Notes: generated by a model from the letters alone, not told the origin. Positions 1 through 64,000 are shown, counted from the stretch's first letter. The stretch: 64,000 nt of DNA from Flavobacteriales bacterium (GCA_016787985.1 JAEUTC010000043.1:17145-81144), one strand, 5' to 3'. Translations and numbers: made by a program.

Positions 1-109
1 CTGCTCCACCTCACAGCCATCCACTTCCATCCCCTTCGAGCCACTGTCGGCACCGGATACCGTATGGACAGAGGCGGCGCTAGCAGCGCTGGAACGGTCC
101 CATCAAATA

Positions 110-1774
110 GTGTATGCCGACCAGCGACGCATCACGAACGGACCACAAGGCGACATGTTGGAGGGCGCCAAGCTGGTGAAGCCCGGCCGTGGCTTCTGGT
201 CGGTCTACCACCTGCCGGTTTTGATCAGCGCACCCCAACAGGACTATGCCATCGAAGGGTTCAGTGAAGACGGCAGATACCTAAGGCTGACCCAACGGTC
301 GGGCAGCCTCACGCGTGGCCATGAGAACGCGACCGTGGATCTTCTTTGGGTGGATCTTGAACGTGCCACCTATGCGACCATCAATGTCCGAACGTTCGAC
401 CAGCAATGGGATATGGATGGGGCGGGCACCGATACCAAAGGCCGCATAAGCATCGATTCGGCAGTGGTGACCTGCGCAGGCTCCCATCTATACATCACCC
501 ATGGATGTAAGGTAGATGGTCGTTCAGTGCCGTGCGAAGATCCTGGTGGGGCCTATCTCATCACACCCGAATCGCTGGTGCTCGACACGACCATCTCGGT
601 AGCCCGAACAGACATCGCCGACAATGGACCTCCCGCTCTATTGACCGCGATCGACAGGGCCAGCTTCGTAGAACTGGCGCGCTTATGCCCAGGTGATAGA
701 GGAACACGATCCACATTGGCACCATTGGATGGTGGTGCACGCGAACGACTGCTCCAAGACCATGCCCCTCGTTATGCGAACTGCGCCCTCTCCTACGGCT
801 GGTTGTTGCAGGAAGGACCGCAGACGCGTATCATGCTTCTTTCCGACCGGGATGATGACCATGATCTGCTCTGGTTGGCCTACGACGATGCGGGTAAGCT
901 GGTCGGTTTGGATACCATGGCCTCCCAGTGGGGCGATGGTCAGTTGATCCGTTGGGAATGTGCGGACATTGACCCGTACGGTAACCTCCGAGTAGAAGCG
1001 GTGGAGGAAGAGACTTTGCGCGATGAAGTGGATACCATGGCCTACCGTCGCGACACACTGATCTACACGATCCGGGTCGAAGGCACAGGTCTCTTGGATG
1101 AACAAGGAGAGGTCCGATCGCACTACGCACTTAAGCGACTCCCCGAGGATCTGACGCGATGCTGGGTGGAAAAGCACGCCGCAGCCAATAGACCACCCTA
1201 CCCGTGGAAGTCACTGCGTACGGTGATACCGGAGGATCGGAAGGTGTTCCAACACGTGATAGGCGACTTGAACCGGGATGGTGCGCAGGACCATGTGCTT
1301 GTGTTGACCAACGAAGCGGATGACGGACCTCGCGACCTCCTCATCGCCTTCACCGCGGTCGATCGTGGACAATACGTGCAGCATTCGCTCTTAAAGGCCT
1401 TCCTCCCCGAGAAGACCAGTGGTGGGTTCCATGATCCGATCGGCGAAGAAGGGATCAGCGGGATCTCGATCAACGCAGACACACTGGTGATCACACAATT
1501 CGGTGGTAGTGCCTGGAAGTGGACCAGTACTGACAAATATGTACACGATGGAAGGCGGAACGCATTCTACCTCGTGGAAACCGGTGGACGTAGTTTCCAC
1601 GCGGCCGGAGAAGAAGGCCTGCATGAAGAGCTGAAAGAGCTTGCCATCTTGAAAGCTCGACAAAAGCTCACCCCAGAACAGAGGGTCCGCTACACAGAAC
1701 TGAAGGATCTCGAGGAGAAGGCCACCTGGCGGTCAACACGTTTTGCAGTGGGCCAGAAGCCCATGGCGCGTTGA
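110..1774 (+). CDS. Hypothetical protein (554 aa from the first listed start); possibly 5'-truncated by the window edge
   Basis: Long ORF with ordinary amino-acid composition, unlike an antisense shadow. Contains a DLNRDGAQDHVLVL FG-GAP/VCBS-like loop, but no family was recognised. I translated the same frame from nt 2 and found no stop before nt 110, so the N-terminus may lie outside the window. Confidence 0.6.
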   Translation: MYADQRRITNGPQGDMLEGAKLVKPGRGFWSVYHLPVLISAPQQDYAIEGFSEDGRYLRLTQRSGSLTRGHENATVDLLWVDLERATYATINVRTFDQQWDMDGAGTDTKGRISIDSAVVTCAGSHLYITHGCKVDGRSVPCEDPGGAYLITPESLVLDTTISVARTDIADNGPPALLTAIDRASFVELARLCPGDRGTRSTLAPLDGGARERLLQDHAPRYANCALSYGWLLQEGPQTRIMLLSDRDDDHDLLWLAYDDAGKLVGLDTMASQWGDGQLIRWECADIDPYGNLRVEAVEEETLRDEVDTMAYRRDTLIYTIRVEGTGLLDEQGEVRSHYALKRLPEDLTRCWVEKHAAANRPPYPWKSLRTVIPEDRKVFQHVIGDLNRDGAQDHVLVLTNEADDGPRDLLIAFTAVDRGQYVQHSLLKAFLPEKTSGGFHDPIGEEGISGISINADTLVITQFGGSAWKWTSTDKYVHDGRRNAFYLVETGGRSFHAAGEEGLHEELKELAILKARQKLTPEQRVRYTELKDLEEKATWRSTRFAVGQKPMAR

Positions 1775-1827
1775 TCGGATCCGCAGGCTGTCGTCCTTCT
1801 CCTGCATCAAGAGGCACGCATCCTCAT

Positions 1828-2175
1828 CTACGAAGACAATGGCCTTGAACAGCTTCGGGTTTCACCGCTCGTGCGGCTACGGATCGGACTAAGACAGGAC
1901 TTCGCCATCGCAAATGATGCTCGGAACCGTCCGGACTGTGCTGGTTCCGCGAGAAATCCCTTCACCTTCAACCCATCCGAGATATAGGTGATCCGGTACA
2001 CGATCACGGCAGCAAGCAGCCTATCCCCTTCGGGCATGGAAGTGCGCATATCGTCCACGATCTTCTTGGGCCATTCGAAGGGAGTGCCGTCGAGCAAGGT
2101 TCCGTCTTGAGCGAACACTGGAGCTGAGGCTCCTGCCAAGAGGCACTGGAAATGGATGAAGAGCGCGCTACGCAT
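1828..2175 (-). pseudogene. Probable truncated remnant of a secreted alpha/beta-hydrolase (dienelactone hydrolase / S9-like)
   Basis: Signal-like N-terminus (LLAGASAPVFAQ) followed by YRITYISDGLKVKGFLAEP, an N-terminal pattern typical of this hydrolase class. After about 85 aa the sequence becomes low-quality (RFRASFAMAKSCLSPIRSRTSG) and stops. I translated the other two frames and neither restores a hydrolase body. Confidence 0.4.
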
Positions 2176-2327
2176 GAGTACAAAGTACTAAGGCGATTTT
2201 ACGGCTGGCTCAGAGGATGCACGATGGCCAGAGGCACCTTGACCCGTGTGGTGAATAGCGGACCTATTCTCCGCATATTTGACGGACATTCGCTAGAGCG
2301 GATCCATCATCATCGGAAGAACGCACC

Positions 2328-2906
2328 ATGAACCCCAAAGTCGACTGGTTCTTCGAGAAGGAAGGGCCCTGGCAGAAATGCTATGCCAAGCTGCGCACTT
2401 TGGCACTGGACAGCGGCCTCACCGAGGAACTCAAGTGGGGCCATCCCTGCTACACGCTCAAGGGCAAGAACGTATTCCTCATCCACGGCTTCAACGACTA
2501 TTGCGCGTTGCTCTTCCACAAAGGCGCGTTGTTGAAGGACGACCACGGCCTCCTCGTACAACAGACGGCCAACGTGCAAAGCGCTCGGCAGATCCGCTTC
2601 ACCAGCCTGAAGGAGATCACGAAGCTCGCACCGGTGCTGCGCAGCTACATGCAGCAGGCCATCGCAGTGGAACAAGCCGGCATGAAAGTGCCGATGAAGA
2701 AGACCACGGAGTTCGACATGCCGGAGGAGTTCGCGATGCAGTTGAAGGCAATGCCGGCATTGAAGAAGGCGTTCTTCGCGTTGACACCGGGTCGACAGCG
2801 CGGATACCTCCTGTACTTCGCGAGCGCCAAGCAAAGCAAGACACGTGAAACACGCATCGAGAAGAACGTGGAGCGTATCCTCGCCGGAAAGGGCTTGGAT
2901 GACTAG
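2328..2906 (+). CDS. YdeI/OmpD-associated family protein with an N-terminal DUF1801 (YdhG-like) domain
   Basis: 192 aa. N-terminal ELKWGHPCYTLKGKNVFLIHGF pattern and C-terminal LTPGRQRGYLLYFASAKQSKTRETRIEK pattern, both typical of the DUF1801/YdeI family. Confidence 0.8.
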   Translation: MNPKVDWFFEKEGPWQKCYAKLRTLALDSGLTEELKWGHPCYTLKGKNVFLIHGFNDYCALLFHKGALLKDDHGLLVQQTANVQSARQIRFTSLKEITKLAPVLRSYMQQAIAVEQAGMKVPMKKTTEFDMPEEFAMQLKAMPALKKAFFALTPGRQRGYLLYFASAKQSKTRETRIEKNVERILAGKGLDD

Positions 2907-3273
2907 AACGACACACATACCCATGCTCACCGCCATCATCCCCAAGCTGCCCATGCGCGACCCGGCGGCTACACGTGCCTACTATGTGGACCAACTCGGT
3001 TTCACGGTGGAAGGGAAATATGAGAACTACCTCATCGTGGAACGCGACGGTGTGGAGTTGCACTTCTTCCTTTTTGAAGACCTCGATCCCAAGGAGAATT
3101 ACGGCCAGGTCTATATCCGGGTGAACGGTATCGATGCGCTACACGACGCATGGTCCGCACAAGGCGTGCGCATCCATCCCAACGGAGCGCTTAGCGACAA
3201 GCCATGGGGACAGCGTGAATTCGCGTTGTTGGACCCGGACCATAACCTGTTGACGTTCGGTGAAGCCCTATGA
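2899..3273 (+). CDS. VOC (glyoxalase/bleomycin-resistance) family protein
   Basis: MLTAIIPKLPMRDPAATRAYYVDQLGF...PWGQREFALLDPDHNLLTFGE matches the VOC fold pattern. I chose the ATG at 2899, which forms an ATGACTAG overlap with the upstream stop, over the listed upstream start at 2845. Confidence 0.8.
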   Translation: MTRTTHIPMLTAIIPKLPMRDPAATRAYYVDQLGFTVEGKYENYLIVERDGVELHFFLFEDLDPKENYGQVYIRVNGIDALHDAWSAQGVRIHPNGALSDKPWGQREFALLDPDHNLLTFGEAL

Positions 3274-3710
3274 CCGCGGAGAGGAAGCGGACTTCGCAGC
3301 TACTGACCGGAGGCACGCGCTTCGCAGCCGTTTCCGACCTCCTGGACTTCCTACCTGCCGACGAGCGCGCCCTGACCGAGCGATTACGGGAGCTCATCAT
3401 TTCCGAAGTGCCGGAACTGAAAGAGCGACTTAGCTTCAACGTGCCGTTCTACAAAGGTCGGCGTGACGTATGTTTCCTCTGGCCTGCATCGGTACTATGG
3501 GGAAGGACGAAGACCTACGAGGGGGTGCGCTTCGGGCTGAGCTATGGGAGCCTGGTACCTGGCTGCGAGCCCTACCTGCAACGGGGAGAGCGCAAGCAGG
3601 TGTGCTGGCGGGACCTCCAGGAATTGACCGACCACGACGAACGAAGGATCCGCGCCCTACTGCGCGCAGCTGTCGTCGTGGATCAGGAACGGGCGGGTGG
3701 ACTGCGTTGA
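3270..3710 (+). CDS. DUF1801 (YdhG-like) domain protein
   Basis: 146 aa with LSFNVPFYKGRRDVCFLWP...GVRFGLSYG pattern. ATGA start/stop overlap with the upstream VOC gene. Confidence 0.7.
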   Translation: MTAERKRTSQLLTGGTRFAAVSDLLDFLPADERALTERLRELIISEVPELKERLSFNVPFYKGRRDVCFLWPASVLWGRTKTYEGVRFGLSYGSLVPGCEPYLQRGERKQVCWRDLQELTDHDERRIRALLRAAVVVDQERAGGLR

Positions 3711-3985
3711 GCGCGACGTGACCGAGACGCACCGCGCGCCATCCCGCTTTCAAAGTCGCATCAGCGGAAGGTTCGGGGCCTCCTCCCCTATGCCGATCCG
3801 CGCGTTATAACGAGCCGCTTTCAGGCTGCTCAGGTCGATCTTCGTTAACCGACCTGGGGTGGCTGGCGGAAGTACTAGATCGGCAGGTCGGGACAAAGAT
3901 CCTCTGTAGACGTAATGTAGCGCGTGAGCCCACACCTCGCCGTAGTGAAGTGGTGTGTTCACATTCGAACAGGGACCTCGATAAG

Positions 3986-5242
3986 ATGGAAACACACCGG
4001 ATCATGAACCGCCCCGCCTACCTCATTATCGGCCTTAGCGCACTGCTCTTCTCCTGCGGCGAGAGTGCCGAGAACACGATGGACCAATACGGCCAAGACC
4101 CCAGGATGAGCGAGTTGGAAGCGCGGATGGCGCAGATCACCGGCCAACCCGCACCAGAAGGCCAGTCAGCCAATGGCTGGGAACAACAGGGGGGTGAAGA
4201 AGGTGGATCAGGCTTCGCTCAACGAACTGCAACAGCAGCAGGCATGCGCACACATACCCTGAACAGTTCATCCTATAACGTTCCCTTCGCGCAGCTGGAT
4301 CTGCCCGCCCATTGGAACGTCCAAGGCATGGAAAGGGGCGACTGGACCGCGACGGCCCCCGGGGCGAACGTCAGGAACACGAAGCCCGCCAGCTTCATGA
4401 TGGTGGGTGGTCAGCTGGGTCAATTCTACCAGGCGAACGGACAGCAGATGCGTGCCCCGGTATCCCCTGAACAGGTGGTGATGCAGGACCTGGCTCCGCG
4501 GATGCGCCAGCAGGGCTACGAACTGGTCGGCCAAGCGCCAGCACCCGGCGTGGAACAGGTCGATCAGCGTGGCATGAACGGCTTGTACGTATCGGGGCAG
4601 GCACAAAAGACCTGCAAGGCCAACCTCAGCGAATGGCGGCGTGGCGACAAGCGGCTTGCCGTAGTGCTGCATTGGTTCAGCATCAGTAGTGCGGACATGG
4701 TGAACTGGGGCTACTACACCACCGAGTTGGAATCCACCGAAGGCACCTACGAACGTGAGAAGAGCGGATTGCTCAGTGGTCTCTCCACGATGCGTTTCAA
4801 TCCCGCCTACTTCGCGGCCCAGCACCGCCAAGCCAGACAGAAGGAGCAGGAGAGCATGGCCGCACACCAGCAGCAAATGATGAACAACCAGCAGAGCTGG
4901 AATGCCCACAACGCCCGCATGCGCAGCAACCAAGCCGCCTTCGATGCCAGCCAGGCCGCACACCGCGACATGGTGAACAGCGTGAACAACTCCATGATGG
5001 GCACCTGGAACAACACCAACGCCACCATGGATCGCATGCAGGATGCGACCATCAACGGTATCCGTGGGGAGCAGAACGCTTGGAACCCACAGACCGGCGA
5101 GCAAGGCAAGGTGGAAGCCGGGTACAACAACTACTGGGTGAACGGCGATGGCCAGTACTTCGGGACCAACGACGTCATGTATGACCCGAACGTGGGAAGT
5201 CAGTCGGGTGAACAATGGCAACAGATGGAGACCGAGCCGTGA
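3986..5242 (+). CDS. Lipoprotein of unknown function with a Q/N/M-rich C-terminal region
   Basis: METHRIMNRPAYLIIGLSALLFSCGES is a lipoprotein signal peptide with a lipobox Cys. The C-terminal ~130 aa are strongly Q/N/M-rich (HQQQMMNNQQSWNAHNARMRSNQ...). The start was trimmed from the listed 3950. Confidence 0.7.
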   Translation: METHRIMNRPAYLIIGLSALLFSCGESAENTMDQYGQDPRMSELEARMAQITGQPAPEGQSANGWEQQGGEEGGSGFAQRTATAAGMRTHTLNSSSYNVPFAQLDLPAHWNVQGMERGDWTATAPGANVRNTKPASFMMVGGQLGQFYQANGQQMRAPVSPEQVVMQDLAPRMRQQGYELVGQAPAPGVEQVDQRGMNGLYVSGQAQKTCKANLSEWRRGDKRLAVVLHWFSISSADMVNWGYYTTELESTEGTYEREKSGLLSGLSTMRFNPAYFAAQHRQARQKEQESMAAHQQQMMNNQQSWNAHNARMRSNQAAFDASQAAHRDMVNSVNNSMMGTWNNTNATMDRMQDATINGIRGEQNAWNPQTGEQGKVEAGYNNYWVNGDGQYFGTNDVMYDPNVGSQSGEQWQQMETEP

Positions 5243-5284
5243 TGGCACGCCGTGGAGTGGCTCAGGAGTATCGAACTTCGCCGC

Positions 5285-5977
5285 ATGCCCACGACGCCAT
5301 CGGTCATCATCCCGAAGTCGACCCTCAGCTTCCTCGACGACTTGGAGGCGCACAATGAAAAGCCCTGGTTCGAAGCGAACAAGCCCAGGTACCAGACCGC
5401 CCACGCGAACATGGTGGCCTTCGCCGAAGCGCTGTTGGAACGGATGCGGGTGCATGACAAGCTGAGCACCCCCAGCGGCGCGAAGAGCCTGATGCGCATT
5501 TACACGGATCAGCGTTTCCACAAGGACAAGCCGCCCTACGCGCCGCGTTTCGGAGGTCGCTTGGCACGGGTGAAGCCGGCCCTACGCGGGGGATACTTCT
5601 ACCGGATCCAGCCCGGTGATCGGTCGCACGTCACCTGCGGCTTCATGGGACCCGAACCGGAGGATCTTCGACTGATCCGGCAGGACATCGCCTACGACCA
5701 CGCCTCCTGGCGGAAGATCCTTCGTGGCAAGAACCTTCGCATCCACTTCGGAGAACTTTTCGGTGAGGAAGTGGCCACGGTCCCCCGTGGATATGCGAAG
5801 GACCACCCTGCTGCCGATCTCTTGCGGAAACGCCAATTCCTTCTTCGCCGCACGTTCACGGACAAAGAAGTCCTTTCGCCGGTATTCTTGGATGAAGTGG
5901 TGAAGACCTACCGCTCGGTACGTCCGTGGTTCGATCATATGACCGCTGTGCTGACCACCGACGGCAACGGAGCATAG
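5285..5977 (+). CDS. DUF2461 (TIGR02453) family protein
   Basis: LSFLDDLEAHNEKPWFEANKPRYQ...IYTDQRFHKDKPPYAPRFG...GGYFYRIQPG...LRKRQF are family-typical motifs. The start was trimmed to MPTTPS. Confidence 0.8.
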   Translation: MPTTPSVIIPKSTLSFLDDLEAHNEKPWFEANKPRYQTAHANMVAFAEALLERMRVHDKLSTPSGAKSLMRIYTDQRFHKDKPPYAPRFGGRLARVKPALRGGYFYRIQPGDRSHVTCGFMGPEPEDLRLIRQDIAYDHASWRKILRGKNLRIHFGELFGEEVATVPRGYAKDHPAADLLRKRQFLLRRTFTDKEVLSPVFLDEVVKTYRSVRPWFDHMTAVLTTDGNGA

Positions 5978-5978
5978 A

Positions 5979-6692
5979 TCAGGATCGCGTTCGGTCAGAC
6001 CGACCCAGGATGCGCATTTGCAGTACATCCACGAAGAAGGCGAAGGCCATGGAGCCATAGATGAAGCCCTTCGGGATCGGATGACCGGCTCCTTCGGCCA
6101 CCAGCGCCACGCCGATCACCATGAGGAAGCTGAGCGCGAGGATCTTGAAACTGGGGTGCTGGGCGATGAAAGCGGCGATGGGTTTCGCGGCCACGAGCAT
6201 GATCACCACGGTGACCACCACGGCCACGTACATCATCCACAATTCGTCCACCATCCCCACCGCGGTGATGATCGAATCCACCGAGAAGACGAGATCCAAC
6301 AGCAGCACCTGCATCAGCAATTGGTTGAAACCGGCGGCCTTGGTCTGCACGGCTGCGTTCGGTCCTTTCTCCCCGCTCAGGTGGAAGAGTTCGCGCGTGG
6401 CCTTGTACAGCAGAAAAACACCACCTACCAGCAGGATGAGTTCCTTCCCACTCACACCCTGTCCGAAGACCGTGAAGAGATCGGCATCGAGCTTCATGAT
6501 CCATGAGATCACTGCGAGCAGGCCCAGCCGCATGACCATGGCCAGGCCGATACCCAGCTTCCGCAGCTTGTCGCGTTGGGACTCGGGCAGTTTATCCGCC
6601 AGGATCGAGATGAAGATGATGTTATCGATGCCCAGTACCACCTCCAGGGTGATCAGCGTGAGCAGCGCGATCGTGATATCGAGGATCTCCAT
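5979..6692 (-). CDS. TerC family integral membrane protein
   Basis: LEVVLGIDNIIFISILADKLP and LLLDLVFSVDSIITAVGM are the paired TerC motifs. The protein is polytopic. Confidence 0.9.
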   Translation of the reverse strand: MEILDITIALLTLITLEVVLGIDNIIFISILADKLPESQRDKLRKLGIGLAMVMRLGLLAVISWIMKLDADLFTVFGQGVSGKELILLVGGVFLLYKATRELFHLSGEKGPNAAVQTKAAGFNQLLMQVLLLDLVFSVDSIITAVGMVDELWMMYVAVVVTVVIMLVAAKPIAAFIAQHPSFKILALSFLMVIGVALVAEGAGHPIPKGFIYGSMAFAFFVDVLQMRILGRSDRTRS

Positions 6693-6736
6693 GTTTTCGC
6701 ACTGATTCCGTCGGTATGCCCATCAGGGCGGGACGC

Positions 6737-7090
6737 TCAAGCCTTCTTCACGAACTCGCTCTTCAAGGCCATGGCGCCAAAGCCCTCGATGCGGCAATCG
6801 ATGTTGTGTCCCGCAGTACTGCGGGAGCCTTCCACGAGTTTAATGCCGCGCACTTTCGTTCCAGCCTTGAGCGCTTTGGGAGCGCCTTTCACGGCCAGGT
6901 CCTTCACCATCACCACATCATCGCCATCTTTCAGAATGTTGCCATTGGCATCCTTAACCACTGGACCGGCCGCTTCCGCCGCTACTTCCGCCGGGTTCCA
7001 CTCATGGCCGCATTCAGCGCACATCTGAGATGTCCCGGTGGGATAGGTGATCGTAGAGCGACATTCGGGGCAGGGGGTGGTATCGGGCAT
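6737..7090 (-). CDS. phnA: PhnA/YjdM-type zinc-ribbon protein
   Basis: N-terminal CPEC...CAECGHEW zinc ribbon plus a C-terminal [15 protein letters not shown]...[15 protein letters not shown]...[20 protein letters not shown] domain. Confidence 0.9.
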
Positions 7091-7196
7091 GGTGGCCGCG
7101 AAAGTACCGGTCTAGTTCGGATGTGCACCGTTGGAAGGGGGATGGAACGTGCGATCCGGAGCGAACCCTTCTACTGGGTTCGTGGTTCATTGCAGC

Positions 7197-8897
7197 ATGA
7201 ACCATACCCTAGCCTTCGCCTGTTGGTGCTCTTGTGCGCTGCCGGTTCACTCTCAAGAACCCTTGGAACACGTTTGGGCCCGGCGTGTGGGCAGCTCGAA
7301 CGAGAACGAGAAGCTCTGGCGTATGGCCGTGGACGAAGCCGGCAATGTCTTTGTAACAGGCTATTTCCGGGGCACCTTCGCAGAACAAGGTGTTTCGGTC
7401 ACCAGCGTAGGCGGCGCCGATGTACTCCTGCTGAAGTATTCATCACAAGGTGAACTACTGTGGGCCCGGTCGGCTGGTGGCCCACTTGGAGATGGTGCCT
7501 ATGGCATCGATACGGACAAGGATGGGAACGTGTACATTACGGGAACCTTCTCTGGGCTGGCCGTTTTCGGCGATACATTACTCGCTGTGAGCCATCCAGA
7601 GGAGATCGAGTTACCGTTCAGTTTCGTGGCCCGATACTCCTCATCCGGCGAGTTGGCTTGGGTGCGCGCGATGGAGGCAGAAATGGTAGCGGGTAGTTAT
7701 CCCTTTGGACAGAGCTATGCCGTGCGTGTAGGACCCGGTGGCGACCTGATCATTTGCGGCACCTACGCCTCAACTGATGCATCCGCCGGCAACCCTGCGT
7801 TAAGCACGCTCACCTTCGGAGGACAGCCGTTCAGGACATGCGGTCTTCCTTACGAATCGACCTACGTGATGCGAATGGACACCTTGGGCAACACCGAATG
7901 GGTGCACACCGTAGGTGGTCTTAATGGACAAGGGGTCTTCCAAAGCATCGCCTTCGACACGGGGGGTAACATCTGGGTGGGCGGGAACGTCGTTTCCAAC
8001 GCGGGATCCCCGTACGTGGATGGACCGGTGAACCTGGGCACGAGCGCCACGACGACCTACACCGGCGGGGTGATGCGGCTTAGCGGATCCGGTGATCCGA
8101 TCAGCGGCTTCCTGCTTTCGAGCACCAACACCAGCAACGTGGAGGACCTCATCGTTGCTGGGAATGGCGATATCTACCTCAGTGGCTGGCACCGAGGTTC
8201 GCTGTTCGCTTCGCCCTCAGCCACACAAGTGGATGGTTTCCTGATGCGTGTTTCCAACACCGGCTCACCCATCTGGACCAAGCGGCTCACGGGCCCTGGC
8301 AGCGACTTCTTCAGCGGTATAGCCACCACCACTGAACCCAACGAATTGGTAGGTGGCGCTTATTACTTCTTCGATGCGGACCTGGAAGGCGCCGACTTAG
8401 CCGCCAGCCCAGGGAATACGAGTGCGTTGGTCCGCCTCGATACCATGGGCACGGTGCTGGAGGTGGTCCAGCCGGAAGTGCTCTCCGGTTACAGCCTGAT
8501 CGCGGATGTGCAAAGCGACCTCTTCGGGAACTTCTACCTCTGTGGTGATGTCGGTGGTGAGGTGCGCTACGGACCCGACACCATCACATGCCTATCCCAA
8601 GACATGTACGTGGCCAAACTTTCGCCGCAACTATCCACCGGGCTAGAGCTGGTGGAGGTCAACGATCGGTCATTGCTGACCGGTTATCCGAATCCGACGG
8701 ATGGGCTCATCCGCATCAATGGTCCCTCTGCTTCAGGTTCATTCGATCTGTTCGATGCACGTGGCACGTTGGTAAGGCGCTTCACACGACCCGGCCAGGA
8801 CCCCGTACTCGACTTAGGCGGCTTGGCCTCCGGTATCTATGTGCTCTCCGATGGGCAGGGAGCGACCACTCGCATCGCACTGGAAGGAACTGATTAG
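7197..8897 (+). CDS. Secreted SBBP (beta-propeller) repeat protein with a T9SS C-terminal sorting domain
   Basis: Signal peptide MNHTLAFACWCSCALPVHSQ. SBBP-like repeats (DEAGNVFVTGYFRGTF, DKDGNVYITGTFSG). C-terminus YPNPTDGLIRI...GIYVLSDGQGATTRIALE matches the T9SS type A tail pattern. Confidence 0.8.
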   Translation: MNHTLAFACWCSCALPVHSQEPLEHVWARRVGSSNENEKLWRMAVDEAGNVFVTGYFRGTFAEQGVSVTSVGGADVLLLKYSSQGELLWARSAGGPLGDGAYGIDTDKDGNVYITGTFSGLAVFGDTLLAVSHPEEIELPFSFVARYSSSGELAWVRAMEAEMVAGSYPFGQSYAVRVGPGGDLIICGTYASTDASAGNPALSTLTFGGQPFRTCGLPYESTYVMRMDTLGNTEWVHTVGGLNGQGVFQSIAFDTGGNIWVGGNVVSNAGSPYVDGPVNLGTSATTTYTGGVMRLSGSGDPISGFLLSSTNTSNVEDLIVAGNGDIYLSGWHRGSLFASPSATQVDGFLMRVSNTGSPIWTKRLTGPGSDFFSGIATTTEPNELVGGAYYFFDADLEGADLAASPGNTSALVRLDTMGTVLEVVQPEVLSGYSLIADVQSDLFGNFYLCGDVGGEVRYGPDTITCLSQDMYVAKLSPQLSTGLELVEVNDRSLLTGYPNPTDGLIRINGPSASGSFDLFDARGTLVRRFTRPGQDPVLDLGGLASGIYVLSDGQGATTRIALEGTD

Positions 8898-8952
8898 AAC
8901 CAACTGGTTGGATCCAGCACAATAGCATGCCTCACCGTGCGTTGGGTGCATC

Positions 8953-9276
8953 GTGCTTCGGTTGACCCAAATCCTTTTCACCACTTCGCTCGTCGCCGGC
9001 TTCTGGTTGTGGTGGGTGTTGGACCACGTGGGACACGGTTACCCTCCGGAAGGCGGCTTCCTGCGCTGGTGGCATGACTTGGAGGGGCAGCCCGAGTTCT
9101 ACCTGCTCTTTGTCCAACTCACCTACCCGCTTTATTGGTGGCTGAGCCGCAACGTCAAATGGTCGGCGTTCTGGCGCACCTGGCGGACGGCCCACATGGC
9201 ATTGGTGCTCCTGCTTCTATTGGCTACGGGTCTTATGTGGCTGGCCACGCCGGACCTTGGTGGTCACTGGGGTTGA
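8953..9276 (+). CDS. Small hydrophobic hypothetical protein
   Basis: 107-aa ORF with a GTG start and 3-4 hydrophobic, Trp-rich segments. No family was recognised. It sits between two convergent large genes. Confidence 0.4.
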   Translation: MLRLTQILFTTSLVAGFWLWWVLDHVGHGYPPEGGFLRWWHDLEGQPEFYLLFVQLTYPLYWWLSRNVKWSAFWRTWRTAHMALVLLLLLATGLMWLATPDLGGHWG

Positions 9277-9280
9277 ACCG

Positions 9281-12200
9281 TCAGGGGATCACGAAGCGCA
9301 AGGTCTCCGAGCGGCTTTCTCGGCGTAGAATGGCCACATAGACACCGGAAACACCACCGCTGAAATGCCACTGCCCATCGGTTAGTGGACCTGAAGCGAC
9401 AAGCCTGCCATTGTGATCATGCACATGGACCTCCTCCCACCCAGAACCATGCAGCACGACACCATCCCCGGGGATGGGTTGCGCCCACACCTGGGCCGCT
9501 GCGCGGTGCTCGATCGCCACCGGACCATGGTAGGCCACCGTACCATCAAGATCGACCTGCGCCAGCCGGTAATACGAAAGGCCATTCAGCGGTACGGGAT
9601 CAGTGAGGGAATAGTCGATCACCGCCGCGCTGAAACCCGCTGCCGGTAAGCTGCCGATGGTGATGTAGGCGATGCCATCACTCCCGCGTTCTAGTTCGAA
9701 ATGGCTCGTGTTGTGTTCCGTGGCCGTGGTCCAATCCAGGCGCACTGCAGAGACTTCATCCGTGCCGGTGAACGAAAGCAGTTCCACGGGAAGGATACCC
9801 ACGGACTCCCAAACGTAGTCCTCCGTTTCTCCCAGCGGTGCGGCCATGTACGGGAAGGTCACGGCCATGCTATCCACGGAAAGGCGCAGTCGGATGTAGA
9901 ACAGCCCGAAGGGGTTCGCAAAGGGCGGTACGGTGAAATGCATCAGGTGCGAACCCAAGCCGGTGAACGGGGCCTTCACCACCGTGTTGGACGAACTCTC
10001 CAAGGAATCGAGGAAATCACCGTCGGCGTTCCAGTCCACGAAGGCATGGACGAAACTCGCGTTGGCCGTGTTGTTCGTTGCTCGGATCTGTAGATCGAAA
10101 GCCCCGCCTATACCCGGCCATGGCGCCGTGTAGGGATTGGTGAGCAGCGCGTCCTCCTCGTTGCCATCGCCATCGGCCATTACGCTGTTGTGCGCGATGC
10201 TTTCCGCACTGGGGCCTGAAAGACCTAATACAAGACCATTCAGAAGTGTAGAAGCCGCGGCCGGTGGCTGGTAGTTGATATTCATGTCGTACACCACCGG
10301 CGCATCACCATAGTCGTACTGCACGTTGGCGATATCGATCTGGCAACTCACCGTAGCATCGCAGCCGCTGACGCTGAGCGCGGTGAGGCTGATGGCCACG
10401 AAGCCATTGGCCACATCGAGCGGTGTGGGCACATAGGTGAGCGTTGGGCTCGACACGGTTCCGCCACCGGTGATCGACCCGACCGTCGTGCTCGCCCATT
10501 GCACGGTGGCAGCGCCAGTAACGGAGATCCCCCCCAAGGTGATATTCCCACCTGCGTTGATGGCACCCGGGCATGTGAAGTTCGCGATGACCGGGACGGT
10601 AAGTGCAGTAACGCCGTTGGCGTCGCTGGCCGTGTTGCTCAAGCCGCTCGCGTTGATCCCCGTGTGGATATCGGTCACCTGCACGAAAAGGTTCGTAAGG
10701 GTGCTGCCGATGTTGAGGTCCACTTGGAACGTGCTCACCCCTGGTGGTAGCGACAAAATGGGCAACAGTACGGAACCGGAGTGACCGTTGATGGCGTGGG
10801 GTACGAACGGATAAGCCGGATCAAGGAGGTTGGGTGCGGCGAGGTCCAACCCTGCACTCAGGTTGTACGGTTCACCGACGTAAGTGGCACCGAGCCCGAC
10901 CAGGTTCATGTCAAGATCCGCACCGGTGATAGTGGTGCCACTGGTATTGGTGATGGTGATGGTGGCCTGCGCATAGTTGCCATTGCCACAGCTGCCAACG
11001 GTGGGAATATTCACGCTCACGCTTATCCGATCGCCGGTAGCACAAGGGCTGCCAGCAGCAGGGATGACCGCATTGTCGCTGGTATGCACGGCACCGTTGA
11101 AGCCACTGATATCCACGAAGGTGCCCGCGTTGAAGTGCTGGTCGGGCATGATGAGGGGCGCGGGATCGCCCGGGGTGAACACCGAGGCGGCAAGTCCCAT
11201 GCTCAGGTTGTAGGTTCCCGCACCCAACGCGCTGTAATCGTAGATGTACTGGCGCACGAAGCACTCGCCGGGATAGAGGATACGCGGTAGCTCATGCTCG
11301 CCGAACTTGGCCAGGTAGGCATCGTCGTTGTCATTGTTCACCGTTTGGTGTGCACCCGTAGTGGCCAGATCGACCAAGCTGGCGGTGAGCCCTACCACGT
11401 ACACATCCCCTGCTGGATCAACGGCCACGGCATAATTCTCATCATCATCCTCGCCACCGAAATACGTCCCCCAGAGCAAGACACCGTCGTTGCTGAACTT
11501 CATCGCGAACGCATCGCGGTTGGTGCCATCGATGGACTCCTTGAAGGAGCCGAACGTAGAGATGCCCGATACGCTTTTGGTGAAACCAGCTACCGTGACA
11601 CGACCAACGGCGTCCATGGCCACATCGTTCATCACCTCATCATCTTCGCCACTCACGTAGGTGCTCCAAACAGGCGAACCGGTCGCATCGAACTTCGCCA
11701 AGAACCCATCATCGCCGCCATTGCTGAAGGGCTGGTAAGGAGCGTTGATATCGATCACGTCCGTGCTATTCGTAGTACCGTTCAAGAAGATGTTCCCAGA
11801 CGGATCACAGGCCACCGAGGGGAAAGTCTCAACGCCAGTGCCTCCGAAATAGGTAGCCCACTGGCGCACACCCGCGCCATTGAAACGGACGAGGTATACA
11901 TCGTCACTATTGTTGATCGATTGGAACGCGCCGGCCGTTGCGATACCGGTGGTGCTCAACGTCTGCCCCACCAGATGCACGTTACCGGCAGGATCACACG
12001 CCACGTTGGCCAGGTCCTCCGTATCGCTACCGCCGTAGTAGGTCGCCCACTGACGCACACCCGCACTGTTGAACTTCACCAAGAAGTTGTCCCCCAGCCC
12101 ACCGTTCGCCACTTGATGGGCGCCCACCGTGGCGATGCCCGCCCCACTTTCCGTGGTTCCCACGAGGTACACGTTACCCACGGCATCCGTCGTCACCGAA

Positions 12201-13954
12201 TAACCGATGTCAGCACCGGTTCCGCCGTAGTAGGTGCCCCATTGCCGCACTCCGGCGCTGTTGAATTTCACCAGGAAGGCATCATCGCTGCCCCCCAACG
12301 CGGCTTGGTGTGAACCCACTGTGGAAATGCCGGTCGCGCTCGAAGTGTAGCCCGCGAGGTACACGTTGCCGGCCGCGTCGGTAGCCACCGAAAGCCCGAA
12401 GTCGTTACCGGTTCCGCCGTAGTAGGTGGCCCATTGACGAACACCAGCGTTGTTGAACTTTGCCAAGAAGGCATTGCGTCCACCCGGCGCAGCAACGAGA
12501 TGCGAACCCGCTGTGGAGATCGAGCCAGTGCTGCGCGTAAGACCAGCCAGGTACACATTCCCGGCGGCGTCCGTGGCCACGGCCTGGCCCTCATCCAATA
12601 AGGTACCACCATAGTAGGTAGCCCAGTCAAGATCGGCGGCATAGGTTCCGATCTCGTTCAAATTCGTCACTGGCACTGCGCCTGGCACGGCTATGGGTAA
12701 CGTGGGAACGATGTAGGCAGCCGCATCGCCGGTGTTGCAGATGCTCACATCGTACGGCACAAGGTCATCACAGCCCACGCCCAGGTTGACGATGGTGGCG
12801 GACAAAAGCGCTTGCGGCGGACAGGTCACCGGATCGTTCACACGGTCCCTGCGCGGGCTCACATTGTTGAAGGTGGCCCACTCGTCCGGAGTGAAAGTCT
12901 CGTTTGGTGGCAAGTAGCCTATCGGTGGTGCGTGCCCAGCTATGGCACCGTTGAAGTTGACGATCGCGTATAGTGCAGTTGTGGAAGCCAGCACGCTGCC
13001 CGATAGGTTTCCGCTGATGCTGGCACCTGCCGGTAGTGATACCGTGCCGAGGTGCTGGGTGGTGAGGAAGGCGCTGGTGCTCAACGCGGGATCACCGTTG
13101 TAGAACGAGATCATCAACGGGCCATTGAAGTCCGTAGTCGCGTTGTTCGTCACCGTGTAGCTCGCTTGAAAAGCCGGCGTTCCGGAGATGCAACCCGATG
13201 CGGTGAAGCTGTCGAAGACGATGCTGAGGTCATAGCTCGGGTCAACTCCCACGCTGCATCCCGCGTTGATCATGGCCTGCACCAGCTGCACGTTGGCCTG
13301 CACCAGCTGCGCGTAGGTGGGCGCGCTGAAGTACGCTCCAGGGCTGGCCACTTGACCACCCATGAGCGAGGTGCAGTACGAAGCCGCTTCGATGGCCACC
13401 ACCACGATGGTGACGCCCGCGTTCTTGATCTGCGTCGCCAGCGTGGTCAATCCAGCAGGAACCTGGGAACAATCAGCATCGGTCATCAATACGATGATGG
13501 GCTTGGCGGTGCGCCCAGCGATAGGCGCCTGGCCTATCTGCTGAAAAGCCCTTGTGAGCGCTGTGACCGGATCGGTACCGCCGAGCAGGGCGCGCTGTGC
13601 GTTCTGGTAGGCCAGCACATCGCTCATCTCCGTAGTGTAGCTCGCACCCACAGAGGGGAAGCTGAACTGCTGCCACACGTTGGGGCTATCCCAATCGGCG
13701 ATGGCCATGCGGCTTTCTCCGGCGCCCGTGCCCCAAGGCTGCATGCCCATGAACAAAGCGCTGATGAACTGCCGGCTCTGGGTGTTCTCAAGAGCGCTCA
13801 CCGAGCCGCTCTGGTCGTTGGCCACGAACACATCAAGCGCACAAAGCTGCGCATGGGCCATATTCGTTCGGAGGAGGACAAGGGCGAACAGTACAGCGGC
13901 GGATCTCCACCGCAAGGATCCGTTGGTCGTGGTGGTGGATCCGATCAGTGGCAT
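9281..13954 (-). CDS. Giant T9SS-secreted surface protein: N-terminal vWA domain, 7 SBBP repeats, GEVED-like region, C-terminal sorting domain
   Basis: Signal peptide. vWA MIDAS-like DVFVANDQSGSVS...IIVLMTDAD. Seven ~64-aa repeats of the form W(A/G)TYYGG..D.G..V..D..GNVYL.G.T.S. PLGETEDYVWE is a GEVED-type motif. The VELLSFTG...LSYYRLAQVDLDG module is followed by a terminal beta-sandwich tail. Confidence 0.9.
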   Translation of the reverse strand: MPLIGSTTTTNGSLRWRSAAVLFALVLLRTNMAHAQLCALDVFVANDQSGSVSALENTQSRQFISALFMGMQPWGTGAGESRMAIADWDSPNVWQQFSFPSVGASYTTEMSDVLAYQNAQRALLGGTDPVTALTRAFQQIGQAPIAGRTAKPIIVLMTDADCSQVPAGLTTLATQIKNAGVTIVVVAIEAASYCTSLMGGQVASPGAYFSAPTYAQLVQANVQLVQAMINAGCSVGVDPSYDLSIVFDSFTASGCISGTPAFQASYTVTNNATTDFNGPLMISFYNGDPALSTSAFLTTQHLGTVSLPAGASISGNLSGSVLASTTALYAIVNFNGAIAGHAPPIGYLPPNETFTPDEWATFNNVSPRRDRVNDPVTCPPQALLSATIVNLGVGCDDLVPYDVSICNTGDAAAYIVPTLPIAVPGAVPVTNLNEIGTYAADLDWATYYGGTLLDEGQAVATDAAGNVYLAGLTRSTGSISTAGSHLVAAPGGRNAFLAKFNNAGVRQWATYYGGTGNDFGLSVATDAAGNVYLAGYTSSATGISTVGSHQAALGGSDDAFLVKFNSAGVRQWGTYYGGTGADIGYSVTTDAVGNVYLVGTTESGAGIATVGAHQVANGGLGDNFLVKFNSAGVRQWATYYGGSDTEDLANVACDPAGNVHLVGQTLSTTGIATAGAFQSINNSDDVYLVRFNGAGVRQWATYFGGTGVETFPSVACDPSGNIFLNGTTNSTDVIDINAPYQPFSNGGDDGFLAKFDATGSPVWSTYVSGEDDEVMNDVAMDAVGRVTVAGFTKSVSGISTFGSFKESIDGTNRDAFAMKFSNDGVLLWGTYFGGEDDDENYAVAVDPAGDVYVVGLTASLVDLATTGAHQTVNNDNDDAYLAKFGEHELPRILYPGECFVRQYIYDYSALGAGTYNLSMGLAASVFTPGDPAPLIMPDQHFNAGTFVDISGFNGAVHTSDNAVIPAAGSPCATGDRISVSVNIPTVGSCGNGNYAQATITITNTSGTTITGADLDMNLVGLGATYVGEPYNLSAGLDLAAPNLLDPAYPFVPHAINGHSGSVLLPILSLPPGVSTFQVDLNIGSTLTNLFVQVTDIHTGINASGLSNTASDANGVTALTVPVIANFTCPGAINAGGNITLGGISVTGAATVQWASTTVGSITGGGTVSSPTLTYVPTPLDVANGFVAISLTALSVSGCDATVSCQIDIANVQYDYGDAPVVYDMNINYQPPAAASTLLNGLVLGLSGPSAESIAHNSVMADGDGNEEDALLTNPYTAPWPGIGGAFDLQIRATNNTANASFVHAFVDWNADGDFLDSLESSSNTVVKAPFTGLGSHLMHFTVPPFANPFGLFYIRLRLSVDSMAVTFPYMAAPLGETEDYVWESVGILPVELLSFTGTDEVSAVRLDWTTATEHNTSHFELERGSDGIAYITIGSLPAAGFSAAVIDYSLTDPVPLNGLSYYRLAQVDLDGTVAYHGPVAIEHRAAAQVWAQPIPGDGVVLHGSGWEEVHVHDHNGRLVASGPLTDGQWHFSGGVSGVYVAILRRESRSETLRFVIP
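11303..12625 (-). repeat. Intragenic tandem repeat: 7 x ~192 nt encoding SBBP units (aa 444-884 of the 1557-aa protein)
   Basis: Repeat starts counted at residues W444, W508, W572, W636, W699, W763 and W828, a period of about 64 aa. The units are diverged copies, not identical at DNA level. Confidence 0.75.
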
Positions 13955-14110
13955 GGTGTGGTGGCTTGCGGACCGAAACTATTTCCATGGAATGGACCAT
14001 CATGGGACGAAGCGGACGAAGCGGCAATTGGAGATGCCGAACCGGGCGATCGAAGTATCCGGACCTCACCGGGAAAAGAGCACCCGGCACCCAAGCCCTA
14101 CCTTTCGGAC

Positions 14111-14944
14111 ATGATCCGACCCGGTCGTACCCAGTTGCTCCGCATCCTCCGTCGTAACCGCGAAGGCTTGGTGCTGGGCGATGACGATGCCCTGGAGGTG
14201 GTGCTCCCCTTGAGCGAAGCTCCGCGCGATGGCAGCGAAGACGGGCACCTCAGGGTGTTCGTGGCCCCGAACGCGGATGGCCGATTGACCGCCACCACCC
14301 GTACACCGAAGATCGAGGCTGGCACCTTCGCCAAGTTGCGTGTTCTGGCCATCCGTGGCGCTGGAGCCCACGTGGACTGGGGCATGGATACTCCCCTGCT
14401 CATCCCGCACGACGACCAGAAGAAGCCCATGGAAGATGGGCGGTGGTACGTCATGGGTGCCTACTATGACAAGGAGGCCAAGCGCCTGCACGGTAGCACC
14501 CGCATCGAAGAGTTGCTCGACAACACCGAACTCACCGTAAAGGAGAAGGAAAAGGTGGACCTGCTCGTCTTCGGCAAAAGTGACCTGGGCCTCTCGGTGA
14601 TCGTGAATAACAAGCACCAAGGCCTCGTGCACGCCAACGAGGTGTTCAAGCCCGTCACCGTAGGCGATCGACTCATCGGTTATGTAAAGACCGTTCGACC
14701 GGACAACAAGTTGGACATCGTACTGCAACCCATAGGCTACCGGCAATACATCGATGCCCACACCACCCTGCTGGCGAAGCGGCTCGAGGCCAAGGGTTAC
14801 CTCGCCCTCACCGACAAGAGCTCCGCAGAAGAGATCTACGAAGAGTTCGGCATCAGCAAGAAGGCCTTCAAGAAGGCATTGGGCGCGCTCTACAAGGAGC
14901 GTCTCGTGCGCATCGGCGAGGACGGGGTGGTCTGGATCGGATGA
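14111..14944 (+). CDS. CvfB/YitL family S1-like RNA-binding protein
   Basis: The real start is MIRPGRTQLLRI at 14111; the listed 630-aa ORF has a spurious N-terminal extension antisense to the giant gene. S1-like segments and a C-terminal winged-helix pattern (SAEEIYEEFGISKKAFKKALGALYKERLV). Confidence 0.85.
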   Translation: MIRPGRTQLLRILRRNREGLVLGDDDALEVVLPLSEAPRDGSEDGHLRVFVAPNADGRLTATTRTPKIEAGTFAKLRVLAIRGAGAHVDWGMDTPLLIPHDDQKKPMEDGRWYVMGAYYDKEAKRLHGSTRIEELLDNTELTVKEKEKVDLLVFGKSDLGLSVIVNNKHQGLVHANEVFKPVTVGDRLIGYVKTVRPDNKLDIVLQPIGYRQYIDAHTTLLAKRLEAKGYLALTDKSSAEEIYEEFGISKKAFKKALGALYKERLVRIGEDGVVWIG

Positions 14945-15223
14945 CGCATTCATTCTAGGGAATGACCGCTGTTCTCCGATCGAACGAGAACGGAACCAAG
15001 CCCTTACTCATCCGGCGGGTATTCATCCTGATGGCTCCTATCCATAGCCATGCTGCACCAAATTCCAGATGGAGGATACCAAGGTCACACCCGCGTGCCT
15101 TTGAACGGTTGATGCACATCACGGAAGACGACCCGGCGAATTGCTGGTTCAAGCCACCGAGGGATCCTGATAGGACCACCACCCGACATGGAGGTGCTCA
15201 TCACCGCCCAGCGGGCCGAATGA

Positions 15224-15610
15224 TCAACCCATGACCTCCTTGATCCAAGCACGCGCTTCATCGCCATTGCGGAAGATGCGCGTGGGAAAGGTCTGTGGGT
15301 GGTAGGTGTAGTAGATGCTCGACATCGAGGCCCCAAGGTCATCCTGGGTAACGATGGCCAGGGCCGTGATCTGTTCGTTCGCGTTGGTAAGACCGAAATA
15401 ATCCACCTTCATCACGGCAAGGTCTGAAAGCGTCCCGGCTTGAAAGAACCCGATCATGGCACAGCGCGCCGTGGTCAACTCCCTGCGTCGCAGCTGCACC
15501 TCCATCAATCCTTCCACATTCAGATCCAGACCCGCGCGGTAATGCACCTCGATGGTGGTGCCATCTTCAGACAGGACCATATCCGCCAGCTGCGTAGTGA
15601 TGCGTTCCAT
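15224..15610 (-). CDS. Hypothetical protein (128 aa), possibly a STAS/SpoIIAA-like fold
   Basis: Clean ORF with ordinary composition. No diagnostic motif; the fold suggestion is a weak impression only. Confidence 0.5.
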   Translation of the reverse strand: MERITTQLADMVLSEDGTTIEVHYRAGLDLNVEGLMEVQLRRRELTTARCAMIGFFQAGTLSDLAVMKVDYFGLTNANEQITALAIVTQDDLGASMSSIYYTYHPQTFPTRIFRNGDEARAWIKEVMG

Positions 15611-15672
15611 CGGTGAAGGGTGAAGTTACAGCGCCTTTTCCACAGAACGACCCGAGACCTACCTTTCCTGCC

Positions 15673-16020
15673 ATGGAAGCAACACTGGTGCGGGCAATGG
15701 CCCTGGACATGCCCGGCACGGCAGAGAAGGACCACTTCGGAAAGCCGGCCTTCAGTGTGAAGAAGAAGATCTATTGCACCTGGTGGGTGATGGAAGAGCG
15801 GGCTGTATTGAAGCTCACGCGTGAGCAACAGGCCACCTTGAGCGAAGAACAGCCGGACGCATACCGCCCGCTACCCAACAAATGGGGACTCCATGGCTGG
15901 ACCAACGTGGACTTGGGCACCGTGGGCGAACGCTCCTTCCGCTATGCGTTGGACCTGGCTTGGCGAAACGTTGCACCCAAGTGGTTGATCCCCACGAGGC
16001 TCGCGCCCCCAAAGGGATAA
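15673..16020 (+). CDS. MmcQ/YjbR family protein
   Basis: MEATLVRAMALDMPGTAEKDHFGKPAFSVKKKIYCTW...HGWTNVDL fits the YjbR pattern. The start was trimmed from 15613. Confidence 0.75.
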   Translation: MEATLVRAMALDMPGTAEKDHFGKPAFSVKKKIYCTWWVMEERAVLKLTREQQATLSEEQPDAYRPLPNKWGLHGWTNVDLGTVGERSFRYALDLAWRNVAPKWLIPTRLAPPKG

Positions 16021-16080
16021 AGAAGCCTACCGAGGCCACATCGTGCGTTGGTCCCTTGGTATCCCGAGCGATGTGAACGA

Positions 16081-16827
16081 TCAGTGGAAGAACTGCATCA
16101 CCTTGCTCCAGAGCTTCCGGGTCACCAGCAACGGCGGGGCTTGTAGGCCGTTCAATCCCCAAGAGGCGCGCACTTCACGGTTGGCCTTCAGGATGTGTTT
16201 CACGCTACCGTTGCTCATGCCACCCAACCGGAAACGCACCAGCACCTCGCGCAAGTGGACCGTGCGGATCTCGTGTTTGTAGAGCATACGCAGGAGGATC
16301 TCGTAGTCCGCAGCGATACGCAGGTCGGTGTTGAAATGCCCGAAGCGGTCGTATGCGCTTTTCCGGATGAAAGTGCCCACATGCGGTGGCATCCAACCAC
16401 GGCGGAAGTTGTCGCGGTGGTAGGTCCCACTGAGCCACGTCCGGTGCACTTTGTGGATGTCATGCTCGTCCACCATGATGATGTCCCCGTAAACGGCATC
16501 GGCATGGCTCCGCTGGAACGCATCCACCACCTGGGCGATCACCTGGGGGGTCATCAGCAGGTCACCGGCGTTCACGAAACCGATCACCTCGCCGGTGGCC
16601 GCGCGCAGCCCCTTGTTCATGGCATCGTAGATCCCCTTGTCCGGCTCGCTCACATAGTGCGCCAGCCGGTCTCGGTGGCGCTCCACCACCTGTTGGGTGC
16701 CGTCGGTGCTGGCCCCGTCGATCACGATCACCTCGATGTCGGTGTGCGTTTGCGCGAACACGCTTTCCAACGAAGCGCCGATAACAGCGGCCGCGTTACG
16801 ACATACGGTGATGAGGGTGACTTTCAT
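16081..16827 (-). CDS. Glycosyltransferase family 2
   Basis: VTLITVCRNAA...IEVIVIDGASTDGT...DKGIYDAMNKG...GFVNAGD, a classic GT2 (GT-A, DxD-type) N-terminal pattern. Confidence 0.9.
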   Translation of the reverse strand: MKVTLITVCRNAAAVIGASLESVFAQTHTDIEVIVIDGASTDGTQQVVERHRDRLAHYVSEPDKGIYDAMNKGLRAATGEVIGFVNAGDLLMTPQVIAQVVDAFQRSHADAVYGDIIMVDEHDIHKVHRTWLSGTYHRDNFRRGWMPPHVGTFIRKSAYDRFGHFNTDLRIAADYEILLRMLYKHEIRTVHLREVLVRFRLGGMSNGSVKHILKANREVRASWGLNGLQAPPLLVTRKLWSKVMQFFH

Positions 16828-16944
16828 GGATGCTTATCCAGCTCCTACCGTGCGAAGATGAGAAGTCTGCCGAGAAGCCTGAATGCGAACCTCCCACCCC
16901 AACCCGCGAACCAAGACCAACCTGGTGCTGTTCTGGACTACGCC

Positions 16945-17571
16945 ATGGAAAAGCTTCGGATCCTCCAATGTATTCTCTTGCTAGCGGTAACTTCCTCCTC
17001 GGCTCAAGACGTTGAGCATCCATTCCGTATGGGCAGCAACGTCGAGATCTCCGCCGCGCAGCTCCTGATCGCGGGAAGTAACCAATACGCGGACAACATC
17101 CTCGACCGCCAACGCGGCGACGCCACCTTTATCGGTGCCAGCTACCTGCTCGGCGACACCACCGACCAGGGCCGTGGCATCGGGCGTTTCGCCGTAGGGA
17201 TCGGCGCAGGAGCACTGCTATGGGAAGGTATCACCCTGATGCCTGTATTTGGTCAGGTCAACTGGCACCCCTTCGTCCGCCGAGCCCCATGGGCCAGCGT
17301 GCACCTCAGCCGCTTGGGCATCGCCATGCGCTTCGGCGGCATCCTCGGCGCGTGGAAACCCACCACCCGTGGCCAACTCGCCGGGCACACGTACACCGAC
17401 CTGGCCTTCAAGTACCCCGCCCACCTCGGTCGCTTCAACCTGAGCCTCGATGCAGGCCTCGGAATGATCCTTCTACGCGGTCCCTACACCATCGCTGAAG
17501 AAGGCTTGGTGGAGGACAGACGCTTCGCCGAGTTCATCTACCCACGGTTGGGTCTGAGCGTGGGTTTCTGA
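16945..17571 (+). CDS. Hypothetical secreted or outer-membrane protein (208 aa)
   Basis: MEKLRILQCILLLAVTSSSAQD signal peptide. Gly/aromatic-rich, ending in ...GLSVGF, which is beta-barrel-like. The N-terminal 250 aa of the listed 458-aa ORF are antisense to the GT2 gene and were discarded. Confidence 0.5.
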   Translation: MEKLRILQCILLLAVTSSSAQDVEHPFRMGSNVEISAAQLLIAGSNQYADNILDRQRGDATFIGASYLLGDTTDQGRGIGRFAVGIGAGALLWEGITLMPVFGQVNWHPFVRRAPWASVHLSRLGIAMRFGGILGAWKPTTRGQLAGHTYTDLAFKYPAHLGRFNLSLDAGLGMILLRGPYTIAEEGLVEDRRFAEFIYPRLGLSVGF

Positions 17572-17580
17572 GTCGATCAC

Positions 17581-17598
17581 GTTGACCACCCGGTCAAC
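17581..17598. terminator. Hairpin between convergent genes (GTTGACC-ACCC-GGTCAAC)
   Basis: Perfect 7-bp stem with a 4-nt loop, read directly. It overlaps the stop codon of the TfoX-like gene. There is no U-tract, so terminator function is uncertain. Confidence 0.3.
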
Positions 17599-17932
17599 GC
17601 GCACTGCGGGCCCTGGCGTTGTAGGACAGGCAAATGCGCATGTAATACTGAAAGTCGTGATCGCGCTGGAGACCTTCAGCGTGGATGTAGCAATAGCCCT
17701 TGTAGGTCTTGCCCTTCATCAGCATGGTGGCGTAGCCCGCGCGCTCAGCCAGCACTTCCTGCAAATCCGGGTCGAAGCGCAGCATCAGGCTATCACCGCG
17801 AACGCATACACAGGTCTTCCCATTGACCATGAAATTGAGCACCCCGAACATCACCTTTTCTTCTACGGAGATGCCAAGGGTGGCGGCCAGGTGCTCACGC
17901 ACCCGGTCCGCCAGCGCTACATCGTACGGCAT
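17594..17932 (-). CDS. TfoX/Sxy N-terminal domain protein
   Basis: MPYDVALADRVREHL...EKVMFGVLNFMVNGKTCVCVRGDSLMLRFD...MKGKTYKGYCYI matches the TfoX_N pattern. The start was trimmed; CAT at 17930-17932 was verified. Confidence 0.75.
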   Translation of the reverse strand: MPYDVALADRVREHLAATLGISVEEKVMFGVLNFMVNGKTCVCVRGDSLMLRFDPDLQEVLAERAGYATMLMKGKTYKGYCYIHAEGLQRDHDFQYYMRICLSYNARARSAR

Positions 17933-17936
17933 CGTT

Positions 17937-18311
17937 TCACCGGCGGGAATGGAGTCCCACGGTGTTCCCTTCCGTATCCTTGAAGATGGAGACGAAGCCG
18001 AACTCGCCGATGGCCATCTTCGGCCGCAGCACTTCGCCTCCTGCACGTACGATGCGCGCCTCCTCGGCCTCACAATCCGCTGTTTCGAAATACACCACCG
18101 TGGCGTTGGATCCGTGTCGCAGTTCAGATGTCTCCACCAAAGCCCCCGAGATGTTCCCACTAGTGGGGTCGAAGGGGAACAAGGCCTGCCTGCCCCATTG
18201 TGCGGGCATGTCCGTGAGTTCGATCTGGAATACGGTTGCATAGAACGCTTTGGCGCGCTCCAGGTCGGCGACGGGGATGTCGAACCAACCTACAGGGTTC
18301 TGGTTTTTCAT
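17937..18311 (-). CDS. VOC (glyoxalase) family protein
   Basis: MKNQNPVGWFDIPVADLERAKAFYATVF...GEFGFVSIFKDTEGNTVGLHS. The start was trimmed to 18311. Confidence 0.8.
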   Translation of the reverse strand: MKNQNPVGWFDIPVADLERAKAFYATVFQIELTDMPAQWGRQALFPFDPTSGNISGALVETSELRHGSNATVVYFETADCEAEEARIVRAGGEVLRPKMAIGEFGFVSIFKDTEGNTVGLHSRR

Positions 18312-18440
18312 GTGATGGATCTTCGGTATCGCACCTTGGGTGCCGGGTGCAAAAGTGGATCCACACGGATCGGCGGAATTGTAAAAATGGGACAGTGATC
18401 GGCTGTGATCGATGCGCCTGTTCACGCGCACGGATCAGGC

Positions 18441-19295
18441 TCAAGGCCGATGCACCACGGTGTGCTGGGACATGCGGGCATACTCCATTCCATCGAAGAT
18501 CAACGACATCCGCAAGGCATCGCCGCGAGAGCCCCCCGGGGTCAGGCCCGTGAACGCCTTGAAATCCTTGATGAAGTGTGCCTGGTCGAAAAAGGAGCTC
18601 TCGTAAGCGAGGCCCGTCAGGTCGTTCACCTCATCGAAGAGCATGCGGCGCAGGGCGGACTGGATGCGTACGGTACGCGAATACTGTTTCGGCGATAGGC
18701 CGATGAGCGTGGAGAACTTACGGGCCAGGTGGCGGCGATGCACATGGCTGCGCCGTGACAGTTCATCCACGGTGAGGCTCCCGTTCGTCGTGCGGATGTC
18801 CAAGAGAGTGCGCGCGATCACCGCATCAGCCTGTGGCCGCGTGGCCAAGCGATGGAACAAGAAGCCCTCCACCAGGTCGATCCGTTCTGCGGTGGTGCAC
18901 GCATCCAGGACCCGGCGCCCGATCACATCCCCCTCGAAACCGAACAACCCCTGCAGGGGCACCGCCGTGTTCTCGAACGCCTTCAACGGACCGCCCCAGA
19001 ACGGCTGGAAACCGCCGGGGTGGAAGCGCACCACGAACGACCCCGTGCGCCCCAGCGGACGCACCACGAACGGCTTCGTCAATTGACCGATCAGGAAGCA
19101 GCGCGGCAGATCCACCCACACGCCGGGCCGGGGCTGGTGCAGGTAGGGATCGCCGTAGTGGAAGATCAGCTTCATGGTGCCATCGGGCACGATGGTGTTC
19201 ATCACCGGCGTGTCGTGCGGTTCGCCCACGAGGTTCCAATGGCACATCACGTGCGCATCCAACCCGCGGGAAACTGGGAAGATCTCTGAACGCAT
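18441..19295 (-). CDS. AraC family transcriptional regulator
   Basis: C-terminal double HTH: VDELSRRSHVHRRHLARKFSTLIGLSPKQYSRTVRIQSALR...LAYESSFFDQAHFIKDFKAFTGLTP. Confidence 0.85.
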   Translation of the reverse strand: MRSEIFPVSRGLDAHVMCHWNLVGEPHDTPVMNTIVPDGTMKLIFHYGDPYLHQPRPGVWVDLPRCFLIGQLTKPFVVRPLGRTGSFVVRFHPGGFQPFWGGPLKAFENTAVPLQGLFGFEGDVIGRRVLDACTTAERIDLVEGFLFHRLATRPQADAVIARTLLDIRTTNGSLTVDELSRRSHVHRRHLARKFSTLIGLSPKQYSRTVRIQSALRRMLFDEVNDLTGLAYESSFFDQAHFIKDFKAFTGLTPGGSRGDALRMSLIFDGMEYARMSQHTVVHRP

Positions 19296-19468
19296 GATAC
19301 TCCGTTGGGACCTCCGGTATTCAGGGGGCTAACTATCCGCCACACCGACTTCGGGCAACGCCACGGCAAAACTACATGCCAACGAAGGCTGGCCCTACAA
19401 GCGATGATGCCATGAAGTCCAGCGGCACGAACCAGCTGAGCGACCAAAGGCTGACACAGCGATCCCAA

Positions 19469-20101
19469 CTAGAAGTTGAATCCCACATGCAAACCCGGTT
19501 CGCCGAGGATGAACTTGGACCACTTGTCGTCCAGCTGCTTGAAGCCATCCGGTAACCGTGTGTGGTAGGCCCGGTGCGTGATGGCGATGGACGGTTGGAA
19601 GAAGAAACGGTCCTTGAAGAGCTTGATGTGATAGCCGGCCCGGTAGGTGTTGAAGACCTGGAACCCGCCATCGATCTTGTTCCCTTGGTCGTTCACGAAG
19701 TCCTGCAAGGTGGGCATCACGTTCAGCTCGGCATAGAGGCCCTTCCAAAAGAAGCGTTGATAGGAAAGCGAAAGGCCATACTCGCGCACATACCCTGGGA
19801 ATTTCTCTTCCGGCTTTTCGTAGGCATTGTTGAGGAACGGATGTATACCATTGGGCCAGGCATACTTCCAGGTCTTGGGTTCCACGGTGATCACATCCCG
19901 ACCCGTGAGGCGATAGCCGATGTTGAGTTGAAAGAAATCCGGTGGATTGTCGGTGGGCGCCAGGTTACCCACCAGCACGAAAAGGCTGGTTCCCACGAAC
20001 CAGCGCTTGTAGGTGCTGTCCGTTCTCGAGTATTGTGCTTGGAGGTTGAACGAGCTGGTCATCACCAGCGCAAGAATCACGAGTCCGATGTTCTTCTTCA
20101 T
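19469..20101 (-). CDS. Putative outer-membrane beta-barrel protein, paralog 1 (210 aa)
   Basis: MKKNIGLVILALVMTSSFNLQAQ signal peptide, alternating aromatic pattern, and a C-terminal GLHVGFNF. About 45% identical by eye to the neighbouring 205-aa protein. Confidence 0.7.
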   Translation of the reverse strand: MKKNIGLVILALVMTSSFNLQAQYSRTDSTYKRWFVGTSLFVLVGNLAPTDNPPDFFQLNIGYRLTGRDVITVEPKTWKYAWPNGIHPFLNNAYEKPEEKFPGYVREYGLSLSYQRFFWKGLYAELNVMPTLQDFVNDQGNKIDGGFQVFNTYRAGYHIKLFKDRFFFQPSIAITHRAYHTRLPDGFKQLDDKWSKFILGEPGLHVGFNF

Positions 20102-20160
20102 CACTTCTTCTGTTGTTTTCAACGACGGCGCAAAACAAGACCGGCGATGGGCCTCCACTC

Positions 20161-20174
20161 GTTCACTTTGGTGA
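20161..20174. promoter_or_regulatory. Candidate Crp/Fnr-type operator TTCAC-TTTG-GTGAA upstream of paralog 1
   Basis: 5+5 perfect inverted repeat inside a ~57-nt block that is ~80% identical to the block upstream of paralog 2. Its centre lies ~66 nt upstream of the ATG at 20101. Confidence 0.45.
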
Positions 20175-20317
20175 AGGAATGCGCCACACGAACGCCTTTT
20201 TCCGGATGCTCCCGAGCCATGCAGGCATCGCCAGCACGCTCGTGCTACGCAGGACCGCATGGAAAATGAACCGACCCGTTGGTCGAGGATGACAGCCTGT
20301 CTGCCGCCCCTGGTCCT

Positions 20318-20935
20318 CTAGAAATTGAACCCGAAGTGAAGGCCTGGCTGGATGAAGTAGTTGGGCCATCTACTTTCCACGGCCTTGAACACTTCAGGAA
20401 CCTTCGTCCGTACCGGCCAATAGCTACAGCCCATGGCTGGCTCGAAGAAGAACCGGTTCTCCCAGAACCTGAACTGATAACCCAGGTGGAAGTTCAGGTA
20501 CAAGGTGTACCCATTGCCGATCTTCTTTTTGTCCTGATCCATGTATTTCTCGAAGGCGTTCAAGGCATAGATGGAAGTATAGACCCCTTTCCACCAGAAG
20601 CGCTGGTAGCCCACGGTTGGCGCCAGTATGCGCGCATGGCCGGGGTAGTTCAGGCCGGGTGCATCGAATGAGGGACCGAATGGAATACCGATCGGCCACG
20701 CGTAGATGGATCGTTTGAACTCGATCGAGATCACATCCTTCGGGGTTAGCCGATAGCCCACGTTCAACTGGACGTACTCAGGTTTGTTGACCCGATCCAG
20801 ATTCCCGAGCAAGTACAGTGAACTCCCAACGTACCACCGCCGATAGGTGCTGTCCTGCAGGGCAGTTGCAGCGCGGAGTTGGAGCGTGCTGGCCATCAAG
20901 ATCACAAAACCAATGAGAGTGCTTTTCTTCTGCAT
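20318..20935 (-). CDS. Putative outer-membrane beta-barrel protein, paralog 2 (205 aa)
   Basis: MQKKSTLIGFVILMASTLQLRA signal peptide and C-terminal GLHFGFNF. Shared motifs with paralog 1: DSTY(K/R)RW(F/Y)VG(T/S)SL and QLN(I/V)GYRLT. Confidence 0.7.
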   Translation of the reverse strand: MQKKSTLIGFVILMASTLQLRAATALQDSTYRRWYVGSSLYLLGNLDRVNKPEYVQLNVGYRLTPKDVISIEFKRSIYAWPIGIPFGPSFDAPGLNYPGHARILAPTVGYQRFWWKGVYTSIYALNAFEKYMDQDKKKIGNGYTLYLNFHLGYQFRFWENRFFFEPAMGCSYWPVRTKVPEVFKAVESRWPNYFIQPGLHFGFNF

Positions 20936-20992
20936 GCTACCCTACGTGTTGATCGAGGCCGCAAAAGAAGACCGGCGGGTCGCCCCACCGCG

Positions 20993-21006
20993 TTCACTTA
21001 AGTGAA
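20993..21006. promoter_or_regulatory. Candidate Crp/Fnr-type operator TTCAC-TTAA-GTGAA upstream of paralog 2
   Basis: Perfect 14-nt palindrome. It lies between the stop of the Crp/Fnr gene (21014) and the ATG of paralog 2 (20935), with its centre ~64 nt upstream of that ATG. Confidence 0.45.
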
Positions 21007-21013
21007 GGAATGC

Positions 21014-21595
21014 TCAGCCCCTCTCCTTCTCGATGATCCGTGCCCTGAGCCGGCTCAACGATTGGGGGGTGATGCCCAGGAAGCTCGCCAGCTGGTGCTG
21101 TGGCACACGCTGAACGAGGTCCGGACGTGTGCGCAATAGGTTCAAGTACCGCTGTTCGGGTGATGAGGTCTTGAACGCATCGAACTCCACGCGCTCCTTC
21201 GCCAGTAGCTCTTCGGAAAGCACCTTACACAGCGTCTCGAAGCGCGGGAAACGGCTATTCATGTCCACCTCCAGGTCCGCGTCCGAAACGGTCAGGATGG
21301 TGTCTTCCACACAACTGATGGAATACTCGGAGGGCGTTCGGCTCACCACGCACGGTGGTGTCAAGGCCTCCAGCTCGCTATAGAAGGAGGTGGTCCGCTC
21401 CTCGCCATCCACGATGTAGTAGGTGCGGATGCAGCCTTCCAATACGAAGTAGCTGTTCCGCGATCGTTCTCCGGCGTTGAGCAGTATGGTCCCTTTCTTC
21501 ACCGTTCGGAAGATGTCCAAGGAACCGACCACGCTCTTCTCCTCCTCCGTCAAGGTCATGTACTTGGCGATGAAGGCGAAGAGTTTGTTCTGCAT
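21014..21595 (-). CDS. Crp/Fnr family transcriptional regulator
   Basis: 193 aa. A cNMP-binding-like beta-roll (KKGTILLNAGERSRNSYFVLEGCIRTYYIVDGEE) plus a C-terminal HTH (VPQHQLASFLGITPQSLSRLRARI). Confidence 0.9.
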   Translation of the reverse strand: MQNKLFAFIAKYMTLTEEEKSVVGSLDIFRTVKKGTILLNAGERSRNSYFVLEGCIRTYYIVDGEERTTSFYSELEALTPPCVVSRTPSEYSISCVEDTILTVSDADLEVDMNSRFPRFETLCKVLSEELLAKERVEFDAFKTSSPEQRYLNLLRTRPDLVQRVPQHQLASFLGITPQSLSRLRARIIEKERG

Positions 21596-21769
21596 GGATC
21601 ACCGGTCCAGTCTTCGACGGTCATGCGCTACACCCCGCTGATCTTCTTGCGCCACAACCGAACAGACAGCAAAGGTACCGACTCAACACGAGGCGTGCTA
21701 AACGTGGGCTACGGACCTAAGGACCGCAAATCCTGGAACACCTGGCCCCAGGAGAAGGCCGGCACCCGA

Positions 21770-23149
21770 TCACTCCTTCAACTTCACACGCACCTTCTCG
21801 CCATCAGCAGTGATCCGGACCAACGCGTAGTTGCTCACGTTCGCGGGAGAGCCCCAATGCCTCACATCCATCGTCGGCGTAGCGGTGCCCGAACCATCGG
21901 GGTACACGGTAACCGTGTAGCCCCCTGTGGGGGTTTGGGTGGTGTGGGTGTACTTGGTCGCCACGAATTGCACGATCACATGGTATTCACCGGGCTTCAG
22001 GTGCTGGAACGAGAAGCCTCCCCGGTCATCGGTGACCTCGGTGAGCAGGGTCTGTTCCTTCACTTCCAACGGCAGCGGGAAACCTGCGCAGCCGTTGAGC
22101 ACCTGGCCAGCCACGATGGTCGGGGGGAATTTGGTGCGGACGGCGGTGTTGAAGGCCAGCCACTCCTTGAAGTACGGCGTTTGGGGAATGAGCATCACGA
22201 TGCTGCCCTTGGGCGCAAGGATCCTCTTGGGCCGATCCAGCAAGGCCCCGGGCATGCCTTCGTCCGTGGTGTACGCCTGGCCTTCGATGCTGGAATTGCC
22301 CGCGCTGATCATCGCCCGGGCCGCGGCCGCATCGAACGGGGTCACGATGGGGTTGCGGTCGGCTTGCGTATCCATGTAGGTCACGCCGAAGGAGCCGGGG
22401 TCCTTGCTCACGAACAGGATCCTCCGCGACTCCTTCTCGATCACGATCTTGTACGTGTTCGTCGCGGTCAACGTATTACGGAGTTCCACCACGAAGACGT
22501 CCACCACCTCGCCGATGGCACACGACGGCATCTTCATCTCCTGCAAGCTCTCGATCTCCCAGCGCATCACCTTCGTGCGGTAGCCGTCATCGAAGGTCAC
22601 CTGCGGGATCAGGGCCCGGTAGCCCGCCTTCAGGGGCAATAGGCTGACCAGGAACTCCAACGAACTCCCCAGGAAGAACGGCTCTTCGAGGGGTTCATCG
22701 AAATGCTCCTTCTCCCCTGTCCTGTACACCTCGATATCGCCCTTCAATGTCTTGCCGCAGACCAGGTCGTACGAGAAGCCCACCGTCTCGGCCTGCGCAC
22801 GGATGGGCCCGAAGGTGCGGGCGTCCAACACGAGTTTCCGTTTCACCACATCCGCACCCTGCTCCGTATACCGCTCTTCGATCACGATCTCGCCCGCCGT
22901 GCGGCTGATGGTCACGAACCGTTGATCCGGCTTCTGGGGTTCTCCGGAAGCGAATAGACCGCCGGTCGGTCGTTCCCACACGAAACTGCCGGTGTGCAAC
23001 AGCGCCGTGTTGAGGCTGGCACTACCGGGCAGCACGATATCGGGCTTTTGCGCCACCACACGGGTGGGAGCCATGAGCAGTACCGCCATTGCGGTCGAGA
23101 GGGCGAAGGAGACGCGGAACACCATTCCAGCTGATAGCATGTTGATCAT
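21770..23149 (-). CDS. Secreted hypothetical protein with a C-terminal CarboxypepD_reg-like domain
   Basis: Signal peptide ...LLMAPTRVVAQ. The C-terminal VTDDRGGFSFQHLKPGEYHVIVQF pattern is typical of carboxypeptidase-regulatory-like beta-sandwiches. Confidence 0.7.
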   Translation of the reverse strand: MINMLSAGMVFRVSFALSTAMAVLLMAPTRVVAQKPDIVLPGSASLNTALLHTGSFVWERPTGGLFASGEPQKPDQRFVTISRTAGEIVIEERYTEQGADVVKRKLVLDARTFGPIRAQAETVGFSYDLVCGKTLKGDIEVYRTGEKEHFDEPLEEPFFLGSSLEFLVSLLPLKAGYRALIPQVTFDDGYRTKVMRWEIESLQEMKMPSCAIGEVVDVFVVELRNTLTATNTYKIVIEKESRRILFVSKDPGSFGVTYMDTQADRNPIVTPFDAAAARAMISAGNSSIEGQAYTTDEGMPGALLDRPKRILAPKGSIVMLIPQTPYFKEWLAFNTAVRTKFPPTIVAGQVLNGCAGFPLPLEVKEQTLLTEVTDDRGGFSFQHLKPGEYHVIVQFVATKYTHTTQTPTGGYTVTVYPDGSGTATPTMDVRHWGSPANVSNYALVRITADGEKVRVKLKE

Positions 23150-23548
23150 CGTTCATCGATCCAACGGCACACCACCACGGATAAAGGCGGAAACGCCCCT
23201 AAAAGAACCGTGATACGCGTGGGATCATCGCGGCAAGCGGGAGAAGCGCATCAAGACCGGGAGAGGTCGATCCTTCTTCACCTGAACACCTTTGCCGAGC
23301 GGTGCCAAAAGTATGCCAGTGATCCTATCGCCTTTGGGGAACAGGGCTTCCGCGTTGAACCGCCGGTCACAAAGCCGGGACGCGTTCGGCATAGCATGCC
23401 CCGCCGTTGGCGCACAGTACCTGAGTTGAGCGAAGCTGTTCAGCGCCACTCGAAAAGCGTGACAGGATGTTCGAAGAAACCTACTAACCAAAGAAAGACT
23501 GCTCAGACCTTGAAGCTGTTCTAGGACGTGTCACTCGGGCAATCCTAC

Positions 23549-23938
23549 TCATTCTAATCGTGACTTCCATGCACAAGCCCTAGCCCCCGATCTTAAAACG
23601 CGCATTGGCGATGAGCCGTAGATGAGCAGCGGCACCAATACGACTATGCTTAGGATGGTACATTTAGCCAGCTTTTCGCCTGTGCTGTAGGTGGCGCCTT
23701 TGGTCCACAGTAGAACTACGGATGCCAGCCAGAACACCCCGGCACTGCCGCCGGCAGCGAGCAGGTGACCCAAGCCATCCAGGTAGTCATGTGCCAGGGC
23801 TAGTGAAAGACCGAAAGCAAGGAGCGTTCCGCCGAGAAAGGAAGCCACAATGCCCACGAGCACCCCATTGCTCATGGTGGACCGGTGGAGCCACCGGAGA
23901 CAAAGAACCAGCACGGCAACGTTCAGGAGAACGGACAT
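23549..23938 (-). CDS. Hypothetical membrane protein (129 aa, about 4 TM)
   Basis: Four hydrophobic segments. It lies in a region of lower G+C than the surroundings. No family was recognised. Confidence 0.45.
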   Translation of the reverse strand: MSVLLNVAVLVLCLRWLHRSTMSNGVLVGIVASFLGGTLLAFGLSLALAHDYLDGLGHLLAAGGSAGVFWLASVVLLWTKGATYSTGEKLAKCTILSIVVLVPLLIYGSSPMRVLRSGARACAWKSRLE

Positions 23939-24023
23939 CCGCGTTGTTCAAGGTTGGTTCAGCAAGCTCTTCGTAGCCGCTTCGATGAAGCGGGTCTAGT
24001 TCGTTCGCAGCCGTGGTTCGCGG

Positions 24024-24218
24024 TCAGCCCTCCGTCTTCTCCTCCTTCTTCCCCCGCAGGATCAAGAACAGCGAGAGCCCAAAGCCGAACATATAGACCA
24101 AGGCGAGGGGCAGGTGCCGGAAGCGGAGGGTCTCGAAGTCGAACTCCCTGAAGAGGGAGATGCCGATGATGAGGGTGATGACCTGCATCGGGAAGGACGC
24201 GGCGAGGAGCTTCTTCAT
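24024..24218 (-). CDS. Small hypothetical membrane protein (64 aa, 2 TM)
   Basis: MKKLLAASFPMQVITLIIGISLF...LPLALVYMFGFGLSLFLILRGKKEEK: two hydrophobic helices with a charged tail. Confidence 0.4.
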   Translation of the reverse strand: MKKLLAASFPMQVITLIIGISLFREFDFETLRFRHLPLALVYMFGFGLSLFLILRGKKEEKTEG

Positions 24219-24281
24219 GGTGGTGAGACTTAAGCGGTGGGGTCCATCACCCGTTCGCGCACGGGCTGGGCGAGGTTGTCT

Positions 24282-24758
24282 TCAATTATCGTCGGTACAA
24301 CTTCGGCACCGCTTCATGCTGATGATCTCTCCGTTCCTGAACTCAGCCCTGAAGCCGATGCTTCTCTTCCAAAGCAGTCGTTCGTATGTCTTCGCCGCTA
24401 CAAGAACGAAGTCGTATTTGGTGGTGTCAAGTGGAAAATCAATGACTTGGAACTCCACAATGCCAACAGACCCTTTCAAAAATGCCCAACGCTCATAAGC
24501 CCTGGTGCTTTGCGCGATGAATTCGTCAAACTGAGGAATGTAGCGCGCATAGTCCTGCACGAATGCATTTAAACGGTCAAGTTGTGCCTGGTCAACGTTC
24601 TTCTTCGGCGCCCTGAAATAGACGTCACAAGAGATCGTTTGATGAGGGAATGGCCAAGTGAAATGATAGTTCTCCCTACCAGACCAACTTCGAACGAATG
24701 AGAGGTCATTCCTAACCTGCTCAAGGTTCATAAGTGGAGGTGAGAATTGCTCCATCAC
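24282..24758 (-). CDS. Hypothetical cytoplasmic protein (158 aa)
   Basis: Clean ORF in a lower-GC patch (about 47% by rough count). No signal peptide or TM segment and no motif recognised. Confidence 0.6.
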   Translation of the reverse strand: MMEQFSPPLMNLEQVRNDLSFVRSWSGRENYHFTWPFPHQTISCDVYFRAPKKNVDQAQLDRLNAFVQDYARYIPQFDEFIAQSTRAYERWAFLKGSVGIVEFQVIDFPLDTTKYDFVLVAAKTYERLLWKRSIGFRAEFRNGEIISMKRCRSCTDDN

Positions 24759-24815
24759 AGTTCGCTAGATGGGACTAAAGTCTGGTTACCTAGTTGGAGG
24801 GTCAATACTCGTTGG

Positions 24816-25391
24816 TCATTCCATCACCCGCTCGCGCACGGGCTGGGCGGGGTTGCCTTGGTAGATGGTGTAGGGCTCCAGGTCCTTGGTGGCCACGCTT
24901 CCGGCGGCCAACACACTGTGGCTCTTGAGGGTGACGCCCAGGGTGACGATGGCCCCCGCTCCCACCCAGCTGCCATCTTCCAACACCACCGGCTTGGTGT
25001 AGGTGGGGTAATCCACCTTCTTGTAATCGTGGCTACCCTGGATGATCATGGCGCCCTGGCTGATCACCACGTTGTTGCCGATGGTGAGGGTATCGAGGTT
25101 ATCCAACCAGGCACGCTGACCGATCCAGCTGTGGTGGCCGATGCTGAGCTTCCACGGGAACTTGATGTTCACGCTGGGGTGGATGACCACACCTTGCCCC
25201 ACGTGCGCGCCGAACAGCCGCAGCAGACCGGGTTTCGGCGAGCGGAACGGGAAGGCCGGGTTCTGGAAGATGAGGGCGTTGACGAAGAACCACAAGGTGC
25301 GTTTGAACACACCGGCGCCGGGGTGGAAGGTCTTCGAGTTATCGAAGCGGCTGAGGTCTACCTGGGGGCGTGCGGTCATGGTTTTGGCCAT
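24816..25391 (-). CDS. WcaF-like hexapeptide-repeat acetyltransferase (exopolysaccharide modification)
   Basis: LWFFVNALIFQNPAFPFRSPKPGLLRLFGAHVG.GVVIHPSVNIKFPWKLSIGHHSWIG...VVISQGAMI closely follows the WcaF / left-handed beta-helix pattern. Confidence 0.9.
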   Translation of the reverse strand: MAKTMTARPQVDLSRFDNSKTFHPGAGVFKRTLWFFVNALIFQNPAFPFRSPKPGLLRLFGAHVGQGVVIHPSVNIKFPWKLSIGHHSWIGQRAWLDNLDTLTIGNNVVISQGAMIIQGSHDYKKVDYPTYTKPVVLEDGSWVGAGAIVTLGVTLKSHSVLAAGSVATKDLEPYTIYQGNPAQPVRERVME

Positions 25392-25639
25392 CCTTCCAAG
25401 AGTATCACATTCACATCACCATCCAAGACCCTGAAGTCCTTATCGGCCGTTAGCAGTGGCACATCCTTGCGCAACGCCGTTGCTGCGATGATGGCGTCAA
25501 CGACCGCCATGTTGTGCTTCCTTCGAATGCCGATGGCCAGGTCTGGCAACCCTGGTCCATATTCAAGGGAACTAGTGCCGACCACGACGCATAGCTTTCT
25601 GTTGTACCACGGGATCACCTTCAAAAGGGATCGTCCCAA
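25376..25639 (-). pseudogene. N-terminally truncated PIN-domain (VapC-like) toxin remnant
   Basis: Only the C-terminal half of a PIN domain is present: LEYGPGL..LAIGIRRKHNMAVVDAIIAATALRKDVPLLTADKDFRVL. The N-terminal ~60-70 aa, which carry the first catalytic acidic residues, are absent. The PIN-like frame begins right at the stop of the upstream antitoxin-like ORF. Confidence 0.5.
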
Positions 25640-25742
25640 CGAAGCGCGAGACGCTGGCCCCCTTGCGCTGTTTCCGGGCCAACCGCTTCAATGCAGCGGT
25701 AAGTTGGCCCTTCAGCAGTTCTCCTTCGCGCAGTACTATCAT
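25572..25742 (-). CDS. Small antitoxin-like ORF (56 aa, below the ORF-track cutoff)
   Basis: My own translation gives MIVLREGELLKGQLTAALKRLARKQRKGASVSRFVGTIPFEGDPVVQQKAMRRGRH. The tail (F.G....GDPV..Q...R.GR) resembles C-termini of VapB/DUF2281-type antitoxins. There is an in-frame TGA 6 codons upstream of the ATG. Confidence 0.4.
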   Translation of the reverse strand: MIVLREGELLKGQLTAALKRLARKQRKGASVSRFVGTIPFEGDPVVQQKAMRRGRH

Positions 25743-26128
25743 GATCGTGATCGGTAGTCTTCAAAGATACCGGTTCCTTGACATCCAAGCCAGCAAGGAG
25801 GGCCTCACCGCGTTGCGTCGGATGCGCGGTATCACACAAGGACTGGACCTGCGCCTTGCCACAACAGGCTGCGGAACTGTGTGTCGGGATCTGCAACACA
25901 CTGTTGTTAGCCACTACCAGAAGAAAGAGCGCGAAGCGCCAGGCAAAGCTCGCCATGCGAGCGATTCCTCTGCGTTCTCTGCGCCTCTGCGTGAGGAAGC
26001 GAGGGACGCTCTCAAGCCCAACCCATCCATGCCCAAGAACTTGCATCGCTTTTGCCGGTCGAAAGGCACTGCGCGGCCCTCTCACACTTCCTTTGCCGCA
26101 AAGCGCGCACGTTATCGCCAACGAACAG

Positions 26129-27271
26129 TCATGGCGCGAACATCCGGAAACTGCGCTCCACCGGAGCGGGATCGTTCAAATATCTGGTTCCCATGGCGTA
26201 GGCACCACGGGCCAGTGCATCGTAGGCGGCTTGGTCCATGTCCACGGCGGTCTGTAAGGCACGCTCGAAAGCGGTCTCGTCGGTGAGGGGCAGGTCCCAG
26301 CCGGCTTGTTGCGCTGCGAGGTCCTTCCACGGTGTGCGGTCGCTGATGAGCAGGGGCCTACCGGCGGTAAGGGCCTCCAGCATGGTATGCCCGAAATTCT
26401 CACCCACGCTGGGCATGTAGAGGAAGTGGGCATCGGCGAGGGCTACGGCCACTTGATCGTTGGGCAACTGGCCACGCCACTCCACCACCACGCTGCTGGG
26501 TAACTGGGCGATGGCCTGCTGGCATTCGGCCCAATAGTCCTGATCGTAGATGGTGCCGTACAATTCGTAGCGGATGCGACCCTTCAAGCGCGTGAGGCGT
26601 TCGATGGCGAAAAGCGTATTCTTCTCTTCCGCGATGCGCGCGAGGCTGATGAGGCGGAGTTCGCCGGCGCATTTCTGCACGGGCAGCGGTTCCTGTTCCG
26701 GCGTTTTGCGCGCGAGGTTCTGCACCAGGTGGATGCGGGTGGCCTTGCCGATCCAGCGTTGGATATCGGCCACCTCTTCGGCGTTGGTGGCCTGGAATTC
26801 CACGCCCTTGAAACAGCCGAGCACCTTCATGCCGAAGAGGAAGAGGCGTTTCTTCAGGCGGCTTTGCTGCATAGGTCCGGCGGCGAGCATGCCACGCACG
26901 GCCACGATGCGCCGCGTGTCGCTGCCGCGCAATAGCCACAGCGGCACGATGGTGGACCATACCGAGAACAACCCGTTGATGTAGACCACATCCCACTGTT
27001 CCTGGTGGATGAGCCGTTGCCACACCTGGCGTGTGCGTTGCGCGGGCGAGGCGTGGTAGACCTGTTCGCCAGCGTCGGCGGTGGTCCACTGGTCGGTGGG
27101 CACCTGCGCTTCGTTGGTGGTGGCGGTGTAGTCGCGGTCGCCGGTGACGATGTGGAAGTGAACGCGGGTGCCGAGGTGCTCCACGAGGTTCACCATGCTG
27201 CGCACGGGACCACCGGCCTTGAAGTACGGTTTGTACCAATCGATGAAGGCGAGTACCCGTGGTGTGCTCAC
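26129..27271 (-). CDS. Glycosyltransferase family 4 (GT-B)
   Basis: C-terminal FLYMPSVGENFGHTMLEALTAGRPLLISD, the E-x7-E type GT4 motif. Confidence 0.85.
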   Translation of the reverse strand: MSTPRVLAFIDWYKPYFKAGGPVRSMVNLVEHLGTRVHFHIVTGDRDYTATTNEAQVPTDQWTTADAGEQVYHASPAQRTRQVWQRLIHQEQWDVVYINGLFSVWSTIVPLWLLRGSDTRRIVAVRGMLAAGPMQQSRLKKRLFLFGMKVLGCFKGVEFQATNAEEVADIQRWIGKATRIHLVQNLARKTPEQEPLPVQKCAGELRLISLARIAEEKNTLFAIERLTRLKGRIRYELYGTIYDQDYWAECQQAIAQLPSSVVVEWRGQLPNDQVAVALADAHFLYMPSVGENFGHTMLEALTAGRPLLISDRTPWKDLAAQQAGWDLPLTDETAFERALQTAVDMDQAAYDALARGAYAMGTRYLNDPAPVERSFRMFAP

Positions 27272-28365
27272 CGCTTCAGCAGGGTTTGGTCGGCCAATTC
27301 AGCCCAGCGCTCGGGAGTCCAGGTGGCGCCCAGTTCTGCGGAGCGGTCGCCCATGCGCAGGAGCTCGGCGTCGGGGGTGCCGATGATGCGGAGCAGGCAT
27401 TGCTGCAGGTCGGCCTTATCGCCGGCCTTGTGCAGTGCGCCGTTCACGCCGGGTTCCAAGAAGCGTTCGCCCGCGCCCACGGCATCGCTGAGGAGCAGTG
27501 GTAACCCGATGCAGGCGTGCTCCTGCACCACCACGCCCCAAGGTTCGTAGAGGCTGGGCAACACGGAGGCACCGGCTTCGGCCAGCACAGCGGGGATATC
27601 CGTGGCCTGCACGAAGCCACGGTGGACGATGCGCGGGTGTCGGCCGCTGGCGCTGTTCTTCACCTGTTCGTGGAGTTCACCGGTGCCCACGAGGTGCAGC
27701 TCCCAATCGCCCGCGCGGCCATGGTCGCACAGTTCGGCGAAAGCGTCGCAGAGCAGTTGCTGGCCTTTGGTGGGGATGTAGCGCGCCACGTGGATGAAGC
27801 GGTGCGGATAGCGCTGCTGGCGTGCTAGGCGCGCGGCATGGAAAGCCTCGCGGAAGGGCGTGGTATCGGCGGCGTACAGACCGGTGAGGATGCGGCTCGC
27901 GGGCAGGCCTAGCTTGCGTGCATAAGCCACCTGACGCGTACCGGTGGCCCAGATGTGGCTGTAGGTGCGCGGCATCCACAGGCGTGCGAGCGCGGCGGAG
28001 ATCCATTGTTTGGCATCGCCCCGCCAGGCTGTATCGAGGTTCATGCTGGTGGGGATGCCTTGGCGGCGCATGGCGCGGCACACCTTGAGGTAGCCTTTGT
28101 CCACCCAGCCGCTGGCGATCACGAACTGCGGTTGGAGGTCGAGTGCGAAGGCGAGCAAGCATTCGTCGCTGAAGTCGCGGCGGTCGTGCAGGGTGATGCC
28201 GGGGTGTGCGCCGAGGGCGAAGGGGGCTTCGGCATTCACCGGCCAGCGCACGAGTTGGATGCGGGCACCGGTGCGGGCCACGAGGGCATCGAGACAGGCG
28301 AGCACGTAGGGTGCGATCTCGGTATAGAGCACCAGCACCCGGGGTTCGTTGCGCGTAGGTTCCAC
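27268..28365 (-). CDS. Glycosyltransferase family 4 (GT-B)
   Basis: VLPSLYEPWGVVVQEHACIGLPLLLSDAVGAGERFLEPGVNG. ATGA-type overlap with the downstream GT4 gene. Confidence 0.85.
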   Translation of the reverse strand: MEPTRNEPRVLVLYTEIAPYVLACLDALVARTGARIQLVRWPVNAEAPFALGAHPGITLHDRRDFSDECLLAFALDLQPQFVIASGWVDKGYLKVCRAMRRQGIPTSMNLDTAWRGDAKQWISAALARLWMPRTYSHIWATGTRQVAYARKLGLPASRILTGLYAADTTPFREAFHAARLARQQRYPHRFIHVARYIPTKGQQLLCDAFAELCDHGRAGDWELHLVGTGELHEQVKNSASGRHPRIVHRGFVQATDIPAVLAEAGASVLPSLYEPWGVVVQEHACIGLPLLLSDAVGAGERFLEPGVNGALHKAGDKADLQQCLLRIIGTPDAELLRMGDRSAELGATWTPERWAELADQTLLKR

Positions 28366-28448
28366 GGTGGAAGCGAAGGTGCCAAATGTACCGTTGCGGC
28401 GGACAGGCTTGGAGGGCGGGTACCTAACGGTGCTGGGTTGAATGCACT

Positions 28449-28547
28449 AACCACGGATGGACACGGATCCACACGGAAAATGCCCGGGCTCGTGGTAATG
28501 GGCTAGTCTTCCCTCCTATCCGTGTTGATCCGTGTCCATCCGTGGTT
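28449..28547. repeat. Long inverted repeat (29-nt arms, 1 mismatch, 41-nt loop) built from 10-nt CACGGAT periodic units
   Basis: The left arm is AACCACGGATGGACACGGATCCACACGGA (28449-28477). The right arm is TCCGTGTTGATCCGTGTCCATCCGTGGTT (28519-28547). The repeat is intergenic, between a membrane-protein gene and a GT4 gene on the same strand. Confidence 0.85.
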
Positions 28548-28568
28548 GAACAACCGCTCAACGCACGC

Positions 28569-29270
28569 TCACTTGATGCGCACCTCCACCACGTCGCGGG
28601 CGCGGCGGCCACGGGAGAGCTTCTTGCGGTAGTGGTTCGTCCAAAGGATGATGAGCGGCGTGCCCACCAGCGTAGGCCACAACCACTGTAACCACACCGG
28701 CTTGATGAAGGTGAAGTTGACCGCACTGAAAGCCGAGACCGTGGCGATATAGCCACCGAGGAAGCCGGACATGTGCGCGTAGAGCCACTCGTGCTTCTCG
28801 TGGCTGCGCTTGTAGAACCGTTGCAGGTTGCGCCACACGAGCAAGCTGCCGATAAGGCCGAAGGCGAGGAACAGGATGGTACCACTACCGCGGTTGCCGA
28901 GGAGGATATTCACGAAACCCCAGATGAAGAGGCCGCCGTTCACCACACCGGCGGTGCCTTGTACCACCACGTCCATGGTGTCGGGTTTCTGCCCCTCGTG
29001 CAAGCGCTTGTGGTACAAGGAACGGTAGCCGGAAGCCACCAAGTGGAAACTGAGCACGGCGAGCATGGCGAGGAAGAGGTTGTTCTTCCATACGCCCACC
29101 ACGATGGCCGTGATGGCCACCACCGCCATGGCATAGAAGAAGACCTTGCCCCACAACCGGTGCTGATCGCTTCCCTTGCGCACCACCATGGCGATGGGCG
29201 CCACGAACAACGCGATGAAACCCGCCGCGATATGGATCCACCGGAATATGCCGATCACCTGCTCCTCCAT
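28569..29270 (-). CDS. Polytopic membrane protein (233 aa), DUF2306-like
   Basis: Six hydrophobic segments. The family assignment is a weak impression. Confidence 0.65.
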   Translation of the reverse strand: MEEQVIGIFRWIHIAAGFIALFVAPIAMVVRKGSDQHRLWGKVFFYAMAVVAITAIVVGVWKNNLFLAMLAVLSFHLVASGYRSLYHKRLHEGQKPDTMDVVVQGTAGVVNGGLFIWGFVNILLGNRGSGTILFLAFGLIGSLLVWRNLQRFYKRSHEKHEWLYAHMSGFLGGYIATVSAFSAVNFTFIKPVWLQWLWPTLVGTPLIILWTNHYRKKLSRGRRARDVVEVRIK

Positions 29271-29276
29271 CGATAG

Positions 29277-30692
29277 CTATCGGATTGAACCTTGGGCTGA
29301 AAGTACGGTGTATGGTCCAACGGGAAGACGGAACCATGACGTACCGTTGCCACAAAGTTCACCTTCGGGAAGCAGACCGGAGAGATCGGCGGTGGTGGTA
29401 TGGGGTGGACACTCCTCGCGCACCACCACCGTCACGCTGGCTTCGCGGCCATCCAAGGCGCTGAGCAACAAGGTCTCGAAGGCCATGGCCCAATGGATAT
29501 GGAGGCCTTGTGCATCGAGTTGCTCAGGGGTAGCGCAAGCCTTGCGGACTTCCTTCGTGTGCAACTCGTCCACCAGCACGCGGATCTTGGCGAGCCGTTC
29601 ACCAGTGGGGCGAGACGCGAAGGATATTCCCCGGAATTGCAGGAAGAGCACGAGGGAGAAGGGGACCAGCACGAGCCAGGCATTGCGGGTAGAAAGGCGC
29701 TCGAACCGCAGCAGCAGGGGCAACGCCACGAAGGCCGCCATCGGCACGAAGTTCTTCTCCATCATCATGGCCGTTTCGCCCGCGTGATAGGTGAGCACAT
29801 GCAAGGCGATGAAGCCCGCCACGCTCACGATGATCCAGGAGAGCTCTAGAAATGCGCGTTGGCGCAAGAGCACGATGAGCAGTGCGAGCAGCGCCACCCA
29901 GAAAGCCACATAGTGTGCGGTGAAGTGAACAGTGTGATCGATGAGGAAGCGCCAGCCCGGTAGCGCGAAGAACGAGGTGATGGAGGCAAGGCCCGTTCCC
30001 GTGGAAGCGTAGAGATCGGCCTCGTAGGCGGTGGGCGGAAAGAGCACGCGGAAGATCAGGGGCCATGCCGCGCTAAGGCCGATGAGCGCGAGCAGCACTT
30101 GCCGGGCGGTGTGGCCGCGCACATACATCAACACCAGCACGAAGACCGCGGCGATGAAGCCAACCGGATGCACCAGCAGTACCAAGAACAACGCAGCCAG
30201 GACCGTTAGGAGCACAAGTGGCTTGCGCGATACCATCAAGGGCCCGGTGACCAGGGCCGCGAGCAGGAAGGGATAGCTGAGCAGGTAGTTCGCCTCCAGC
30301 ACGATGCCATAGAAGGTGAGCCGGGTGCAGAGGACTTGGGCGAGCACAAGGCCCAACGCGATCCACGGCTGCCGCAGCCCATGTGCGATGAGGACGAAGA
30401 GCACATAAGGCACCAGCACATGCGCGAGCGAAGCCACGGTGAGCAGCACCTGGAGCGGCGCACCGGTAGTGGCCACGGCCTTCACCAGCAGCTGCGGCAC
30501 CACCGCCGTGAAGCGATGGGCTTCCACCCCAACGCCCGGCACATGGATCCACTTGAAGATCTGGAAGGCCGAGTCGACGTGCACCACGCGGGTGGGCATG
30601 TGGAGGTAGGCGAGTGCGAAGAGGCCGAAGAAGAGGACATGGCCTAGGAGGAGGTAGGCCCGCAGCACAGGAGCGTTCCGTTCGCTGCTCAT
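29277..30692 (-). CDS. Polytopic membrane protein (471 aa) with a C-terminal soluble domain; possible glycan polymerase/ligase-type protein
   Basis: About 11 hydrophobic segments followed by a ~110-aa soluble tail. It lies in the glycan gene cluster. The function is inferred from context only. Confidence 0.65.
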   Translation of the reverse strand: MSSERNAPVLRAYLLLGHVLFFGLFALAYLHMPTRVVHVDSAFQIFKWIHVPGVGVEAHRFTAVVPQLLVKAVATTGAPLQVLLTVASLAHVLVPYVLFVLIAHGLRQPWIALGLVLAQVLCTRLTFYGIVLEANYLLSYPFLLAALVTGPLMVSRKPLVLLTVLAALFLVLLVHPVGFIAAVFVLVLMYVRGHTARQVLLALIGLSAAWPLIFRVLFPPTAYEADLYASTGTGLASITSFFALPGWRFLIDHTVHFTAHYVAFWVALLALLIVLLRQRAFLELSWIIVSVAGFIALHVLTYHAGETAMMMEKNFVPMAAFVALPLLLRFERLSTRNAWLVLVPFSLVLFLQFRGISFASRPTGERLAKIRVLVDELHTKEVRKACATPEQLDAQGLHIHWAMAFETLLLSALDGREASVTVVVREECPPHTTTADLSGLLPEGELCGNGTSWFRLPVGPYTVLSAQGSIR

Positions 30693-32107
30693 TCCGCTGC
30701 GATCACCAAGGGCAACCGTTGGGTACCACCCCGTGCGTCCCGCACTTCAATCACGTAGAGCCCTGCATCCAGGTCCACCGCTACTGGCACACCGGGAAAG
30801 ACCCAAGGCTCGGCCAGGACCAAGCGTCCATCGGTATCGAACACGGACAGCGCACCAGGTGGCACATGGCGCAACGTGAATGTATCCGCACAGGGATTGG
30901 GGAAGATGTTGGCGGGGGGGGCGATGTTCTCTTCGTCGATGTTTACAGGATCGAAGGACTCATTCACACTCTCACTCGCGGTGGTACCATTCTCATCGGT
31001 CCGAACAACGAATAGATCCCGCCCACCTGCTCCGTAGCTATCCGTCCATCCGGCGCAGAGGAAACCGGTATCATCGGCATCAAGGCTCAATGCCACATCA
31101 TCGGCCGCACCACCGAACGTGCGACCAAATACGAAATCACCATTCTCCGCACTCTTCAATAGGAACATATCGCGCTCGCCGCCTCCAGAAGTTTTCGTGT
31201 AGCCTACGGTGACATACTCCCCATTCTGCAATTGCAAGTGATCATAGGACCCCTGATCGTTGATCTGACCCCAGCTTCGGAACCACTGCAGCCCGCCTGA
31301 CGCATCCGTCTTCAAGTGATAACCTTCCTCGAAGTTCGAATAGCTCCGCGTGATACCGACCAAGGAGAATCCGCCATCGCTGGTGTGGACGACATCATAA
31401 GCCACATCAAGGGAATCCCCCCCGTGGGTAACGGACCAGAGCTCGTTCCCTTGCTCGTCCACTCGCAGGAGAAGCGCATCCGTCGCATCACCGATGCCAG
31501 AAGAGCCACCGATAGCAAAGCCATCAGGAGTTACGCAGAGGCTGTAACCATTCTGCTCACCTGCTCCTCCGTACCAACGCTCCTCCATCACCTCTCCGGC
31601 GGCATCTAACCGGATCATCCAAACCTCACCGTCCACGGTTGGTTGATAGGATTGCCCGACGACGATGAGTTCTCCATTCGGCAAAACGGTCAATTCCCGA
31701 AAGAGATCCCAGTCCTGTCCGCCGTAGCTGCGCTGCCAGATGACCTGGCCGAGTGCGTCCGTCTTCACCAAAAGGCCATCGTAGTCGCCGCCATCGTTGC
31801 TGTTGCCCGCTATCATCAGTGAACCATCGCCAAGTACTCGTAGGTCAACCGCTTGTTCCACTGCGGGTGTCCCGATGGTGGTGCTCCAAAGTCGTGTTCC
31901 GGTTCCATCCAAGGCCATCAAATAGATATCCGACGCGCCTGCGCCACCGCTTCCAGTGGATCCGGCGACGACGATCAGATCCTCCCCTGCCCAACGGACG
32001 GCCTGTGCCTCCTCGGAACCATAGGCTCCATAGGCCTTTCGCCAAGTTTGCCCCTCTACGAATAGGGCCAAGCAGGAACAAAGGCAGCTGAAGAGTGTTC
32101 TTGTCAT
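30689..32107 (-). CDS. Secreted beta-propeller-like repeat protein with a T9SS C-terminal sorting domain
   Basis: Signal peptide MTRTLFSCLCSCLALFVEGQ. Repeated G.S.S.G.G..D..L...D..G...W..(Y/F)GG units. Tail IFPNPCADTFTLRHV...GLYVIEVRDARGGTQRLPLV. ATGA overlap with the downstream membrane-protein gene. Confidence 0.8.
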   Translation of the reverse strand: MTRTLFSCLCSCLALFVEGQTWRKAYGAYGSEEAQAVRWAGEDLIVVAGSTGSGGAGASDIYLMALDGTGTRLWSTTIGTPAVEQAVDLRVLGDGSLMIAGNSNDGGDYDGLLVKTDALGQVIWQRSYGGQDWDLFRELTVLPNGELIVVGQSYQPTVDGEVWMIRLDAAGEVMEERWYGGAGEQNGYSLCVTPDGFAIGGSSGIGDATDALLLRVDEQGNELWSVTHGGDSLDVAYDVVHTSDGGFSLVGITRSYSNFEEGYHLKTDASGGLQWFRSWGQINDQGSYDHLQLQNGEYVTVGYTKTSGGGERDMFLLKSAENGDFVFGRTFGGAADDVALSLDADDTGFLCAGWTDSYGAGGRDLFVVRTDENGTTASESVNESFDPVNIDEENIAPPANIFPNPCADTFTLRHVPPGALSVFDTDGRLVLAEPWVFPGVPVAVDLDAGLYVIEVRDARGGTQRLPLVIAAE

Positions 32108-32178
32108 CGTTGGCTGTCGATCTTGTTAAAGATCCCAGTGGTGCAAGATCGCACTTGTCGGCCACCTAGCTTCGTTCC

Positions 32179-33432
32179 ATGTCCCCCGCTGCCCTCCGCA
32201 ACTTCATCCTTTTCCTGGTCCTTCTCGTATTGATCGACCTTTACGCCTACAAGGGTGTGAACACGGCGCTCGCGAACCACTCGCTGGTGTTGCGGCGCAT
32301 CGTCCGTATCCTTTATTGGATCGTGTCCCTTGGCATCATGGCCGTGCTGATCTGGACCATGGTGAGCATGCAGGGCTCGCAAGTACGCCGCGACCATAGC
32401 TACGTGTTCTCGCTGGTGGCGCTCTTCCTGCTGTTCTTCCTGCCCAAGCTGGTGATCGTGATCTTCCATGGCCTTGATGACCTGCTGCACCTAGGACGTT
32501 GGGGCTGGTCCAAACTGCTGCCTGGGAAGCCCGACGGCACGGGAGAATTGCTGGACCGCGCCAACTTTCTAAGCCAATTGGGGTTGATCGTAGCTACTGT
32601 ACCGTTCGCTGGCGTGCTCTACGGGGTCACGAAAGGTCGGCGGAAGTTCAACATCGCACGGGTGCCGATCCATAGCCCGAACCTACCGGATGCGTTCCAT
32701 GGCTTGCGCATCGTGCAGATCAGCGACATGCACTTGGGAAGCTTCGGCGATGATGCATCCATCGTGCAGAACGGTGTGGACCTGATCAATGCCGAATCGC
32801 CCGATCTGGTGCTCTTCACCGGCGATATGGTGAATGACTATGCGGATGAGGCCGAGCGCTTCACGGAGATCTTCGCCCAGGTGGAAGCCAAGATGGGGAA
32901 GTATAGTATTCTAGGGAACCACGACTATAGCGATTACGTGAAGTGGGACAGCACCGACGCCAAACGTGCCAACCTGGACAAGTTGAAGCGCATCCATCAC
33001 GAGATGGGGTTCAAGCTTCTAATGGACGAACACGTAACGCTGAAGAAAGACGAAGCACGGATCGGATTGCTTGGCGTACAGAACTGGGGGCGACGTTTCC
33101 AACAGTACGGTGATCTGTCAAAGGCCATCCATGGTTCGGAGAGCCTACCGTTCCGGATCCTCATGAGCCACGATCCTACGCACTGGGAGGAACAGGTCTT
33201 GGGCACCGGCATCGATCTCACCTTGAGCGGGCACACGCATGGTGCGCAGCTTGGCGTAAAGTTGAATGGGATCGTGTACAGCCCAGCACAATGGGTCTAC
33301 AAGCACTGGGCAGGCTTGTACACCGAAGGGAAACAACACCTCTACGTGAACCGTGGATTCGGCTTCATCGGATTCCCCGGCCGAGTGGGCATGCCACCGG
33401 AGATCACGGTGTTCGAGTTGCACAAGGCCTGA
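32179..33432 (+). CDS. Membrane-anchored metallophosphoesterase (YkuE-like)
   Basis: N-terminal TM helices followed by the calcineurin-like motifs RIVQISDMHLG, FTGDMVN, ILGNHDY and SGHTHGAQ. Confidence 0.9.
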   Translation: MSPAALRNFILFLVLLVLIDLYAYKGVNTALANHSLVLRRIVRILYWIVSLGIMAVLIWTMVSMQGSQVRRDHSYVFSLVALFLLFFLPKLVIVIFHGLDDLLHLGRWGWSKLLPGKPDGTGELLDRANFLSQLGLIVATVPFAGVLYGVTKGRRKFNIARVPIHSPNLPDAFHGLRIVQISDMHLGSFGDDASIVQNGVDLINAESPDLVLFTGDMVNDYADEAERFTEIFAQVEAKMGKYSILGNHDYSDYVKWDSTDAKRANLDKLKRIHHEMGFKLLMDEHVTLKKDEARIGLLGVQNWGRRFQQYGDLSKAIHGSESLPFRILMSHDPTHWEEQVLGTGIDLTLSGHTHGAQLGVKLNGIVYSPAQWVYKHWAGLYTEGKQHLYVNRGFGFIGFPGRVGMPPEITVFELHKA

Positions 33433-34293
33433 TCACCCCGGGAACACCCGCCCGGCCAGCGTAACGGAACGCTCCAGGTCCGCGAGGTCCAGCCCTGTGG
33501 TGATGCCTTGCTCCTCCAACGACTGCACGAACAGCTCCATCTGCAGGTTGCCCACCAGATCATCCTCCGCCATGGGGCATCCGCCGTAGCCTTTGATGGC
33601 ACCATCGAATCGGCGGCAACCGGCATCCCAGGCGGCCTGGGTCTTCACCGGCCAGTTCTCGGGGGTGCAATGCAGGTGCGCGCCGAATTCCACATGCGGC
33701 AAGGCGGGGATCAATGCGCTGAACATGCTTCGGATATCCTCGGGTCGTGCCACGCCCACCGTATCGCTTAACGCGATGATCCGCACACCGAGCTCGTTCA
33801 CCAGCCGTTCGGTCCATTGCAGGGCCACCTCGGCGTTCCACGGGTCGCCGTAGGGGTTGCCGAAGGCCATGCTGATGTAGACCACGAGTTCCTTGTTGGC
33901 GGCGTTCGTCAATTCCGCGATGCGGGCGATGCGGCCCCACGAGCCTTCGATGCTTGTATTGGTGTTGCGCTGCTGGAAGGTCTCGCTGATGCTGAACGGG
34001 TAGCCCAGGTAGGTGACGCGTTCCTGCTCCACCGCTTGCTCGGCACCGCGCTCGTTCGCTACGATCACGAGCAACTTCGATGCGGACGGCCCGATCCGCG
34101 CGAGCACGTCAGCCGTGTCCGCGAGCTGTGGAATGGCCTTCGGGCTCACGAAGCTGCCGATGTCGATGGTATCGAAGCCCACGCGCAGCAAGCTGTTCAG
34201 GTATTCCACCTTCAGGTCGGTGGGGATGAACGGCACGATACCCTGCATGGCATCGCGAGGACATTCGATCAGTTTCACTGGCGTATTTTCCAT
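33433..34293 (-). CDS. Hydroxymethylglutaryl-CoA lyase
   Basis: VKLIECPRDAMQG...GSFVSPKAIPQLADT...EFGAHLHCT...GLGGCP-like (GYGGCPMA) motifs of the HMGL family. Confidence 0.9.
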   Translation of the reverse strand: MENTPVKLIECPRDAMQGIVPFIPTDLKVEYLNSLLRVGFDTIDIGSFVSPKAIPQLADTADVLARIGPSASKLLVIVANERGAEQAVEQERVTYLGYPFSISETFQQRNTNTSIEGSWGRIARIAELTNAANKELVVYISMAFGNPYGDPWNAEVALQWTERLVNELGVRIIALSDTVGVARPEDIRSMFSALIPALPHVEFGAHLHCTPENWPVKTQAAWDAGCRRFDGAIKGYGGCPMAEDDLVGNLQMELFVQSLEEQGITTGLDLADLERSVTLAGRVFPG

Positions 34294-35297
34294 TGCGCGA
34301 ACTCTTCGTTGATCCGTACGATGAGCTTCGGCCCTTCGTACACCAGACCGGTATAGACTTGAACCAGATCCGCACCGGCTTCCAACTTCTCCAGTGCGGC
34401 TTCCGCGCTGTCGATGCCACCGACGCCGATGATGACCACCGGCTTGGGAAGTCGTGCGCGCAGGTATTTTACTACGGCGGTGCTACGGGCCCGCAGAGGA
34501 GCACCACTTAGCCCTCCTGCACCGATCGTTTCCAATGTGGCCTTGGTCGTGAGCAGTCCATCACGGGCGATGGTCGTGTTCGTGGCGATGACGCCGGCGA
34601 TGCCGCTCTCCTTCACCACGGCCACGATGTCATCCAACTGACCATCGGTGAGGTCGGGCGCGATCTTCAGCAGGATCGGACGGTGTACGGCCTTCGCCGC
34701 ATCGCGTCGCTTCAATTCGTTCAGGATCTCCAGCAGCGGTCCTTTTTCCTGCAAGGCGCGCAATCCGGGCGTGTTGGGGCTGCTCACGTTCACCACGAAG
34801 TAGTCGACGACCGCGTGCAAGGCTTCGAAGCAGATCACATAGTCGTCGATCGCCCGCTCGTTGGGTGTCGCCTTGTTCTTGCCGATGTTGCCGCCTACGA
34901 TGATCCCGGGATTGCGGCGTTTCAACCGTTCCAATGCGGCGGCCACACCACCGTTGTTGAAGCCCATTCGGTTGATCAGCGCGTTGTCGGGCTTCAGCCG
35001 GAAGAGGCGCGGCTTGTCGTTACCCGGTTGTGGGAGCGGTGTCAACGTACCCACTTCGATGAAACCGAAGCCGATGCGCGCGAGGGCGTTCACATGCGCT
35101 GCATCCTTGTCCATGCCTGCAGCGAGCCCGACAGGTCCGGGGAATCGCAGTCCCATCACCTCCACGGCCGCCGTACCAGGAGGTGCCGCACCACCGCTGA
35201 GCGCGGTGGCACCCGGCAATTCCAATAACGAGAAAGTAAGGTGGTGCGCTTTCTCCGGAGAGAGCAGGAAGAGCAGCGGGCGAAGAAGACCGTACAT
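34275..35297 (-). CDS. pyrD: Dihydroorotate dehydrogenase (quinone), class 2
   Basis: MYGLLRPLLFLLSPEKAHHLT...GLAAGMDKDA...GFGFIEVGTLTP..QPGN.KPRLFRL...NRMGFNN...NVSSPNTPGLR. Full-length match to the PyrD pattern. Confidence 0.95.
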   Translation of the reverse strand: MYGLLRPLLFLLSPEKAHHLTFSLLELPGATALSGGAAPPGTAAVEVMGLRFPGPVGLAAGMDKDAAHVNALARIGFGFIEVGTLTPLPQPGNDKPRLFRLKPDNALINRMGFNNGGVAAALERLKRRNPGIIVGGNIGKNKATPNERAIDDYVICFEALHAVVDYFVVNVSSPNTPGLRALQEKGPLLEILNELKRRDAAKAVHRPILLKIAPDLTDGQLDDIVAVVKESGIAGVIATNTTIARDGLLTTKATLETIGAGGLSGAPLRARSTAVVKYLRARLPKPVVIIGVGGIDSAEAALEKLEAGADLVQVYTGLVYEGPKLIVRINEEFAQWKIRQ

Positions 35298-35460
35298 GCG
35301 CCGCGAAACTAGCGCAAAGTGTAAGCCGCTTGGTCCACTTCAACCTGTGACCGCAGTTCATCACGGCATGTTGGTCTGGTCCCAGTGTAGGTCGATACAT
35401 TGAAGGGTGGCGTTCTTGGCGTTCTGGGAACCTCACCGGATGCGAACGAACAGGTGCGTT

Positions 35461-35526
35461 TGACCCTGGAAGGGTCACAGACCGTAGTTCGAAGCGTTCA
35501 GGGATCCTCCGACCCCAGCGGGGTCG
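35461..35526. repeat. Two REP-like hairpins of the GACCC(C/T)-N3-(G/A)GGGTC family
   Basis: TGACCCT-GGA-AGGGTCA (35461-35477) and CGACCCC-AGC-GGGGTCG (35510-35526), each followed by CAG. They are intergenic, between the TonB-dependent receptor and pyrD. Confidence 0.7.
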
Positions 35527-35580
35527 CAGGCATGCAGCAGCGAGAGCGGATGGAAAGATGTTCCGGCATGACACCGCTGA

Positions 35581-37827
35581 TCAACCTAGCACCCAACGTA
35601 CACCGATGTAACCCCGCACACCTTGTAATGAGGCGTAGATGTAAGTGGCATCAAAGGTGTAGCCATTCGGATTGGTGGTAGCATCACCTGAGGTGCGATC
35701 GAAAGGATCGAACGGCCGCATGAGCGGATCCGTCGGCCGGAAGTCGAGCAGGTTCTTCACACCGCCATAGACTTCAAGCTGGTCGTGCACGCTCTTCTTC
35801 ACTTGTACGTTGACCAAGGCATAGACCGGCGAATACTCCGGTCGGAAGTCGTTGAGCAAGGTGGGCAAACGCATGGGTCCGTAAGCCTGGCCGGTGAGGT
35901 CCACATTCCATCGCATCGGAAGTTGATAGCTGGCCGTGAAGGTGCCTGACCAGCGCGGTGCGAAGAATTGATCGGCCCGCTCGCCATCGCTCTCGGTGTA
36001 GACTTCCATGTACGTGGCACCGGCCAAGACCCGCAACGGTTCGCCCAGTCGCGCTTCCAAGTTCAGGCTAACCCCTCTGGAAACGGCGGTACCAGAAAGG
36101 TTGCGATAGAGGATCAAGTCGTTGTCGGTGGTGTAGTCGGGCAGGATCCGGTTGCTGAAGTGCGTATAGAACACCGAAGCATCCACACCGAAGAAATGGC
36201 GCTCGCCGGGCCATTTGCGCACCACGTTCAACGTGCCGTTCATGGAACGTTCGGGCTGTAGGTCCTCTTCGATCACCACCGTGCGCGAACCGGTGAGGGC
36301 GGCGTGCTCTTCGGTGAAGAGGTTCACCACGCGGAAGCCGGTGCCGAAGTTGGCGCGCACCGCCCAGCGTCCGTTCGGTGCCCATTTGTAGGCGAGCCGC
36401 GGACTTTGCACGAGGCCATGGTCGCGATCATGGTCGAGGCGATACCCGGCCAACAACTTGTGGACTTCGGTGATGCTCCACTCGTCTTGGACGAACAAGC
36501 CCGGCAAGGGACGTCGTTCAGGGGCATTGCGCAGCACACCGCCACGTTCCTCGGCGGTGGCCACCGTGTTGTCATCGTAGTGCGTGTAGCGATAGGCCAG
36601 TCCGGTGAGGAGGTCGTGCCGCGCTCCGATGCGCTTCGTCCAATAGAGCTGCCCGAATAGGACCTGCTGGTCAGCATCGTAGGGCATGGTGCCGTACCAC
36701 GAGCGCTGCTGGTGCCCGTTGGCGCTCACCTGAAGCATCACCGTGCCCGGCATCGGCAACTGGTACTGACCGATCAGCTCCCAGCGTCGGGTGCCGATGC
36801 TCTCCCCGTAGATGCTGTCGCCACCAGCGAAGGCAGGTGTCCACCCCATCTGCCCCCCCCAGCGATCCTCGTATACGTAACGCCCGGCGAGGTTGGCCAC
36901 GCGGCGATCGCGGCGCTGAACGGCGATCTTGTTGAAGATGGAGATGCGCTGTTGCAGCGTGACATCGGTGAAGCCGTCGCCGTTGCGGTCGCGCGCATCA
37001 TCGTAGTGGAACATGTTCACGCCGAGCAGGTCGTTCACCTTGTCGTGGCGGAATCGTGCGCCCAAGTCGAGCGAATGCTCCTGCCAGCTGGTGGTCATGG
37101 CCTCCACCGACAGGCGCGGGGCCAGCACCGGGTCCTTGGTGATCACGTTGATGATGCCCCCCATGGCCTCGCTGCCGTAGAGGGAAGAGCCCGGCCCCTT
37201 CATCACTTCCACGCGCTCGATCAGGCTGAGGGGTATGCCACTGAGACCGTACACCGTGCTTAGGCCGCTCACGATGGGCATGCCATCGATCAGGATCATC
37301 GTGTAAGGCCCTTCCATGCCGTTGATGTGGATATCGCCCGTGTTGCACACACCACAGTTGATCTGAGGCCGCACTCCGTTCACCATGGCCACGGCATCGA
37401 ACAGCGCCGGGCTGGGATCCTTGCGGAACAACGCCGGGGTGATCACCTCCACCGGGACCGGGCTTTCACTGCGCGAGATGGCCCGCATGGTACCGGTCAC
37501 CACGACCTCGTCCAATTCGGAGGCATCAGCCTGAAGCACCACTTTACCCACATCATGCTGACCTGTCCCGATGGCAGGAACATCAATGGTCCGGGTGCGC
37601 AAGCCGATGGAACGGCACACGAGCCGAAGCGGCGTTCCACACGGTACCACGATCTCGAAGCGCCCGGAGACATTGGTCACGGCGCCGGTCGTCGTGCCTT
37701 CCAACACCACGTGGGCGAACGGGACCGCCCCTTCAGCCGCGCGCAAGAGCCCCACCACCGTGCATTGCCCGATGACACGGACACCGGACACCACCAGCAG
37801 CAAGAGAAGGACCACCGTCCGGAACAT
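35581..37827 (-). CDS. TonB-dependent receptor with an N-terminal CarboxypepD_reg-like domain
   Basis: MFRTVVLLLLLVVSG signal peptide. Plug motifs (LDEVVVTGT, IERVEVMKGPGSSLYGSEAMGGIINVITK). Beta-barrel ending ...GYIGVRWVLG. ATG at 37827 was preferred over the listed TTG at 37845. Confidence 0.9.
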   Translation of the reverse strand: MFRTVVLLLLLVVSGVRVIGQCTVVGLLRAAEGAVPFAHVVLEGTTTGAVTNVSGRFEIVVPCGTPLRLVCRSIGLRTRTIDVPAIGTGQHDVGKVVLQADASELDEVVVTGTMRAISRSESPVPVEVITPALFRKDPSPALFDAVAMVNGVRPQINCGVCNTGDIHINGMEGPYTMILIDGMPIVSGLSTVYGLSGIPLSLIERVEVMKGPGSSLYGSEAMGGIINVITKDPVLAPRLSVEAMTTSWQEHSLDLGARFRHDKVNDLLGVNMFHYDDARDRNGDGFTDVTLQQRISIFNKIAVQRRDRRVANLAGRYVYEDRWGGQMGWTPAFAGGDSIYGESIGTRRWELIGQYQLPMPGTVMLQVSANGHQQRSWYGTMPYDADQQVLFGQLYWTKRIGARHDLLTGLAYRYTHYDDNTVATAEERGGVLRNAPERRPLPGLFVQDEWSITEVHKLLAGYRLDHDRDHGLVQSPRLAYKWAPNGRWAVRANFGTGFRVVNLFTEEHAALTGSRTVVIEEDLQPERSMNGTLNVVRKWPGERHFFGVDASVFYTHFSNRILPDYTTDNDLILYRNLSGTAVSRGVSLNLEARLGEPLRVLAGATYMEVYTESDGERADQFFAPRWSGTFTASYQLPMRWNVDLTGQAYGPMRLPTLLNDFRPEYSPVYALVNVQVKKSVHDQLEVYGGVKNLLDFRPTDPLMRPFDPFDRTSGDATTNPNGYTFDATYIYASLQGVRGYIGVRWVLG

Positions 37828-37872
37828 GCGGCGAAAGTAATCCAATTTTTAGCCTCGTCTAATTTATTCGTC

Positions 37873-37880
37873 TATATTTG
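37873..37880 (+). promoter_or_regulatory. Bacteroidota-type -7 promoter box TATATTTG upstream of the DtxR/MntR gene
   Basis: Exact match to the TAnnTTTG consensus, 12 nt upstream of the ATG at 37893. No clear -33 TTTG was seen. Confidence 0.35.
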
Positions 37881-37892
37881 CCTCATCATCCC

Positions 37893-38549
37893 ATGCTCAC
37901 CCGCAGCGAAGAGGACCACTTGAAGGCCGTCTATGCCCTGTTGCTCGATGGCGACAGCGCGCTCACAAAGGACATCGCACACCGCTTGCGGACCAAGGCG
38001 AGCAGCGTCACTGACATGCTGAAGAAGCTGGCGGACAAGGGCCTGCTGAAGCATGAGCCGTATTATGGTGTGAAGTTGACCGCCAAGGGACGCGGACATG
38101 CCGTACAACTCGTCCGTCGGCACCGGTTGTGGGAGACCTTTCTGGTCCAACGCCTTGGCTTCGGATGGGACGAGGTGCACGAGGTGGCCGAGCAGTTGGA
38201 ACATGTGGCCGACGACAAGCTCACCGACCGTCTGGACGACTATTTGGGCAAACCCGCCTTCGATCCGCACGGCGACCCCATCCCCGACCGCAAGGGCCGC
38301 ATTCGACCCCGCAAGACCCAACGCTTGAGCGTATGCCGTGCTCAAGAAAGCGTGCGCATCGCTGCGGTGAGCGAGACCACGGACGGTCTGCTGCGGCTGC
38401 TCGACTCCAAAGGCCTGCGCATCGGCACACAGCTTACGGTATTGGAAGTACACCCCTTCGATGGCAGCATGGATATCAAGCCCAAGAATGGCGCATCCTT
38501 CAGCGTGAGCAAGGAAGTGAGCCATCACTTGCAAGTAGAACCCGCATAA
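37893..38549 (+). CDS. DtxR/MntR family metal-dependent transcriptional regulator with a C-terminal FeoA/SH3-like domain
   Basis: LTRSEEDHLKAVYAL...TKDIAHRLRTKASSVTDMLKKLADKGL...RRHRLWETFL...WDEVHEVAEQLEHV...DPHGDPIP. Confidence 0.9.
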   Translation: MLTRSEEDHLKAVYALLLDGDSALTKDIAHRLRTKASSVTDMLKKLADKGLLKHEPYYGVKLTAKGRGHAVQLVRRHRLWETFLVQRLGFGWDEVHEVAEQLEHVADDKLTDRLDDYLGKPAFDPHGDPIPDRKGRIRPRKTQRLSVCRAQESVRIAAVSETTDGLLRLLDSKGLRIGTQLTVLEVHPFDGSMDIKPKNGASFSVSKEVSHHLQVEPA

Positions 38550-38553
38550 GCCC

Positions 38554-39384
38554 ATGGAGCCTTTCGCCCAGATCGAACGTTACTTCAGCAGCATCGACCC
38601 GGTGCTCGCGGCATTCTTGGCCACCACGTTCACCTGGTTGGTCACCGCGGCCGGCGCCAGCTTGGTCTTCTTCTTCGGCAACGCCTCGCGCAAATGGCTC
38701 GATGGCATGCTCGGCTTCACCGGTGGTGTGATGGTGGCGGCGAGCTTCTGGAGCCTGCTCACTCCGAGCATCGACATGAGCGAGCGCATGGGCAACATCC
38801 CCTGGCTGGCGCCGGCGATCGGTTTCGCGGCCGGTGCGCTTTTCCTGTTCGCCTTGGACAAACTGCTTCCACACCTGCACATCAACTTCGACCCTGCGCA
38901 GTCCGAAGGCCCCAGCACCAAGTGGCACAAGACCACCTTGCTCGTCCTGGCGATCACCCTGCACAACATTCCCGAAGGGCTCGCCGTGGGAGTGCTCTTC
39001 GGCGGCGTGGCCGCAGGTATGCCCGAGGCCAGCATCGGCGGGGCGTTGGCGCTGGCCATCGGCATCGGGCTGCAGAACTTCCCCGAAGGTTTCGCGGTGA
39101 GCATGCCCTTGCGACGCCAGGGTCTCAGTAAATTCAGGAGCTTCTGGTACGGTCAGCTCAGCGCCATCGTGGAACCGGTGGCCGGCGTGGTCGGCGCAGT
39201 GGCCGTGATCCACATGCAGGGCTTCCTCCCCTACGCGCTGGCCTTCGCGGCGGGCGCCATGATCTACGTGGTGGTGGAGGAAGTGATCCCCGAAACGCAG
39301 CAGGACAAGTACACGGATATCGCCACGCTCGGCTTCATCGGCGGCTTCATAGTGATGATGATCCTGGACGTGGCCTTGGGGTGA
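38554..39384 (+). CDS. ZIP family metal transporter (GufA/ZupT-like)
   Basis: LAITLHNIPEGLAVG and GLQNFPEGFAVS signature helices. Polytopic. Located 4 nt downstream of the regulator gene. Confidence 0.9.
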   Translation: MEPFAQIERYFSSIDPVLAAFLATTFTWLVTAAGASLVFFFGNASRKWLDGMLGFTGGVMVAASFWSLLTPSIDMSERMGNIPWLAPAIGFAAGALFLFALDKLLPHLHINFDPAQSEGPSTKWHKTTLLVLAITLHNIPEGLAVGVLFGGVAAGMPEASIGGALALAIGIGLQNFPEGFAVSMPLRRQGLSKFRSFWYGQLSAIVEPVAGVVGAVAVIHMQGFLPYALAFAAGAMIYVVVEEVIPETQQDKYTDIATLGFIGGFIVMMILDVALG

Positions 39385-39401
39385 ATTAGCTTCGCGCTCC
39401 C

Positions 39402-39845
39402 ATGTCCAGTACCATCGAGGTCAAGAACCGCAAGGCGGGGTTCGAATACCACCTGCTCGATACGTTCGAGTGCGGCATGGTGCTCATGGGATCCGAGATA
39501 AAGAGCATCCGCAACAACGGCGCCACCATCGGCGAAGCCTTCTGCCAGTTCGTGGGGAACGACCTGCTGGTGCGCGGAATGCAGATCAACCCATGGGGTT
39601 CCAATCCGCACTATGTGCACGAGCCCAAACGCGATCGGAAATTGCTGCTTCACCACAAAGAGCTGGACAAGTTGCGACGGAAGTTGCGCGACACGGGCAT
39701 GACCATTGTGCCAGTGCGGCTCTTCATCGCACCGAACGGTTTCGCCAAGCTGGAGATTGCACTGGCAAAGGGCAAGAAGACCTTCGACAAGCGCGACAGC
39801 TTGAAGGCCAAGGACGTGCAGCGCGACCTGGACCGCATGGGTTGA
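39402..39845 (+). CDS. smpB: SsrA-binding protein
   Basis: NRKAGFEYHLLDTFECGMVLMGSEIKSIR...RDRKLLLHHKELDKL...GMTIVPVRLF..NGFAKLEIALAKGKK. Full-length SmpB pattern. Confidence 0.95.
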   Translation: MSSTIEVKNRKAGFEYHLLDTFECGMVLMGSEIKSIRNNGATIGEAFCQFVGNDLLVRGMQINPWGSNPHYVHEPKRDRKLLLHHKELDKLRRKLRDTGMTIVPVRLFIAPNGFAKLEIALAKGKKTFDKRDSLKAKDVQRDLDRMG

Positions 39846-39849
39846 TCCG

Positions 39850-41823
39850 ATGGAGTGGCGCCGCCATATCGCTCGCTACGGCGATGGCTGGTTCCCTGGC
39901 GAACCGTGGGTGAAGTGGTCTTTCGTCGCGCTCTTCGCCCTAGCGGCCGTGCTCCGCTTTTGGAACCTCCCCGGACTGCCCTTCACCCACGACGAATTGA
40001 GCGCACTGATGCGCATCTACCCCACGCTTGGAGAGACCATCCAACGCGGCGTGATCGAGTTGGATACCCATCCGCCCGGCGTCCAGGTGTTCGAGTGGGC
40101 ATGGACCCGAATCTTCGGCACGTCAGAGGCTGCGGTCAAATCCCCTTTCATCCTGCTGGCGCTCATCGCGCTGTTCCCCCTCTATCGCTTTGCCCTCGCC
40201 TGGTCCTCCGCAGGCACCGCATTGGTGAGCACCGCCCTGCTCGCCACGTTGCAATACACGGTGCTGTATGCGCAGATCGCACGGCCCTATGCCATCGGCT
40301 TCTTCACCATCGCGTTGCTAGCGGATCACATCACACGATACCTCGCGTTCAACCGTCGCACGGATCTGTTCGGCATCGGCTTGGCGGCGGTGCTCAGTGC
40401 GTACACACACCACTTTTCCCTATTGCTGGCGGGCATCATGGTGCTATCCACAGGGCCCCTGCTGCTGCGCGAGCAGCGGAAGCCCTTCCTGGTGATGTGT
40501 GTGGTGAGCGCCGTGGCCTATGCACCGAACCTGGGCATCTTCGCCAAACAACTCGGCCTTGGTGGCTTGGGCAACTGGCTGCCACCGCCCGACGCTCAGT
40601 GGCTGCCGCGCTACCTGCAATGGATCCTGCATTTTTCAGAGCCGTTGATGGTGGTTGTCGGTGGGGCCTTCGTGATCGGTCTTGGCCTTGCGGTGAGGCG
40701 GTCCGGTGAACGAAGTCCGGCACGATGGCTGCTTCCCCTTTGGGGGCTTGCCCCGCTGCTGATCGGGTACGGCTACAGTGTTTGGCGATCACCGGTATTG
40801 CAATACAGCTTGGTCCTGTTCAGCTTCCCCTTTCTGGTCCATTGGGTGTTCATGGGGTTCCGGAATGCACCGAAATGGCTGGTGCTCGGGACCGCAGGCC
40901 TGATCGCCATCACCTCCACCACCACGTTGGTCCTGGAACGCCAGCACTATCGCGTCTTCTCCGATACCCCTTACGCGGCCATGGTGCGTGTGATGATGAA
41001 CCACATCGTTCGCGCAGGTCCGGAGCGCAGCTTCGTGATCTTCGATGCGCCACGGCCACAGGTCGAGTTCCACCTTCGTCGGCACGGGATGGATCCTGAA
41101 CAGGGGATCGTTTGGCCCCGCGAGCGGGAAGCCCAAGGGTTGCAGGAGCAGCTGCAAGATCCACAGTGGACGCATGTGGTACTGGGCACCAGCAACGGCT
41201 GCTTGGAAGAACGCGTGGCTTTGGTGCGTGCACACTTCCCCTATCTGGTGCATCTGGAGGATCATGTGGAAGGCCAAGTGCATGTCTTCGCGCGGCAGCA
41301 GCCGGAGCACTCGATCGCCGATCGTCGGTTGCTTCAGGTGATCAGCCCAAGTAGACGGGCCGGGCATGTGCACGTGGACCAAGAACTGACCATGTGGCAC
41401 GACACCGATGCACGGAGATCTTGTTGGGACTTGGTGGATCATGAGTTCGGTATTGAAGCGAAGTACACCCTTCCTGCGCAACCCGATACACGAGAAGATC
41501 TCTATGAAGTGGAAATGGAAGTGTCGCACATCCCGGTAGGCACGGACCTATCCCTAGTGGTCGAATTGCGCAACGCCCGGAACGAATTGCTGCTGTACCG
41601 CGCCAGTGCTGCACCAGCAACGGCAGGCACCGCGGTGGTGGCGCTATCGCCATCCTGGGTCGATGCCGGAGAGGCTCCGCTGGAAGTGAACATGTACGTG
41701 CAGAACAGGACGAAAGGGCCTGCGCGCATCCATGCGTTGCGCCTGTACCGAAGGGAGCAGAACCCGGTGCGCAATGCCCTGCTGGCACCAGTGCGTAACC
41801 TGGGCCACCTTCCCTTGAAATGA
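39850..41823 (+). CDS. GT-C fold (family 39/ArnT-like) membrane glycosyltransferase with a large C-terminal domain
   Basis: N-terminal LRFWNLPGLPFTHDELSAL (first-loop acidic motif of PMT/ArnT-like enzymes), about 10 TM segments, then a ~300-aa soluble domain of unknown function. Confidence 0.7.
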   Translation: MEWRRHIARYGDGWFPGEPWVKWSFVALFALAAVLRFWNLPGLPFTHDELSALMRIYPTLGETIQRGVIELDTHPPGVQVFEWAWTRIFGTSEAAVKSPFILLALIALFPLYRFALAWSSAGTALVSTALLATLQYTVLYAQIARPYAIGFFTIALLADHITRYLAFNRRTDLFGIGLAAVLSAYTHHFSLLLAGIMVLSTGPLLLREQRKPFLVMCVVSAVAYAPNLGIFAKQLGLGGLGNWLPPPDAQWLPRYLQWILHFSEPLMVVVGGAFVIGLGLAVRRSGERSPARWLLPLWGLAPLLIGYGYSVWRSPVLQYSLVLFSFPFLVHWVFMGFRNAPKWLVLGTAGLIAITSTTTLVLERQHYRVFSDTPYAAMVRVMMNHIVRAGPERSFVIFDAPRPQVEFHLRRHGMDPEQGIVWPREREAQGLQEQLQDPQWTHVVLGTSNGCLEERVALVRAHFPYLVHLEDHVEGQVHVFARQQPEHSIADRRLLQVISPSRRAGHVHVDQELTMWHDTDARRSCWDLVDHEFGIEAKYTLPAQPDTREDLYEVEMEVSHIPVGTDLSLVVELRNARNELLLYRASAAPATAGTAVVALSPSWVDAGEAPLEVNMYVQNRTKGPARIHALRLYRREQNPVRNALLAPVRNLGHLPLK

Positions 41824-41850
41824 AAGAAGGCCGCATGAAGCGGCCTTCTT
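41824..41850. terminator. Bidirectional rho-independent-type terminator hairpin between convergent genes
   Basis: AAGAAGGCCGC-ATGAA-GCGGCCTTCTT: a perfect 11-bp GC-rich stem with T-rich 3' ends on both strands, starting 1 nt after the stop at 41823. Confidence 0.6.
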
Positions 41851-41868
41851 GTTGAACAAGGCTTGGGA

Positions 41869-42822
41869 TCAGAGCTTGAAGCTGAGACCGATCCCGAGGG
41901 TTTGTTTGAATTGGGTAGCTGGGCCGGTGTACGCCAAGCCGGCATCATCCACCCGTGGAAGTTGGGTGTCGTGGTCATAGATCAGCACCGTGTTCAAGGT
42001 GGCGGCGAACCACTCGTTCACCTTGAAGGTCCACAAGGTCTCCCAGGTCACATCGATGTTCTGAGGGTTACGCAGGTAGTTGCTGAAGAGATCGCCGCGT
42101 GTCAGGAAGGTGATGTTCTTGGCCAGGTCTTTTTTGTACTGCAGACGGAGGTAACCACCCAGTTCGAGTTCGGAGGTGCTTCCGTTCTTCACGCCGTACA
42201 CACGGTCATCCGGCCCGAGTCCTTCGAACAGCAGATCATCGTTCACCACTACCATACGGGCCGTGGCGGGCGAGAAGAACACGGTGAAGTTCTCACTGGG
42301 TCGGTAGTCCAGACCCACACCGAGAAGCGCGTAGCCCGGAGCCATGAAGTTCGAGATGCGGTTGCCCTCAGCGTTGAAGCCCTCGGTGAATTGGGTGCGG
42401 AACTGGAAGACACCAGCGAGGTAGAGACTTTTCTTGAGTTCGTAGCCGTACTTGCTGTTCAGTTCGATACGGTCATCGGTCTTCTGCGGCTCCGTGTTGT
42501 TGTGCACGTGCTGGCCACCGAAGGCGAGGATCAAACTGTTGTCCCAGGCTTTGCGTCCTTTCTTCCAGTTGGCCGTGCCGTTGAACATGGCGATACCGCT
42601 CACCGAGCTGAAACCACCAGCCGCCCAGTTGGTCAGGTTCACCTGGGTCATGTTGATGTTGATGATGCCGCTCTTCTTCCATCCATCAGGAATGGTATCG
42701 GGAGGCACTCCGGTCTGCATGGTCGCTGCGGCGGCGTCGCGTGCACCTTTATCCACGTCGTTCTGCGCGATGGTCGGCAGCACAACGAAGAGGGAGAGCA
42801 AAAGGGTTAACGGTCGGTTCAT
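41869..42822 (-). CDS. DUF3078 family outer-membrane protein
   Basis: MNRPLTLLLSLFVVLPTIAQ signal peptide. GWKKSGIININMTQVNLTNWAAGG motif. C-terminal ...LGIGLSFKL. The listed 600-aa ORF runs antisense into the MscS gene and was trimmed; CAT at 42820-42822 was verified. Confidence 0.8.
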   Translation of the reverse strand: MNRPLTLLLSLFVVLPTIAQNDVDKGARDAAAATMQTGVPPDTIPDGWKKSGIININMTQVNLTNWAAGGFSSVSGIAMFNGTANWKKGRKAWDNSLILAFGGQHVHNNTEPQKTDDRIELNSKYGYELKKSLYLAGVFQFRTQFTEGFNAEGNRISNFMAPGYALLGVGLDYRPSENFTVFFSPATARMVVVNDDLLFEGLGPDDRVYGVKNGSTSELELGGYLRLQYKKDLAKNITFLTRGDLFSNYLRNPQNIDVTWETLWTFKVNEWFAATLNTVLIYDHDTQLPRVDDAGLAYTGPATQFKQTLGIGLSFKL

Positions 42823-42872
42823 GTTCTTTGTGGGTGGTTTTGGTGTCCTTCCGAGGCGCGAAGGAAAGAAGT

Positions 42873-43715
42873 TCAGGCGTGTTTCGTGGTGACGGTCATA
42901 CTGGGTTTCGGCCCGTTGATACCAGCAGCTTGCAAAGCTGTGATCCCTTGTTCTAGGATGCCGAAGTATACGGTCCAGTAGTCCTTGGGGTCGCACCACG
43001 GGCGCACGGCCAGTTCGATGCCTTCCAGGTTCAGCTTGTTCACCGTAACGCTCGGCGCAGGTTCTTGCAACACCAGGGAATTCGCGTTCATCACGCCTTC
43101 CAAGACCTGCCTCACCTTGTCCAAGGGTTCGCCGTAGGCCACGCCCATGGTCAGGTCCACACGCATCTTGCCATCCGCGCTGTAGTTGATGATGTTGCCG
43201 TTGGCCATGGCGCCATTGGGGATGATCGCCGTTTTGTTCTCCGGGGTGAGTAGGACAGTGGTGAAGATCTGGATCTCCTTCACCGTGCCGAGTATGCCTT
43301 GGGCCTCGATCAGGTCGCCCACCTTGTAGGGTTTGAACAACAGGATGAGGGTGCCTCCGGCGAAATTCGCCAGGGTGCCCTGCAAGGCTAGGCCCACGGC
43401 CAGACCCGCCGCGCCTACGATGGCCACGAAGCTGGTGGTGGCCACACCCATCATCTGGATCACCGTGAGGAACAGCAGCACCCGCAAGGAGATGGTGACC
43501 AGGCTGTGCAGGAAACGCTTCAGCGTGGGTTCCACACCACGGCGGTCCAACACCTTGTTCAGCAAGCTGGCGAGCATTCGGATAAGCAACGAACCGATCC
43601 AGAGTACGATGAGGGCCATGAGCACCTTCGGAGCGTACTCCACGACGAGTTGCATGCCCTTGGCGGTCCAAGTGCTCAGTTGGTTCACGGGTTCGGCGAT
43701 GATCTCAGGTTCCAT
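42873..43715 (-). CDS. Small-conductance mechanosensitive channel (MscS family)
   Basis: LANFAGGTLILLFKPYKVGDLIEAQGILGTVKEIQIFTTVLLTPENKTAIIPNGAMANGNIINYS. Confidence 0.9.
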   Translation of the reverse strand: MEPEIIAEPVNQLSTWTAKGMQLVVEYAPKVLMALIVLWIGSLLIRMLASLLNKVLDRRGVEPTLKRFLHSLVTISLRVLLFLTVIQMMGVATTSFVAIVGAAGLAVGLALQGTLANFAGGTLILLFKPYKVGDLIEAQGILGTVKEIQIFTTVLLTPENKTAIIPNGAMANGNIINYSADGKMRVDLTMGVAYGEPLDKVRQVLEGVMNANSLVLQEPAPSVTVNKLNLEGIELAVRPWCDPKDYWTVYFGILEQGITALQAAGINGPKPSMTVTTKHA

Positions 43716-43738
43716 GGTCTGTGGTGGTTAGTGTCCGT

Positions 43739-44632
43739 TCAGGCGAAAGGGGCCTTGTGGGTGGTAGTGGTCTGGTCGACTCGCTGATCGCCCCGTGATT
43801 CCGCTTTCCGCGGAGCGTCGATCACTTCGATCCGTTCGGTCACGAGCCTCTTGCTGGGGATCATCACCACACGGTCGCTCTTGCGCAGGGTCATGCTCAC
43901 ACTATCGATGCGCTCGATCACCCCTTCATCATCGCCGATGCGGACGTGCATGCCCGGCTTGAACCGCTCGTTGCCGTAGTAGCTGCCCAGGATGTTGCTG
44001 AGCACATCGCGCGCGGCGAATCCATAGGCCACACCGAAGGCGAGCAAGAGCCCACCAAGGATGATCTGGATGTTCGTGGTAATGAGGGTCGTATCCACAC
44101 CGGCCACGTTCAGTGCGGTGATGGATGCGAAAACGATGGTGATCACGGCCAGGATACGCCCGACGATACGGCCGGCGGACAACTCGACCACGTTGCTCAA
44201 TTGGCTCACCAATCGGCTCACTTTATCCGCACCCCAGATACCCAGTACGAAGATGGCCAATGCGGTAAGCAGCGTAGGCAGGAAGGCGAACGCGCGCTGC
44301 ACCGCGAAGCTCACCAGATGGAGCCCCATGAGATCAGCGGCCGAAAGCACGGCAATGAGCACCATCAGCCACCATACCATCGTGGCCACAAGGCGTGCCG
44401 GCGTGAATCCACCGAAACGGGCAATAGCACGATCGACACCTGAACGCTGAGCCAATGGATCCAATGTGCGCTCGCCGATACGTAGGGCGATCCACCGGAG
44501 GCCTCTGGCCAGCAACAAGCCGACCAAGAGTACCAACAGGCCGGTTAGCACCGCCGGTAGCCTATCGATGATGGCGGCGCCATAAGTGTTGAACGCCTGG
44601 GGCAGTCGGTCTTGGAAGAAAGTCATGTCCAT
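43739..44632 (-). CDS. Mechanosensitive ion channel family protein (divergent MscS-like)
   Basis: TM helices followed by FKPGMHVRIGDDEGVIERIDSVSMTLRKSDRVVMIPSKRLVTERIEVI. The start was trimmed to MDMTFF. Confidence 0.75.
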   Translation of the reverse strand: MDMTFFQDRLPQAFNTYGAAIIDRLPAVLTGLLVLLVGLLLARGLRWIALRIGERTLDPLAQRSGVDRAIARFGGFTPARLVATMVWWLMVLIAVLSAADLMGLHLVSFAVQRAFAFLPTLLTALAIFVLGIWGADKVSRLVSQLSNVVELSAGRIVGRILAVITIVFASITALNVAGVDTTLITTNIQIILGGLLLAFGVAYGFAARDVLSNILGSYYGNERFKPGMHVRIGDDEGVIERIDSVSMTLRKSDRVVMIPSKRLVTERIEVIDAPRKAESRGDQRVDQTTTTHKAPFA

Positions 44633-44642
44633 GGTGGAGAGA

Positions 44643-44870
44643 TCAAGTAGTTGGGTCCTTCGGGGGTTCAGCGGTGTTCGACTTCCGTCCTTCACCGGAC
44701 CCACCCACGATACGGATCCGTTCGAAAAGTGCCGCGCTGGGGTCGGCCACGAAGAGTTGCAGCATGCGCATGAGCATCATCACGAATTTCACACTTCCCA
44801 CCACTTCGGCACGCAAGTGCTCGGGCGGTTGGTCGGTGGACCGGATCAGCTTGAACGGATTCTCGCTCAT
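44643..44870 (-). CDS. Small hypothetical protein co-transcribed with the ECF sigma factor (possible anti-sigma-like partner)
   Basis: 75 aa. ATGA overlap with the sigma gene stop and one hydrophobic segment (VKFVMMLMRMLQLFV). The function is inferred from position only. Confidence 0.4.
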   Translation of the reverse strand: MSENPFKLIRSTDQPPEHLRAEVVGSVKFVMMLMRMLQLFVADPSAALFERIRIVGGSGEGRKSNTAEPPKDPTT

Positions 44871-45454
44871 GGCTCTTCCGGGAATAAGACGTGATACTTC
44901 GCCAACGCTCGCTCCCGCGCCCGCATGGAGCGCATCTTCACGGCGCTTTCGGAAAGGGCCAGGACATCCATCATGTCCTTCACGGACAATTCATCCTGGT
45001 ACTTCATCAGCAGAATGCCGCGGTCCGCAGGTTCCAAGACATCAAGAACCTTGGCCAGGCGGTCCGCCCGAAGGGAGAGCAGCTCGGCTTCATAGCGTTC
45101 ATCGGCTCCATCATCGATGCGCTCGTCGTCGTCCAACTCGGAGGTCCGCTGCTTTTGGTCCTTGCGCAGATGGTCAAGGCAATAGTTGTAGGTGATGCTG
45201 TACAACCACGTCCCGAAACGACTGCGGTGGTCGAACTTCGTCAGGTTCACGAACGCCTTCAGGAAGATGTCGTGCGTAAGGTCCTGCGCTAGTTCCTTGT
45301 TCCGCGTCATGCTCACGCATTTCTGGAATACCTTGCTCGAGTAGCGGTCGTACAGGATCCCGAAACGGTCCGCGTCCATGTCCCGCTGAAGCTCCGCCAC
45401 GAGGTCCTCGTCGCTAAGCTGGCTGACCGGCTTGGCCTTCTTCCTGAACAACAC
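44867..45454 (-). CDS. RNA polymerase ECF-type sigma-70 family factor
   Basis: Region 2 (DLTHDIFLKAFVNLTKFD..SRFGTWLYSITYNYCLDHLR) and region 4 (LLMKYQDELSVKDMMDVLALSESAVKMRSMRARERL). Confidence 0.9.
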   Translation of the reverse strand: MLFRKKAKPVSQLSDEDLVAELQRDMDADRFGILYDRYSSKVFQKCVSMTRNKELAQDLTHDIFLKAFVNLTKFDHRSRFGTWLYSITYNYCLDHLRKDQKQRTSELDDDERIDDGADERYEAELLSLRADRLAKVLDVLEPADRGILLMKYQDELSVKDMMDVLALSESAVKMRSMRARERALAKYHVLFPEEP

Positions 45455-46079
45455 TTGGGGAGAGCGTATTCGCCGTTTGGACGTGGAGCGGTGAAAAGGT
45501 CACATACGTCGGATCGGAAGCCTGAAAGAAGGCTGAAGGACGCTGCTTATTGATGAGGATGCCGACCGGTGTGTACCCATGGTGCTACGACGCGAAGCCA
45601 CCTGGGAGAGGCGCTGGCTGATAAAGACACTCAAGCCACCTTGATTGACCCGACTAAAGTCAGTTCACAAAGCACGAGCTTGTTGTGCCTCTTGGCGCGA
45701 AAGTACAGCAGACCACTAAATCGCTGCTACCTTGCAATGAAACGCCATTTTGACATCACAATGCACTACCTACTCACAACTAAGTGGTATCCCAGAGCTC
45801 TAGGTTGCGCCATTATGTCATTTGACCAGCGCTCCAACAGCCTTCCTCTCTACAAGATACGACGTCCTACCCACACCTGAGTTATGAACGACTTGCTGTT
45901 CCATGACAATACCCACTCTTGAATCAAAGAATCCATCATTTGACTGATTATCTGACACTTATATCCTCCTCTACTGCCCACATACAACACAACCGGTCAA
46001 GTTAGTTATTAAGGGGTCCTCATTCTGACACGGTATTTGGATGTAACATTGTGCAGCACACCAGATTGTTGATAACATG

Positions 46080-46110
46080 TTGACAAGAAAACGCACAGAG
46101 GGTAGATTTG
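46080..46110 (+). promoter_or_regulatory. Candidate Bacteroidota sigma-A promoter for the islet operon (TTG-N20-TAGATTTG)
   Basis: TTG at 46080-46082 and TAGATTTG (TAnnTTTG consensus) at 46103-46110, about 55 nt upstream of the first ATG (46166). It is overlapped by the imperfect palindrome TTGATAACA|TGTTGACAA (46069-46086, 7 of 9 pairs). Confidence 0.35.
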
Positions 46111-46165
46111 GCAAATATTTGGAGGCGTCCAGCAGAAGGTCTTCGACTAATGAACTCTAAGGCCG

Positions 46166-46396
46166 ATGAATCCAATTGAACTAGCAGACCTCATTAGGCA
46201 GTACTCGACTAATGCCAAGGTCAATCGTGAGAACTACGAGGCTGAGTTGCTTCGCATTGTTCAGGACGAGAATCAATTCAACGAACGCGTAATCAACCTT
46301 CATCGCGAGCGTGAACGAATGGAGGAAGAAGCAGAAGCCAATCGCTCATTCGATCCTGAAGTACTTCGTGTTGTGATATCTTATAAGGCCCGTTGA
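46166..46396 (+). CDS. Islet gene A: 76-aa highly charged, predicted all-helical (coiled-coil-like) protein, unknown function
   Basis: MNPIELADLIRQYSTNAKVNRENYEAELLRIVQDENQFNERVINLHRERERMEEEAEANRSF... It has no Cys/His metal motif, no TM segment and no HTH pattern that I can recognise. It ends 21 nt before gene B. Confidence 0.6.
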   Translation: MNPIELADLIRQYSTNAKVNRENYEAELLRIVQDENQFNERVINLHRERERMEEEAEANRSFDPEVLRVVISYKAR

Positions 46397-46417
46397 GTTC
46401 TACGCTCAACGCTAATA

Positions 46418-48013
46418 ATGACATCAAGTTCTTCCTGGTCTCACTACATCTGCCCAGAAGCTCAGAGTCCAAGTGAGTGGATTCTTGAGACTCTAGTCAA
46501 AATTGCAAGGAAACGCTTTCCCAGCTATAAGTACAAGGACTTAAAGAGAGATGCCCATCTCGGTTACTTCGCGGACTACTTCTCAAGTCAATCTAGGTTC
46601 ATCGCGGCAACAATCATATGTGAGCACGAATATCACAGTGTGAGCTATGCGAGTGACTATTCGAGGTATTATAGTCAAGCGCATCGCAACATTGAGAAGA
46701 AAGTTGCTCGGATTCACTTCTTCTCAGAACGTCTTCCTCGTAAAACTATAATTGATTCGTTAGGTACAGCAAATTTTAAAACGTACGTCGCAGAGAATTA
46801 TCTTGGTCATATAACGCTGAAGCCCATTCTAAACTCACTTGTAGGAGCCTCTATAGTCAAGACATACCCACAAACGAAAGCCAGATTTTTTTCCGTTGTA
46901 CGGAACTATACCGTCAATCTCTTTGGAGAAGACATTAATTTAAAATCACTTGTATTCCAACAACAAGATGGCGCGGTAAGCGCATGTGCCACTGCTGCAC
47001 TATGGATGGCCTTCCACAAAACACATCTTGATTTCAGACATGCACTGCATACACCTCACGAAATCACATCACTAGCAGGCTATGGGGACGGTGTTGGTCG
47101 AAACTTTCCCAGCACAGGACTTGATGTAAACCAAATTATTTCCGCAATAGCTGCCCATGGCCTCGACCCTGAGTTGCGCACTCGAAACAAGTTTAAGACT
47201 ACATATCTGAAAGACGACCAACTCGTCACAGAGTCGGTGCTTGAACCCATTTTCCTAAAACGATTCGCATATTCATACCTATCAGCTCAAATACCAGTGC
47301 TACTTGGCTTCAACTATGGTACTGCGTATCACCTAGTCACACTAAACGGATACCGTTTTGTTGATGACGAGAAAGAAATTATGTCCTTGAATCATGTCAA
47401 AGACGACCATCCAATGATAGCTGATTATTTATGCCGACTTTATTGTCATGATGATCAAATTGGCCCTTTCGCTCGAATTGGTTTTCCTCAGTATTTTCCG
47501 AATGCAATTTCTTTCATGCAGGAAAGCAAAATAGCTTACCCCAGAGTTTTGATTGTGCCTTTGCAAACTAGTATAAGAGTGAATTATAATGACATTAGCG
47601 ATGTAGTGCGATGGACACATCTTCAATATAAAGTGCCGGGGCAGCCAACGCCATATATATGGGATATTAGACTCCTCCGCAGTAATGACTACAAAAGGAC
47701 AGCATGCCGCAATCGAGGAATTTTACCATCGATTCGAGAAAAAATCGTAACCGCCTCATTGCCTAAATATGTTTGGGTTGCCTCCCAATACGCTGCGACA
47801 GATTTGCAACACCCTCTAATGGACATGGTATTTGATTCAACTGGCACTCGTGGTGCCTTCTGTTGTGACATGATTCATTTCTATAGTCCTGCCCAAGCAA
47901 ATCTGGCTCGAAGAGTATTTGAACAGGTACTAGCAAGTAGTAAGGATGACTACCCCGACTTTTATGCAGACATGATCGTCGAGTCCGCAACGAAACACCT
48001 TGCAAACACATGA
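46418..48013 (+). CDS. Islet gene B: 531-aa protein with a central clan-CA (papain / C39_2 / phytochelatin-synthase-like) Cys-His core flanked by unknown N- and C-terminal domains
   Basis: FQQQDGAVSAC(190)ATAALWMAF follows the Q-x6-C-[AG]-x-[AT]-[AS]-L-x-M oxyanion-Gln/nucleophile-Cys pattern. AYH(305)LVTLNGY follows the GH.VV..GY His-strand pattern. LYCHD(345)D(346)QIGP is a candidate third residue. Codons were verified: TGT at 46985-46987 and CAC at 47330-47332. Confidence 0.85.
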   Translation: MTSSSSWSHYICPEAQSPSEWILETLVKIARKRFPSYKYKDLKRDAHLGYFADYFSSQSRFIAATIICEHEYHSVSYASDYSRYYSQAHRNIEKKVARIHFFSERLPRKTIIDSLGTANFKTYVAENYLGHITLKPILNSLVGASIVKTYPQTKARFFSVVRNYTVNLFGEDINLKSLVFQQQDGAVSACATAALWMAFHKTHLDFRHALHTPHEITSLAGYGDGVGRNFPSTGLDVNQIISAIAAHGLDPELRTRNKFKTTYLKDDQLVTESVLEPIFLKRFAYSYLSAQIPVLLGFNYGTAYHLVTLNGYRFVDDEKEIMSLNHVKDDHPMIADYLCRLYCHDDQIGPFARIGFPQYFPNAISFMQESKIAYPRVLIVPLQTSIRVNYNDISDVVRWTHLQYKVPGQPTPYIWDIRLLRSNDYKRTACRNRGILPSIREKIVTASLPKYVWVASQYAATDLQHPLMDMVFDSTGTRGAFCCDMIHFYSPAQANLARRVFEQVLASSKDDYPDFYADMIVESATKHLANT

Positions 48014-48732
48014 ACTACCTGGCAAAATATCAAGGAGCAACCAAATCATGGGTGCATGAGCCCGTATCAAATGAAAGACTAGTTGAAGACCTACCTGAGT
48101 TGCTGAGTAAGGTGAATAGAGACCTCGACTTTGTCTGTATGTTCAATGGTGGTGATTGGAGTGAGCTCAATTTAGTGCTTCAGAATCCAGAGTTTCAAAA
48201 GGAGCTGCATGAAATAAGCAAGAATAAAGTTCTCTTTGTTCATCTCGTTATGAAAGGCCGAAATGATACTGGAGAGCGATTCGGCGATTTGGCACAAATC
48301 GAATTCGGCGATGACAGTAGAGCCGAATTTTGGCGAGCCTTTCTGGCGAAGAATTTTAAAGATCGGGCAGGTTCTTACATAGAGGAAATGTCTGACCTTC
48401 TAAGCAGGCCGTCAATCGCAATTTTTCGATTGTTCCGTAACTTGGATTCTAACGAAGCTCAGAGTATTGAAGATGCATTTGTACAGCCATTAATGCCAGT
48501 TTCGCGGGCAGCATACGAGAGAGACCCACTTAAGGTAGACGACATTTATGAATCCACTCTGGAGTACTTCAAGCTCATTAATGATCAAATCATTAGTGAC
48601 CAGCAACATTGGCAGGACATGAAAAAAAGAGAAGATATGCGCACATGGCTGGAGCCCCTAATCAAGAACACCCCAAAGGGGGTAAGTCTCTCAAAAATAA
48701 TTGTAATGAGCGCTTCTCAGTTCTTTGGATAA
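48010..48732 (+). CDS. Islet gene C: 240-aa soluble protein of unknown function, translationally coupled to gene B
   Basis: ATGA start/stop overlap at 48010-48013. No TM segment, signal peptide, P-loop, nuclease or other catalytic motif recognised. Same low G+C as gene B. Confidence 0.8.
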   Translation: MNYLAKYQGATKSWVHEPVSNERLVEDLPELLSKVNRDLDFVCMFNGGDWSELNLVLQNPEFQKELHEISKNKVLFVHLVMKGRNDTGERFGDLAQIEFGDDSRAEFWRAFLAKNFKDRAGSYIEEMSDLLSRPSIAIFRLFRNLDSNEAQSIEDAFVQPLMPVSRAAYERDPLKVDDIYESTLEYFKLINDQIISDQQHWQDMKKREDMRTWLEPLIKNTPKGVSLSKIIVMSASQFFG

Positions 48733-48998
48733 ATGTGAGTACAGGCTTCCTCATTTCTTGGCTGTAAACTTCACAAAGGTTCGGCCAAGTGATAGCCGGG
48801 TGGCCGGAGGGTGCCCCGTTAATCCAAGTCTCATTCAAAAAGGGTACTCAAAACACCACTTTGGAAAGAAGAAAGGTTGTCAAAGAACAACTTTGGCTGA
48901 TTCAGGGTGGACAAGAGTAGAACCAATTGCTAGTTAACTCAATTTATGGCTGTGCGATGTACGTTAATGCATGATGCACACACTAAAAGTAATTCATG

Positions 48999-49073
48999 TG
49001 GGCAATGCCGGATTCGAACCAGCGACCCCTACCTTGTCGAGGTAGTGCTCTGAACCAGCTGAGCTAATTGCCC
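48999..49073 (-). tRNA. tRNA-Val (anticodon GAC), no encoded CCA; unusual C at canonical position 33
   Basis: Manual cloverleaf: GGGCAAT TA GCTC AGCTGGTTCA GAGC A CTACC TCGACAA GGTAG GGGTC GCTGG TTCGAAT CCGGC ATTGCCC A. All four stems pair, with one G-U in the T stem. The overall sequence resembles bacterial tRNA-Val. Confidence 0.85.
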
Positions 49074-49091
49074 GTTCCCTGCGGAGGGCGG

Positions 49092-49099
49092 CAAATATA
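49092..49099 (-). promoter_or_regulatory. Candidate -7 box TATATTTG for the tRNA-Val gene
   Basis: On the minus strand TATATTTG ends 18 nt upstream of the mature tRNA 5' end (49073). No obvious -33 TTTG. Confidence 0.3.
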
Positions 49100-49216
49100 T
49101 GGTTCTGTGCCGGATTTGCGGCCCCTTGGTCCGATTTCTGATGGTCCGTCCGTGCACATCCTGATCGGGATCAGTCAGGTTGTGGTGCGTTGGCGCTAGT
49201 TTTGCGCCCGAAAGCC

Positions 49217-49855
49217 ATGCCACCAGCCAAAGCAGCCACCAGCGGTAGGATCTTCCAGAATCCTGTTCTGGAAGCGCTCACCAAGACCCACATCGCCGTT
49301 CCCTTGACCATTTTCTTCGGTCTTGGCGCCGTTTCCGGGTATTTCTCGGTACATGTCATGGGGTTCTCGGTGCTCAACACCGTATCCATGTACTTGGTCG
49401 GTGCGCTTTTCTTCACCTTCATCGAGTACATCGCCCATCGCAAGTTGTACCACATGGGCACCTCAGGTAGTGAGCGGAAAGCCCGCATTCAGTACATCAT
49501 GCATGGCGTGCACCACGATCATCCGCGCGATAAGAAACGCCTGGCCCTCCCGCCCGTCGTTTCCGTGGTGCTGGCCACCCTGTTCATGGGCTTGTTCCGC
49601 TTGGTGCTCGGCCCCAGCGGCATTGCCTTCGGTGGTGGGTTCATGACCGGCTACGCCACCTATTTGATGGTCCACTACGCGGTGCATACCATGAATCCGC
49701 CCAAGAACATCTTCGGCGTGCTCTGGAAGCACCATAACCTGCACCACTATGTGGGCGACAAAGGCGCTTTTGGTGTGAGTTCGCCCCTTTGGGACTACGT
49801 CTTCGGTACCATGCCCGAGGACCCCAAGGCCGGTCGCCGTCCGGTTTCGGCCTGA
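49217..49855 (+). CDS. Fatty acid hydroxylase / sterol desaturase family membrane protein
   Basis: Three His boxes: HRKLYH, HGVHHDH and HNLHHY. Four hydrophobic segments. ATG at 49217 was preferred over the listed TTG at 49190. Confidence 0.85.
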   Translation: MPPAKAATSGRIFQNPVLEALTKTHIAVPLTIFFGLGAVSGYFSVHVMGFSVLNTVSMYLVGALFFTFIEYIAHRKLYHMGTSGSERKARIQYIMHGVHHDHPRDKKRLALPPVVSVVLATLFMGLFRLVLGPSGIAFGGGFMTGYATYLMVHYAVHTMNPPKNIFGVLWKHHNLHHYVGDKGAFGVSSPLWDYVFGTMPEDPKAGRRPVSA

Positions 49856-49862
49856 TCCCGCC

Positions 49863-50678
49863 ATGCAGGCTGCACGCTTCGGGCTTTGGAGCTTGCGACC
49901 TGGAGCACGAGGTTGGTTCTTTCTGGTGCCGCTGTTCGGCCTGATCACGGCGTGCGGCGAACCCGATACCACCGGGATCCTCCTCATCGGCCATGGCGGC
50001 CTAGGGCCCGATGCCCCCCACCCTATGAACAGCCAAGAAGCTTTTGTGGGGGCTTTGGAACAGGGCTTGGACGGCGTGGAGATCGATGTGCAACTGACCA
50101 AGGACTCTCAGCTGGTGGCCCACCATGATCACGCCCTGAGCAGCAACGGCTGTTCGGGTCGCATCCACGACCATACCTGGAAGGAATTACAGATGTGTGA
50201 ACAGTCCGAGCAGGCCGAGGGTGCTTTCCATGGCGTGCAGGTCCCATCGTTGATCGAGGAGCTTCAACGTCGCTTTCCCAAAGCACACTACACCCTGGAT
50301 GTGAAACTGAATAGCGGGGCCGATTGGTGGAGCTACCTGCACACAACCGCCCGCGCCATCGCACGCCTACATGCACAGCTGGGATCTAAGGACAACCTCA
50401 CGGTGGAATGTCGTACGCCGGATCTCCTGCGCGCCATGGCCGAAAGCGCCCCTGGCGTGCCTTACCACTTGATCACCGAGGATGTGTCGAAGGACCTTTC
50501 GACCGCTGTGGCTCTCGGGTGCGCGGGCATTACGGTACAAGCGGATGCAGTGGATGCCGATGAGGCAGCGGCCATCCACGAAGCCGGTCTCGCATTGACG
50601 CTGTATGGAGTGGGATCTCCCTGGAGCTTGAAGCGTGCGATCGCCCTCAAGCCTGAAGCCATCCAAGTGGACCTTTAA
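49863..50678 (+). CDS. Glycerophosphodiester phosphodiesterase family lipoprotein
   Basis: Lipobox LFGLITACG. GHGGLG...PMNSQEAFVGALEQGLDGVEIDVQLTKDSQLVAHHD follows the GDPD pattern. Confidence 0.85.
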   Translation: MQAARFGLWSLRPGARGWFFLVPLFGLITACGEPDTTGILLIGHGGLGPDAPHPMNSQEAFVGALEQGLDGVEIDVQLTKDSQLVAHHDHALSSNGCSGRIHDHTWKELQMCEQSEQAEGAFHGVQVPSLIEELQRRFPKAHYTLDVKLNSGADWWSYLHTTARAIARLHAQLGSKDNLTVECRTPDLLRAMAESAPGVPYHLITEDVSKDLSTAVALGCAGITVQADAVDADEAAAIHEAGLALTLYGVGSPWSLKRAIALKPEAIQVDL

Positions 50679-50681
50679 CGC

Positions 50682-52454
50682 TCACTGCGCTCGGATGAGG
50701 CGCAGGTCTTCCTGTTCGAGCATGATGGCATACTCGTTCCTGAATCCGTTCTCCGCACCGGTGCGGCTCATTCGGAAACCCATGTGCAACGGCTCCGTGC
50801 GCACCTGGTCGAAATGCTCAGCGAATCCAAGCCCTTCGGAGAGGAGCGCTTTGAGGTAGAAGAAGGTGACATCGAATCCCAGCAACGCGTACTCGTCCAC
50901 ATCGGTCTTGTACCGCTCGCGATAGGCCGTGGTGAAATCGAGCACTCGCGGGTCGGTTGGATCGAAGAAAATTCCGGCCGCGTAGGTGAAGTCCAAGACC
51001 TCAAGGTCCGTGATGGATACCGACGGCATGCCATACCATGACTCCATTCCGACCAAGCGGATCTTGTGTTTGGTGGCCATCCCTTTCAACTTCGTCACCA
51101 GCGCGGTCACGAACTCCACGTCCTCGCTCGGGGCCACGATCACATTGAGTCGGCCGGCGTCCAATTTGCTCATCAGATCCGCGAAATCGCGCTTACCGGG
51201 CTTGGCGACCAACACCGAATCACGCAACCGTTCACTGCGCTGCACCAAGACCTCGTTCAAGGCCACACGCACCTGGTCCTGGGTCTCCTTTTCATTGGCG
51301 ATCTCCGGACGGAGCAGGATCACGTTCGAGGCGGCGTACTTGTTGGCCACATAACGGGCTGCATGCTTCACCAGATCGGAGCGTGTGGGCACCACCTTGC
51401 TCACCGTAGGCATCCCCAGGATCACCTTATTGCTTTGCTGCACCGGACACACGATGTGCGCGCGCTGATTGGTGCGCGCGAGCTGCTCGATGGCAGTGCG
51501 ATGGAATGGGCCGATGAAGAGGTCGTACTCCTGGATCTCGGGCTTGCGGATCACGGTGTTCCAATCCTTCAGACCATCACCCATGTCCACCACGTCCACG
51601 TCGGCGTGCAGGCCGATCTTCCGCAGTGAATCGATGGCCATGCGGGCACCGTTATGGAACTGGATGGCCACACGGGTGGGTTCGTAGTAGGTGGCCTTTT
51701 CGCCGGAGGTCGCTCGGGAGAGCACGCTATCGTTGCGTTGGATGGAGAACGGGAGCAGCATGGCCACCTTGTAGCGCATGTGCTCCTTGATCCGCACCAA
51801 CGGCTCCGCCGGGCTTTCCTCCTCCACCGCGCTGGGTATGATGATCGAGGCACCCGTCTTCAACCCTTCGGGCAATCCTCCGTTGGCTGCGCGGATGGCT
51901 TCGGGGTCAACACCATAGCGCTTGCCCAACCCGAACAAAGTCTCGCCCGGCTGCACCGTGTGGTCGCCACCGGTGCCCGGCGTAGCTGGAAGCAAGGCTT
52001 TCGGCGGCGCACCACCCACCTTCGCCACCGGGATGATCAGTTCCATTCCCTCCTTCAATGTCAACCCCGCCGGATTGCGCTCGAGCAATTGGTTGATATC
52101 CACATTGTACAGCCTGGAGATCCCGAAGAGCGTCTCCTTCTTGCGGACCACGTGCACCAGTTCGCCATCGTTCCGCAGTACCGGCGCCGACTTCAACTCC
52201 TTCTTCACCACGGCATCCAGCGGTATGAGCACTTCCTCTCCGATGCTGAGTCCATCTTGCGCCGAAGGGTTGGAGGCGAGCAACACGTCCACCGGCACCG
52301 CCTTGGCCCGTGCGATCCCGAAAAGCGTTTGACCGGCTTCCACCACATGCACCGCATACTTGCGGCCGTTCAGCACGCGCTGCTCCTGTGCCAGGGATGC
52401 CAAAGCCTGGCAGGCACAGAAAAGAAAGGTCACGATGCGGAAGTTCACTCCCAT
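50682..52454 (-). CDS. LysM-repeat protein fused to a type-1 periplasmic-binding-protein-like domain
   Basis: Signal peptide [23 protein letters not shown]. Four LysM units (H.V..G(Q/E)TLFGI(A/S)R.Y) followed by a ~380-aa PBP1-like domain. The start was trimmed; it overlaps the guaA stop by 10 nt. Confidence 0.85.
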
Positions 52455-53977
52455 TCGATGGTGGCCGGTGGTTTGGAACTGATGTCGTACACGACGCGGT
52501 TTACGCCGCGCACCCGGTTGATGATGCTGTTCGAGATCCGTGCCAGGAATTCGTACGGGAGGTGACACCAATCGGCGGTCATGCCATCGGTGCTGCTCAC
52601 GGCACGCAGGGCCACGGCGTTCTCGTAGGTGCGTTCATCGCCCATCACCCCCACGCTGCGGACCGGAAGCAGGATGGCACCCGCCTGCCACACCTGATCG
52701 TACAACCCCTCGTCGCGCAGGCCTTGGATGAAGATGTGATCCACTTCCTGAAGCAAGGCGACCTTTTCTGGGGTGATCTCGCCCAGGATGCGGATGGCGA
52801 GACCTGGGCCCGGGAAGGGATGCCTGCCGAGGATATTCGGATCAAGGTTCAGCTCCCGCCCTACCCGGCGCACTTCATCCTTAAAAAGTAGGCGCAGGGG
52901 CTCCACCACTTTCAGGTTCATGCGTTCAGGCAATCCACCTACGTTATGGTGGCTCTTGATGGTGACGCTGGGTCCGTTCACGCTCACGCTCTCGATCACA
53001 TCGGGGTAGATCGTGCCTTGGCCCAACCACTTCACGTCCTTGATCCGGTGGGCCTCCCGATCGAACACTTCGATGAAGGTCCTGCCGATGGCTTTGCGCT
53101 TGGCTTCGGGTTCCTCCAGACCTTTAAGGGCCGCATAGAACTCGTTCCGGGCATCCACCCCGGTGATGTTGAGACCCAGGTGCCGGTAGCTCTCGAGCAC
53201 TCTTGTGTATTCATCTTTCCGGAGCAAGCCATTGTCCACGAAAATGCAATGGAGCCTGTCGCCTATGGCCCTATCCAGCAAGAGGGCAGCCACCGAGCTG
53301 TCCACCCCACCGCTCAAGGCCAGCACCACCTGATCTTCGCCGAGCTGGCGTTGCAGGCTGGCCACGGTGCTCTCCACGAACCCGTGGGGGGTCCAATCGC
53401 CGTCGCAGCCGCAGATGCCGATCACGAAATTGTGGAGCAGCTGCAGTCCATCGGTGCTGTGGTACACCTCGGGGTGGAACTGGACGGCATAGGTGGGTGT
53501 TCCGAGCAGCTTGTAGGCGGCCACGGCCACCTCGGGGGTGCTGGCGATCACCTCCATGGCCTCGCTGGGTGCGGTAATGGTATCGCCGTGGCTCATCCAG
53601 ACCTGCGAACCGGCCTCGATGCCATCGAAGAGCTCATTCTGGGCGATGGTGGTGAGGTGGGCACGGCCATATTCCCGCACCTTGCTACGCTCCACCGGAG
53701 CTCCTGCCCGTTTAGCGAGCAATTGAGCCCCGTAACAGACGGCCAGTATCGGCAACCGACCAAGGAAGCCATTGATGTCGGTATCCGGCGCGTTCGGCTC
53801 ATGCACGCTGCTGGGGCTGCCACTGAGGATGACCCCGGCGATGTCCGGATCGTTCGCGAACTGTTGTGCCTTGGAGAAGGGATGGATCTCGCAGTACACA
53901 TTCAGCTCGCGTACACGCCTGGCAATGAGCTGAGTATACTGGGAGCCATGATCGAGGATGAGGATGGAGCGCGGCAC
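52445..53977 (-). CDS. guaA: Glutamine-hydrolysing GMP synthase
   Basis: [27 protein letters not shown] (GATase), [10 protein letters not shown] (PP-loop) and a C-terminal ...[12 protein letters not shown] at 53977 gives 510 aa, typical for GuaA; the listed ORF extends to 54046. Confidence 0.95.
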
Positions 53978-54271
53978 CGTGGAGCGGCCCAGGATTGAAC
54001 AGCCCGGGGGGCTAAAAGTAGCCTTCGGCCGGGGTACGCTCCGCATCGAACAGAATGCGCGATCGATCGTGGAAAACGGGGCGGTCCCGGAGGCATCGAA
54101 GGGGGGCTACTCCACGTCTAAAGGACAGGTACGATAAGGGAGACTGTGGCAACCGGATCGGTGAACGGCACCAATGAAGTCATCAACAGCCGGTTGTTCG
54201 TATCCCGGATCGTGCGATCTTTGCCCATAGATGGTGTCTCCAATGACGCAGGCACCTTGAACGACCAGAAC

Positions 54272-57200
54272 ATGACCATGGGTAGCACCACACGTGCCAT
54301 CTTCCTTTCGGTTCTGTTCGGGCTGGTATCCCTCTCCCTACACGCCCAGCAGTTGCTGGATGATTTCAACCGCGCGGCGGACAACGTCGTAGGTGGAGGT
54401 TGGACGGAAACGGAGACGTCCTCTCCCACAGGCGCGCGCATCAATAGTGCGGGACAGCTGGAAATGGGCAGTACGACCCAAGGACGGGATTATGTGTCCC
54501 AGGACATCACGGGGCTATATGGCACCACGTTCGGTACCAATTCGTGCTTATTGACATGGTCTTTCTTCTTCCGACAAAGTCGAACAGACCCCAGTGGTTA
54601 TGCGCTCGGCGAGTACGCTGCGGCTTTCGTATTGGGTGCCACTACGGCCAATCTCAACACGGTGAGCAACGGCTATGCTGTGGTATTCGGTCAGAGCGGC
54701 TCCACTGACCCGATCCGATTGGTCCGTTTTGCTGGAGGTCTGTCGGGCACCTTGACCAACGTGATAACCGGCACGGGCGCCGGAGCGGATCTTGGGGCAG
54801 GTTACTATGGCGTGCGGGTGACATACGCACCAGCAACGAACACATGGACGTTGTACTTGGCCGTCCTTACGGCCGGAACATTTTCCAGCACCGCGCCAGC
54901 GGCCATTACCACATCGGTCGGATCGGCGGCCAACGCGTTCTACACCGGCACCAACCTTCCCTTTATCGGGGCCTACTGGAACCATGCGACCTCGGGCACT
55001 GATGCTGCCATATTCGACAATATCCACGTTCCTCAGCTCTGCATCCCCACGGTGAACCTCACCTCCACAGCAGGATCGGCAGGCGAGAACGTTGGTACCG
55101 TCACTGTGAATATCAGCATCTTCCCGGCAACGCTTACCGGAGGCAACATCGTGGTCACGGTGACCAATGGAACTGGGGTCGTGTATGGCGCTGGCAACGA
55201 CTACACCACGACCCCCGCCGTGGTCGGTACGGACATCACCATACCGGTCCTGGCCGGTGCTACGACCGCCTCCTTCACGATAGCAGTGAACGACGATGCG
55301 CTCGATGAAGGCAACGAGTTGATCTCCTTCGCCTTGAGCGCCACCACAGGTGACCTCGTTCTTGGATCGACGTTGGACTACGAACAGACCATCATCGACA
55401 ACGATGGTCCTCCGCAGATCAACTTCACCACGCTGAGTCAAACAAGGCTTGAGACTTCTGGAGGTTCGGTGGTGTTCAACCTCAGCATCAGTCCTCCCGC
55501 ACCGTCGGCGGGCAATGTCACGTTCAGTGTGACCCCGGGGATCGGTGCCGTTTGTGGCGTCGGACAGGATTATCAGGTACAAGGGTTCGCGTGTCCGACC
55601 CCCACGTTCACGGTCGCGATCCTTGCAGGGGCCACGAGTTTATCGTTCACCGTGAATTACTACGACGATGTGATGATCGTGGAGCCCACGGAGGATGTCA
55701 CCTTCACCATTACGAACACACCTTGGGGCGTAGGGGGCATCGGGGCGGCCAATTCCGGAGTGCTGTTCATCGCGGATAATGATTCCCCACCAACGGTGCT
55801 TGCTGCAGGAGACATCCTCATCGTAGGTGTGAACGCGAACAACGGAGCATGCCCCGGTGGTTCTACGGGTGAGGATTTCGTCAGCTTCTTCTCATTCAAG
55901 CCCATTCAGTTCGGCACACGGATCATCCTTACGGATAATGGGTATGAACGATGCACGCCTGGCCTATGGGGCAACACCGAAGGAACGGTGGAGATCCGAC
56001 GTACCGGTCCTGCAATACCGGCCGGTCAAGTCGTGACGATTAGGATCACCGGGACCAGTGGCACAGGCAATGTGATCGGCGTGGCGCCGGATGCGAATTG
56101 GACGTGCTCTTCGCTCAATGGAGGGACCTCTCTGGCACTTAATGTCGGTGGCGACCAACTGTTCTTCATGCAGGGTGGAACGTGGAACACGAATACCGTC
56201 GGCGGGAACAACGCCACGTACACGGGAACCGTGGTCTACGGATTCAGCACGAACCCAAGCTTCCCTTGGAGCCAAACGTGTCCTAGCCCAGCCGGCAACC
56301 AACGAAGCAATCTTCCACCTGGGATGAATTGTTTTAGCATGTCCCCCACCCTCGCTTCGGACTTTAACAAGTACATCGGTCCGTTGACGATCGCCTCCCA
56401 GCGCGATTGGATCATACGGCTTGACAATACGGCCAATTGGAGCACCTACGCGAATTGTGGCGCGTACAACAGTGCGTTGCCGAATTGGCTGCTCTCGCCG
56501 ACCCTACCCATCGCTCCAGGAACGCCAACACCTGGGCTGTGGAAGGGAAGCACCGCTCCCACAGGCACCGATTGGTTCGATTGTAAGAACTGGGACGACG
56601 CCACGGTGCCCACCCCAACCACCAACGTAAGGATCGACGAGACCGCGAACAACAACTGCGTCGTTGGTGTGACGGCTGGTGGGAACGCTGTTTGTGCAAG
56701 TTTGGTCCAAACCAACTTCGGCACGGCTCGGAACCTCACCATCCAGAATAACAGCAGTTTGGCGGTCGGGGGCCCCATTACGGTGCAGCGCACCAGCGCC
56801 GGCACTCCGATCTTCCTGACCGTTCTTGGGAACAGCACCCTCACTGCGACGAACTTCACGATACAAGGCACCGCGGCGAATGAGGCTCGCTTCGTGAACG
56901 AAGTTCCAGGGAACACCGTCTCCTTCTCCGGCGACCTCACCATCGGCACGGGTGGTTTCGTGGACCTCGCCGGGGCTGGTGTGGGCGGCACCATCTCCAT
57001 CGCAGGGAACTACAGCAATGCTGGACCCACGGAGGCCACCTTGGATGAGACCTTCGGGACCTTGCGGTTCAACGGACTCGGCTCCCAGAGCATTTCCACC
57101 AGTGGATTCCAGGAGGTGATGACGAACCTTTCGTTGAACAAGGCTGGCGGTAGCCTCACGTTGAATGCTCCGGTAGCGCTGCGCGGCGTGCTCACGCTCA

Positions 57201-58288
57201 CGAACGGCCTGGTCAACACCACGGCCACCGAACTGCTCACCCTGCGTGCTGGCAGCAGCGTATCAGGTGGCAGTGACCTCAGCCATGTGAATGGCCCCAT
57301 GGAGAAGATCGGTAACACGAACTTCACCTTCCCGGTGGGTAAAGGTGGCGACTACCGCCCCTGTGGCGTGAGCAGCATCAGCGGCTCGGTCACCGATGCG
57401 TTCCGGGCGGAGTACTTCCCTCTTTCTGCGGCGGTATGGGGCTCTACTGGAGACCCCACACTACACCATGTGAGCACGTGTGAATATTGGACCATCGACC
57501 GGAGCGTCGGCACACCGAATGCGGTGGTATCCCTCACTTGGGAAGCGCCAGCGAGCTGCGGTGTCACGGACCTGCCGGAGTTGCGCGTGGCCCGGTGGGA
57601 CGATACCGCCTTGCCCGCCCCAGGTACTTGGCGCGATCGCGGGAACGGAGGCGCAGCGGGCACCCTTGCGTCTGGCACCATTCCTACGGCAGCGGTGCAG
57701 AGCTTGTTCAACGCCACCACCACGGCTTGGACCTTGGCGTCCATCACCCAGAGCAACCCACTACCGATCGCACTCCTCGAGTTCAACGCCAAGCCGGAGG
57801 GCAGTGTGGTCCGCGTGGAATGGGCCACGGCCTCCGAGCGGGACAACGCCTTGTTCACGGTGGAACGAAGCCGCGATGGAGTGGCGTTCGAAACGGTGGC
57901 TAATGTGCCCGGTGCAGGTTCGAGCAACACCTTGCAGAGCTACTCGGAGATCGACCCATCACCGATCTCTGGCCTTAGTTACTATCGCCTGCGGCAGACC
58001 GATGTGGACGGTACGAGCACCGTCTCGAACATGGTGGCCGTGATGTTCGGCGCGTTGAGCGAACGACCGTTGGTGGTGTTCGGTGATGGCACGAATTGGA
58101 CCGCAGTGCACGGTTTCTCGGCAGGTAGCACCTATGAGATCGTGGACATGACCGGTAGGCGGATCCTGGGCGGGAACACGCTCATGGATGGTCGCACGGA
58201 CTTCTACGGCTTGGTGCTTTCCCGCGGCGCATATGTCCTGCGCATCACCGATGGTGAGCGCGTGGAAAGCCAGCGCTTCGTGTTTTGA
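54272..58288 (+). CDS. Giant T9SS-secreted surface protein with Calx-beta-like domains
   Basis: Signal peptide MTMGSTTRAIFLSVLFGLVSLSLHAQQ. At least three Calx-beta-like units (..AG.NVGTVTVN..., TIPVLAGATTASFTIAVNDDALDEGNE). The LLEFNAKPEG...LSYYRLRQTDVDG module is followed by the terminal tail ...GAYVLRITDGERVESQRFVF. Confidence 0.85.
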   Translation: MTMGSTTRAIFLSVLFGLVSLSLHAQQLLDDFNRAADNVVGGGWTETETSSPTGARINSAGQLEMGSTTQGRDYVSQDITGLYGTTFGTNSCLLTWSFFFRQSRTDPSGYALGEYAAAFVLGATTANLNTVSNGYAVVFGQSGSTDPIRLVRFAGGLSGTLTNVITGTGAGADLGAGYYGVRVTYAPATNTWTLYLAVLTAGTFSSTAPAAITTSVGSAANAFYTGTNLPFIGAYWNHATSGTDAAIFDNIHVPQLCIPTVNLTSTAGSAGENVGTVTVNISIFPATLTGGNIVVTVTNGTGVVYGAGNDYTTTPAVVGTDITIPVLAGATTASFTIAVNDDALDEGNELISFALSATTGDLVLGSTLDYEQTIIDNDGPPQINFTTLSQTRLETSGGSVVFNLSISPPAPSAGNVTFSVTPGIGAVCGVGQDYQVQGFACPTPTFTVAILAGATSLSFTVNYYDDVMIVEPTEDVTFTITNTPWGVGGIGAANSGVLFIADNDSPPTVLAAGDILIVGVNANNGACPGGSTGEDFVSFFSFKPIQFGTRIILTDNGYERCTPGLWGNTEGTVEIRRTGPAIPAGQVVTIRITGTSGTGNVIGVAPDANWTCSSLNGGTSLALNVGGDQLFFMQGGTWNTNTVGGNNATYTGTVVYGFSTNPSFPWSQTCPSPAGNQRSNLPPGMNCFSMSPTLASDFNKYIGPLTIASQRDWIIRLDNTANWSTYANCGAYNSALPNWLLSPTLPIAPGTPTPGLWKGSTAPTGTDWFDCKNWDDATVPTPTTNVRIDETANNNCVVGVTAGGNAVCASLVQTNFGTARNLTIQNNSSLAVGGPITVQRTSAGTPIFLTVLGNSTLTATNFTIQGTAANEARFVNEVPGNTVSFSGDLTIGTGGFVDLAGAGVGGTISIAGNYSNAGPTEATLDETFGTLRFNGLGSQSISTSGFQEVMTNLSLNKAGGSLTLNAPVALRGVLTLTNGLVNTTATELLTLRAGSSVSGGSDLSHVNGPMEKIGNTNFTFPVGKGGDYRPCGVSSISGSVTDAFRAEYFPLSAAVWGSTGDPTLHHVSTCEYWTIDRSVGTPNAVVSLTWEAPASCGVTDLPELRVARWDDTALPAPGTWRDRGNGGAAGTLASGTIPTAAVQSLFNATTTAWTLASITQSNPLPIALLEFNAKPEGSVVRVEWATASERDNALFTVERSRDGVAFETVANVPGAGSSNTLQSYSEIDPSPISGLSYYRLRQTDVDGTSTVSNMVAVMFGALSERPLVVFGDGTNWTAVHGFSAGSTYEIVDMTGRRILGGNTLMDGRTDFYGLVLSRGAYVLRITDGERVESQRFVF

Positions 58289-58297
58289 AGCTGTCGG

Positions 58298-59881
58298 TCA
58301 GCAGACCACCAACTTGAAGGTCGGATCCAACGGATCGAGCGTTCGCATCCAGTTGTCCAACGCTGCGAGGCCTTCGGCCGCGAGCTGGGGAAGGATGTTA
58401 TCCCGCCGCTCTTGCAAACCACCGCTAGGGAAGAGCGCTGTTCGCACAGCGGCCAGGCGCCCAAGCGCCACCGTTTGATCTCGTTTGGCTGCGCGAAGCA
58501 GCCCTTTCTCCAGCCGCTCAAGGCCCCGCAGGGCTTGCATACGGCGCGCTTCCACTGCACCCTTCAATGAAGCATCAGCGCGCAAAGCGGTGGACATCAC
58601 GTCCTGGTAGGCTTGGTCGATGGCTGCCCGCTCCACGACAAGATCGGTGCGGAAGGTCGCATCGCGCTTGGCCACCAGCGCCTGTAGCACGATCGGATCA
58701 GTGAAGAGGTCCTTCGGAGCAAGTCCCAGGTCACTCCATTGCAGCATGTGTTTCGCACTGATCGTAGCCGCGCTCGTTCGCAAGAACAGCACGGGCATGG
58801 GTACACGCAAGGCTTGGAAGAGCCAACGCAACTGGATCCAATAGGCCAACTCCCCTCCACCTCCGATGTAGGCGATATTCGGCAGGATGTGCTCTTGATA
58901 GACCGGCCGCAACACCACGTTCGGCGAGAAGTCCTCCGGACGGGTTTCCACCTGAACGAGCAACTCCTCTAATGTCCAGCGTGGGCCGTCATCCAATACC
59001 TGGTAATGATCACCGTGCCGTTCGATGCGTGAGCGATGGCCCTTACGCAAGTGGAAAAGGTTGATCTCGCGCGCGTGGGCTTGTGGGGCGTACCGTTCGC
59101 GCATTTTCTCATTGGCATAGGCCACGGAACGCTCACCCACCTGGTTCACCAGTTCCTCCACCATAACGGGCGCGAACAGGCGCTTCAAGGCTGCATCATC
59201 ACCATCCAGGATCACCAGTCCGTAGTGGCCGAAGAATGCATGGATGAAGTGCCGGGTGGCTTCCGTCAAGGTGCGACCTTCCGTGTACGCTTCGCGCAGG
59301 GCGCTCGCCACCATGGCGCTTTCTGTTCCCGGCCCGAACGCCGCGATGGCCTCTTCCACCTGCGCGGTGATGCCCGTGAGCTTCATGCGGCCCACTGCAC
59401 CACCGGAAGCGCCTGTCCAACGGATGGTCCGGCCATTGATCACCGCGTGATCGATCTCCGCAGCGTCATGATCCTCCGATGCCATCCAGAACACGGGTAC
59501 CACCGGACGACCCAGCAGGACCTCTGCTTCCCGAGCGAGTCGAATGGTATTGAGGATCTTGTAGGGTACGTAGAGTGGCCCGGAGAACAGGCAGAGTTGA
59601 TGGCCGGTGGTAACGGTCAGACACCGTGGATCACGCAGTTTCCGGAGGTTGGCGCGGACCTCGGAATGCAGTTCGAGCGTGCTGTATTGGGCCTCCAGTG
59701 CGTTACAGAGGATGGTACGGAAGCCCGGATCGAAGGTGCGCGCGGCGGCGGCTTGCCGAAGACCGGACGCATCCGGTGGGAGTTCGAGGAATTGGCGCAC
59801 GAACGCATCACCGCTCAAGTGATCCAGTACCGGGGCCGCGAACCTTCCGGTGTCCGCGTAGGCGATCCGCTCCACAGGCAT
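58298..59881 (-). CDS. bshC: Bacillithiol biosynthesis cysteine-adding enzyme
   Basis: 527 aa. N-terminal I.Y.DTGRF..PVLDHL pattern and the internal AYIGGGGELAYWIQL signature typical of BshC. The length also matches. Confidence 0.8.
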   Translation of the reverse strand: MPVERIAYADTGRFAAPVLDHLSGDAFVRQFLELPPDASGLRQAAAARTFDPGFRTILCNALEAQYSTLELHSEVRANLRKLRDPRCLTVTTGHQLCLFSGPLYVPYKILNTIRLAREAEVLLGRPVVPVFWMASEDHDAAEIDHAVINGRTIRWTGASGGAVGRMKLTGITAQVEEAIAAFGPGTESAMVASALREAYTEGRTLTEATRHFIHAFFGHYGLVILDGDDAALKRLFAPVMVEELVNQVGERSVAYANEKMRERYAPQAHAREINLFHLRKGHRSRIERHGDHYQVLDDGPRWTLEELLVQVETRPEDFSPNVVLRPVYQEHILPNIAYIGGGGELAYWIQLRWLFQALRVPMPVLFLRTSAATISAKHMLQWSDLGLAPKDLFTDPIVLQALVAKRDATFRTDLVVERAAIDQAYQDVMSTALRADASLKGAVEARRMQALRGLERLEKGLLRAAKRDQTVALGRLAAVRTALFPSGGLQERRDNILPQLAAEGLAALDNWMRTLDPLDPTFKLVVC

Positions 59882-59954
59882 CAGGGCGCAAAGGTAGCCG
59901 TGTTCATCCGGCGCACATGCACGGCCGTCAGGGCAATCGCCTCTTCATTCTCTG

Positions 59955-60113
59955 CGACCCCGCTGGGGTCGAAGACATTGCTTTTTCGATCTTTTCTAAG
60001 CTCTTTGACCCCTCTGGGGTCAGGACGAAAGGACCTTACCTGACCCCAGAGGGGTCACAGAACATAGCTTTCAACAGTAGCAGATAACATTCGACCCGCC
60101 GTACGGCGGGTCG
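59955..60113. repeat. Cluster of four REP-like hairpins (GACCC-N-GGGTC family) arranged as two ~86-nt tandem units
   Basis: CGACCCC-GCT-GGGGTCG (59955-59971), TGACCCC-TCT-GGGGTCA (60006-60022), TGACCCC-AGA-GGGGTCA (60041-60057) and CGACCCGCCG-TA-CGGCGGGTCG (60092-60113). The start-to-start spacing between successive hairpins is 51, 35 and 51 nt. The spacers after hairpins 1 and 3 are similar (aagacattgcttt vs agaacatagcttt). Confidence 0.8.
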
Positions 60114-60212
60114 CAGAGCAGGTCCATCAATTTGCGTTCGAAAGAAGACGCGGGAGCCCTGGCACGACCATCAAGCCACACTTCGTTACATTTCGAGGCC
60201 CTAGTCCCGAAG

Positions 60213-60533
60213 ATGTCCACCGACACTCCGCGTTATACGTCCTTGAAGGAGTTCTTTCCCTTCTACCTGCGCGAGCACCAGCACCCGACCAGTCGGCTTC
60301 TGCACTTCACGGGTACGGCTTTGATCGGTGTGTGGATCGTGCTGGCGTTGGTCACCAGGAACGCTGCATGGCTTTGGATGGTGCCCATCGGAGGTTACGG
60401 CTTCGCTTGGGTGGGCCATGCCTTCTTCGAGCGCAACAAGCCGGCCACCTTCCAATATCCGTTGTACAGTCTGGCGAGTGACTTCATCCTTTTCTGGCGT
60501 CTATTAACGGGGCGCGAACGATTCCGCCCGTGA
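60213..60533 (+). CDS. DUF962 (Mpo1-like) family membrane protein
   Basis: FFPFYLREHQHPTSRLLHFTGT...GYGFAWVGHAFFERNKPATFQYP. The start was trimmed to MSTDTPRY. Confidence 0.8.
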   Translation: MSTDTPRYTSLKEFFPFYLREHQHPTSRLLHFTGTALIGVWIVLALVTRNAAWLWMVPIGGYGFAWVGHAFFERNKPATFQYPLYSLASDFILFWRLLTGRERFRP

Positions 60534-60570
60534 GCGACTTTCCCACCCGAACCATCAACACCCGACCACC

Positions 60571-62181
60571 ATGCCGATCAGAATGACCGACGACCGCAAT
60601 GAGCAGCAACCCAGCCGCCGTTCTACTGGAGGGGGTGGCGGTGGCATGAGTGGAGGCGGCGGAGGCATGGGCTCGTTGTTGCCGATGCTCATCGGGCTGC
60701 TGATGAAGAAACCCAAGTTGATGCTCATCGTGCTCGGCATCGGGGCAGTGTTGTACTTCACCGGAGGCCTGAAGGGCTGCCTTGGCGAAGGCGGCGGTGA
60801 TGTGAGCCAACTGCTCAAACTCGCCACGGGTGGCAACATGGACCCAGCGGTCTACGACAAGGCGGAGGTCTTCGAACCCCTCGCGGACAATGTGAACGCT
60901 CCTTTGCCCGAGCGTCATTCGCTGGAGCAGTACGCCCCCAAGCGCCAGAACCAAGGTCAACAGGGCAGCTGCGTGGCATGGGCCAGCGCTTATGCGGCAC
61001 GCACCATCGTACAAGCGGCAGCCACCAAGCAGGATCCGAACAGCACGGCGTTCAGTCCGGCGTTCATGTACAACCAGATCAAGATCGAGAACAGCGATTG
61101 CCAGGGCAGCTACATCCAGCGCGCCATGGACCAGATGAAAGGTGGTGGCGCCCTCCCCTACAGCCAATTCGGGTACACGGACGAGAGTTGTGCCAAGCTG
61201 CCCACCGAAGAGCAGCGCCGCCAGGCTTCGCAGTTCCGGATCAAAGGTTCCCAGCGGCTTTCGAAGAGCGACGATCCCCGCTCCATGGTGGACATGGTGG
61301 CCATGAAACAGCAACTGGCGCAAGGCAGTCCCATCGTCATCGGCATGATGGTGGGCGGCAGCTTCATGCAGGACATGATGGGCCAGGACAAGTGGCTGCC
61401 CACGCAGAGCGACTACGCGATGCGCGGTTTCGGTGGCCATGCCATGTGCGTGATCGGATACGACGACTACAAGTTCCAGAACGAGTACGAGAAGCCGATG
61501 GGAGGCTTCCAGATCATGAACTCGTGGGGACCGGAATGGGGTAAGAACGGGCTGGCGTGGGTGAGTTATGACGACTTCGCCCACTTCACCAAAGAGGCCT
61601 ACGCCGTGTATCCGCAGGGCGAAGGCGTGGATGTGAAGCCGAGCGCGTTCGACATCCGCTTCGGCCTGCCGATCGTGGATGATGCAGGCAAGCCCACAGG
61701 GGAGTACATCGCCTTGAAGCACATGGGCGGCCGCACGTTCAGAACGGAGAAGCCCATCGCCAAAGGCACGCGCTTCAAGGTGGAGATGACCAACAATACC
61801 GAGTGCTACGCTTATTGCTTCGGGCAGGAAGTGGATGGCAGCACCTACGTATTGTTCCCCAACACGCCGAAACACTCCCCTTACTGCGGCATCACCGGCA
61901 CACGCCAGTTCCCGCGCGACCAGAGCATGACGGCCGATGATGTGGGCACCACCGACGTGATGACCATCCTGGTCTACAACCAGGCCATCGACTTCAACAA
62001 GGTGGACGGAGCGTTGAAGACCTCCACGGCCAAAGGAATGGACGCCAAATTGAGCGCAGTGCTCGGCACCGAACTCGCTGAGGCGAGTCTTTTGAACTAT
62101 ACCCAAGGCAAGACTTTTGGCGCCACAGGACCAGCCACTAAAGCGGCCATGGCAGTGGTCTTGGAGATCGAGAAGCGATGA
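60571..62181 (+). CDS. Membrane-anchored C1 (papain) family cysteine peptidase with a C-terminal DUF4384-like domain
   Basis: Gly-rich N-terminus plus a TM segment. QGQQGSC(V)AWASAY (Gln/Cys), GGHAMCVIGYDD (His) and MNSWGPEWGKNGLAWVSYD (Asn-Ser-Trp). The C-terminal FKVEMTNNTECYAYCFGQEVDGSTYVLFPN is DUF4384-like. Confidence 0.85.
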   Translation: MPIRMTDDRNEQQPSRRSTGGGGGGMSGGGGGMGSLLPMLIGLLMKKPKLMLIVLGIGAVLYFTGGLKGCLGEGGGDVSQLLKLATGGNMDPAVYDKAEVFEPLADNVNAPLPERHSLEQYAPKRQNQGQQGSCVAWASAYAARTIVQAAATKQDPNSTAFSPAFMYNQIKIENSDCQGSYIQRAMDQMKGGGALPYSQFGYTDESCAKLPTEEQRRQASQFRIKGSQRLSKSDDPRSMVDMVAMKQQLAQGSPIVIGMMVGGSFMQDMMGQDKWLPTQSDYAMRGFGGHAMCVIGYDDYKFQNEYEKPMGGFQIMNSWGPEWGKNGLAWVSYDDFAHFTKEAYAVYPQGEGVDVKPSAFDIRFGLPIVDDAGKPTGEYIALKHMGGRTFRTEKPIAKGTRFKVEMTNNTECYAYCFGQEVDGSTYVLFPNTPKHSPYCGITGTRQFPRDQSMTADDVGTTDVMTILVYNQAIDFNKVDGALKTSTAKGMDAKLSAVLGTELAEASLLNYTQGKTFGATGPATKAAMAVVLEIEKR

Positions 62182-62672
62182 AAAAGGTCCTTTGGATATT
62201 GGCTGCGCTCTTGGTGATCGCCCAATTCGTGCAGCCCGACCGCACCGTGGAGGCCAATGCACCGGAACATGACCTCATCGCCGTGACCGAGCCACCTTCG
62301 GAGGTGAAGGACCTTCTGCGCTCGGCCTGCTACGATTGCCACAGCGACCACACGACCTATCCGTGGTACAGCAGGATAACGCCGATCAACTTCTGGTTGC
62401 AAGACCACATCGAGGAAGGCCGGGCGGAATTCGACATGAGCTCGTGGGGTCGCCGGCGCGCCAAGTGGCAGCGGCATAAGGCCGAAGAGAGCGTGGAGTT
62501 GATCGATCAGGAAGAGATGCCACTACATAGCTACACCTGGGTGCATGGTGAGGCACGGCTAAGCCCGGCTCAACGGCAGGTATTGTCCACCTTCTTCGGC
62601 GCTTTGCGCGATGCCATACCCGCCGAGGTCGGTGCAGGAAATGGCACCGGTGGTGGAAAAGGAAGGCACTAA
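62178..62672 (+). CDS. Haem-binding domain protein (Haem_bd, CxxCH)
   Basis: N-terminal TM segment. ACYDCHSDHTTYPWYSRITPINFWLQDHIEEGRAEFDMSSW and EEMPLHSYTWVH. ATGA overlap with the C1 peptidase gene. Confidence 0.8.
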   Translation: MKKVLWILAALLVIAQFVQPDRTVEANAPEHDLIAVTEPPSEVKDLLRSACYDCHSDHTTYPWYSRITPINFWLQDHIEEGRAEFDMSSWGRRRAKWQRHKAEESVELIDQEEMPLHSYTWVHGEARLSPAQRQVLSTFFGALRDAIPAEVGAGNGTGGGKGRH

Positions 62673-63982
62673 GCCACCACGGCGCGCAGGTCGTGTTCGT
62701 TCGCCTCGGTGATCCGCACCGTTGCGAAGTCCCCGATCCGCAAGTGCACATCCGCGCTGAAAGGGATGAGCACTTCGTTATCCACCTCGGGGGAGTCGAA
62801 CTCGGTACGAGCGATCCAGTGGCCGTTCTCAGCCTTGTCCACCAATACCTTGTAGGTCTTGCCCACCTTGGCCTGATTCAGTTCCAAACTGATCCCGCCC
62901 TGCAACTCCATGATCTCCTGCGCGCGCTCCTGCTTCACGGCTTCAGGCACATCATCGGCCATGGTGTGGGCGTGGGTATCCTCTTCATGGCTGTAGGTGA
63001 AGGCACCTAGCCGATCGAAACGCATCCGCTCGATCCAGCGCAAACTGTCATCGTGGTCGGCCTGGGTCTCCCCAGGGAATCCGGCGATGAGCGTGGTGCG
63101 GATGGCGATGCCAGGGACCTTATCGCGGATGGTGGCCACCAGGGCCTCGGTCTTCTCCTGCGTGATGCCCCGCCGCATACGTTTCAGCATTTCGGTGCTG
63201 CCGTGTTGCAGGGGCATATCGAGGTAGTTGCACACGTTGGTCCGATCCCGCATCACGTCAAGCACCTCCATGGGGAAGCCACTTGGGAAGGCATAGTGAA
63301 GACGGATCCAGTCGATACCCTCCACATCGCTGAGGCGCGCCACGAGTTCATCCAGGTTGCGCTTCTTGTAGATATCGAGGCCATAGTAGGTGAGGTCCTG
63401 TGCGATGAGGATGAGTTCCTTGACACCTTGCCGCGCCAGACCCTGCGCGTTGGTGACGAGCTGATCCATCGGTGTGCTCACATGCTTGCCGCGCATCAGC
63501 GGGATGGCGCAGAAGCTGCACTTGCGATCACACCCTTCACTGATCTTGAAATAGGCGTAGTGAGCCGGTGTGGTCAGGAGGCGCTCTCCAACAAGCTCCT
63601 TTTTGTAATCGGCCTTCAGGGTCTTCAAGAGCCGGGGCAGATCGCGGGTGCCGAACCATGCGTCCACCTGGGGGATGCCGTCCTTCAACTCGGGGGCGTA
63701 CCGCTGACTTAGGCAGCCGGTGACGTACACCTTCTCCACCAACCCTTGATCCTTGGCCTTCGCGTAACTCAGGATGGTATCGATGCTCTCCTGCTTGGCG
63801 TTGTCGATGAAGCCGCAGGTGTTGATCACCACCACATTGTGCTCTCCGGAATCCGATTCGTGATCCACAGCGATACCATTGGCCTTGAGCTGGGCCATCA
63901 TCACCTCACTATCGAAGGTGTTCTTCGAACAACCGAGCGTGACAACGTTGACCTTGGTAGGCCTGAGCGTGCGGACTTTCAT
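62669..63982 (-). CDS. rimO: Ribosomal protein S12 methylthiotransferase
   Basis: VNVVTLGCSKNTFDSEVMMAQL (UPF0004), the radical-SAM cluster motif CDRKCSFCAIP, and a C-terminal TRAM domain. The length of 437 aa is typical of RimO rather than MiaB. Confidence 0.9.
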   Translation of the reverse strand: MKVRTLRPTKVNVVTLGCSKNTFDSEVMMAQLKANGIAVDHESDSGEHNVVVINTCGFIDNAKQESIDTILSYAKAKDQGLVEKVYVTGCLSQRYAPELKDGIPQVDAWFGTRDLPRLLKTLKADYKKELVGERLLTTPAHYAYFKISEGCDRKCSFCAIPLMRGKHVSTPMDQLVTNAQGLARQGVKELILIAQDLTYYGLDIYKKRNLDELVARLSDVEGIDWIRLHYAFPSGFPMEVLDVMRDRTNVCNYLDMPLQHGSTEMLKRMRRGITQEKTEALVATIRDKVPGIAIRTTLIAGFPGETQADHDDSLRWIERMRFDRLGAFTYSHEEDTHAHTMADDVPEAVKQERAQEIMELQGGISLELNQAKVGKTYKVLVDKAENGHWIARTEFDSPEVDNEVLIPFSADVHLRIGDFATVRITEANEHDLRAVVA

Positions 63983-64000
63983 TCAGAGGAGCCCGTGGTG

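What the first reader, a model, noticed from the sequence alone, without database searches (positions are those of the whole stretch)
48010..48732. 240-aa partner protein translationally coupled (ATGA) to the peptidase-like gene, with no recognisable motif
Seen directly. The start codon of gene C overlaps the stop of gene B (ATGA at 48010-48013), which implies stoichiometric co-expression. The protein is soluble and mixed-charge, with an acidic-aromatic stretch (IEDAFVQPLMPVSRAAYERDPLKVDDIYESTLEYFKLI). It lacks any catalytic or nucleotide-binding signature that I can see. Inference: it could be the substrate, the effector activated by cleavage, or an inhibitor/immunity partner of protein B. 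I looked for gasdermin-like or membrane-disrupting features and found none.
Basis: partly seen in the sequence, partly recalled or inferred. Interest (0 to 1): 0.55.

Follow-up and report, generated by a model that had tools for sequence, protein, structure and literature searches.

The report
Fast-evolving third gene of peptidase cassette
The 240-residue protein is a real gene that always travels with, and is translationally coupled to, a cysteine peptidase gene, but only in one small branch of a much larger two-gene family; its function is unknown, and it looks like a non-enzymatic binding partner of the peptidase.

Summary
Gene C (48010-48732, 240 aa) starts in an ATGA overlap with the stop of gene B and matches no Pfam, NCBIfam, PADLOC, PHROG or PDB entry.

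C is not a true orphan. It is a highly diverged member of a small family of 221-259 aa proteins. Every member found lies directly after a B homologue (from a 23-nt overlap to a 14-nt gap).

- Profile-profile score of C against that family: 32.5, versus 13.3±2.7 for shuffles (z 7.2).
- The B genes that carry a C form one clade (30/30 bootstraps), about 12 of 143 non-identical loci.
- The other ~90% of the B family, in Bacteria and Archaea, has no C. Its near-universal partner is the small upstream protein A (45-100 aa, conserved C-terminal tail).

B is a three-domain papain/C39-like cysteine peptidase with Gln-Cys-His-Asp invariant in 143/143 sequences.

C proteins are acidic and soluble, and no residue is conserved across the family, so C is probably not an enzyme. 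In the two closest locus pairs they change 1.3-1.4 times faster than B. B proteins of the C-bearing clade have their own β-hairpin insertion.

Best reading (inferred, about 0.4): C is a clade-specific accessory subunit that binds and regulates or directs B. It is unlikely to be the general substrate or effector of the family. The cassette is uncharacterised and sits in mobile and defence contexts.

The parts
48010..48732 (+). Gene C: 240 aa, acidic (pI 5.1), soluble. A diverged member of the 'third-gene' family found only after B in one clade.
   Evidence: ORF and ATGA overlap. No family match. hhalign against the family profile scores 32.5 versus shuffles 13.3±2.7, z 7.2, 0/60. Smith-Waterman z 6.9 against the L001 partner. 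pI and hydropathy.
48037..48495 (+). Residues 10-162 of C, the part that aligns collinearly with the family profile. Shared motifs are FxxxFN-loop, LxNxxF, a hydrophobic strand, (F/I)W helix, PxIxI(F/I) and IxD(A/G)(F/I)xxxL.
   Evidence: hhalign range 10-162 versus 14-173; alignment A2.
48466..48579 (+). Its first 9 residues (IEDAFVQPL) belong to the best-shared family motif. MPVSRAAYE is an insertion absent from the C2 and L011 rows of the alignment.
   Evidence: Alignment A2, columns about 160-200.
48010..48013 (+). ATGA start/stop overlap of C and B.
   Evidence: Overlaps of 4-23 nt or gaps of at most 14 nt occur in all related cassettes.
46418..48013 (+). Gene B: 531 aa, a cytosolic three-domain protein with a central papain/C39-like cysteine peptidase domain. 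Catalytic candidates are Q183, C190, H305, H344, D345 and D346.
47183..47245 (+). β-hairpin of B (residues about 256-276). It is present in the C-bearing clade and missing in at least 75% of other B homologues. Candidate docking site for C (inference).
   Evidence: Clade-specific occupancy; strands 259-265 and 268-274 in the model.
46166..46396 (+). Gene A: 76 aa, predicted helical, ending in the family's conserved C-terminal tail (here DPEVLRVVISY + KAR). It is the near-universal partner of B.
   Evidence: A small co-directional ORF ends no more than 90 nt before B in 52 of the first 80 loci, and the same pattern holds in the later loci. Tail alignment.
45650..48990 (.). Low-GC islet (39-46% versus 56-62% in the flanks) that carries only A, B and C plus about 500 nt of non-coding leader. 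It abuts the 3' end of tRNA-Val.
   Evidence: Composition profile; ORF list; Rfam finds only the tRNA.
48998..49073 (-). tRNA-Val (GAC), at the right border of the islet.
   Evidence: ARAGORN; Rfam 64.6 bits.

Best explanation
Gene C encodes a non-enzymatic accessory subunit of a self-contained, horizontally mobile three-gene cassette. The cassette is A (small helical protein), B (cytosolic papain/C39-like cysteine peptidase) and C.

The core of the system is the A-B pair, which is widespread in Bacteria and Archaea. C was added once, in a single branch whose taxonomically assigned members are all Bacteroidota. Since then it has been inherited together with B while diverging faster than B, which is why it looks like an orphan.

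Proposed mechanism (inferred, not shown): C is made together with B through translational coupling and binds B. The acidic C would pair with the mostly basic B, possibly at the β-hairpin that only this clade of B carries. Bound C would then hold B inactive or direct it until some signal arrives. This resembles the cognate inhibitors or immunity proteins that are co-transcribed with other bacterial papain-like peptidases, or a fast-evolving sensor/adaptor.

C is unlikely to be the general substrate or killing effector of the B family.
For: Shown:
- The ORF is real, and its relatives are under purifying selection: dN/dS 0.11 for the C pair L002/L168, versus 0.07 for B. dS is saturated, so this is rough.
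- All 12 non-redundant positional homologues (221-259 aa) start between -23 and +14 nt of the stop of B.
- C is related to them: hhalign z 7.2 over 151 collinear columns, and Smith-Waterman z 6.9 to the partner of its nearest B relative.
- A profile search of 5.8 billion proteins found only six family members. The single new one again sits in an A(66)-B(596)-C(254) cassette.
- The C-bearing B genes are monophyletic, 30/30 NJ bootstraps.
- Other B homologues lack C but keep A.
- C diverges faster than B: where B is 47-61% identical, C is 29-38%; where B is 33-41%, C is undetectable by BLAST.
- No invariant or near-invariant column exists across the C family, which points to a non-catalytic protein.
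- 10 of 12 C proteins have pI 4.5-5.1, and 8 of 12 B proteins have pI 8.5-9.3. No transmembrane segment.
- B of this clade has a clade-specific hairpin, plus D76S and R144A replacements of otherwise conserved residues.
- B is an active-looking peptidase.

From the literature: co-transcribed cognate inhibitors are the norm for bacterial papain-like peptidases, namely staphopain/staphostatin, SpeB/Spi and Bacteroides Bfp/Bfi and Btp/Bti (PMC3462683).
Against: - No structure for C. The single-sequence AF2 model is unusable (pLDDT 39), and no complex could be predicted, so binding to B is not shown.
- A might already fill the inhibitor or antitoxin role, which would leave C with a different job.
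- Known cognate inhibitors of papain-like peptidases are described as small proteins and, from my own knowledge, are about 105-130 aa. They are unrelated in sequence to C.
- The homology of C to the family rests on weak similarity: hhalign P about 1e-3 to 1e-2 and 60 shuffles. The L002/L168 partners could not be linked statistically (z 0.7).
- The charge complementarity has exceptions (L001, L002, L008, L168).
Confidence: 0.4

Rival explanations
1. C is the substrate or effector of B. When triggered, B cleaves C and releases a toxic or signalling fragment, in the manner of protease-activated effectors such as bacterial gasdermins.
For: Tight coupling and strict co-inheritance with an active-looking cysteine peptidase. 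The cassette lies in mobile and defence neighbourhoods: type I restriction-modification next to L171, a conjugative element in L002/L168, an integrase in L084. The family shares a C-terminal tail D-[LF]-[LFV] that the peptidase might recognise.
Against: About 90% of the B family works without C. No conserved residue or Gly-Gly-type site occurs in the family. No hydrophobic or membrane-active segment and no gasdermin or PADLOC effector match. No conserved polar residues that would suggest a latent enzyme.
Confidence: 0.2
2. C is the sensor or specificity module. It is a fast-evolving bait or adaptor that recognises a phage or foreign-element protein and relays this to B, and A is the inhibitor.
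For: C diverges faster than B and has no catalytic signature. It is strongly acidic, with a net charge down to -21. The B family sits in defence and mobile contexts. A is retained in every C-bearing cassette whose upstream region is present, so C adds a function to A-B and does not replace A.
Against: There is no direct evidence that the cassette is an anti-phage system: no PADLOC match and no paper found. dN/dS of about 0.1 indicates purifying selection, not diversifying selection. The trigger is unknown.
Confidence: 0.2
3. C is a functionally unrelated passenger, or a clade-specific filler gene that merely shares the operon with A-B.
For: C has no detectable function, is absent from most of the family and has very low sequence conservation.
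Against: The overlap or abutment with the stop of B is kept across a clade in which B itself has diverged to 32-41% identity with the window's B and to 31-39% between the clade's sub-groups. C was never found apart from B. Size, acidity and C-terminal tail are conserved. Selection is purifying. B shows correlated clade-specific changes.
Confidence: 0.1

Closest known systems
Cognate inhibitors co-transcribed with bacterial papain-like peptidases (staphostatins with staphopains; Spi with SpeB; Bfi/Bti with Bacteroides C10 peptidases)
   Different: The paper describes those inhibitors as small proteins with staphostatin-like architecture, and from my own knowledge they are about 105-130 aa; they guard secreted zymogens. 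C is 240 aa, shows no sequence match to any Pfam family, and pairs with a cytosolic three-domain peptidase that also has a second small partner, A. Inhibition was not tested.
C39 double-glycine peptidase domains of bacteriocin ABC exporters (PCAT1, ComA, LahT)
   Different: B has no transporter domains and no Pfam Peptidase_C39 match. It has extra N- and C-terminal domains without structural matches. Neither A nor C carries a conserved Gly-Gly site.
Protease-plus-effector defence modules (bacterial gasdermin with its neighbouring protease)
   Same: A peptidase gene and a partner gene of unknown chemistry sit in one operon, in mobile or defence neighbourhoods.
   Different: C has no gasdermin or PADLOC match and no membrane-inserting segment. 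C is dispensable for most of the peptidase family.
Three-component toxin-antitoxin-type modules
   Same: A compact three-gene cassette with overlapping genes, inserted at varied sites. The small, fast-evolving partners flank a larger, better-conserved enzyme.
   Different: No antitoxin-type DNA-binding domain was detected in A or C. Toxicity and neutralisation were not tested. No known toxin-antitoxin family matched.

Membership tests
Third-gene (C) family of the A-B peptidase cassette (defined here) | Encoded co-directionally, starting within about 25 nt of the stop codon of a B homologue. | tested here: met
   ATGA overlap in the window. The same position holds in all 12 non-redundant loci of the clade.
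Third-gene (C) family of the A-B peptidase cassette (defined here) | Sequence similarity to the family profile beyond chance. | tested here: met
   hhalign score 32.5 versus shuffles 13.3±2.7 (z 7.2, 0/60) over 151 collinear columns. Smith-Waterman z 6.9 to L001. This is weak, twilight-zone similarity: BLAST and HMMER alone do not detect it.
Third-gene (C) family of the A-B peptidase cassette (defined here) | 221-259 aa, acidic, soluble, with a hydrophobic C-terminal tail. | tested here: met
   240 aa, pI 5.1, best Kyte-Doolittle window 0.72, tail ...SQFFG against the family's ...D[LF][LFV].
Third-gene (C) family of the A-B peptidase cassette (defined here) | The partner B belongs to the monophyletic C-bearing clade. 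| tested here: met
   NJ tree of 143 B sequences; the clade is recovered in 30/30 bootstraps.
Staphostatin / Spi / Bfi-type cognate inhibitors | Sequence or domain match to a known inhibitor family. | tested here: not met
   No Pfam or NCBIfam hit at E ≤ 1 for C or its relatives. No PDB sequence hit, including with the family profile.
Staphostatin / Spi / Bfi-type cognate inhibitors | Small protein (about 105-130 aa from my own knowledge; described only as 'small' with staphostatin-like architecture). | tested here: not met
   C is 240 aa. Its fold could not be determined (AF2 pLDDT 39).
Staphostatin / Spi / Bfi-type cognate inhibitors | Binds and inhibits its neighbouring peptidase. | not testable with these tools
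   Needs a complex prediction or biochemistry.
Gasdermin-like protease-activated effectors | Gasdermin domain or a membrane-inserting segment. | tested here: not met
   No Pfam or PADLOC match. No hydrophobic window above 1.3 in any family member.
Peptidase C39 (for partner B) | Papain-like fold with a Gln oxyanion residue and a Cys/His/Asp triad. | tested here: met
Peptidase C39 (for partner B) | Match to the Pfam or NCBIfam C39 sequence models; fusion to, or pairing with, an ABC exporter; a double-glycine substrate. | tested here: not met
   No Pfam or NCBIfam hit. No transporter domain in B. No conserved Gly-Gly in A or C. B is therefore C39-like in fold only. Neighbouring genes were not screened systematically for ABC exporters.

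The most novel reading that the evidence does not exclude
A-B-C is a previously undescribed three-component conflict system, either anti-phage/abortive-infection or addiction. A tail-bearing small protein (A) and a rapidly evolving acidic protein (C) jointly gate a cytosolic papain-like peptidase (B). C would act as the invader-sensing bait or as a proteolytically released effector. The two-gene A-B core would be a new defence family shared by Bacteria and Archaea.
Probability: 0.25. Interest if true: 0.7.

Novelty: new variant of a known kind. Interest (0 to 1): 0.45.

Why it matters
C alone is a modest finding, but it shows how an apparent orphan can be traced. It is a fast-diverging accessory protein, and it can only be recognised through the conserved neighbour it travels with.

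It also points to a larger unstudied object. The A-B cysteine-peptidase cassette turned up at 130 places in 185,579 species genomes and at 288 places on metagenome contigs. It occurs across many bacterial phyla and several archaeal lineages, is often next to integrases, restriction-modification genes or ubiquitin-like conjugation operons, and matches no Pfam, NCBIfam or PADLOC family. I found no paper describing it.

If the cassette proves to be a defence or addiction module, it would add a protease-based mechanism with two non-enzymatic regulators. The C-bearing branch would then be a natural experiment for what a third component contributes.

Tried and rejected
- Family libraries for A, B and C (Pfam, NCBIfam, PADLOC, PHROGs): only noise.
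- PDB sequence searches with C, the C-family profile and the B profile: nothing.
- AF2 of C from a single sequence: pLDDT 39, unusable, so no fold search was run on it. In hindsight, C should have been modelled with alignment A2.
- Foldseek against afdb50: the library was not available.
- att-type direct repeats around the islet: none beyond chance-size matches. There is no integrase in the islet.
- Rfam on the islet: only the tRNA.
- Promoter and terminator scan: counts were close to those from shuffled sequence. One promoter-like site lies at 46080-46108, upstream of A.
- An early BLAST match of C residues 49-94 to the C-terminus of the L002 partner is rejected as spurious, because it is not collinear with the other alignments.
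- The partners in L002/L168 could not be linked to the family statistically (z 0.7). I count them as family only by position, size, tail and B phylogeny.
- The downstream genes of L003 and L090 show no similarity to the C family, and their B genes lie outside the C-bearing clade. The downstream genes of L015, L018 and L046 cluster separately in all-against-all BLAST, and their B genes also lie outside the clade.
- tblastn of B against phage genomes: no match. Against plasmids: four matches.
- Literature searches for a described system: nothing relevant.

Full report
**1. Observation**

The window has a low-GC islet at about 45650-48990: 39-46% G+C against 56-62% in the flanks. It abuts the 3' end of tRNA-Val(GAC) at 48998-49073 on the minus strand.

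The islet carries three co-directional ORFs:
- A, 46166-46396, 76 aa.
- B, 46418-48013, 531 aa.
- C, 48010-48732, 240 aa.

An open stretch of 240 codons at this base composition has a chance of about 6e-7 (my arithmetic). Gene callers on four further contigs of the same organism call the same 76/531/240-aa trio. The GenBank record calls B only 457 aa. However, residues 11-50 of the 531-aa form fold with pLDDT above 90, and homologues align from about residue 20-45, so the long form is the better call.

**2. Is C an orphan?**

C matches nothing in Pfam, PADLOC, NCBIfam, PHROGs or the PDB. It finds only itself among 5.8 billion proteins and in an exhaustive phmmer scan of 1.84 billion cluster representatives. 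A single-sequence AF2 model is unusable, with pLDDT 39.

B, by contrast, has 76 homologues in the protein search. It is encoded at 130 places in 185,579 species genomes and at 288 places on metagenome contigs. So I used B to reach C.

In the loci nearest to the window's B, a gene of 221-259 aa always follows B:
- overlap of 4 nt: window, L001/L083, L169;
- overlap of 8 nt: L011, L084/L085, L086, L109, L171;
- overlap of 23 nt: L170;
- gap of 0, 4 or 14 nt: L008, L168, L002.

Six of these proteins form a clear family at 29-38% identity (L008, L084, L086, L109, L169, L170), and a seventh, L171, joins it at 29-49%. L011 joins it with HMMER E = 4.5e-4.

The window's C aligns to the profile of that family plus L011 over 151 collinear columns (residues 10-162 against 14-173). 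The hhalign score is 32.5, against 13.3±2.7 for 60 shuffles, so z is 7.2 and no shuffle reaches it. C also gives a Smith-Waterman z of 6.9 against the partner of its closest B relative, L001. The multiple alignment shows matching motifs in the same order and a shared 'MN' start.

A profile search of the 5.8-billion-protein set with this alignment returned only six proteins. The one new protein again lies in an A(66)-B(596)-C(254) cassette, next to a type I restriction system.

C is therefore a very diverged member of a tiny family. I did not find it anywhere without B.

**3. How far does the partnership extend?**

An NJ tree of 143 non-identical B sequences puts all C-bearing loci in one clade, recovered in 30/30 bootstraps. 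Its taxonomically assigned members are Bacteroidota: the window and L011 are Flavobacteriales, and L008 is Saprospiraceae. The rest are unassigned metagenome contigs.

The remaining ~90% of loci span many bacterial phyla and several archaeal lineages. Most have no comparable downstream gene, and the few that do carry unrelated ones.

What nearly all loci share is a small upstream ORF of 45-100 aa that ends 0-25 nt before B. It has a conserved C-terminal tail of roughly [VI]-[DS]-x-x-x-L-x-x-x-F-[ST]-[ILV]-COOH. The window's A fits this pattern (…DPEVLRVVISY-KAR).

So A-B is the core of the system. C is a later addition, acquired once.

**4. Properties that constrain function**

*C does not look like an enzyme.* No invariant or near-invariant column exists across the C family apart from the initiator Met. 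It also shows no fixed cleavage motif. Ten of 12 C proteins have pI 4.5-5.1, while 8 of 12 partner B proteins have pI 8.5-9.3. No member has a transmembrane-grade hydrophobic window. Most end in D-[LF]-[LFV].

*C diverges faster than B.* Where B pairs are 47-61% identical, C pairs are 29-38%. At 33-41% for B, C is invisible to BLAST. For the pair L002/L168, dN/dS is 0.11 for C, 0.07 for B and 0.17 for A. Synonymous sites are saturated, so these values show only that selection is purifying.

*B of the C-bearing clade differs from the rest.* It carries a β-hairpin (window residues about 256-276) that at least 75% of other B sequences lack. It also replaces the otherwise conserved D76 and R144 with S and A.

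**5. Context**

Neighbours of the C-bearing cassettes differ from locus to locus:
- housekeeping genes in the window, L001, L008 and L011;
- a tyrosine integrase in L084;
- a TraG/TrwB conjugative element in L002 and L168;
- type I restriction-modification in L171.

The cassette therefore moves as a unit.

Across the whole B family, the recurrent neighbour families are:
- tyrosine integrases (14 loci);
- a JAB-ThiF / Multiubiquitin-Prok-E2_E / DUF6527 operon (9-16 loci, depending on the gene);
- Eco57I-type methylases (the cluster of 6 loci whose tested member has this domain);
- type I HsdR;
- IrrE/M78 peptidases.

B also occurs on four plasmids and on five IMG/VR contigs, but not in sequenced phage genomes. 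This is the neighbourhood typical of defence or addiction modules. However, no PADLOC model matches, and I found no paper describing the cassette.

**6. Interpretation**

Most of the family functions without C, so C cannot be the family's general substrate or effector.

Several features fit a binding partner of B best: no catalytic signature, an acidic character opposite a basic enzyme, strict co-inheritance and coupling, faster divergence, and the correlated hairpin in B. C could be an inhibitor or immunity-like guard, or a sensor/adaptor. Co-transcribed cognate inhibitors are well documented for bacterial papain-like peptidases, including in Bacteroides (PMC3462683). C shares neither size nor sequence with them, so this is an analogy, not family membership.

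I put about 0.4 on 'regulatory binding subunit', 0.2 on 'cleaved substrate/effector', 0.2 on 'sensor/bait' and 0.1 on 'passenger'. The sensor reading overlaps with the first. Binding, inhibition and cleavage are all inferred; none is shown.

**7. Verdict**

C is a real, dedicated partner of a real peptidase, but it is a clade-specific accessory; A is the near-universal partner.

Novelty: an uncharacterised protein family inside an uncharacterised cassette, whose general logic (a peptidase plus non-enzymatic partners) is familiar. Interest is moderate at 0.45. It would rise if the A-B(-C) cassette is shown to be a defence system.

Noticed in passing
window 46166-46396 (gene A), and the small ORF upstream of B in the related loci fetched (52 of the first 80; the same pattern in the later loci): The near-universal partner of the peptidase is the small upstream protein (45-100 aa), not C. 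Its N-terminal part is variable. Its extreme C-terminus is conserved, roughly [VI]-[DS]-x-x-x-L-x-x-x-F-[ST]-[ILV]-COOH. In the window and in L001, 3-4 extra residues follow the motif. A free C-terminal tail next to a papain-like enzyme suggests product-like or pseudo-substrate binding; this was not tested.
   Followed up: partly
L007, L009, L010, L016, L047, L089, L060 and others (about 9-16 loci): In one branch of the B family, the A-B pair sits next to an operon for a JAB-ThiF (E1-like) fusion, a Multiubiquitin + Prok-E2_E protein and a DUF6527 protein (Pfam-verified). B also resembles the UfSP, ZUFSP and Josephin deconjugating peptidases in fold. A link between B and ubiquitin-like conjugation is therefore conceivable.
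   Followed up: partly
window 46418-46639: The GenBank record calls B 457 aa (JNN32_02285). The 531-aa form starting at 46418 is better supported: confident fold of residues 11-50, homologues aligning from residue about 20-45, and other gene callers giving 531 aa.
   Followed up: yes
window 45650-48990: The three genes lie in a 3.3-kb low-GC islet pressed against the 3' end of tRNA-Val. It has no integrase and no detectable att repeat, and about 500 nt of non-coding low-GC leader precede gene A. How the islet was inserted is unexplained.
   Followed up: partly
window 47183-47245 (B residues about 256-276), and B residues 76 and 144: B proteins of the C-bearing clade share a β-hairpin insertion that most of the family lacks. 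They have also lost an otherwise conserved Asp (D76S) and Arg (R144A). These are candidate contact sites for C.
   Followed up: partly
L038, L051, L054, L055, L064, L067, L070, L075, L078, L079, L081: B homologues with an upstream A-like ORF occur in archaeal MAGs (Methanobacteriota, Methanomassiliicoccus, Thermoplasmatales, Methanophagales, Methanoregula). The archaeal B proteins are shorter, about 430-460 aa.
   Followed up: no
L163-L167 (IMG/VR contigs): Five viral-collection contigs encode a B homologue with an upstream small ORF. No sequenced phage genome does. Whether these contigs are prophages or misclassified islands was not checked.
   Followed up: no
L015 and L069/L080, downstream of B: In some Hymenobacter loci the gene after B is unrelated to C. 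It is 271 aa in L015 and about 1,010-1,025 aa in L069/L080. The two share their N- and C-terminal ends at 84% and 66% identity, as if a large internal part had been deleted or inserted.
   Followed up: no
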